DNA of 33,355 nt from a virus (IMGVR_UViG_3300037044_000237:1-33355); one strand, 5' to 3'; counted from the stretch's first letter, positions 1-33,355 are shown. Numbers and translations: made by a program. Notes: generated by a model not told the origin, from the sequence alone.

Positions 1-240
1 ATGATTAAGACAAAACAACAAAAGGTAGTAAAATTTCCTGAAAACCGAGAGATAGCAAACACTCTGGAGCATGGTGACAGGGTAATTATTGCAGAATATT
101 CCGGTTACAGCGCCTCAACAGTGCGTGGAATGCTCATTGGTAAAAGGAGGTTAACCGATCGTGCCGCGAAAGCGATTATAAGGCTCAAAAATGAGCGCAG
201 CGCAATTCAGAGCAACCTACACGAAAGTAACAATAAGTAA
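1..240 (+). CDS. Small HTH DNA-binding protein (Ner/Cro position)
   Basis: HTH-like IIAEYSGYSASTVRGML; directly upstream of the transposase like Mu ner. Confidence 0.65.
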   Translation: MIKTKQQKVVKFPENREIANTLEHGDRVIIAEYSGYSASTVRGMLIGKRRLTDRAAKAIIRLKNERSAIQSNLHESNNK

Positions 241-251
241 AACCTATTATA

Positions 252-2267
252 ATGCCACATTTCCATAATAATGTCCTGGTTGTTACTTATGATGAGATCG
301 TCCCTGAGCTCATCACATACGATGCCCTGGCTAAGGCAATCAGGAGATCAGAAAAGCGGGGTTATGGTATTAAGCGCGTTCAGCTTGGGGGCCGTGGCCG
401 CCAATTGCTTATTGACTTCGACAGCCTGCCGCTATCAATGCGGGAAAGACTCGAAGACCCCCGCAAAGCCAAGCACCTTCTTGAGCCTTTTTTCCGCACT
501 GACTTTGAGGCCGTTGATTTTTACAGCGAGTACCGCTTCGACGATGGTAGCTCAATAGCTGATAAGGCCCGCGACAAATACATAGCCAACGCGTCATTAT
601 TAAAGGCCTGCCAGTTATTGAAGGAGGCACGCGAAAACGAGCGAACTAACCAGGGCAACACCCAGCGAGGCATAATGACCTCAATATGGCAGGACGCCAT
701 TAGCTTCATACCGGTACTGAAGGTTAAGTTCGCGATGGATGCAAGCCTACCTGAAGCGGAGCCCAGGTTTAAGGAGGCTTATCAACGTTTTGCCCAGCTT
801 GGTTATATCTCCCTGATCTCAAAGAAGCACGGGAACAGCAACGCCGGAAAGTCGAGCGACGAGCTTATAAAGCTGCTGAACGATATGTTTGCCACCCAGC
901 GCAATAAGCCAACATTTGCCGACATCAGCAGGCAGTATGAGTCTTTTTTATCAGGATATCTTGAAGTAATTAACGCCAACACCGGAGAGGTTTATTCACC
1001 AGTGGGGTACCCGGCCCTCAGCCGATCGACAATCTACAATTATCTGAATCAATACGAAAACAGGATCGGCACCTTTGCCGCCAGGTCGGGCGACCGTCAG
1101 AAGCTTTTAGGAGCCTCAATACCATACCATTCACTTTTACATCCTGATTTCGCCGGATCAATTATTTCGATCGACGACCGGCAGCCGCCTTTTGAATATG
1201 CCAAAGGTCAACGCATGTGGTTTTACAACGCCATTGACCTGGGCAGCGAAGCCTTCACCACCTGGGTGTATGGCAAGACAAAGGAAGGTATCATCCTGGA
1301 GTTTTACAGGCAGATGGTTAGAAATTACGCGGAGTGGGGCTTTAACCTACCGGCAGAGCTTGAGTGTGAGAGCTCGTTAAATAGTTCGTTTGCCGATACC
1401 TTCCTGCGCGAGGGATATATGTTCCAAAACGTAAGGATTGAGGCAAACAACGCGCGCGGTAAGCGCATTGAGGCATATTACCGACCGTTAAGATACGGAC
1501 TTGAGAAGCGTCATGCCGGATGGCTGGCCCGCCCGTTTGCTCTGTCTGAATCAAACCAGGCTGGCCATGATAAAGCCGATTATGTGCCTTACGACAAGCT
1601 CGCGGATCAGTGCCTCGGAGATATTGAAACCTGGAACAACATGCCGCACAGCATCTATAAGGATAAAACCCGCTGGGAAGTATTTTGTGAGCGCCAGCAT
1701 CCGTCACTTAGAAAAACAAATTACCGTGCATTTTTGAAGTACCTGGGTTATCAAACATCCGCAAGGGTAAAGGCCGGGATCGTTAAGTTTCAGCATCGCG
1801 AATGGCTACTCGGCGACAATGGGAAAATATGCACCGGCCCGCAGCTACTTAACCTAATGATGGCCGTTGAGGGTGAGCAGGTTGATATTTACTGGCTCGA
1901 CGATAACCAGGGCGCAGTACTGAAGGCCCTGATTTATGTTGGCGATACTTGTGTATGTGAGGCACTACCGAAACCTGCTTACCACCGTGCGACAATCGAG
2001 CAGACGGAAGCCGACTTTGAGGCCCGCGAGCTTATGAGCAAATATGTGGTTACAATTGAATCATTCCAACGTCGGCAAAAGAACGCACTGGAGCCGGTTA
2101 CCATCATCGACAATACACCGGTTACCCTGAATAATAAGTTCCGGATTGCCGCCCGCCATAAAACGGCCGAGGTGGTGAATGTTGAGGTACTCCCGGAACC
2201 GGACTTTGAAGACGGTTTAAACGCCGTTCAAACGAGCTATAAAACATCCCTGGCAGACAGGTTTTAA
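252..2267 (+). CDS. Mu-like DDE transposase (MuA analogue)
   Basis: 671 aa; N-terminal RGGRGR-like DNA-binding motif (GGRGRQLLIDFDSLP), HTH (LSRSTIYNYL), RNase H-like core (ISIDDR...ELECE...GKRIEAY), WNNMPH; followed by ATPase. Confidence 0.9.
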   Translation: MPHFHNNVLVVTYDEIVPELITYDALAKAIRRSEKRGYGIKRVQLGGRGRQLLIDFDSLPLSMRERLEDPRKAKHLLEPFFRTDFEAVDFYSEYRFDDGSSIADKARDKYIANASLLKACQLLKEARENERTNQGNTQRGIMTSIWQDAISFIPVLKVKFAMDASLPEAEPRFKEAYQRFAQLGYISLISKKHGNSNAGKSSDELIKLLNDMFATQRNKPTFADISRQYESFLSGYLEVINANTGEVYSPVGYPALSRSTIYNYLNQYENRIGTFAARSGDRQKLLGASIPYHSLLHPDFAGSIISIDDRQPPFEYAKGQRMWFYNAIDLGSEAFTTWVYGKTKEGIILEFYRQMVRNYAEWGFNLPAELECESSLNSSFADTFLREGYMFQNVRIEANNARGKRIEAYYRPLRYGLEKRHAGWLARPFALSESNQAGHDKADYVPYDKLADQCLGDIETWNNMPHSIYKDKTRWEVFCERQHPSLRKTNYRAFLKYLGYQTSARVKAGIVKFQHREWLLGDNGKICTGPQLLNLMMAVEGEQVDIYWLDDNQGAVLKALIYVGDTCVCEALPKPAYHRATIEQTEADFEARELMSKYVVTIESFQRRQKNALEPVTIIDNTPVTLNNKFRIAARHKTAEVVNVEVLPEPDFEDGLNAVQTSYKTSLADRF

Positions 2268-2299
2268 TCAATACAAATAATCCCAAAAAATCAATTACC

Positions 2300-3193
2300 A
2301 TGTTACAACTTACTGACGACTTTAAGAAAAACGTTATGACGGCCCTGCTTGAGCAGCGGGATAACTTCGACGGATCAGACGCCGCCTTCGCCAGGCAGTG
2401 GGGGATCAATGCAGCCGTATTTTCACGGATCAAGCAAGGCGACCTTACCGGGATGCTGAAGGAAAGCACCTGGATCACCTTCGCCCGGGAGCTTAACATA
2501 TCAACCGGACAGCGCCGGTGGCAGATGGCCCGCACCGACGTTTTCAATGTAATTGAGGAGGATATCAAGTTCTGTAAGGAGTTTTCAAAAGCTAAGATAT
2601 GCGTGGATGAGTGCGGTATCGGAAAGACATACAGCGCTAAGTACCTGTCCAGGACACTGAAAAACTGCTTTTACGTGGATGCCTCCCAGGCTAAAACCCG
2701 CCAGTTGTTTGTAAGGCTTATTGCCCGCACCATTGGCGTTGACCACACCGGAAAATATGCAGAGGTTAAGGGCAACATCAAGTACTATCTTAAAATGCTG
2801 CCACAGCCCCTGGTAATCATCGACGAGGCCGGTGATCTTGACTATTCAGCATTCCTTGACCTGAAGGAGCTTTGGAATGCAACCGAAAACGCATGCGGTT
2901 GGTACATGCTCGGCGCTGATGGACTTCGCCGCAAAATTGAGCGCGGTATCGACGGCAAAAAGGTGGGATATAAGGAAATATTCTCTCGTTACTCGGAGCG
3001 ATATACCAGCGTGGTTCCGGCGGGTAAAGATGATAAGCAGGCCTTTTACAGAAAGCTGATCACGGAAGTGTTAACAGCAAATATGCCTGACGCTTCAAAC
3101 CTTAATATGATTGTTAAAAAATGCCTTTCAACTGATAGCGGCCAGATTGGCGGCTTAAGGCGCGCTGAAAGCTTACTCATACTAAATCAGTAA
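2300..3193 (+). CDS. MuB-like AAA+ transposition ATPase with N-terminal HTH
   Basis: N-terminal HTH (AAFARQWGINAAVFSRIK), Walker A ECGIGKT, Walker B LVIIDEAG, IFSR arginine-finger region. Confidence 0.88.
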   Translation: MLQLTDDFKKNVMTALLEQRDNFDGSDAAFARQWGINAAVFSRIKQGDLTGMLKESTWITFARELNISTGQRRWQMARTDVFNVIEEDIKFCKEFSKAKICVDECGIGKTYSAKYLSRTLKNCFYVDASQAKTRQLFVRLIARTIGVDHTGKYAEVKGNIKYYLKMLPQPLVIIDEAGDLDYSAFLDLKELWNATENACGWYMLGADGLRRKIERGIDGKKVGYKEIFSRYSERYTSVVPAGKDDKQAFYRKLITEVLTANMPDASNLNMIVKKCLSTDSGQIGGLRRAESLLILNQ

Positions 3194-3206
3194 TCGCACG
3201 GAGACT

Positions 3207-3986
3207 ATGTCCGGAGAGCCTGAAAAAACCAATTCCGTGAAAGCACGGGTGCTCACAGTAAAAAACATCTACGATAAGCAATATGACACACTTAAGGTTT
3301 CGGGCATTTGGGCTGAGGTACTGGGCGAGGTTGAGGCAAACGGCGCCTGGCTGATTTACGGCAAAGAGAAAAACGGCAAGACCACGGCGGCGCTTACGCT
3401 CGCCTGGCATTTAAGCAATAATTACAGAGTTCTTTACATAAGTGCAGAGGAGGGAGTCGGGAAAGCATTCAGGGATACCCTTCAGCGGATTGGCGTAGAT
3501 GCAGGCGCACGTAACATCCATTTTATGGATTACGAGAAGGTTCCTTTACTGAAGGATCGCCTTAAACGTCGGAAGTCGGCAGAGGTGGTGGTGGTTGATA
3601 ATCTGACAATCTACAACGACGAGCTGAAGGGGAATGCTTTACGCGAATTCCTGCGAGAGCTAAGAGCCAAGCTGATCATATTCGTTGCCCATGAGGAGCG
3701 TGGGGAGCCATACACAGCATCGGCAAAGCTGGCCCGGAAGCTTGCAAAAGTAATCATCCATGTGAAGGGGCTCCTTTGCAGTGTTTCAGGAAGGGTGCCC
3801 GGGGGCACTCTAATAATTGACGAGGTTAAAGCACAATTGTATCACGGATATAACATCAAAAATGAGAGCACAACCAATAAATCCAAGCAGGAGGTATTAC
3901 CTGCACCGGAAGTTAAAGAAGCTTTACCGGGTAGAAGCAAGAAAAAAGCTAATCCACGTCCCAATCGGGGGGGGGGGGCGAAATGA
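3207..3986 (+). CDS. Second P-loop ATPase (RecA/KaiC-like)
   Basis: Walker A GKEKNGKT, VLYISAEEG, Walker B VVVVDN. Confidence 0.8.
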   Translation: MSGEPEKTNSVKARVLTVKNIYDKQYDTLKVSGIWAEVLGEVEANGAWLIYGKEKNGKTTAALTLAWHLSNNYRVLYISAEEGVGKAFRDTLQRIGVDAGARNIHFMDYEKVPLLKDRLKRRKSAEVVVVDNLTIYNDELKGNALREFLRELRAKLIIFVAHEERGEPYTASAKLARKLAKVIIHVKGLLCSVSGRVPGGTLIIDEVKAQLYHGYNIKNESTTNKSKQEVLPAPEVKEALPGRSKKKANPRPNRGGGAK

Positions 3987-4045
3987 TTGAAGTCATAAGG
4001 GAGCTTATAAACGGAGGTTACAGCGCACAATATTACATCAAATGA
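3862..4045 (+). pseudogene. Hidden small gene interrupted by a G12 tract (intact with G11 or G14)
   Basis: ATG 3862 reads MRAQPINPSRRYYLHRKLKKLYRVEARKKLIHVPIG and stops at 3990 as given. With one G fewer it continues ...EMIEVIRELINGGYSAQYYIK to TGA 4043-4045, which overlaps the next ATG (4042). Confidence 0.55.
3967..3978 (+). repeat. Poly-G homopolymer (G12)
   Basis: Twelve consecutive G read directly. Confidence 0.95.
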
Positions 4046-4626
4046 AAACAGAAGAAAAAGTCATCTATCAGTACGATCCGGCCTGCAACCGGTTAAACAT
4101 AGTAATTAACGGCTCAGCGTCGGGCGGATTTGTAGGCCCATCAGCCGAACGGCAGTTTAACAGGCTTCTTGACTCCGGCGCTGAAATTAACATAACAGAT
4201 ATGAGCAACGCGATTAAAAACGCCCGCGTGCGGAGGCTCCGCGCCATCTGGTTCAAGCTTGGCATTGATCAGCACCGGGAGGCAATACTTGAGCCATTCG
4301 GGGTATCGTCTACAGCCGACTTAAACCTTGATCAGCTTGACGAACTTATAACCAGGTTCTCAGCTGAAGCTAACAAGCCCGCGAATGAACTTATACGGAC
4401 GCTCAGGAGCGATGTACTGGCGCAACTTAACCGGTTGGGCATATACTCAAACAACGGCGACTGGACAGCCGTTAACAACTTCCTGATGTCGGATAAGATT
4501 GCTGGTAAGGTGCTTTACAACCTGAATGAGGAGGAGCTTCGTGTATTGCGCAAAAAGCTCCACTCCATCATTACAAAAAAACAAGCTCAGGACACTGACC
4601 AGGGCAGGCAGAAACTTTTAAACTAA
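4042..4626 (+). CDS. Phage protein, C-terminal part GemA/Mu gp16-like
   Basis: Motif FGVSSTADLNLDQLDELI and a second LYNLNEEELRVL repeat resemble GemA-type proteins; early-operon position. Confidence 0.45.
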   Translation: MKTEEKVIYQYDPACNRLNIVINGSASGGFVGPSAERQFNRLLDSGAEINITDMSNAIKNARVRRLRAIWFKLGIDQHREAILEPFGVSSTADLNLDQLDELITRFSAEANKPANELIRTLRSDVLAQLNRLGIYSNNGDWTAVNNFLMSDKIAGKVLYNLNEEELRVLRKKLHSIITKKQAQDTDQGRQKLLN

Positions 4627-4631
4627 TCGCG

Positions 4632-4862
4632 ATGCTGAAATATCCTGACTACTACCCAGCCGTTCAGAGGCTTGAGAAGCTCTCAAAAAGGGCAGACGAA
4701 CTATTGACCGGGCTAACAGCCGACAATATATTAGATCGCATCCGGGAGCGGAATGCAGTAATGATTCAGGTCAACAATCTGAAGACGAAGCTGAGCGAAA
4801 AGCCGACTACCTGCGATGAAATGAATTACAAAATAACCCCGGTAGTCCGGTTAAACTTCTGA
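4632..4862 (+). CDS. Hypothetical phage protein
   Basis: Tightly packed ORF in the early operon. Confidence 0.65.
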   Translation: MLKYPDYYPAVQRLEKLSKRADELLTGLTADNILDRIRERNAVMIQVNNLKTKLSEKPTTCDEMNYKITPVVRLNF

Positions 4863-4865
4863 GCA

Positions 4866-5078
4866 ATGGGAATAAAATACACAGTTACCAGGACTGGAGA
4901 TAAGTCCTTTAAAAATGAGTACACAGCCCAGTGCAGAAACTGCTACGGCAGCGGCTTTATTTTACCGGCACTACCACCAGAGGCCGGGCCAATTGACTGC
5001 CCTGTGTGCCTCGGCAGCGGGGAAGTTGATGTTACAAAAATGATTGAAGTTTCAGTTAAACCACATAAAAACAAGTAA
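4866..5078 (+). CDS. Small zinc-finger protein (DnaJ-type CxxCxGxG)
   Basis: CRNCYGSG and CPVCLGSG motifs. Confidence 0.75.
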   Translation: MGIKYTVTRTGDKSFKNEYTAQCRNCYGSGFILPALPPEAGPIDCPVCLGSGEVDVTKMIEVSVKPHKNK

Positions 5079-5080
5079 TC

Positions 5081-5695
5081 ATGATTCAGAAAAAGAAAGA
5101 TCAATTTTGGATTGATGAGTCCGGCAACCGGATTCCTTATAACAGGCTTACAAAGCTTGAGTTAAAACGTGAAAAGGCGCTTGGGTCAATTCTATCGGAT
5201 GCCCAGGCAATTAACAAGCGGCTTGCCGAATTCAAGAAGGAAATAAAGCTGGCCACTGACCAGGTAGTGCATGAGTTCATTTTGGAAAAGGGGATAAGCT
5301 CTCTCGGCAAGGGCAATGTAACCCTGTTTAACTTCGACCGCACTGTAAAGGTTGAAGTATCGATCAGCGACCGGATCGAGTTTGATGATTTGACAATGAA
5401 AGCCTGTAAGGAGAAGTTTGACGCCTTCCTGAATGTGGCAATTGACGAAAAGCAGGCCTTTGTTAAAGAAATGATAAACGACGCCTTTTCAACCACCAAT
5501 GGCAAGCTCGACGCTAAGAAGGTTATGAGCCTGCTGAAGTACCGGCAGAAGATAAAGGACGCCGTATTTCACGAGGCTATTGCCCTGCTTGAGGAGAGCA
5601 TCCGCCGCCCTGATTCAAAAACATACTACCGCGTATGGTTAAAGGATGAAAATGGGGAGTTCAATAACATCGACCTCAACTTTTCAAGTATTTAA
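5081..5695 (+). CDS. DUF3164-like protein of Mu-like phages
   Basis: KGNVTLFNFD, IEFDD, AFSTTNGKLD, ESIRRPDSKTYYRV and IDLNFS match my recollection of this family. Confidence 0.8.
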   Translation: MIQKKKDQFWIDESGNRIPYNRLTKLELKREKALGSILSDAQAINKRLAEFKKEIKLATDQVVHEFILEKGISSLGKGNVTLFNFDRTVKVEVSISDRIEFDDLTMKACKEKFDAFLNVAIDEKQAFVKEMINDAFSTTNGKLDAKKVMSLLKYRQKIKDAVFHEAIALLEESIRRPDSKTYYRVWLKDENGEFNNIDLNFSSI

Positions 5696-5708
5696 GGCCC
5701 GCTCCGGA

Positions 5709-5795
5709 ATGGATAAGAGAGACATAACATTCGGTCGGTTATTTATCCTGCTTGCGGCTTTAGAAATCCTCATCATAATCCTTTTACTACTATGA
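5709..5795 (+). CDS. Unlisted 28-aa single-TM peptide
   Basis: MDKRDITFGRLFILLAALEILIIILLLL; its TGA overlaps ATG 5792 (ATGA); fills the gap between genes. Confidence 0.55.
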   Translation: MDKRDITFGRLFILLAALEILIIILLLL

Positions 5796-6100
5796 AAAAA
5801 GTGTACATAATTGGCGCGGTTACCGGGCTCCCCGTTGAAGAGGTTGAAATCAAGTTTCAGAAGGCCGCGCTTAGCCTTAAAAACATGGGCATGATACCGG
5901 TTAACCCCATTGAGATCATTCGCGAGGACATGCCCTGGGGCGATGCAATGAAAATATGTATCCGCGCGCTCATTGATTGTGATATGGTGCTGCTCCTTCC
6001 GGATTGGCCAGAGAGCAAGGGCGGAACGCTGGAGGTATCAATAGTTCGCAGCCTTGAAATTCCTGAGATGAGATATTCCCTTAAAATGAGCCGGATATGA
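5792..6100 (+). CDS. DUF4406-like (nucleoside deoxyribosyltransferase-like fold)
   Basis: KVYIIGAVTG, PVNP, CDMVLLLPDWPESKGGTLE. Confidence 0.85.
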   Translation: MKKVYIIGAVTGLPVEEVEIKFQKAALSLKNMGMIPVNPIEIIREDMPWGDAMKICIRALIDCDMVLLLPDWPESKGGTLEVSIVRSLEIPEMRYSLKMSRI

Positions 6101-6516
6101 AAGAATTCAGCCTTACCAGTCCATCGTTCGATGGCGAGGTAATATTTGAATTTAACGATGGTGGTCTGCTTATGAGCTTTGATACAAAAGCCGCGAACCT
6201 ATCTGAAAAACAGCAGGTGTTTTTACTCAAAAACCTGCCCCGCGAACTGGCAGAGGTTAAGGCTATGCTTGAGAAAAGCCCCAACGCTAAGTTTACAGAG
6301 CTCCAGCGTGAGATTACATTTGACATGTTTTGGAAGCGATACGATCCACCGGCAAACAGCAAGAAGAAAAAGTATGCCCTGCCTCGTTGGAATAAAATGA
6401 GTAAGGCGGAACAGGCAAAGGCTTTCTACCATATCGCCAAGTATGAAGGCAACATGAGGGGAGAGGCTAAAATGTACGCTGAAACATATCTTAACTCTGA
6501 ATTGTGGAACAATTAA
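6097..6516 (+). CDS. Hypothetical phage protein
   Basis: ATGA overlap; C-terminal FDMFWKRY...WNKMS...AETYLN motif. Confidence 0.75.
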   Translation: MKEFSLTSPSFDGEVIFEFNDGGLLMSFDTKAANLSEKQQVFLLKNLPRELAEVKAMLEKSPNAKFTELQREITFDMFWKRYDPPANSKKKKYALPRWNKMSKAEQAKAFYHIAKYEGNMRGEAKMYAETYLNSELWNN

Positions 6517-6528
6517 AAAATCAAAACT

Positions 6529-6744
6529 ATGGAGTTTACAGATGAGCAAATAGCCGATGCGCTAAAAAGGATTGAGGAAATGGATCACTTTACCATGTGC
6601 AGGCTTTGGAGGTTTGCACCTGAAGGAAGTGAAATATACTTCAGGAGTGACTTGCCCACCGGCGATGCATTTAAAGAGAGGCTGTATGGCCACTTTGGGG
6701 GGTTTACCCCCGAGATAAGTAAAGAACTTGGTTGGAACAATTAA
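6529..6744 (+). CDS. Hypothetical protein
   Basis: A-rich start; GGFTPEISKELGW end. Confidence 0.7.
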   Translation: MEFTDEQIADALKRIEEMDHFTMCRLWRFAPEGSEIYFRSDLPTGDAFKERLYGHFGGFTPEISKELGWNN

Positions 6745-6754
6745 TATAGAAAAA

Positions 6755-7492
6755 ATGGAAAACGATACTACCTCATCGGTAAATGTACTTTTTACAAATG
6801 ACTACGGAAAGTTTAAGTTTCTGCTTGGTAACCGGGACTTGAATAATGCAAAAATCAACCGCATTATTGAAAGCGTAAGCAATGGCCTGAACCTATTCCG
6901 CTATTGCCCGATAATGGTTACCAAAGACGGATATATAATTGATGGCCAACACCGGTTTTTTGTGTGCAAAAAGCTGAAGCTAAATGTCTTTTACGTTGTG
7001 GTGCCCGACTTCACCCTTCGGCAGGTGGCAGAGATGAATCAAAATGCCTCAAAGTGGAAAGACAAAGATTTTGTAAACTGCTACACCGACACGGGAAACA
7101 AAAATTATAGCGTTCTCGGGGAATTTGTTGAAAAGTATCAGCTTAACCTGGGCATAGCGGTGAGCCTGCTCAGCGAGGGCAAGGTAAGGGGCATTAAAAG
7201 GCTCGACGATCTGCGCGACGGCCTTTTCAAGGCCGAAAAGTTAGAGTTTGCGACTGCATTTATGGACAATGCTTTAAGGTTTAAAGAATATTGCACCTCC
7301 TATAAATCCCGGAGTTTCCTTCAGGCGCTCGAGATTCTATTTGCCGGCAAAGATTTTGACCTTGACGAAATGATTGACAAGCTCAAGCTTCACAGTCTTA
7401 CAGTAGAAACCTGCCACAGCCATAAGGAATACCTGACACACCTGGAGGACTTGTTTAATTTTCGGAACTCGAAACGTAAACGCATTTATTAG
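6755..7492 (+). CDS. ParB/Srx-like N-terminal domain protein
   Basis: GNRDLN...PIMV...IIDGQHR motif; likely start is the in-frame ATG 6755 after an A-run. Confidence 0.75.
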   Translation: MENDTTSSVNVLFTNDYGKFKFLLGNRDLNNAKINRIIESVSNGLNLFRYCPIMVTKDGYIIDGQHRFFVCKKLKLNVFYVVVPDFTLRQVAEMNQNASKWKDKDFVNCYTDTGNKNYSVLGEFVEKYQLNLGIAVSLLSEGKVRGIKRLDDLRDGLFKAEKLEFATAFMDNALRFKEYCTSYKSRSFLQALEILFAGKDFDLDEMIDKLKLHSLTVETCHSHKEYLTHLEDLFNFRNSKRKRIY

Positions 7493-7499
7493 CAAGAAA

Positions 7500-7700
7500 A
7501 TGACAGCAACAAAAACAACCATCAAGGTAAAGTTTAGCTACGGATGGCGGCAATATATAATAATTAGGCGACTGGGTAAGATGTGGGTAAGGTTCGGATG
7601 CGTGCTTTTCCCAAGCGACTCAATAGCCCAACAAACCGCTGAATGCCTGGCTAATCTTTATCCTGAACTTTATGAACTGGAGGCCGAAAATGGAAGCTAA
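7500..7700 (+). CDS. Hypothetical protein
   Basis: Packed in operon; WVRFG motif. Confidence 0.6.
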   Translation: MTATKTTIKVKFSYGWRQYIIIRRLGKMWVRFGCVLFPSDSIAQQTAECLANLYPELYELEAENGS

Positions 7701-8169
7701 AGAAACTCTCCGCTCAATGTTCGATCACCGTAAGCAAATGTGGAAGATCGTTAAAAAAACGGCCGTTGGTGCCGGTGGCTGGCGTAGGTTCGGCGCACGA
7801 TGGTACTTCACACAGGGCGACGCCGACACTAAGATTAAAAAGCTAATTGAAAATCAACCAAACGAATACCAGAGGGATAGCATGGCAGCAATTAACTCAA
7901 TTACCTACAGAGAGGTAAAATTCATCCCTGGCACACTCGCGCTTAAGGTCAGGGCAGCCTGTAAGGAAGCATACAAAATGAACAGCGACATGCACGATAT
8001 CCTGAGGGGCATAAATTATCGGCTAAAGGAAATCAAAACCGGAAACGATTCCACAACGGATCATCATTACCGGGTGGCCGTGAGTGAAACCGGCAGGCAG
8101 ATTGACGTGATCCATCTGAAGGCTAACCACGACGATGACGCTGTAATGATAACCATAATAGCGGAGTAA
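7690..8169 (+). CDS. Hypothetical protein
   Basis: In-frame ATG 7690 overlapping previous gene end; WRRFG motif. Confidence 0.6.
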   Translation: MEAKETLRSMFDHRKQMWKIVKKTAVGAGGWRRFGARWYFTQGDADTKIKKLIENQPNEYQRDSMAAINSITYREVKFIPGTLALKVRAACKEAYKMNSDMHDILRGINYRLKEIKTGNDSTTDHHYRVAVSETGRQIDVIHLKANHDDDAVMITIIAE

Positions 8170-8170
8170 C

Positions 8171-8368
8171 ATGAAAGTTGAAGAATTTGAGAAACGGATG
8201 GCAAAGATGAGCGACAAAGAACTCATAGAATTAGCCTACAAACAAGTAAGTGAACTTGCAAAAACGGGGGGTAGAAGTTTAAGGATGTGCGTGCCACCAA
8301 TGGTTACTGATACTGATATGATTTTGTGCGAAGTTATAAAAAGGTTTGAACGTTTAACTCAGCAATAA
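8171..8368 (+). CDS. Hypothetical protein
   Basis: Packed in operon; looks AT-richer than neighbours. Confidence 0.6.
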   Translation: MKVEEFEKRMAKMSDKELIELAYKQVSELAKTGGRSLRMCVPPMVTDTDMILCEVIKRFERLTQQ

Positions 8369-8369
8369 C

Positions 8370-8777
8370 ATGGAAGACCTCACACCATACACCGGCCAGC
8401 TGCCCGCGCACTTGCAGAAAAGCCCCTCAGAGGAGAAGCAAGCCCATATCGGTAGATTGCTCCGGAGGGTAAAAGTAAAGCTGTCAGCGAGCCAGTATAA
8501 GGCCCTGCACACGGTTTTAACCTTCTGGCTTCATAAGGCCCCGGCTAAAGGTGAGCTTTATGAGGAGGCCTACTATTTATCAGTGTATAATCTGTTTGTG
8601 GCAAAGGTTCAGAAAGCTCCTTTAAACGTACTCAAGGCAAAGGTAAAGCTCAGCCTTGACCTTTGCCAGGCTCAAACCCTGATGGAGGCTTTAACTGACT
8701 ATCAGTTCGATAATGCCTCCTACGAAATGAATGTGGTTAATTACATAATTCAGGAAATCGACAAACAAACCGTGTAA
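8370..8777 (+). CDS. Hypothetical protein
   Basis: Packed in operon. Confidence 0.65.
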   Translation: MEDLTPYTGQLPAHLQKSPSEEKQAHIGRLLRRVKVKLSASQYKALHTVLTFWLHKAPAKGELYEEAYYLSVYNLFVAKVQKAPLNVLKAKVKLSLDLCQAQTLMEALTDYQFDNASYEMNVVNYIIQEIDKQTV

Positions 8778-8781
8778 GCCA

Positions 8782-9024
8782 ATGGCGTATAACAATAGAA
8801 ATAAGCTCCTTCAGATGCAGGCAATAATTGAGCTTTATTTGAAACATAAAACGCCCGACCGGACATCATCCTGGGTGTACCGGCATATTATTTACCCACA
8901 ATGCCATATAAGCCGGTCAACCCTTTACAACTACCTGAATACGCCTGTAAAAAAACTGCTGAGAGAGGCTGAAGAAAAAGCCGCAGCAAAGAAAAACATT
9001 TTAACTCTCGACTTGAATGATTAA
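8782..9024 (+). CDS. HTH protein, candidate late-gene regulator
   Basis: WVYRHIIYPQCHISRSTLYNYL HTH-like; last gene of early operon (Mor/C position). Confidence 0.55.
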   Translation: MAYNNRNKLLQMQAIIELYLKHKTPDRTSSWVYRHIIYPQCHISRSTLYNYLNTPVKKLLREAEEKAAAKKNILTLDLND

Positions 9025-9030
9025 ATTTCG

Positions 9031-9038
9031 TATCGTTG
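9031..9038 (+). promoter_or_regulatory. Near-consensus Bacteroidetes -7 promoter box
   Basis: TATCGTTG (consensus TAnnTTTG, one mismatch) followed by CA and the structured RNA. Confidence 0.4.
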
Positions 9039-9040
9039 CA

Positions 9041-9188
9041 CCGTCAAAGTTTTATCAAAGGGAGGTTACATGCCTGCGCTATTGCGGTAGCCTAACCCCG
9101 TGTATTGGTTATAATGGCCAATGCAGGCCCTTTGATGGACTTTGACGGCGGGAAGTGGGCTACCGTATTTTTATGCCCGCACGTCAAA
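9041..9188 (+). ncRNA. Structured RNA / switch resembling P1 C4 or P4 CI antisense systems
   Basis: Stem 9041-9062/9128-9148; hairpin 9101-9111/9115-9125; alternative pairings 9083-9093/9157-9167 and 9141-9152/9176-9188. Confidence 0.55.
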
Positions 9189-9229
9189 AAACATCAAATG
9201 AAATATAAAACTATTAGGGAGGGCAGTGG

Positions 9230-9406
9230 ATGAACGAGCCCTCGAAAAAAGAGCTACAGGCACTTATACGCGTTGCCGAATCGAACCGCGTAATGATCAG
9301 CGCATTTGTTTCAATGACCGAAGCCTGTATTGTTCTGATGAAACGCTACGAAACAAACTACCCCGACGAAAGCAGTAAGAAATCAAAGCTTAAACTTGTA
9401 AAATAA
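9230..9406 (+). CDS. Unlisted 58-aa protein
   Basis: MNEPSKKELQALIRVAESNRVMISAFVSMTEACIVLMKRYETNYPDESSKKSKLKLVK; coupled by ATGA to mini-ORF 9198-9233. Confidence 0.5.
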   Translation: MNEPSKKELQALIRVAESNRVMISAFVSMTEACIVLMKRYETNYPDESSKKSKLKLVK

Positions 9407-9451
9407 CCGGATAGCCGCTGAAAACGGCGGCTTCCTTTAAACCCACAAATT

Positions 9452-10156
9452 ATGAAAAAATCTCTACTATTTATTTGCATCCTGGCAGTCATTGCATCAT
9501 GCAAGAAAGACGACAATTTAACAATTAACCAAAATGAGGTCACACTACATCATGATTCAACATTTAAGTTAACGGCCAATTATGCCTGCACGTATAGCAC
9601 AGTTGACAGTACTGTGGCTAAAGTTGCGGCGGATGGAACTGTTACCGGCGTACTGGTTGGAAGTACCACAATACTTGTGAAGGCCATCGGGCAATTAGCC
9701 ACATGCAAAGTTACAGTTACTCCAGTAAGCAATTTATATAAAGAGCCTTATCTTATATTCGGATCGACCGTGGCTTCAGTTAAAAGCTATGAACAGCGTG
9801 ACCTGCTATCGGAAACCACTACAATGTTATTTTATTCCGGTGAAAATAGTAATACGCTAATGGTATTGTACTCATTTGAAAATGGGAAGTTAGAATCATC
9901 ATTGGTGATGTTAAATAACTCGGCATTAGTGGCTGAGGCGTTAACAACATATATGAAAGAAAGATATTACTACCTCGGTTATTCCGACCCATATTATTTA
10001 TTTTCAAATAAAAAAGGTATTCTAGCCGCCATTTCCGTTCAGGAAACCTTAGGGCTTAATGTAATTTACACAAAAGAATCATATAAGGGTCTTGAAAGTG
10101 CAACCGGCAGTATTTTGAAAGCCCAAAATCAGTTAACCGGCAAATTATGTAAATAG
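9452..10156 (+). CDS. Lipoprotein with Ig-like (Big_2-type) domain; moron
   Basis: Signal peptide with lipobox IASC then KKDD; VAKVAADGTVTG...GSTTILV...ATCKVTV; AT-rich. Confidence 0.8.
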   Translation: MKKSLLFICILAVIASCKKDDNLTINQNEVTLHHDSTFKLTANYACTYSTVDSTVAKVAADGTVTGVLVGSTTILVKAIGQLATCKVTVTPVSNLYKEPYLIFGSTVASVKSYEQRDLLSETTTMLFYSGENSNTLMVLYSFENGKLESSLVMLNNSALVAEALTTYMKERYYYLGYSDPYYLFSNKKGILAAISVQETLGLNVIYTKESYKGLESATGSILKAQNQLTGKLCK

Positions 10157-10178
10157 ACCATTGGTATATAGGATTGAC

Positions 10179-10210
10179 AAAAAAAAGCCACCGGTTAGGG
10201 TGGCTTTTTT
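10179..10210. terminator. Bidirectional intrinsic terminator
   Basis: A8-GCCACC-ggttag-GGTGGC-T6 between convergent genes. Confidence 0.88.
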
Positions 10211-10213
10211 CAT

Positions 10214-10615
10214 TTAAACAGTTTGCCTGAAGGTAAGCGCCTTCACGCTGATCCCGTCCGTTCGTCGTTCGGATAACATGCCCTGGTAGTAATAACCTGC
10301 ACCGATAAGCTTGTTAGTTACTTCCTCCACAATGTCGAGCTTTGCCATCGTAATTGCAAGCGCTCCCCCGGGCGATTTGGCGGGCCGGTCGCCCAGGCGG
10401 TTATGGGCCACCCGGATTGTGAATGTATTGGTACGGTCGTATTCATCGGCCGCGAGCGCATCGGCACTCTGGTTAAGGCTTACGAGCGCACACGGGAAGG
10501 CCACCGGCGGCTTTACCTCGTAAACATCAAGCTGCCCGAAATCCTCGTCAACCCATTTTAAATTTTTCATCCCGTTAAGCAGGTCGTAAATGGCTTTTAA
10601 ATCGTCTTTAATCAT
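10214..10615 (-). CDS. Mu gp37-like tail terminator/neck protein
   Basis: WVDEDFGQLD..KPPVAFPCALV; follows gpG-like gene. Confidence 0.55.
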   Translation of the reverse strand: MIKDDLKAIYDLLNGMKNLKWVDEDFGQLDVYEVKPPVAFPCALVSLNQSADALAADEYDRTNTFTIRVAHNRLGDRPAKSPGGALAITMAKLDIVEEVTNKLIGAGYYYQGMLSERRTDGISVKALTFRQTV

Positions 10616-10619
10616 CGTT

Positions 10620-11171
10620 TTAAGGGTTTAGTAAAATGTTTCTTAGGTCGTTGGTTGCCCTGGATAACATGAGCCTCTTTAGCTCGGCACCCTTGCCCAT
10701 ATATTGGCGCTTTGGGATGGTGATAATCCTGGACTGCTTCTTGGTGATGGCCATTGCCTTCCAGCTTTGGTTTTCCTTTCCACTTTCGTAATACTTAGCC
10801 CAGGCGAACCTTCGCATAGCCGGGGTGATCTGCTGAGTAATGACGCCGCCCTCGTTGTGTATGCGACTGTAAACAAGCGATGAGGCAATTACTACCTTGC
10901 CGGTTGAGATTACGGCCCTGATTGAATTGTGGAGCTCCTTGCGCGAGCTGAGCAGTGTGCCGTAACCTGAAGCCGCACTTCTATCCTGTCCTATTCGTTT
11001 CGATGGCTTCCAGGGCTGCAATACATCGTCAACGTAACCACCCTTTATGAAATTCTGCTGGTAATGGTCAACGGCAATTTTGCCGATATGCCTGGGGAAG
11101 TCCTCATTAACATATCGCTTCATTTTAGTCAGCTTCGATTCAAAAAGCTTCTGAAATTGTGCCGGTGTCAT
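10620..11171 (-). CDS. Virion morphogenesis protein (Mu gpG/tail completion-like)
   Basis: QNF...WKPS...LHNSI...YSRIHNEGG...IPKRQYMG. Confidence 0.85.
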   Translation of the reverse strand: MTPAQFQKLFESKLTKMKRYVNEDFPRHIGKIAVDHYQQNFIKGGYVDDVLQPWKPSKRIGQDRSAASGYGTLLSSRKELHNSIRAVISTGKVVIASSLVYSRIHNEGGVITQQITPAMRRFAWAKYYESGKENQSWKAMAITKKQSRIITIPKRQYMGKGAELKRLMLSRATNDLRNILLNP

Positions 11172-11185
11172 TTTTTTTAAGCCAG

Positions 11186-11219
11186 TTTGTTGAAATCATT
11201 AATTATGGTTGTACATTTG
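11186..11219 (+). promoter_or_regulatory. Bacteroidetes-type promoter firing antisense to the head operon
   Basis: TTTG (11186-11189) and perfect TACATTTG (11212-11219); 22-nt spacer is slightly long. Confidence 0.55.
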
Positions 11220-11227
11220 CAGAAGAG

Positions 11228-11286
11228 TAGGCTTTGGATATCAGTCGCGCTGGAGTTAATCCGGAGAAGACGCTTTCCAAAGCCTA
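11228..11286 (+). ncRNA. Putative small hairpin RNA overlapping the MuF stop codon
   Basis: Perfect 11-bp inverted repeat TAGGCTTTGGA/TCCAAAGCCTA enclosing CTGGA-GTTAA-TCCGG; just downstream of the promoter box; no U-tract. Confidence 0.45.
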
Positions 11287-12558
11287 TTTCTTTATCGGCT
11301 TTTTAATTACTCCCTTTGGCAGATAGTCGGTAATGCAGTACAATACCTCCCGCTTATAATGCCGGTGCAGCTTCACATTTACATACGCTTTCCTGCCAGC
11401 TATTTCAGCCTCATAATAGGTAAATAGCTCCGCTTCAGGATGCTTTGTTTTACCGGCAAATGTGTGCCCCTGAGGGTAAGTATCGACGGGTTTATAACCA
11501 ATGTACTTCCAGCCCTTAATCTCATCGCTGATTTTCGGAATATACAATAGCTTTTCATAACCGGCATTGTGCTCCCTTACATCGGAGATGCTCCTGCGCA
11601 ATACAACCAGGCTTCCGGACTGAAGGGCGCTGTTGGTAATGATTACACCATTGTGCCCGGGCAGAGTTGACCTAAAGGTTTTTAATGCTTGCTCAGCATA
11701 GGCGAGCATTACCTTATTCACAAATGATTTTACAAGCTCTGCAAGCTTTTTGCCACCATAAGCATTGGTTACATAGGGGTGCTTCAGGCTGAAAATCTTA
11801 CCTGTGAATGCCGGGTTACCATCGAGCCCGGCGGGTGGCTCCGGAATATCATCGCCAATATTGAACAGCTTCCCGTTCGGGGCCTCGTCGGTATTGGTAA
11901 TGCCGCACTTGCAATTCCACAGACTGCCCGGGTACTGGATTTGCCAGAATGGATGCGCGATCGGTAAAATAAGCCCGTACAGCTTTACATGCGGCTCACG
12001 TTTTACAACGCTGGTTGATTCAGTCCAGCGGAGGTTTGGGTAAAGATCGGCATCGCGCTGAAATTGTTTGTACCTGGCAGCCATGCGCGCACGGATCACG
12101 GCGGTATCATATTCCGTTTTCAGCCAGTTCTTGTTATACTCACCTATTACAGGCTCAGCATCGCGCCGGAATTGATCAAATGGCTTGAGCTTCCCGTTTT
12201 CATCGAGTAGAAGCTTTGCCAGGTCGTTCTGTTGACGGTGGGTCTTAAATGCCGAAAATACGCCGTTGTTGTACTTCAGCTCATTTACAAAGTCATAGTC
12301 TGGGTGATCATACGAAATGGAACCAAAGCCGGTATCTATAGCCCCGTTAAGCGTGTCGAAAGTAACTTTAAACAGATTGGGCTCAATGCCGGTTTCAACA
12401 TCGACCAGCTCATTGTAGATATTCTCCAGGGCTTTGTTTAGTATGTCCCCGAGTCCGTCCGTTTCGGCAACCGGGCTGGCTTGCGAGTATAGCTCGTGTT
12501 GGTAAAGGCCGTCAACTAAAATTTTAAAGGAGCCCCCCCGAGCCTGAGGGCTTCTGAG
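11284..12558 (-). CDS. MuF (Mu gp30) minor head protein with C-terminal extension; probably made by -1 frameshift from portal
   Basis: Frame open from 12606 to 11284. MuF motifs FSAFKTH and WLKTEYDTA lie upstream of the first GTG (12099); HPFW..YPGSLWNCKCG lies downstream. Confidence 0.8.
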   Translation of the reverse strand, partial: LRSPQARGGSFKILVDGLYQHELYSQASPVAETDGLGDILNKALENIYNELVDVETGIEPNLFKVTFDTLNGAIDTGFGSISYDHPDYDFVNELKYNNGVFSAFKTHRQQNDLAKLLLDENGKLKPFDQFRRDAEPVIGEYNKNWLKTEYDTAVIRARMAARYKQFQRDADLYPNLRWTESTSVVKREPHVKLYGLILPIAHPFWQIQYPGSLWNCKCGITNTDEAPNGKLFNIGDDIPEPPAGLDGNPAFTGKIFSLKHPYVTNAYGGKKLAELVKSFVNKVMLAYAEQALKTFRSTLPGHNGVIITNSALQSGSLVVLRRSISDVREHNAGYEKLLYIPKISDEIKGWKYIGYKPVDTYPQGHTFAGKTKHPEAELFTYYEAEIAGRKAYVNVKLHRHYKREVLYCITDYLPKGVIKKPIKK

Positions 12559-13817
12559 AAAAAACCAAAGAACCTTTCCATCGCGGTGGCCTCCGTGCCC
12601 TTCTTTTTAGCTTTGCCTGGCACTGGCTGTTTCGGATCGGTGGTTTTGTCTTCCGGATCATCATTATCATCCTGGTTGCCGCCTGAGACCGTTTCCCCGT
12701 CTTTAGGCATTCTTACGCCCGACACCTCGTATATGTATTCGTCTGATACCGGTATGCCCTTGCCTCTGATATTTAGTGCGATATCAACCCGTGTTTTGGT
12801 ATCCAGGCTCTCCCCCTGTTCAGGGAATACAAATTTACCACCCGTTACCGGCAGCCCCAGGAGCTCCCATACCGGCAAGATCTTACTGTTGAGAACACGG
12901 CGCACAAAACGGCGGTCTGCCTTGTTTTTGTCTTCAGACACGTCCTTATGCGTTTCGGACTGAGAGCGGCTTGATCCGTCAACAGTGGTCATGGTTTCCC
13001 CCAGTACCGTGATCAGTATTTCCTTTTCACAACGGTCGATCAACTTATCGAAAAGCTCCCCATTGCTGTTGCTGGTGGCTTCCTTCTGGTCAAGCTCAGC
13101 CTCTTTAGGAACCACCATATTCAGCTTGCCCCCCGCCATCTGTAAAGCCTTTATCAACTCATCGCGTACAGTGGTGTCGTAGGCCGAATACTTCCATGCC
13201 CGGAAAGGCATGCCGAATATTTCGGCAAACTCAGTCCAGTCGCCAAAGCCGCCCCTTTTGTAGATAACATAAACGGCAGCTTTGTAAATATAGCCAAGCG
13301 GGTCGTTCGGGTTGATTACTTCAACCAGGTAAGGGTTATCGGCATATGCCAGCCCGTTTTCGTCATACTCGTTGGTAACGACCATCTTTTTAGCCGTATT
13401 CAGGTTGCGCCTGGGCACATTGTAGAATTTGAGTGAGGGCAATACACTCATAACATCGATAACGGATATACCCCAGGCCTGTGCCTCCATGATGTATGTG
13501 AGCAGGTTTTCAAATTCCACGCTATCCATCAAGGCATTAATTTCCTCATCCGGCTCTCCCTGTGCGTTTATAAAAACCAGTTCAGCGTTGGTAACTGCCT
13601 CGGTGCGCTTTCCTATCGATACCGATAAAGTACCATCGGCCATAAGGTTTTCGTATAGCTTGAACAGGCTATTCCGCATGCCCATCTTTGCCGAGTTAAC
13701 CGCACTACGCCAGGTTGACACATCGGCGCTTTCAACGTTTGCGGGCCGTGCTTCAACAACAACTACATGTTGCTCAATCTTTGGGGCTTTGCCCCCTTTT
13801 TTTACCTCTACAGCCAT
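12516..13817 (-). CDS. Portal protein (Mu gp29/DUF935-like)
   Basis: DWTEFAEIFGMPFR, ITVLGETMTT..GSSRSQSETH; position after gp36-like. Confidence 0.9.
   Translation of the reverse strand: MAVEVKKGGKAPKIEQHVVVVEARPANVESADVSTWRSAVNSAKMGMRNSLFKLYENLMADGTLSVSIGKRTEAVTNAELVFINAQGEPDEEINALMDSVEFENLLTYIMEAQAWGISVIDVMSVLPSLKFYNVPRRNLNTAKKMVVTNEYDENGLAYADNPYLVEVINPNDPLGYIYKAAVYVIYKRGGFGDWTEFAEIFGMPFRAWKYSAYDTTVRDELIKALQMAGGKLNMVVPKEAELDQKEATSNSNGELFDKLIDRCEKEILITVLGETMTTVDGSSRSQSETHKDVSEDKNKADRRFVRRVLNSKILPVWELLGLPVTGGKFVFPEQGESLDTKTRVDIALNIRGKGIPVSDEYIYEVSGVRMPKDGETVSGGNQDDNDDPEDKTTDPKQPVPGKAKKKGTEATAMERFFGFFSEALRLGGAPLKF
12531..12564 (-). promoter_or_regulatory. Candidate -1 ribosomal frameshift signal
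   Basis: T TTT TTC (12564-12558) in portal frame, 5-nt spacer, hairpin AGCCCTC/GGGGGCT. Confidence 0.7.
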
Positions 13818-14228
13818 TTAGATATAGTTTTCGCGTTTGTAATTGCTATTCCATGACACTGATCCTGCCGTATTATCGGGCTGCACGGCGATAGGCAAAT
13901 CGGGCACTACCTCACCAGCCTGAACAGATTTTAACCAGGACACGGCGCGGTTATAACGATCCTGCCGCGACTTGTAATCGGTACCGGGGTTCGCTAAATT
14001 GGTATAGTGCCAGATGGCGATATCCTTTACGAATATGACCAGGAGCGCGTTTCGCGCATCCCCGATTTGGCCAAAAATAGCCGGTATGTCAAACTTGTGC
14101 AGGTAGCCCTTTGCCTCCTGAGTTGCCCCATCGATGGCGGCCGTTAATATGGTGTCGTCGGTACCGCTGATTGCCTCTATCTGCTCGTCGTAGAGGTGGG
14201 TTTTAATTTCTTCTAATGTGATGTACAT
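13818..14228 (-). CDS. Mu gp36/DUF1320-like head-tail adaptor
   Basis: MYITLEE, EAKGYL, DIAIWH, RYNRAVSWLKSVQAG..PDLP. Confidence 0.85.
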   Translation of the reverse strand: MYITLEEIKTHLYDEQIEAISGTDDTILTAAIDGATQEAKGYLHKFDIPAIFGQIGDARNALLVIFVKDIAIWHYTNLANPGTDYKSRQDRYNRAVSWLKSVQAGEVVPDLPIAVQPDNTAGSVSWNSNYKRENYI

Positions 14229-14230
14229 GT

Positions 14231-14581
14231 TTAATCAGGGTTATTGGTGTCGAAAAAAACAAGGCTTTCGGTATTGGTAACATTCACATTGTGGTTGAAA
14301 AAGCCGATCCGCTTCGCGCTCCTTATGTCATCGCGGTGGAGTATTCGGTAGCGCATACCAAGAAAGTAAACCCGGTATCGCTTACCCTTTTTTCTTTTGA
14401 GCCTCATGGCTTTCCGCTTAGCCCTTTCTAAAGCGGCCGGTCGGCCGTGGAACCTGATGCGTAGCTCCTTAACTTTAAGCCTTACCGGCCTTAAGTATTT
14501 TGACTTCCAAAGCAGCACTAAAGCGGTAATTATGAGAATTACTGCCAATACCTGTTTGATGATGATAATCGGAATGATCAT
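14231..14581 (-). CDS. Hypothetical protein: N-terminal TM helix, very basic remainder
   Basis: Hydrophobic first ~25 aa then K/R-rich; overlaps terminase stop. Confidence 0.65.
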   Translation of the reverse strand: MIIPIIIIKQVLAVILIITALVLLWKSKYLRPVRLKVKELRIRFHGRPAALERAKRKAMRLKRKKGKRYRVYFLGMRYRILHRDDIRSAKRIGFFNHNVNVTNTESLVFFDTNNPD

Positions 14582-16107
14582 ATACGGTTGGGTTTAGATG
14601 GGTTGTCGATAAAGAAATAGCTGCCTGCTGACAGAGCAGCAATTTTTTGATTCAGGATAAAAAAAGCGCCTTCTACAGCATCAGGCCCGTCGGCCGGAGC
14701 TGGCAGGCCAGGCGCAACCAGCAAGAATTGCTCAGCCAGCCTCATCATGTGCGGGTTGTCTTTTTCCCGTTCATTTAGAATAAGCCGACCCGCATTATTC
14801 AACGGCTCAAGGTTACCCTCCATCCTGCTAAACTTGTCAGGCTTTTTGCGGTCGTCTGGTGAAATGGGGATAATTACGCCCTTCTCTTTCGCTGCATTGG
14901 CAAACAGCGGAATGAAAACCTGCTCGAAAAACGGGTCTTGAAGGCTGTTATTTTCAATATAATTATATACCTGGGTAGCGCCTTTTACAAACTCCTTCAG
15001 GTTATAGTACCACCCGACATAAGCGGCGTTGGTTACTGAGTCGAGATACCCGGTGATCACGTATAGATTGCCCTCATAAATGCCACAAAGCCACAGTGCC
15101 TTATTGGGCTTTAAACCCTTTTTGGATGTTTTGTTTGATGGGGCGGGGTCGCCATATGCAACGAGTAATGTAAATTTTGAAAGTTTGGGTACTACCCCCC
15201 AATGCATTTCTTTAAAAACGGTGCCCTCACTTAAGGGGTTGTTATAGTATTCCTGTTGTGCTGATCGTGTGGTAAGCGTAGAAAGTACCCTGTCTATTTG
15301 TGCTTCTGAGTTTTTCTCAGGCCAGGTACTAATCCCGTTTTTGTCTCTGATATTTATAACGTCCCAGTTATCGGCTCTCGCCCCTGCTCTGGTAATGCAG
15401 CAATCGCGGGCTATTATATTTCCGGCAAACACCAAAGTAAGCGGGTTGCTTATTGACCTTGTTGGAATAAGGGCCTGTTCAATCCAGGCCCACCGTTTAG
15501 CAATTATTTCAGGGTTCAGGCAATCCTGATCCGTGTCAATATCATCGACCAGGATAACATCCGGCCTTACGTCTTCGTTTTTGGTTCCGCGCGGGCTTTG
15601 GCCAGCTCCAACCGCCCTGTAGCTTACACCTTTTTTGGTTTTGAATTCCCCCTCTGACCAGTTACCGGCATCCGGCTGCCGACCGTAGTAAAATTCAATT
15701 CTTTGGTTGCTGTCAAGATTGATCCTGAAGGGCTCAAGCAATCTGTTTGCGTTATCCTGGCTATTGCTTACAAGTATGAAATTTCGCTTTTTGCCTGTTA
15801 GGGCGAGGTATAGCGAAACCATCATTACAATTGTTGACTTAGCCAGCTCGCGGCTCCAACTCAGTACCTCGTATGTTTCAGGGTTTTCAATAATTCTATT
15901 TATGGCCCTGATCTGAAACTTTGCAAAAGGTGCTTTCGCGTAGTTGGGGAACATTTCCTTCATCCACTCAGCCGGATCAGCCTCCAGTCTTTTGCGCTCT
16001 TTCTCTTTTTCGGCAAATGACAGGTTTCGGTTTACAGTGGTAGAGGCCTTTAGGTTCTTCCTGTATTCATCCCAATACGCCGCTGCTTTACGCTCCTCTA
16101 CTTTCAT
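14578..16107 (-). CDS. Terminase large subunit
   Basis: WSRELAKST (Walker A-like), VILVDDID (Walker B), YGDPA and DGPDAVEG nuclease motifs. Confidence 0.92.
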   Translation of the reverse strand: MKVEERKAAAYWDEYRKNLKASTTVNRNLSFAEKEKERKRLEADPAEWMKEMFPNYAKAPFAKFQIRAINRIIENPETYEVLSWSRELAKSTIVMMVSLYLALTGKKRNFILVSNSQDNANRLLEPFRINLDSNQRIEFYYGRQPDAGNWSEGEFKTKKGVSYRAVGAGQSPRGTKNEDVRPDVILVDDIDTDQDCLNPEIIAKRWAWIEQALIPTRSISNPLTLVFAGNIIARDCCITRAGARADNWDVINIRDKNGISTWPEKNSEAQIDRVLSTLTTRSAQQEYYNNPLSEGTVFKEMHWGVVPKLSKFTLLVAYGDPAPSNKTSKKGLKPNKALWLCGIYEGNLYVITGYLDSVTNAAYVGWYYNLKEFVKGATQVYNYIENNSLQDPFFEQVFIPLFANAAKEKGVIIPISPDDRKKPDKFSRMEGNLEPLNNAGRLILNEREKDNPHMMRLAEQFLLVAPGLPAPADGPDAVEGAFFILNQKIAALSAGSYFFIDNPSKPNRI

Positions 16108-16571
16108 CGCATCTGCTCTTTAATATAGGCATCGAAATAGTCGCTAATCTCCTGGGCTTTGCCTATGTCAATATTCCGTATCCACTCAAGCAGCTTGACG
16201 GATACATTAACCACGTCCTTAACATTGCACTCTACCTCAAGCGCTGCCAGATCGCTCACCAGTTTACGCCGGATATCGGCCTCTTTAGAATTCGGGTACC
16301 GGAACCCTGCGGCCTGGTTGGCAATTGAATTGTCAAGCTCAGTAAGCTGCATAATGGTTGACATCATCCGCTCCTCCCTGGTTACTGACAGGTTAAGCTT
16401 CATGCCCTCCCAGTTATCGGCTTTGGCCCATTTGCTTATACTTACTTCAGAGACACCCACCCTCAGCGATATTTCCTTTTGAGAAATTTTCTCCCTGGTG
16501 TAAAGCAGCTTTGCATAATCGCGAAGTTGCTGGAGCTTAGCCTTTGTTCTTGGTTTTGGTTTTATGGCCAT
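16104..16571 (-). CDS. Terminase small subunit (HTH)
   Basis: ISQKEISLRVGVSEVSISKW..DNW; overlaps the terminase large subunit start. Confidence 0.8.
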   Translation of the reverse strand: MAIKPKPRTKAKLQQLRDYAKLLYTREKISQKEISLRVGVSEVSISKWAKADNWEGMKLNLSVTREERMMSTIMQLTELDNSIANQAAGFRYPNSKEADIRRKLVSDLAALEVECNVKDVVNVSVKLLEWIRNIDIGKAQEISDYFDAYIKEQMR

Positions 16572-16730
16572 GTCAATTGATTAAAAACATGGCGAAAATA
16601 GATGATAAATACAGTATGTAAAAATAACTAAACAACACTTGGACAGTTATTTGCATAGTATAGTATTATGTTTTGATATTTGCTGCTCTAAGTGACATTG
16701 ATTAGTATTTAATCAAAAAACGAAACATGG
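16572..16730. promoter_or_regulatory. AT-rich divergent late promoter region
   Basis: Non-coding gap between divergent operons; no perfect TAnnTTTG noticed on the + strand. Confidence 0.55.
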
Positions 16731-17834
16731 ATGTTTAAGGTAGAAAAGGGCACGGATAAAGCAGTAATTACCGCATACGGCAACGTTGGCGGGTACTTTC
16801 TTGACTACCGTAACATTGCTGATGCCCTCTCTGAAATTTCACGGGCCGGATACAAGCAGGTTGATATCCGTATGCACACCCACGGCGGCAGTGTTATTGA
16901 CGGTAACATGATCTTCAATTTCATTACAAGCTTTAAGGGGCAGATAGATATATACGTTGACGGTATTGCCGCATCTATGGGATCAATTATTGCCCTGGCG
17001 TCCGACAGGCTTCATATTGCCGAAAACGGGTTTATAATGATCCATAGCCCAAAGGGTTCCGGATACGGTACCGCGAAGGAGCTAATTGAATCGGCCAAAT
17101 TGCTCACCAGCCTGGAGAAAAACTTCACGACAAAGTTGGCAGCCCGTATGGGCAAATCCCCGGATGAAATCCGAGCCGCATATTTCGATGGAATCGACCA
17201 CTGGATCGACGCTGATGAGGCCGTCGCCTTAAAACTTGCAACCGACAAGTTTACCTCAAAAAACGGGAATTTGTCGTTCACTAAAGCCGACGCCGAGCGC
17301 GAAGGGCTCAAAGGCATGTTTGGCCAATACACCGCCTTACTTGACATTGTTACACCAATCCCAATACCAGAAACAGACATGAAAATTGTAAACATGAAGC
17401 TCGGCATTGCCGAGGGAGCCAGCGAACAGGAAGCCGTAACGGCCATTGAGGCTACGCTCAAACGCGCCCAGGATGCTGAGGCCGCTCTTAAGGTTTTACA
17501 GGATAAAGAGAAGCTTATCCTGAAAGCCGAAGTAAAAACCCTGCTTGATGCCGCTTTGGCCGATGGTAAAATCGCCGCCACTGGCCGCACCGCCTGGGAA
17601 GCCCAGTTTGAAAAAGACCATGAATCGGCAAAAGCACTTCTTGATTGCGTGCCCAAAAGGGTAAGCGCACAGGCGGTGGTTGAAGCCGGGCAAAAACCGG
17701 CTGATACCAAGTTGCTCACCATGACCTACGACCAGCTCGACAAACAGGGCCTCATTCTCGAAATGAAAGCCAAGTTCCCTGAGGAGTACAAAGAGCTCTT
17801 TAAAAAGGAGTTTGGCACATACCCGAACGCCTGA
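16731..17834 (+). CDS. ClpP-type prohead protease fused to scaffold domain
   Basis: HTHGGSV, DGIAASMGS (Ser), IMIHSP (His), DHWIDADEA; Ala/Glu/Lys-rich helical C-half. Confidence 0.9.
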   Translation: MFKVEKGTDKAVITAYGNVGGYFLDYRNIADALSEISRAGYKQVDIRMHTHGGSVIDGNMIFNFITSFKGQIDIYVDGIAASMGSIIALASDRLHIAENGFIMIHSPKGSGYGTAKELIESAKLLTSLEKNFTTKLAARMGKSPDEIRAAYFDGIDHWIDADEAVALKLATDKFTSKNGNLSFTKADAEREGLKGMFGQYTALLDIVTPIPIPETDMKIVNMKLGIAEGASEQEAVTAIEATLKRAQDAEAALKVLQDKEKLILKAEVKTLLDAALADGKIAATGRTAWEAQFEKDHESAKALLDCVPKRVSAQAVVEAGQKPADTKLLTMTYDQLDKQGLILEMKAKFPEEYKELFKKEFGTYPNA

Positions 17835-17892
17835 TCTGAAAAGCCAGGATAAAACTAACCAAGGATTTTTAAAACCCAAAACCCAAACAAAC

Positions 17893-18951
17893 GTGAAAAA
17901 GATCAGTGCATTTTTATTTAACATGGTAGCCGCCACCCTGCTTTTGGCAGTTGTGGGCCTGCCCGTTTTGGCCGCTCCGGCGGTTGCTCTCATTACCGGC
18001 TTTCTGCCCACCAGCGGAGGCTTAATGATGGCCATTCAAAAGGAGATATGGCAAAAGGATATCGTTAGCACCCTGTTTGCCGACAATACCTTTTTATCGA
18101 AGGCCTTTAACGCCGACAGTTATGTACTTGCCGGTAAGGTAGTACACATACCACAGGCCGGAACTCCATCCGCCGTTGTAAAAAACAGGGCAGTTCTCCC
18201 CGCAGTTGCAGTTAAGCGTACCGATACTGAAATCAGCTACTCGCTCGACGAATACACCACTACCCCACGCGTTGTACAGGTAACTGAGCAGGTAGAAGCA
18301 AGCTACGATAAACGGCAGTCGGTTATTGGTGAAGATAAGGACGCGCTGATGGAGGCAGTAAGTGAAGAGTTCATTGACAAGTGGAGCCCTGAAGCTGCCG
18401 CTGCCGCCACCTGCTATTTGCGCACCACAGGAGCTGCCGTTGTGGCACACTTGCCAGGCGCAACGGGTAACCGAATGGCAATAACGGTCAGTGATGTGGC
18501 CGACGCCCAATTTAAAATGAACAGCCTTAATATACCTAAGGCTGAACGGTACGCGCTTATAGATTCATGGATGTATAAGCAGCTGCTGGCCAATATGACT
18601 ACGGCCGCACAGGTTGCGTTTCACGCACAGGCCGATGTTGCAAAGGGAACGATTGGTAAACTGCACGGCTTTGAGTTTTACGAACGCAGCTCTGTAACCA
18701 GGTACACCAACGTTGCCACCCCGGTTCATAAAACATGGGACACGGCGAATGCAATAACGGATAACGCCGCTGCCTTATTCTGGCAGAAAAACAGCGTTGA
18801 GCGCGCACTCGGTGAAGTCGTGGCGTTCGATAATTCCAAAGATGCCACCTACTACGGCGATGTTCTGTCGTTCCTTATTAGGGCGGGCGGACGCATAAGG
18901 CGCGCTGACTATAAGGGTGTTATTGCTTTAATTCAAACGGCTACAGCCTAA
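17893..18951 (+). CDS. Major capsid protein with hydrophobic N-terminal leader
   Basis: Follows protease; KEIW, GKVVHIPQAG, IGKLHGFEFYER; likely GTG start 17893 after an A/C-rich tract. Confidence 0.82.
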   Translation: MKKISAFLFNMVAATLLLAVVGLPVLAAPAVALITGFLPTSGGLMMAIQKEIWQKDIVSTLFADNTFLSKAFNADSYVLAGKVVHIPQAGTPSAVVKNRAVLPAVAVKRTDTEISYSLDEYTTTPRVVQVTEQVEASYDKRQSVIGEDKDALMEAVSEEFIDKWSPEAAAAATCYLRTTGAAVVAHLPGATGNRMAITVSDVADAQFKMNSLNIPKAERYALIDSWMYKQLLANMTTAAQVAFHAQADVAKGTIGKLHGFEFYERSSVTRYTNVATPVHKTWDTANAITDNAAALFWQKNSVERALGEVVAFDNSKDATYYGDVLSFLIRAGGRIRRADYKGVIALIQTATA

Positions 18952-18972
18952 ACGATACAGCCACACGGCATC

Positions 18973-19007
18973 GCGGGGGCAGTGAAATTAAACATTCCTG
19001 CCCCCGC
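18973..19007 (+). promoter_or_regulatory. GC-rich stem-loop after capsid gene
   Basis: GCGGGGGCAG...CTGCCCCCGC 10-bp inverted repeat with no U-tract. Confidence 0.55.
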
Positions 19008-19034
19008 TAATAACCAACCTTAAACACACTCGGC

Positions 19035-19442
19035 ATGAGCAGGGGATTACGAAACAACAACCCAGGGAACATAAGAATACTTGGTGACAGATTCCAGGGC
19101 GAAAAGACCCCCTCGCGGGACTTGGAGTTCAAGGAGTTTTACTCCATCGATTACGGTTACAGGGCCATGTTTGTAATGCTTGCCACCTACATCACAAAAG
19201 GGTATGATACGGTTGAAAAGATAATCAACCGATGGGCCCCGAATACCGAGAATGACACAAAGGCTTACATCAATACTGTTGTCAGGTTATCAGGGGTTAC
19301 TGCCCAGGCTCGCCTTACAACCCAAAGCGGGCCAGCTATTAAAAGGATAGTGGCCGCCATGAGTTTCGTTGAAAACGGCAAAGCCGCCAATTTGGATGAC
19401 GTTGAAAAGGGCTTTAAACTACAAAACCGGATCGTATGCTGA
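19035..19442 (+). CDS. Putative lysozyme-fold endolysin (RNNNPGNIR family)
   Basis: RGLRNNNPGNIR, YGYRA, RWAP.ENDTKAY, ENG; next to holin. Confidence 0.7.
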   Translation: MSRGLRNNNPGNIRILGDRFQGEKTPSRDLEFKEFYSIDYGYRAMFVMLATYITKGYDTVEKIINRWAPNTENDTKAYINTVVRLSGVTAQARLTTQSGPAIKRIVAAMSFVENGKAANLDDVEKGFKLQNRIVC

Positions 19443-19972
19443 GCGGGAAATGGATAGCGGGCATCGTAGGCGGCGTGGTTGGCTATTTATCGGCAACCGG
19501 GTGGCTTATGCTCATATCGATCATGATGGTTCTTTACGACTCCTACACAGCCTGGGAACTTTCATACAGGGTAAAAAAGACATTCCCTGGCTTAAGCGAT
19601 GGCAAATTTAAAAGCAATGCCGCTTTAAAGGCAATCAGGAAGATCAGGGATTATTGCCTGGTTATCATTCTGGCCTACATGATCCAGGATAAGATAGTTA
19701 TCATGTTTAACCTATACCTGCCCTATGTGGCCGCCGGGATTTTCGTTTTTGTTGAATTCTGGTCTATACTGGAGAACAAGAGCTCATGTAACGGCGGCAA
19801 GTGGGCACAGGTACTTCAAAAGGTGATGGTTGATAAAACGGCCAGGCATTTCAATATTGACGCGAATGAGCTTAACGCAATACTAAAAGGACATGCATAT
19901 AACAAAAACGATTACCCTCCTTCTGATACTTCCGTTGGTGATGTCGTGCCGGGTGACCAGGCAGCAGGATGA
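19436..19972 (+). CDS. Holin
   Basis: About three hydrophobic helices and EFWSILEN motif. Confidence 0.75.
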   Translation: MLSGKWIAGIVGGVVGYLSATGWLMLISIMMVLYDSYTAWELSYRVKKTFPGLSDGKFKSNAALKAIRKIRDYCLVIILAYMIQDKIVIMFNLYLPYVAAGIFVFVEFWSILENKSSCNGGKWAQVLQKVMVDKTARHFNIDANELNAILKGHAYNKNDYPPSDTSVGDVVPGDQAAG

Positions 19973-20384
19973 GGTTCCCCTCGAGACTAAGACCGAGGTC
20001 AGGGAACGGAATGTTGACATAGCCGCTGTTCAGGATAGCGGTGCAATACGGGCCTACTTTGAATGCGACTCTAATAACAAAGTTGTGCTGAGGGAGTATA
20101 ACCAGCTTATGAGCGACTTTGTGAGCCTTAAATCGCTGATGACACCCACTGATAAAGGGCTGCTTTTTACGGCTGACCTTAAAACAAACCACCCGCCCAC
20201 AAAGGCCACAGTTAGAGACAGCCTCGTTTACAAAGAGGTGCCGGTAAAAGTGAAGGGCGATACTATCGAGGTAACAAAGCCGCTTACCTGGCTTCAAAAA
20301 CTTCTCATTTACAGTGGGTCGGCACTATGGCTCATTATCATTTTTTACACAGGATTCAAATTTTACAAACTCTTAAAAACTTAA
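19893..20384 (+). CDS. Probable unimolecular spanin
   Basis: Lipoprotein signal (LVMS-C) plus C-terminal TM helix; in lysis cassette. Confidence 0.65.
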   Translation: MHITKTITLLLILPLVMSCRVTRQQDEVPLETKTEVRERNVDIAAVQDSGAIRAYFECDSNNKVVLREYNQLMSDFVSLKSLMTPTDKGLLFTADLKTNHPPTKATVRDSLVYKEVPVKVKGDTIEVTKPLTWLQKLLIYSGSALWLIIIFYTGFKFYKLLKT

Positions 20385-20388
20385 CGAG

Positions 20389-20901
20389 ATGGCAGAAATA
20401 CGAATGAAAGGCCTTTTAGGCATTGATATTGCAGATATACCCGTTGGAGGTGGGGTACCTCTTGTTGGCGGATGGGGATCAATCGGGGTTACCTACCGCG
20501 ATGAGGCAACCCTGGCCGAGGACGATCCAACGGAAACCGAGCACTTCAGCAACGAAAACGACGACCCGGAGGAGTCGGATATTACGTCCGGGAAGCGTAA
20601 ACTAACATTTGCATTGATCGACTTTGACCCTGATACCCTGGTTAAATTTATGGGCGGAACGGCAACTGGAACCGGGTCTGCAAAGGTGTGGAACGCACCC
20701 GCCCAGAAGTCAAAGATTGAAAAGGCCTTCAGGCTGAAAAGTAAAAACGGGTATTACATTACTTTCCCACGCGTAAGTTTCTCGGCTAAACTTGACTACA
20801 AGCTTGCCCCAAGCGGTATTGCAAAGGTTATAGTAACGGGCACGGTTATGACCCCGACCGGTGCCGGAGTTGCCTCAGTGATCAAGGGTACGCTGGCTTA
20901 A
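20389..20901 (+). CDS. Tail tube (major tail) protein
   Basis: 170 aa beta-rich, upstream of chaperone and tape measure genes. Confidence 0.75.
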   Translation: MAEIRMKGLLGIDIADIPVGGGVPLVGGWGSIGVTYRDEATLAEDDPTETEHFSNENDDPEESDITSGKRKLTFALIDFDPDTLVKFMGGTATGTGSAKVWNAPAQKSKIEKAFRLKSKNGYYITFPRVSFSAKLDYKLAPSGIAKVIVTGTVMTPTGAGVASVIKGTLA

Positions 20902-20902
20902 G

Positions 20903-21361
20903 ATGACGCCGGAACTTCAGGCGGCAAACTCACTGCTTAAGCGGGGCGTGCGATTCAAACTGCCCGCCCCGCCTCTTTTCAGGCTACTTGGCGCAAAGCA
21001 CGTAAGCATAAACATAACGCCGCTTTATGCAGGAACCGAGCTACGGATAGCCGCGCTACTATCAGAGAAAGGAATTACTGAAGAAAAACTGAATGCAGAC
21101 CCGTCAATGCTCATGTATCAGCACTACAACGACATACTGAAAATAGTTGCCCTGGCAAGCCTCAACCGGTTTGCTATATCGCGTCTGGCAATGTGGCTCC
21201 GCATTTGGTTGCTACGCCAGGCTTCTGTATGGCAGCTTTACGAGTTGTACTCAATGATCAGGCAGTTTAGCGGGACAGGCCCTTTTTTGAATATTACCAG
21301 ATTAGTCATTCAAACGAGGATGACAGCTCCGAATCTGGGGCAGACGGCGAAGGGGAGTTAA
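20903..21361 (+). CDS. Tail assembly chaperone (G-like)
   Basis: Position; contains slippery T TTT TTG. Confidence 0.75.
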   Translation: MTPELQAANSLLKRGVRFKLPAPPLFRLLGAKHVSINITPLYAGTELRIAALLSEKGITEEKLNADPSMLMYQHYNDILKIVALASLNRFAISRLAMWLRIWLLRQASVWQLYELYSMIRQFSGTGPFLNITRLVIQTRMTAPNLGQTAKGS

Positions 21362-21567
21362 AAGGCTATTACGATGGCCTTCATAGCCCCTGGGGTTTTT
21401 TATGGAGTATACAGGAAAAAACAGGATGGACAGACGAATATTTGTTGTGGGGCATTAGCCTGGTTAACTTGCGCATGAAGCTGGCCGACGGGCTTAAATA
21501 TCACAAAGGCAGCAAACCGATTGAAGTTGAAAACTGGGACGAACTTGAAATAAGGTGCGACTTATGA
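21283..21567 (+). CDS. Tail chaperone -1 frameshift extension (GT-like)
   Basis: -1 frame open: FFEYYQISH...HSPWGFLWSIQEKTGWTDEYLLWGISLVNLRMKLAD...RCDL; TGA overlaps ATG 21564. Confidence 0.75.
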   Translation, partial: FFEYYQISHSNEDDSSESGADGEGELKGYYDGLHSPWGFLWSIQEKTGWTDEYLLWGISLVNLRMKLADGLKYHKGSKPIEVENWDELEIRCDL

Positions 21568-21836
21568 CAGACGAAATGCATAAAAAGGCGAATGAGATAA
21601 AATCGGAAATAGCGCTCCGCACCGCTGACCTTGAGAAGGCAAAGATCGCTTTTGCCGGTCTCTCAATTGAAAATCCTGCTGCCCGAACCTTCATCCGGGT
21701 GTCCGTTCCATCTGAAGTTTTAAAGTCATTCAATATCCAGGAATTTATCTACCCTGAAGTTGAAATATTGCTTGAGTACATTAAACGGCTCGAGTCGTAC
21801 TTATCCATTTTAAACGCTGAATATTTAGCACTGTAA
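21564..21836 (+). CDS. Hypothetical protein between chaperone and tape measure
   Basis: ATGA-coupled ORF ending 2 nt before the tape measure start. Confidence 0.6.
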   Translation: MTDEMHKKANEIKSEIALRTADLEKAKIAFAGLSIENPAARTFIRVSVPSEVLKSFNIQEFIYPEVEILLEYIKRLESYLSILNAEYLAL

Positions 21837-21838
21837 CT

Positions 21839-24800
21839 ATGCCAGATACATTAGGCCCGGTTGAATTAGAATTTTCAATTCCTGACGATTTTGAAAAGGA
21901 TATTGATTCCGCCATCAAGAAGATGGCCGGTTTAACCGGTGCCGCCTCAAAATTGCCCGCCGATGTAAAAGCCGCTATGGTTGAGCAGTCGGCTGTTGTT
22001 AAAGCAATAGAAGCGGATGTTAAAGCGCTTGAAAAAAGTCTTAACAGCGTTGCACCTGGTAAAGCAAAGCAGGAGATCATTCAGGAGGTTGCGGCTGCCA
22101 AGCGCGCACTGGCAGAGGAGTCGGCAAGCCTGAAGCAACTTGAGACCGCATACGACGGAGCTAAAGAGGGGTCACGGCGTTTAAGCTTCCAGCTCCGCGA
22201 CATGCAGGATCAGCTTACAAAAATGAGGCTGGCCGGTAAGCAGGGAACCGAGGAGTATAGAAAAATGGAGCTGGCCGCTGCAGCTCTCGCCGATGAGATC
22301 GCCGACGTCAGAAATGTAACCAGGCAGCTCGCCGATGACCAGGGGAACTTCAAAGGATTTGCCGATGGTGTTACCGGTGTTACCGGAGCATTCGCGGCAG
22401 CCGGTGGAGCCGTCGCCCTGTTTGTGGGCGAAAATGAAAACCTTCAAAAAATACAGACTAAGGTCCAGGGCCTGATGGCGATAACTATCGGCCTTCAGCA
22501 GGTTTCTACCGCGTTGAATAAGGACAGCGCATTTATGACCATTACGGTGGCTAAAGGAAAACAGCTTTGGGCAGCCGCGGAAACAAAGCTTACAGCGGCA
22601 CTATGGGGAAGTAATGTTGCCGCAAAGGCTCTGATGGCAACACTGACACTCGGCATTGCCGTGGCAATACCGGTTATTATATCGCTTTTAGATCGTTGGA
22701 ATACTGCTCAGAAAGAAGCAATTGAGGCACAAAGGGAGGCAGTTAAAATTACAAAAGATGCCAATATCGAGGCTGGAAAATCAAGGGTTGAAATAGAAAT
22801 GCTGATATCAAAGCTACGCGATTTCAAGGGTTCAAAGCTTGACGAAAAGCGCATGGTTGATGAGGTGAATAAAAAGTATGGCGACACCTTTGGCACATAT
22901 AAAACGCTGGCCTCATGGCTTGATGTTCTTAAAACCAAGTCGGATGCCTATGTTGAGTCCATGTTTCTCCAGGCAAAGGTACAGGGGCTGATTGCAAAGG
23001 CAAATGAGGTTGAGTCAAAAATTCAGAATTATGAAACCGAGCCACTTAAAACATTTGAGCGTGGAAATGACGGATATCAGACAGTTAATACCCCTCAGGG
23101 GAATGTCCGCACATTTGACCCTCAACTTGCAAAGCAACAAGCGGAGGAGCGTAAACAGCAATTTATAAAAGCCTTACAAGCCGAGCGTGATCAGATTAAG
23201 CGCGAGGCTAAGGAAGAACAAGCCAAGTACTTGAAGCTAACGGCGGCTACCGGAATAAACCCAGGCCTTGACCCTGGAAAAACTGACAAGGAAAAGACTG
23301 AAAAGACCTACGCTCAAAAACTGGCCGAGATAAAGAAGTTCTATGAGCTGTATAAGAAAGCCATTGAGTTAGGCCAGGCTGAAGCCGCCGCAATATTTCA
23401 GAAGCAGCTACCCGATGCATCAACCTTCCAGGGTTATGTTGATTCAGAAATAAGCAAGGCAAGCAAAGAAGGCAACCAGGAAAAACTATCGGCACTCCTC
23501 CCGGAGCAGGAGCAATTCAGGGCGGGGCTAAATGAATTACTTGGCGAATTCAAGACCTACCAGGAGCAACGTGCCGCAATCGAAAAAGAGTACAATGAGA
23601 AAATATGGCTATTTACAAAGGCCGGTTATACTGAGAAGGCTAAAGTAGCCGCTGAGGCTCGTGATAAGGAGCTTCAGGAGCTTGACGAAAGCCAGCCGCT
23701 GAACAAGCTTATTGATAAGTACCGGGACTACCGCGGGCAAATTGTCAAGATTACCGAGGACAGCCAAAAAGAGATAGACGCCCTGAGGGCCGCCGGGAAT
23801 GAAAACGAGGCTATTGAAGCTGAGCTAAGACGTGACCAGGAGATCGGTAAGCTTATACTCGATAATGAGTTTAAGCAGTATGAGAAAATTGAAGAAATGG
23901 GGCGCAAAGAGCTCCAGGCCTTCATGTTAAAAATCAAGACGAAAATTGAGGTACTCAAAGCTGAAGGTAAAAACGTTGAACTGCTCGAGCAGGTTTATAA
24001 TAAAGCACAAAAGGCACTATCTGGCGGTGATGGCGCGGCAAATAAGTTTAAAAATGTTGCCGATATATTCGGATCAATTACCCAGGCCGCCGGTCTTATG
24101 AACGACGAGCTCGGCCGCATGGTTGGCCTCGCCGCTAACTTGGCCAGTAATATGAGCGGGGCGCTCGAGTCAATGAAAAAAGGCGGTGCTGAAGCTATAA
24201 GCGGTTTTGGTACAATTGTTAGCATAGTGGCCACAATAGCCGATGAACTTGATAAGCAATGGGGCAGGCAGGCACGCATTGCTGATCTGGAGCAGAAGCG
24301 CATTGCAAATAATAACAGGCTCAGGAATGTGATTGATAATACAACAGATGCGCTTGAAAGGCAGCTGAAGGCACTCGACAGGATAAGCGGTGCTGAAAAG
24401 CCGGAGGCATATAATGAAACACTTGATTTTCTCCGTGCAAAAATCGAAAGCACACAGGCGGCAATAGACACCTTTAAGTTCGATTTCTTGCCCGGCCCTG
24501 ATGACCTTGATCAAACAATTGATCTTGCATTTATTAAGTTCGCCACAAAAGCAGAAACCGAGGCCGAGGCAATAAGAATAGCACTTGCAGATGGCATAAT
24601 CAGCCGGGAGCAGGCCGACATCGCTTTGGAATACATCAGGACACTCGAGCAACTAAGCGATCAGGCCTACGAGATGAGCCAACAGCGGATTGAGTTTCTA
24701 ACCCAAACAAACTCCATCGATCTTGCAAATGAGCTGGCCGACACAATAGTTAATGCCTTTAACGAAGGTGAATCGGCCGCTATGGCCTGGGGGATGGTTA

Positions 24801-25276
24801 CTGACCAGGTGATGGCAAACGCGATTAAAAGCGCGCTAAAAATGAAGCTATTGAGCGGGCCAATTAATGACGCCGTTGCCGCTTTGGCTGACGACATGGA
24901 GGACGGGGCACTTTCGGTGTCAGAGCAAAACGCCTTCCGCGACAAGCTCGACGCCGCGGCTGAGAACTTTAACGCAGCGCTGGCCGCCTACCCTGATCTT
25001 TTCGGCACCGAAACGGCAGCGGCTCTGGCAGAGCCAAACCGGAACATGTTCAGCGGAATGACCCAACAAACCGGTAGTGAGCTACTCGGGCAATTTACCG
25101 CCCTCCGGATGAGCTCCGCCCGTGTGGCCGATATACTTGCCGACGAGCGCAACGCCAGGGCGGCCATGCGGCAGACGCTTGAGATAATTGCTGAGAATAC
25201 CTGGTACTGCCGCAAACTTGATAACATTGACCGAACCTTAACCACTTTAGAAACCGACGGGATAAAAGTAAGATGA
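21839..25276 (+). CDS. Tape measure protein
   Basis: 1145 aa, Ala/Glu/Lys-rich helical with hydrophobic segments; follows chaperones. Confidence 0.92.
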   Translation: MPDTLGPVELEFSIPDDFEKDIDSAIKKMAGLTGAASKLPADVKAAMVEQSAVVKAIEADVKALEKSLNSVAPGKAKQEIIQEVAAAKRALAEESASLKQLETAYDGAKEGSRRLSFQLRDMQDQLTKMRLAGKQGTEEYRKMELAAAALADEIADVRNVTRQLADDQGNFKGFADGVTGVTGAFAAAGGAVALFVGENENLQKIQTKVQGLMAITIGLQQVSTALNKDSAFMTITVAKGKQLWAAAETKLTAALWGSNVAAKALMATLTLGIAVAIPVIISLLDRWNTAQKEAIEAQREAVKITKDANIEAGKSRVEIEMLISKLRDFKGSKLDEKRMVDEVNKKYGDTFGTYKTLASWLDVLKTKSDAYVESMFLQAKVQGLIAKANEVESKIQNYETEPLKTFERGNDGYQTVNTPQGNVRTFDPQLAKQQAEERKQQFIKALQAERDQIKREAKEEQAKYLKLTAATGINPGLDPGKTDKEKTEKTYAQKLAEIKKFYELYKKAIELGQAEAAAIFQKQLPDASTFQGYVDSEISKASKEGNQEKLSALLPEQEQFRAGLNELLGEFKTYQEQRAAIEKEYNEKIWLFTKAGYTEKAKVAAEARDKELQELDESQPLNKLIDKYRDYRGQIVKITEDSQKEIDALRAAGNENEAIEAELRRDQEIGKLILDNEFKQYEKIEEMGRKELQAFMLKIKTKIEVLKAEGKNVELLEQVYNKAQKALSGGDGAANKFKNVADIFGSITQAAGLMNDELGRMVGLAANLASNMSGALESMKKGGAEAISGFGTIVSIVATIADELDKQWGRQARIADLEQKRIANNNRLRNVIDNTTDALERQLKALDRISGAEKPEAYNETLDFLRAKIESTQAAIDTFKFDFLPGPDDLDQTIDLAFIKFATKAETEAEAIRIALADGIISREQADIALEYIRTLEQLSDQAYEMSQQRIEFLTQTNSIDLANELADTIVNAFNEGESAAMAWGMVTDQVMANAIKSALKMKLLSGPINDAVAALADDMEDGALSVSEQNAFRDKLDAAAENFNAALAAYPDLFGTETAAALAEPNRNMFSGMTQQTGSELLGQFTALRMSSARVADILADERNARAAMRQTLEIIAENTWYCRKLDNIDRTLTTLETDGIKVR

Positions 25277-25707
25277 GCCAGGCAAGTAAGATATTGATCG
25301 ATGGACAGGACATTTATACGAATTACGGTGTATTTGCCCTCCGCGGTGCGTTTAACGACCTTGTAAAGCTTCCCGATATGAAGGAGCCGTCAAAATACTC
25401 CTGGGACACTGAAAACGGCGACGACGTTTATCTTGAAAATAGAAAAATACAGGCACGTGACATCACGCTTACCCTGCTGCTATCCGGGGCAACAAAAGAA
25501 GAAATGTGGACTAACAGGCAGGCTCTTTTTGCCGCCATAAGCGCCGATGGATGGCATGACCTGGAACTTGAAACCCTGGGGCGAAAGTTCCAGGTTTACT
25601 ATGTTTCATGCGAGTCGGCAAAGTTTATTAATTCAGGTAAAAAGCGCATTGAATTGCGGCTTAAATTCAGGATTGACGTATCAACACAGGAGAGCATTGA
25701 GATATGA
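25273..25707 (+). CDS. Distal tail (Dit-like) protein
   Basis: IDGQDIYTNYG...W..ENG..VYL...ARDITL; position after tape measure. Confidence 0.65.
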   Translation: MSQASKILIDGQDIYTNYGVFALRGAFNDLVKLPDMKEPSKYSWDTENGDDVYLENRKIQARDITLTLLLSGATKEEMWTNRQALFAAISADGWHDLELETLGRKFQVYYVSCESAKFINSGKKRIELRLKFRIDVSTQESIEI

Positions 25708-27311
25708 GCTGGACTGTTAATATATTTCAGGGCAACGGCCCCGCCATAACTCCGGTTGAAGTTACGGAAAACAGCTATGTTAATCGCAACGTTATGGGCG
25801 AGTGCACTGCCTATATTGAATTCTTTACTGACGAGCCGGTTTCAATCGCGCATGGCGACTATTGCGTACTGCTCGGCGACCAGTACTTTATAAAAGATCA
25901 GGTAATACCAACACGCGAGGTAAATAGGCTGAAATATCAACTTACCCTTTACGGAACCGTTCACGAACTTGAAAAGGTTGTTTACTTCATTAGTGATTCT
26001 ACCGGCGAAGGAATAACAGCCGACGTAAGCTGGAGCTGTACGCCCCTCGAATTTTTGAATCAGCTTATTGTAAACCTTATCAGGGTTCACACATTGGTGC
26101 CCTGGAACGCGGGTAGCTGCCTGAGCGCCCCGGCAAAAACAATTACGCTTAAAAACAATAACTGTCTTGAAGCTCTGCAAGCCGCTGCCGAGCTATTCGG
26201 AACACACTGGGAGGTTAAGCATCATACTATTAGGCTCAACAAACTCGTAAATGAAAACCTGCTCACGCTTGAGGTTGGGAAAAATAAAGGGCTACGCGAA
26301 ATAACCGCGAATAAGGGCAGCGATTCAAAGCTAATAACAAGGCTTTATGCATACGGGTCAGACCAGAACAGCCCCACCGGCCAGCCACTTGCCATTGATC
26401 CGATAGATCAGCCAGGGGCAATTGAAGTAATTGAAGCTATCGAGGTGTTTGATGATATATTCCCGCAGTTCCTGCTTGCCGTAACGCTTGTGGTTCACAC
26501 AGGGCCGTATAGCAATGTGCTGCTTACGAATCCAACCGGTTTTAATATCCCTGATTATATAATCCAGGGGCAGACGCCACAGTTGACATTTCTTTCAGGG
26601 GAATGTAACGGGCTAACATTTACACTCGCCTGGACTGACTACATGGGTGAAATTGGTTATGTTCCGCTACCCCGAGCACTCCCGGACGGCACGGTAATTC
26701 CCGGATCACCAGGTTATGAAATATTCCCTGGAGATAAATTTGAAATCTGGAATGTAACCATGCCGGACTATTTTATGGATGAGGCCCGCCTGAGACTTCA
26801 GGAAGCTGCTGAGGCCTACCTGAATGACCACCAAATGAAAACAAAGCTCAATCTGTTTTGTGATGAAATATACTTCAGGCGCAATATGCTAAGCTTATCC
26901 CTGCACGACAGGCTTAATGTAATATCAGACATTGTGCTGCAGTTGGCCAGCCCCGGCGTTGAGGTTGAAGTAATCGGCTATAAAAAACGGATCGTAAAGC
27001 CCTGGCTCTACGACTCATTAACGGTCGGTGATGTGGTGCTCAAGGAAACGGGCTCATCAACAATGACACAGATAATTGAAAAGATTATACTGAAAACCAT
27101 TGAAACCGGCGTGGACGACAAGCACTTTGTTCATGCCCAGCAAACCTCATCAGCCGAATGGTTCGTAACCCACGCGCTTGGTAAAAAGCCCGCTGTAAGC
27201 CTGCTTAACTTCGACGGGAGCACGAAAGACGGGCAGATCGTATTTCTGAGCCCCAATACTCTGAAAGTACTTTTTTCAGTACCCGGTACCGGGTATGCAA
27301 TATGTAACTAA
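25704..27311 (+). CDS. Tail tip/hub protein
   Basis: VMGE, LITRLYAYGSDQN, VFDDIFP, FLSGECNG; C-terminal WFVTHALGKKPAV domain. Confidence 0.7.
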   Translation: MSWTVNIFQGNGPAITPVEVTENSYVNRNVMGECTAYIEFFTDEPVSIAHGDYCVLLGDQYFIKDQVIPTREVNRLKYQLTLYGTVHELEKVVYFISDSTGEGITADVSWSCTPLEFLNQLIVNLIRVHTLVPWNAGSCLSAPAKTITLKNNNCLEALQAAAELFGTHWEVKHHTIRLNKLVNENLLTLEVGKNKGLREITANKGSDSKLITRLYAYGSDQNSPTGQPLAIDPIDQPGAIEVIEAIEVFDDIFPQFLLAVTLVVHTGPYSNVLLTNPTGFNIPDYIIQGQTPQLTFLSGECNGLTFTLAWTDYMGEIGYVPLPRALPDGTVIPGSPGYEIFPGDKFEIWNVTMPDYFMDEARLRLQEAAEAYLNDHQMKTKLNLFCDEIYFRRNMLSLSLHDRLNVISDIVLQLASPGVEVEVIGYKKRIVKPWLYDSLTVGDVVLKETGSSTMTQIIEKIILKTIETGVDDKHFVHAQQTSSAEWFVTHALGKKPAVSLLNFDGSTKDGQIVFLSPNTLKVLFSVPGTGYAICN

Positions 27312-27312
27312 G

Positions 27313-28623
27313 ATGGCAAGTAAACCAATTGACATACAGCACGATTTCGTAGTTATTGGAGCGCCTGAGGCGCCCCAAAGCGCCTACGTTGGTTTGTTCG
27401 CCTCAGCTCTTGGCCTTGCACAAATATTCAGCGACGGGCGCACAGGGTTACTCCTCAGCACCCTCGACCGCCGCCCTGATGTTAGAGCCGCCGGAGCCAC
27501 AGACGACAGCGTGGTAACCGAGACCGGCATCAGGGCGGCGATCAATGCCGCTGTATCAGGAGCTACCGGATACTGGAAAAGGGTGGGGACTGTTTTAAGC
27601 CCGCTTACCGCCGGAGATACCATCAACGTAGCCTCTTCCGGCGCGGTTCAAGCAATATATGGAATATGCAATGGCGCGGTTAATAGCGTAGGAGTTAGAG
27701 GTAGCTCAGATTCCGGCTTTGGAATTTATGGAAGTTCAGATACCTCATATGGTGCAGTGGGCATTTCGATTTCCGGGGGGGGTGGTTATTTTAACTCTTC
27801 AAGTGGAACGGGAGTAATAGGCTCGAGCGGAAGCGGAAAAGGTGGGACTTTTACCTCAGGAACCAATTTTGCGATCGAGGCGACAATAAACAATAGCATA
27901 ACTAACCAGAGGTATGGATTATTAAGCCTCGTAAGAAACACAACCGGGACTGCCGCTAATGGTATAGGCATAAATATTGACTTTCAAATAGAAATGGCCG
28001 GGGGTTTCACTCAAAGCCAGGCCTTAATAGGAGCCGAGCTCACTAATGCAACCTCTGCTACATCCGATTTCATATTTCAGCTAAGAAACGCTGGTTCAAC
28101 CGTTGCTGAAGTACTCAGGCTTAAGGGAAACGGTGATATGCTTTCCTACGCTGACACTTACCAAACAAAAGCAGGTGGACCCGTTAGCCGGTTACGTTCA
28201 TTCCGAAACAACTCCGGAACTCCCGGTTTTCTGAAATCAGGCGACTATCTTGGATCACTCACATTTGATGCCTGGTCGTCAGCCTCAACTTATGCCGGTG
28301 TAGCCGGAATTATAGCTTCAGCAACGGCAGATCACGATGCCACCAACTTCGCCTCAAAACTTGAATTCTGGTTGATGGCTGCAAGTAGCTCATCGCCCCG
28401 CCAGGTTGGTGAATTTACCCCCGCCGGAAAGCTTAAAGGAGTATTCGGATTTGCGGTACCTGGTGGCGATGGCATTAGTGGAACATCAACAATAATAACC
28501 GGAGTGTCCTATAATTCAGGCACAATGATTTTAACATTTACCCGCGATACGCTGACAATTAGCGGGGGCATAGTAACCCTCGTTGAGGCGGCATCAAACA
28601 CCGTAATACCTTTATCACCATGA
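27313..28623 (+). CDS. Tail fibre-like protein
   Basis: Gly/Ser ~10-aa repeats (GVRGSSDSGF, GIYGSSDTSY), beta-rich; likely start ATG 27313. Confidence 0.65.
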   Translation: MASKPIDIQHDFVVIGAPEAPQSAYVGLFASALGLAQIFSDGRTGLLLSTLDRRPDVRAAGATDDSVVTETGIRAAINAAVSGATGYWKRVGTVLSPLTAGDTINVASSGAVQAIYGICNGAVNSVGVRGSSDSGFGIYGSSDTSYGAVGISISGGGGYFNSSSGTGVIGSSGSGKGGTFTSGTNFAIEATINNSITNQRYGLLSLVRNTTGTAANGIGINIDFQIEMAGGFTQSQALIGAELTNATSATSDFIFQLRNAGSTVAEVLRLKGNGDMLSYADTYQTKAGGPVSRLRSFRNNSGTPGFLKSGDYLGSLTFDAWSSASTYAGVAGIIASATADHDATNFASKLEFWLMAASSSSPRQVGEFTPAGKLKGVFGFAVPGGDGISGTSTIITGVSYNSGTMILTFTRDTLTISGGIVTLVEAASNTVIPLSP

Positions 28624-28955
28624 AAAAAAACGCAGAAAGAGTACTCTTAATCACGATTAAAGAACGTGTGATCCTCCCCGGAATCTTACCGGCTCAGGGC
28701 GACAAATTAACAATGATCATGTGCCGCTCTTTAATCCAAAAGGCGGAGTTCACCACTCAGGAGATCAAAAAGTTTGAGATGACAGCGACCGGTGAGGCTG
28801 TAACCTGGGGAAAGGCCGGAAATGAGGCAAGCTTCACAATTGACATAAGCGACGCCGAAGCAATGATCCTGAAGGATGCGTCAAAGGAGCTGGACTCATC
28901 CAAGCGGATCACACAACACAACCTAAGCCTGATCGAAAAAATAGAGGCTCTTTAA
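28620..28955 (+). CDS. Hypothetical (possible fibre chaperone)
   Basis: Small helical ORF coupled to the fibre gene. Confidence 0.55.
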   Translation: MKKNAERVLLITIKERVILPGILPAQGDKLTMIMCRSLIQKAEFTTQEIKKFEMTATGEAVTWGKAGNEASFTIDISDAEAMILKDASKELDSSKRITQHNLSLIEKIEAL

Positions 28956-28976
28956 AACCATTTAAAACCAAAAACC

Positions 28977-29216
28977 ATGATCACAATTTCAGCAGATGCC
29001 ACCTATTTGAAAGTAGGCGGAAAGTCAATCCGGAAGGATAACATTCTATTTTTCGACCGCGATGCGACAAACGTACATGTAATCCTGTCAGGACGGCAAT
29101 TCGGATCGATGCACGACGATAATGGTATAACTATACCATTTGCCGAGGCTGATATAGCTGGCCACGCCGCTTTTGTAAGTACTGATGAACTTCAGTTATT
29201 TCTGGAGACAATGTAG
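28977..29216 (+). CDS. Hypothetical virion-module protein
   Basis: A-rich start; resembles the N-terminus of the next gene. Confidence 0.65.
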   Translation: MITISADATYLKVGGKSIRKDNILFFDRDATNVHVILSGRQFGSMHDDNGITIPFAEADIAGHAAFVSTDELQLFLETM

Positions 29217-29219
29217 GGT

Positions 29220-29831
29220 ATGGTAATAGCAGACGCGGGCACTTGGCTCCGGATCGGGGCGGTCTCAATTAACAAACGAAAAATTAAGCTAATCAGAAGC
29301 CAGGGCAATAATGTCCTGATCGATGTGAGCGGGCGTGAAAAGGAATTCCACGCCGGTAATGTAATTGCAATTGACTACCGGGATGTGACAGACCCGCAGG
29401 TTTTTGGGAGTGCGGGGGAGCTGGAGGCGTGGGTTCTGGAGGCGACATTGTTGAACCAATTCGACTGGACTGGAAAGTTTCCGTCTGACTTGGAAATAAC
29501 GGTTAACACACCGGAAGATGTTACCTTAAATTGGGTTAATAACGGAACAGCCGACTACGATAATATAATTCTGGAAAGGTCAACGGACAATGTTAGTTAT
29601 GCAGCCGTATCGGTATTACCAATCGGTACGACCATTGCAGCCGATGATATTACGATTGATACTTATTTCTGGCGTATTCGCTACAAAGCAGGCACGTCTT
29701 ATTCATATGCCTCAAACGTGGTAACCGTAACGGAATCAATCATTTTAAATGCAATCGGGGCAAGGTTAACCGAAGATGGCAAAGTTAGATTAACCGAAGA
29801 TGGCAAAATCAGGGTAGTAGAAACAGTTTAA
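29220..29831 (+). CDS. Fibronectin type III-like domain protein
   Basis: PSDL..VTLNW....IILERS...YFWRIRY...SYASNVVTV. Confidence 0.7.
   Translation: MVIADAGTWLRIGAVSINKRKIKLIRSQGNNVLIDVSGREKEFHAGNVIAIDYRDVTDPQVFGSAGELEAWVLEATLLNQFDWTGKFPSDLEITVNTPEDVTLNWVNNGTADYDNIILERSTDNVSYAAVSVLPIGTTIAADDITIDTYFWRIRYKAGTSYSYASNVVTVTESIILNAIGARLTEDGKVRLTEDGKIRVVETV
29766..29807 (+). repeat. Tandem 18-bp direct repeat, 24-bp period
   Basis: TTAACCGAAGATGGCAAA at 29766 and 29790 (RLTEDGK x2). Confidence 0.9.
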
Positions 29832-29842
29832 AAATTACATAA

Positions 29843-30523
29843 ATGGAAACAACAAAAATATCAGCGATTGCAACCGAAGCCACAGTATTAACGGGTGCTG
29901 AAAAGTACGAAATTTTGCAGGCAGGAGCTACAAAATACGTAACTCAGGAAACAGTGTTAAGTGAATCAGATAATCATCTGAAACTTATCAAAACACTCGG
30001 TTCGCCTGCATTGGCTTTTACGCTTAACCCGATGCTGATTCAACAAACACAAACTTTAGTTGATACCCGTGAGTATATGGTTCCGATATATTTGCCAAAA
30101 GCGGCGACATTAACGGGAGTTAAATTTGTTCAGGTAACGCAGGGCAATTACACAGCCGATCAAAACAACCGTATCGGGCTTTACAGCGTTGCAGCGGGGG
30201 TGCTTACATTGGTTGCTGAATGTGTCAATGATGGCGATTTCTGGAAGTCAGCGCCAGGTGTAATTACTAAGGCATTTGCAACACCATACGCAGCAGCAGC
30301 AGGCGTTTATTATATAGGCTTTCTTTATAATAACTCAGCTCAAACAACTGCACCTGGAATTGGGGCAACATTAACAATGAGTGCTAATGTTTCAGCATTA
30401 GATTTAGCAAACTCAAATAAACTTTCTTCATACTTTGAGAGTAAAACAGATTTAGTGCCCTCGACAACAGCGTTGAGTGCAGCCTCTGTAGCTGGTCAAA
30501 TACCTTTTTTTATGCTCTACTAA
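29843..30523 (+). CDS. Tail-associated beta-rich protein
   Basis: N-terminal TKISAI...LTGAE adaptor-like segment; RIGLY, GVYYIG. Confidence 0.6.
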   Translation: METTKISAIATEATVLTGAEKYEILQAGATKYVTQETVLSESDNHLKLIKTLGSPALAFTLNPMLIQQTQTLVDTREYMVPIYLPKAATLTGVKFVQVTQGNYTADQNNRIGLYSVAAGVLTLVAECVNDGDFWKSAPGVITKAFATPYAAAAGVYYIGFLYNNSAQTTAPGIGATLTMSANVSALDLANSNKLSSYFESKTDLVPSTTALSAASVAGQIPFFMLY

Positions 30524-30525
30524 TC

Positions 30526-31893
30526 ATGCCGACTTTTGAAAGTTATGGAGCAATAGGAGATGGAGTTGCCGATGATCGTAACGCTGTTTATAATGCCTTA
30601 AATTCAGGGCTTGAAATAACGGCTGCACACGGTGCGGTTTACTACATTGGCTCAAACATTGAGATTGCAGGAAAGAATATAAATGTTACAGGGCTTGCAA
30701 CATTTTTGTTTAAGAGTGCAGTAAATATTAAAGTTTCAGGAGTGGCAGGAGTGAACACAACGGTAAAGACAAACACGGCTGTAAATGACGCTTACGTGGA
30801 AGTAACTAATCCTGCCGGGTTCGCTGTTGGTAATCTGATTTCAATAACTACATCAGAGGCTAATTCGTGGCCTTACGATGCTAATTACAGGAATGGGGAG
30901 TTGCACCTGATTACGGACATTGACGGGGATAAACTTTATGTTGATGATAAAATCTGGACTGAATGGGTAACAGGGGTCAATACTTTAAAAGTGGTTCAAT
31001 ATGTGCCTATTACGGTAACAATGTCAAACATAATTATCAAATATGAAACTCCACAACTCATCAATGCGGGGCTTTATATTTCCTATGCAAAGGACAGCGT
31101 ACTTAATAAAGTTCACGAACACGATGCAAGGTACATAGGCATAATGATTCACGGATGCTATAATACTATTTTTTCAAACGGTTCTATAAATGGTGCAAAT
31201 GCTGATAACGGGTATGGGTTAAGATTTCAGGGGAGCAATAAAAGCGAAGTTTTTGGATGCCGGTTTTTCAGGAATTTTAAATCTATTGAAAATGCAAGTT
31301 CACCGCCAACGCAAAATGATTACGGAAATTACCCAAACCGTAATTTGTATGTTCACCACAATACAGGTGACGGATTAGGGATGCACGATTCAGGGCAAAC
31401 GCTATTCAGCAGGGGCAGTATTTTTGCTTCTTCACACGCTTCGATGCAGAATTATATTGTCAAAAATAATACTGTTAAGAACTTTTATCATTGTTTTCAG
31501 GCAACCGGGCCGGATGCTGAGATAGAAGATAACACAATTACAGGCAAAACAATGCACCTTGTATTACTTGCTTACGGTAAGAATTACAGCGTAAAAAATA
31601 ATATCTCAACTGCTAAAATAGGCACATTATTAACAGGCGGTTCTTTTGTGCTTTTCCTCGACCTTGCAGAATCCGGAGGAGTTGAAATAGTTGGTAATGA
31701 TGTTAGGACTTTGCAGACCTACTTTACTGTTGTCGGAGGCACGCTTGACGCAAACAATGTAACCATAACAGGCAACACCGGCAGGTTTGCCGATGGTCAA
31801 ACGTACGTTTATAATCAAAAGAGCCGAATACCCGGAGTTGTCGAATCTGATAACACCTGGATAGGCTCTAATGTAAGTGACACGAAAGATTAA
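30526..31893 (+). CDS. Pectate-lyase-like parallel beta-helix protein (tailspike/depolymerase candidate)
   Basis: YGAIGDGVADDRNAVYNALN motif and Asn-rich beta-helix repeats. Confidence 0.8.
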   Translation: MPTFESYGAIGDGVADDRNAVYNALNSGLEITAAHGAVYYIGSNIEIAGKNINVTGLATFLFKSAVNIKVSGVAGVNTTVKTNTAVNDAYVEVTNPAGFAVGNLISITTSEANSWPYDANYRNGELHLITDIDGDKLYVDDKIWTEWVTGVNTLKVVQYVPITVTMSNIIIKYETPQLINAGLYISYAKDSVLNKVHEHDARYIGIMIHGCYNTIFSNGSINGANADNGYGLRFQGSNKSEVFGCRFFRNFKSIENASSPPTQNDYGNYPNRNLYVHHNTGDGLGMHDSGQTLFSRGSIFASSHASMQNYIVKNNTVKNFYHCFQATGPDAEIEDNTITGKTMHLVLLAYGKNYSVKNNISTAKIGTLLTGGSFVLFLDLAESGGVEIVGNDVRTLQTYFTVVGGTLDANNVTITGNTGRFADGQTYVYNQKSRIPGVVESDNTWIGSNVSDTKD

Positions 31894-31938
31894 TTTTAGT
31901 TCACCTTTAGAACGGGATGAGCTACTGAATAGCACATA

Positions 31939-32062
31939 AAGAGGCCTCTGCCTCTTCATAGCAGGTCTCACGCTGCTATAAAGCAAAGGTGCGGTAACAC
32001 CACGACAAAGGCCTAAAGCCTTATCGGTGTTACCGCACCTATTTTATTTTAACCTGTGAGAC
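31939..32062. ncRNA. Multi-hairpin structured element upstream of ABC-GNAT operon
   Basis: Hairpins 31939-31956 and 31958-31979; perfect 15-bp inverted repeat 31987-32001/32026-32040; GTCTCAC/GTGAGAC long-range pair. Confidence 0.6.
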
Positions 32063-32063
32063 A

Positions 32064-32219
32064 ATGCAAAACTATGAAAAAAAAGAAACAGTGAAAAAGA
32101 GCTACGCTTACCGGCCCCAATTCGGGCTGGTAATTATATGCCAGGATGAGCAGGAACAAATCAAGCTCTTTAATGAGCTACAGTCAAAAAATCTAAAGCT
32201 TAAAGTTGTAACCGTATGA
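32064..32219 (+). CDS. Unlisted 51-aa protein coupled to ABC-GNAT
   Basis: MQNYEKKETVKKSYAYRPQFGLVIICQDEQEQIKLFNELQSKNLKLKVVTV (alternative GTG 32091); ATGA overlap with 32216. Confidence 0.7.
   Translation: MQNYEKKETVKKSYAYRPQFGLVIICQDEQEQIKLFNELQSKNLKLKVVTV
32067..32074 (-). promoter_or_regulatory. Antisense Bacteroidetes -7 box
   Basis: TAGTTTTG(CA) on - strand, perfect TAnnTTTG; no clear -33 box. Confidence 0.45.
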
Positions 32220-33355
32220 GAATCGAAATCAACCATACCTGCGCTAATTATGATAGCTACAGGGCAGAGCGGGTAAAATCGCTTTTCAATGCTGAAACGG
32301 GGTACTCCTGGTCGCACATAGCCGAGTTACCCATCGATGAGTTATTCTGGCAGATCGGGCTTATAGTCGGCCCCAGCGGATCGGGTAAAAGCTCAATCGG
32401 TAGGGCCATCTACCCAGATACCCCTTTACATGATCTTTATGCCGGGTGGCCAGCCGATAGGCCAATAGTGGACGCGATTGCACCCACTGGCGACTTTAAC
32501 CAGGTTACGGGAGCATTGGCGGCCGTCGGGCTCGGAGACGTTCCCGCATGGCTCAGGCCGTTCAGGGTATTATCGAACGGCGAGCAGTTCAGGGCAGGCC
32601 TGGCAAGGCTAATCTGCGAGCGTCCGGAGGTGGCCGTAATTGATGAGTTCACCAGCGTAATTGATAGGCAGATCGCTAAGGTTGGCGCGGCCGCCTTCGG
32701 TAAAAGCTGGAGGAGAGGTTCCGGGAGGGTGGTATTATTAACGCCACATTATGATGTAATTGAATGGCTTCAACCGGACTGGGTATATGATACTAAAGAG
32801 GCGCGGTATTACAGCCGTGACTGCCTTCGGCAACGACCGGAGATTGGTATCACAATTTACAGAGTTCCGGGAACGAAATGGGGTTATTTTAAGCCGCATT
32901 ACTATTTAGACTTGCCGTTCCCTGTCGCGGCTCAATACTTTATTGCCTTCGCTGGCGATGAACCGGTCGCACACCTGGCCGTGTGCCCGATGTTTCAATC
33001 AAAGCATTACAGGGCCACTCGTATGGTTGTGCTCCCGGAGTGGCAGGGAATAGGGGTCGGAACGGCGTTTCTGAATGAGGTATGCCGACAGCACCTGATC
33101 GGCAACGGCCGCAACGGGCACCAATTTAGCACGCTATTCCATACCTCGCACCCGCAGCTGTGTAGCGCGCTCAGAAAGTCGGTACAATGGGAGCAAGTAA
33201 GCGGGGCCATAAAGTTTGATAACAAGGCCAAATCAATAAAGACCTTGCAGGCCTCGGCCGAGGCAAAGGGCCAGCGCAAGAAGTCGGGCGGGTTTGGTGG
33301 CCATTTCAGGGCCATACAGGGCTTTAAGTTTAAAGGCAGTGAAAATGGTCATTAA
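32216..33355 (+). CDS. ABC-type ATPase fused to GNAT acyltransferase; putative DNA-modification enzyme
   Basis: GPSGSGKS, LSNGE signature, VIDEF, LTPH; GNAT motif A RMVVLPEWQGIGVG; no TM partner in window. Confidence 0.82.
   Translation: MRIEINHTCANYDSYRAERVKSLFNAETGYSWSHIAELPIDELFWQIGLIVGPSGSGKSSIGRAIYPDTPLHDLYAGWPADRPIVDAIAPTGDFNQVTGALAAVGLGDVPAWLRPFRVLSNGEQFRAGLARLICERPEVAVIDEFTSVIDRQIAKVGAAAFGKSWRRGSGRVVLLTPHYDVIEWLQPDWVYDTKEARYYSRDCLRQRPEIGITIYRVPGTKWGYFKPHYYLDLPFPVAAQYFIAFAGDEPVAHLAVCPMFQSKHYRATRMVVLPEWQGIGVGTAFLNEVCRQHLIGNGRNGHQFSTLFHTSHPQLCSALRKSVQWEQVSGAIKFDNKAKSIKTLQASAEAKGQRKKSGGFGGHFRAIQGFKFKGSENGH

What the first reader, a model, noticed from the sequence alone, without database searches (positions are those of the whole stretch)
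11284..12606. Portal and MuF apparently joined by a programmed -1 frameshift
Seen: the MuF frame is open from 12606 but has no ATG/GTG/TTG until 12099, after ~150 codons that include MuF-type motifs (FSAFKTH, WLKTEYDTA). It is the -1 frame of the portal gene. The portal 3' end has an in-frame slippery heptamer T TTT TTC (12564-12558), a 5-nt spacer and a GC hairpin (AGCCCTC/GGGGGCT), plus a second heptamer T TTA AAA (12528-12522) just before its stop. Inference: a fraction of portal subunits is made as an ~844-aa portal-MuF fusion, tethering MuF and its cargo to the portal ring at fixed stoichiometry. Frameshifts are established for tail chaperones and some capsids; I do not know this one as described.
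Basis: partly seen in the sequence, partly recalled or inferred. Interest (0 to 1): 0.87.

Follow-up and report, generated by a model that had tools for sequence, protein, structure and literature searches.

The report
Two-way frameshift linking portal and MuF
At the end of this Mu-like phage's portal gene, a slippery run of T's and a GC-rich hairpin are kept in almost all related phages that carry MuF, and likely make some ribosomes slip back one base, so one message would yield the portal both alone and fused to the head protein MuF, a recoding site not found in the papers searched.

Summary
Confirmed and extended. MuF lies in the portal's -1 frame, and its first start codon is 119 residues into the MuF-homologous region. 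The portal end carries T TTT TTC, a 6-nt spacer and a GC hairpin. Among 138 non-redundant relatives with portal and MuF, 35 share this layout and all 35 have a slippery heptamer plus stem. Another 101 are in-frame portal-MuF fusions; 99 keep the same signal, but there the -1 frame stops after 1-36 codons. Control Phe-Phe pairs use these codons in 5 of 70 cases. The stem covaries, and a MuF-less portal clade lacks the signal. Most likely a programmed -1 ribosomal frameshift yields both free portal and portal-MuF, and its polarity has flipped several times. It is not shown experimentally. The second heptamer is probably incidental, and 24 of 35 same-layout relatives have a possible MuF start. 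The searches found no paper describing it. This scan noted portal-MuF frameshifts before on other DNA (49 notes, at least 46 genomes). New variant of a known kind.

The parts
12516..13817 (-). Mu-type portal gene, 433 aa, about 48 kDa; product of standard decoding, ending in a low-complexity linker and ...FFGFFSEALRLGGAPLKF
   Evidence: PF06074 E 6.5e-65; phrog_113 portal
12558..12564 (-). Slippery heptamer T TTT TTC (Phe-Phe codons 419-420 of the portal); predicted tandem -1 shift site
   Evidence: T TTT TTY in 33 of 35 same-layout and 99 of 101 fused relatives, against 5 of 70 control Phe-Phe pairs
12552..12557 (-). 6-nt spacer (TCAGAA); its last A can pair as an extra base pair of the stem
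   Evidence: stem starts 5-6 nt after the heptamer in all 134 sites, within a search range of 5-7 nt
12532..12551 (-). GC hairpin GCCCTC / GGGGGC with an 8-nt loop; predicted 3' stimulator
   Evidence: fold; covariation
12522..12528 (-). Second heptamer T TTA AAA; probably a by-product of dual coding (L-K in the 0 frame, F-K in the -1 frame), not the main site
   Evidence: T TTA AAN at this place in 8 of 35 same-layout relatives, all one clade; C TTA AAC in L001, L003, L141
11284..12558 (-). MuF reading frame after the slip (424 codons plus stop; frame open from 12606); predicted C-terminal half of an 844-aa, about 95 kDa portal-MuF fusion
   Evidence: phrog_35074 matches the portal at profile 6-408 and this frame from residue 15 at profile 410-672; residues 52-218 are 38% identical to an in-frame fusion protein
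11902..12156 (-). Phage_Mu_F core domain (residues 151-235 of the open frame); GTG 12099, the first canonical start, lies inside it
11287..11754 (-). C-terminal cargo domain of MuF, unassigned; weak lead to LPD3/PBECR-like domains
   Evidence: no Pfam hit at E 1; Atlas best feature score 0.86, LPD3 in 73% of that cluster, a lead only

Best explanation
A conserved slippery site (U UUU UUC), 6-nt spacer and GC hairpin at the portal/MuF junction likely drive a programmed -1 ribosomal frameshift, so that this gene pair would make both a 433-aa free portal and an 844-aa portal-MuF fusion. Steps: (1) the signal, its frame and the missing MuF start are shown in the sequence; (2) selection on the codons and on the RNA stem is shown by comparison; (3) pausing at the hairpin and a tandem slip of two tRNA-Phe from UUU UUC to UUU UUU is inferred from known X_XXY_YYZ sites; (4) co-assembly of both forms into a mixed portal ring, which would carry a limited number of MuF-cargo copies into the head, is inferred. 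In 101 relatives the wiring is reversed: standard decoding gives the fusion and the shift would give the short portal. The selected trait therefore appears to be making both forms, whichever frame holds MuF.
For: Of 138 representatives (<90% portal identity), 35 have MuF in the -1 frame, 101 in frame and 2 in +1. A heptamer in the portal frame lies at the junction in 35 of 35 (33 T TTT TTY, 2 A AAA AAR) and 99 of 101, against 5 of 70 Phe-Phe pairs in the portal and MuF cores. A stem with at least 5 G-C pairs follows in 133 of 134, against 3 of 70 control Phe-Phe sites and 28 of 1350 linker positions. Covariation: anchored on the outer four pairs (122 of 134 sites), pair 5 is paired in 114 (C-G 86, G-C 12, U-A 10, U-G 5, A-U 1; shuffle mean 84.9, max 94) and pair 6 in 120 (shuffle mean 67.3, max 84). 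In 33 equal-loop sites, 198 of 198 cells pair and 24 change on both sides; 0 of 500 shuffles reach this. The stem persists where the portal stops 0-1 codons after the heptamer (6 relatives) and where the -1 frame stops after 1-6 codons (4 relatives), so neither protein frame explains it. Each layout has a short frame and a long frame after the site. All 16 loci with a terminated portal and no MuF lack the heptamer. Named phages carry the signal: Hankyphage p00, Elizabethkingia TCUEAP3 (same layout) and Porphyromonas phage007a (fused).
Against: No translation data: no junction peptide, ribosome profile or reporter. The window's hairpin alone is not significant. 24 of 35 same-layout relatives have an ATG/GTG/TTG upstream of, or within 10 codons of, the MuF match, and Hankyphage has an ATG overlapping the portal stop. 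Six of the 8 window-clade members have an ATT/ATC codon at or next to the portal stop (the window and L221 have GTT). One fused relative (L085) has no signal, and L070 has MuF in the +1 frame. The MuF-less control is one clade, so it counts as one event. Shuffle controls ignore relatedness, four of six stem pairs never vary in the aligned subset, and that subset was chosen by its outer pairs.
Confidence: 0.88

Rival explanations
1. MuF is made as a separate protein by re-initiation or non-canonical initiation near the portal stop (or from an internal promoter), and the heptamer and hairpin serve another purpose or are relics.
For: Possible canonical starts in 24 of 35 same-layout relatives; ATG overlapping the stop in Hankyphage, TTG/ATG at the stop in L137. 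ATT/ATC beside the stop in 6 of 8 window-clade members. A sigma-70-like site (10 of 12) at 12515-12486 just after the portal stop.
Against: It cannot explain the same signal in 99 of 101 in-frame fusions, which need no MuF start. First starts are scattered from 9 to 153 codons after the slip. ATT 12522, ATA 12444 and CTG 12429 are not shared across the window's clade. The promoter-like -10 hexamer differs in the closest relatives. Independent initiation may coexist with the shift in some lineages.
Confidence: 0.06
2. The frame change is made by RNA polymerase slipping on the T run (transcriptional slippage), or by DNA-level phase variation, not by the ribosome.
For: The site is a homopolymer run; transcriptional slippage yields the short dnaX product in Thermus (PMC5009743, passages).
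Against: The run is exactly 6 T in 126 of 134 sites, 7-8 bases in the rest, and the base before it is never T in the 132 T-sites. The review cites runs of 9 for slippage. The register X XXY YYZ and the 5-6 nt spacer are fixed. Both layouts have the same run length, so polarity does not flip at the run. L215 uses G GTT TTT with the same spacing.
Confidence: 0.04
3. The conserved letters reflect a protein motif (FFxxAP...GA) or an RNA element for mRNA stability or termination, and the window's layout is a broken fusion gene.
For: The Phe-Phe motif ends an apparently amphipathic stretch at the C-terminus of most portals listed; in-frame fusions are the majority of loci (210 of 269).
Against: Synonymous codon choice is fixed (132 of 136 against 5 of 70). 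The stem covaries and survives outside the portal frame. The -1 layout has intact 223-502-codon MuF frames in 35 representatives from several lineages. The U run precedes the hairpin, and no terminator-like site is called there.
Confidence: 0.02

Closest known systems
Tail assembly chaperone G/GT -1 frameshift (lambda; SPP1 gp17.5/17.5*, putative, at UUUUUUC)
   Same: X_XXY_YYZ -1 site near the end of a morphogenesis gene giving a short protein and a C-terminally extended one in a set ratio; SPP1 uses the same heptamer (PMC6316719 passages; PMC5009743 passages).
   Different: The genes here are portal and MuF, both virion head proteins, whereas G and GT are absent from the mature virion. A covarying 3' hairpin is nearly universal here, and both polarities occur.
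dnaX tau/gamma and carboxysome csoS2 -1 frameshifts
   Same: Slippery site plus 3' stem-loop; the shift truncates a long in-frame product, as predicted for the 101 fused relatives. The review notes reversed dnaX polarity in a few bacteria and that one nucleotide can swap the roles when efficiency is near 50% (PMC5009743 passages).
   Different: Cellular genes. Here it is a phage portal with U UUU UUC, both polarities are common in one family, and efficiency is unmeasured.
Frameshift-extended capsid and tail proteins (T7 10A/10B, T3, A2, A118, PSA, MSTV1 MCP-Ig)
   Same: A fraction of a virion subunit carries an extra C-terminal domain; relatives can be directly fused instead (PMC5009743; PMC11375127).
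   Different: Those extensions are mostly Ig-like surface domains on capsid or tail proteins. Here the subunit is the portal and the extension is the internal MuF-cargo protein; the fused relatives keep the shift signal.
SPP1 gp6/gp7 and constitutive portal-MuF fusions (Microbacterium clusters EA3, EA5, EA8, EB); MuF polymorphic toxins
   Same: MuF is encoded right after the portal and is targeted to the head by it, in one to two copies in SPP1 (PMC5576092; PMC6316719); in-frame fusions are known (PMC7302621; PMC5512222).
   Different: SPP1 uses non-covalent binding of two separate proteins. Published fusions are described as single genes, with no recoding mentioned in the passages seen.

Membership tests
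Programmed -1 ribosomal frameshift (X_XXY_YYZ class) | Slippery heptamer in the 0-frame register | tested here: met
   T TTT TTC 12564-12558; 134 of 136 representatives
Programmed -1 ribosomal frameshift (X_XXY_YYZ class) | 3' RNA stimulator 5-9 nt downstream | tested here: met
   Stem at 5-6 nt in 134 sites, covarying; range from PMC5009743
Programmed -1 ribosomal frameshift (X_XXY_YYZ class) | Conservation beyond protein-coding need | tested here: met
   132 of 136 against 5 of 70 control Phe-Phe pairs; stem kept beyond the portal stop in 6 relatives
Programmed -1 ribosomal frameshift (X_XXY_YYZ class) | Two products in different frames possible from one message | tested here: met
   0-frame stop after 0-14 codons with -1 frame open 223-502 codons (35), or -1 stop after 1-36 codons with 0 frame open 161-487 codons (99)
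Programmed -1 ribosomal frameshift (X_XXY_YYZ class) | Transframe protein detected and efficiency measured | not testable with these tools
   No RNA holder listed. Hankyphage gel-fraction proteomics do not resolve size and list no peptide sequences.
Tail assembly chaperone G/GT frameshift | Gene pair between major tail and tape measure genes, encoding tail chaperones | tested here: not met
   The genes are portal and MuF in the head module. A separate G/GT-like site exists at 21283-21289.
Mu-type portal (PF06074) and MuF1 (PF04233) | Profile match above the curated cut-off; MuF directly downstream of the portal | tested here: met
   220 bits (cut-off 23.9) and 37.7 bits (cut-off 29.6)
MuF polymorphic toxins | Known toxin domain at the C-terminus | tested here: inconclusive
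   No Pfam hit; Atlas lead to LPD3/PBECR2 below 0.9
MuF polymorphic toxins | Small immunity gene directly downstream | tested here: not met
   The next gene (11171-10620) is the tail-completion/neck gene; the gap of about 110 nt holds no listed ORF of 60 aa or more

The most novel reading that the evidence does not exclude
Bacteroidota Mu-like phages, including Hankyphage and the Porphyromonas gingivalis phages, build a mixed portal ring from one message. A ribosomal frameshift acts as a dial for how many MuF-cargo copies each virion carries, and the wiring has flipped several times between 'shift makes the fusion' and 'shift cuts the fusion' without loss of the signal. Most annotated portal and MuF genes in this family would then be mis-annotated as one product each.
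Probability: 0.7. Interest if true: 0.85.

Novelty: new variant of a known kind. Interest (0 to 1): 0.76.

Why it matters
The portal is normally treated as a ring of identical subunits (recalled), and how MuF and its toxin or effector cargo enter the head in few copies is known only from SPP1 gp7. A frameshift gives a covalent route with a tunable copy number, and can be tested directly in inducible phages such as Hankyphage. It adds the portal to the phage genes under recoding, changes annotation of a widespread gut, oral and environmental phage family, and offers a natural set of about 130 diverged -1 signals, in both polarities, for studying frameshifting in Bacteroidota.

Tried and rejected
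Window-only folding gave no significant z-score. The second heptamer was rejected as the main site. An assembly indel was not seen in contigs of three runs, two of which may be the source; X5 does not cover the junction; only contigs, no raw reads, were available. No RNA holder listed. The Hankyphage S6 proteomics table shows MuF (3 peptides, 9% coverage) in the 250-85 kDa fraction, but a 16-kDa adaptor is there too, so it is no evidence for a fusion. The IQ-TREE run did not finish; FastTree trees were used. Stem strength differs only slightly between layouts (median -14.4 against -15.7 kcal/mol, p 0.02), too little to infer efficiencies. The cargo domain stayed unassigned. No structure or complex prediction was run. 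Literature: 10 full-text searches listed no paper whose title or opening describes a portal-MuF frameshift; subscription journals are mostly missing, the review PMC5009743 is held only to 300,000 of 449,034 characters, and the PRFect supplements, which list its false-positive gene pairs, were not read.

Full report
Observation. The window is a 33.4-kb Mu-like phage sequence: terminase, adaptor, portal, MuF and neck genes on the minus strand, protease and capsid on the plus strand. The closest named relative is a Bacteroidota MAG with a 94% identical portal (L141), and runs holding the stretch are groundwater metagenomes. The portal (13817-12516, 433 aa) overlaps a 440-codon open frame (12606-11284) that is its -1 frame and matches Phage_Mu_F; the first ATG/GTG/TTG in it is GTG 12099, inside the Pfam domain and 119 residues into the region matched by my own MuF profile. 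T TTT TTC lies at 12564-12558 in the portal frame, followed by six bases and a GC hairpin at 12551-12532. A -1 slip there gives 420+424 = 844 residues. PHROG family 35074 matches the portal at profile positions 6-408 and the -1 frame from its residue 15 at positions 410-672, so a natural fusion family joins the two at this point. On the window alone the hairpin is unremarkable (z -0.73). Contigs of runs X1 and X2 span the stretch unchanged but may be the window's source; a depth-2.4 contig of X4 spans the junction unchanged; X5 does not cover it.

Relatives. I fetched 300 loci (some are repeats of one contig) and analysed them with the window. Of 301, 269 had a portal with a downstream MuF match: 210 in frame, 54 in the -1 frame, 5 in +1; 32 had none. 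Greedy dereplication at 90% portal identity left 138 representatives: 101 in-frame fusions (class B), 35 like the window (class A) and 2 in +1; at 70% the split is 56/29/2 and at 50% 9/9/2. The 131 absorbed loci, among them a few with broken frames, were not analysed further. Of 44 representatives with an organism name, 41 are Bacteroidota.

The signal. I searched the 260 nt before the MuF match for in-frame T6N or A6N heptamers and kept the one with the best stem. All 35 class A loci have one (30 T TTT TTC, 3 T TTT TTT, 2 A AAA AAR), and so do 99 of 101 class B loci. Of the two misses, L215 has G GTT TTT with the same hairpin at the same spacing, and L085 has no signal. Phe-Phe pairs in the portal and MuF cores of the same loci use T TTT TTY in 5 of 70 cases, against 137 of 157 in the junction zone. 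A stem with at least five G-C pairs starts 5-6 nt downstream in 133 of 134 sites, against 3 of 70 control Phe-Phe sites and 28 of 1350 linker positions. Anchored on the four outer pairs (122 of 134 sites), pair 5 is paired in 114 and pair 6 in 120, with C-G, G-C, U-A and A-U variants, above all 2000 shuffles; pair 7 is not (52, shuffle max 55). On 33 sites with equal loop length, all 198 cells pair, 24 change on both sides, and no shuffle or slid structure comes near. These controls ignore relatedness, four pairs never vary, and the subset was chosen by its outer pairs. Neither protein frame explains the stem: in six class A loci the portal stops 0-1 codons after the heptamer, and in four class B loci the -1 frame stops after 1-6 codons.

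Two polarities. In class A the 0 frame stops 0-14 codons after the heptamer and the -1 frame runs 223-502 codons through MuF. In class B the 0 frame runs 161-487 codons and the -1 frame stops after 1-36. Either way one message can give a free portal and a portal-MuF fusion. Hankyphage p00 and Elizabethkingia phage TCUEAP3 are class A; Porphyromonas phage007a is class B. On a FastTree portal tree the A/B label needs 9 changes, 8 forced by well-supported branches; on a MuF-core tree class A needs 5 (3 forced) and class B 7 (5 forced), with long-branch warnings. So several flips occurred, but part of the portal-tree count is likely module exchange. A motif typical of the class A -1 frame after the hairpin ([LIVM][DENQST]x[LIQVMA]Y, defined after seeing the data) occurs in 19 of 35 class A -1 frames, 25 of 99 class B -1 tails, 2 of 99 class B 0 frames and no +1 frame. 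This suggests that flips arise by an indel downstream of the hairpin, or that the short tail is itself selected; I could not separate the two. As a negative control, 16 loci with a terminated portal and no MuF match in any frame lack the heptamer and end about 350-385 residues after the profile start; the 13 distinct ones placed in the tree (L233 left out) form one clade, so this is a single event.

Against the reading. Only 11 of 35 class A loci have their first ATG/GTG/TTG more than ten codons inside the MuF match; the other 24 have a possible start, though at scattered places, and Hankyphage has an ATG overlapping the portal stop. Six of eight members of the window's clade have ATT or ATC at or beside the stop; the window has GTT. 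A sigma-70-like site follows the portal stop, but its -10 hexamer differs in the nearest relatives. The second heptamer is limited to the window's clade and is lost in L001, L003 and L141. L070 has MuF in the +1 frame with C TTT TTC and a hairpin 8 nt away, and L058 looks like a class B gene with a later break inside MuF. Transcriptional slippage and DNA phase variation fit poorly: the run is exactly six T in 126 of 134 sites.

Mechanism. Shown: frames, signal, conservation, covariation, co-occurrence with MuF. Inferred: the ribosome pauses with the hairpin at the mRNA entrance, two tRNA-Phe re-pair from UUU UUC to UUU UUU, and translation continues into MuF. Further inferred: both products assemble into one portal ring (twelve subunits, recalled), which places a limited number of MuF-cargo domains inside the head. 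[quoted passage not shown] Hankyphage particles contain both portal (20 peptides) and MuF (3 peptides), but the gel fractions do not resolve size (PMC12135933, supplement S6; jmh43 junction identical to p00).

Comparison with the known. It works like the G/GT, dnaX and csoS2 -1 frameshifts and meets every sequence-level feature of that class; it is not a G/GT site. The recoding review has no occurrence of 'portal' in the part held (PMC5009743 passages). Term searches of the MuF toxin paper, the polyvalent-protein paper, the Bxa paper and the Hankyphage paper found no 'frameshift'; the P. gingivalis phage paper mentions it only for spanins; the Microbacterium paper reports portal-MuF fusions without recoding; PMC8008677 and PMC11375127 concern other genes. 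[quoted passage not shown] All papers were seen as passages, except that section and one supplement. Ten searches listed no description. This scan's own notes hold 49 portal-MuF frameshift findings in at least 46 other genomes, including both polarities and other slippery motifs; I had recorded both polarities before looking, and these notes are unchecked and not counted as support. No look-alike of this portal was among them.

Verdict. A real, strongly conserved recoding signal; a programmed -1 ribosomal frameshift is about 88% likely. New variant of a known kind; interest 0.76.

Noticed in passing
window 21283-21289 (+), gene 20903-21361: The gene between the tail tube gene and the long 21839-25276 ORF has an in-frame T TTT TTG; its -1 frame stays open to about 21566. 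It looks like an ordinary G/GT tail chaperone frameshift, a second shift site in the same phage.
   Followed up: partly
L070 about 3735-3790: Portal ends FFSDEPSR; MuF is in the +1 (= -2) frame; C TTT TTC with a hairpin 8 nt away. Possibly a +1 or -2 variant, or an indel; single locus.
   Followed up: partly
L073, L218, L085 (one small clade); L215: L073 and L218 use A AAA AAR instead of T TTT TTC (stems of 4 and 5 G-C pairs); their relative L085 is a fusion with no signal; L215 uses G GTT TTT with the usual hairpin.
   Followed up: partly
class B loci, e.g. L022, L038, L169, L299, after the hairpin: The short -1 tails fall into two conserved types, ELxxEIxxQY and WxSPH. The second may reflect a second RNA hairpin (ATGG...CCAT) rather than a peptide.
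   Followed up: partly
L056, L060, L064, L077, L173, L176, L178, L190, L194, L201, L205, L211, L284: A clade of Mu-type portals without MuF nearby; the portal lacks the linker and is followed at once by a gene with a DxDxGQ motif.
   Followed up: partly
window 16731-18951 (+): The ClpP-type protease ORF overlaps the capsid ORF, whose listed TTG start lies well upstream of the capsid profile match (residue 69); the start was not checked.
   Followed up: no
window 32216-33355 (+): An ORF running off the window end has both ABC-transporter ATPase and GNAT acetyltransferase matches.
   Followed up: no
window 9452-10156 (+): A lipoprotein-like ORF with a weak Ig-like (Big_2) match faces the head-tail module from the opposite strand.
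   Followed up: no
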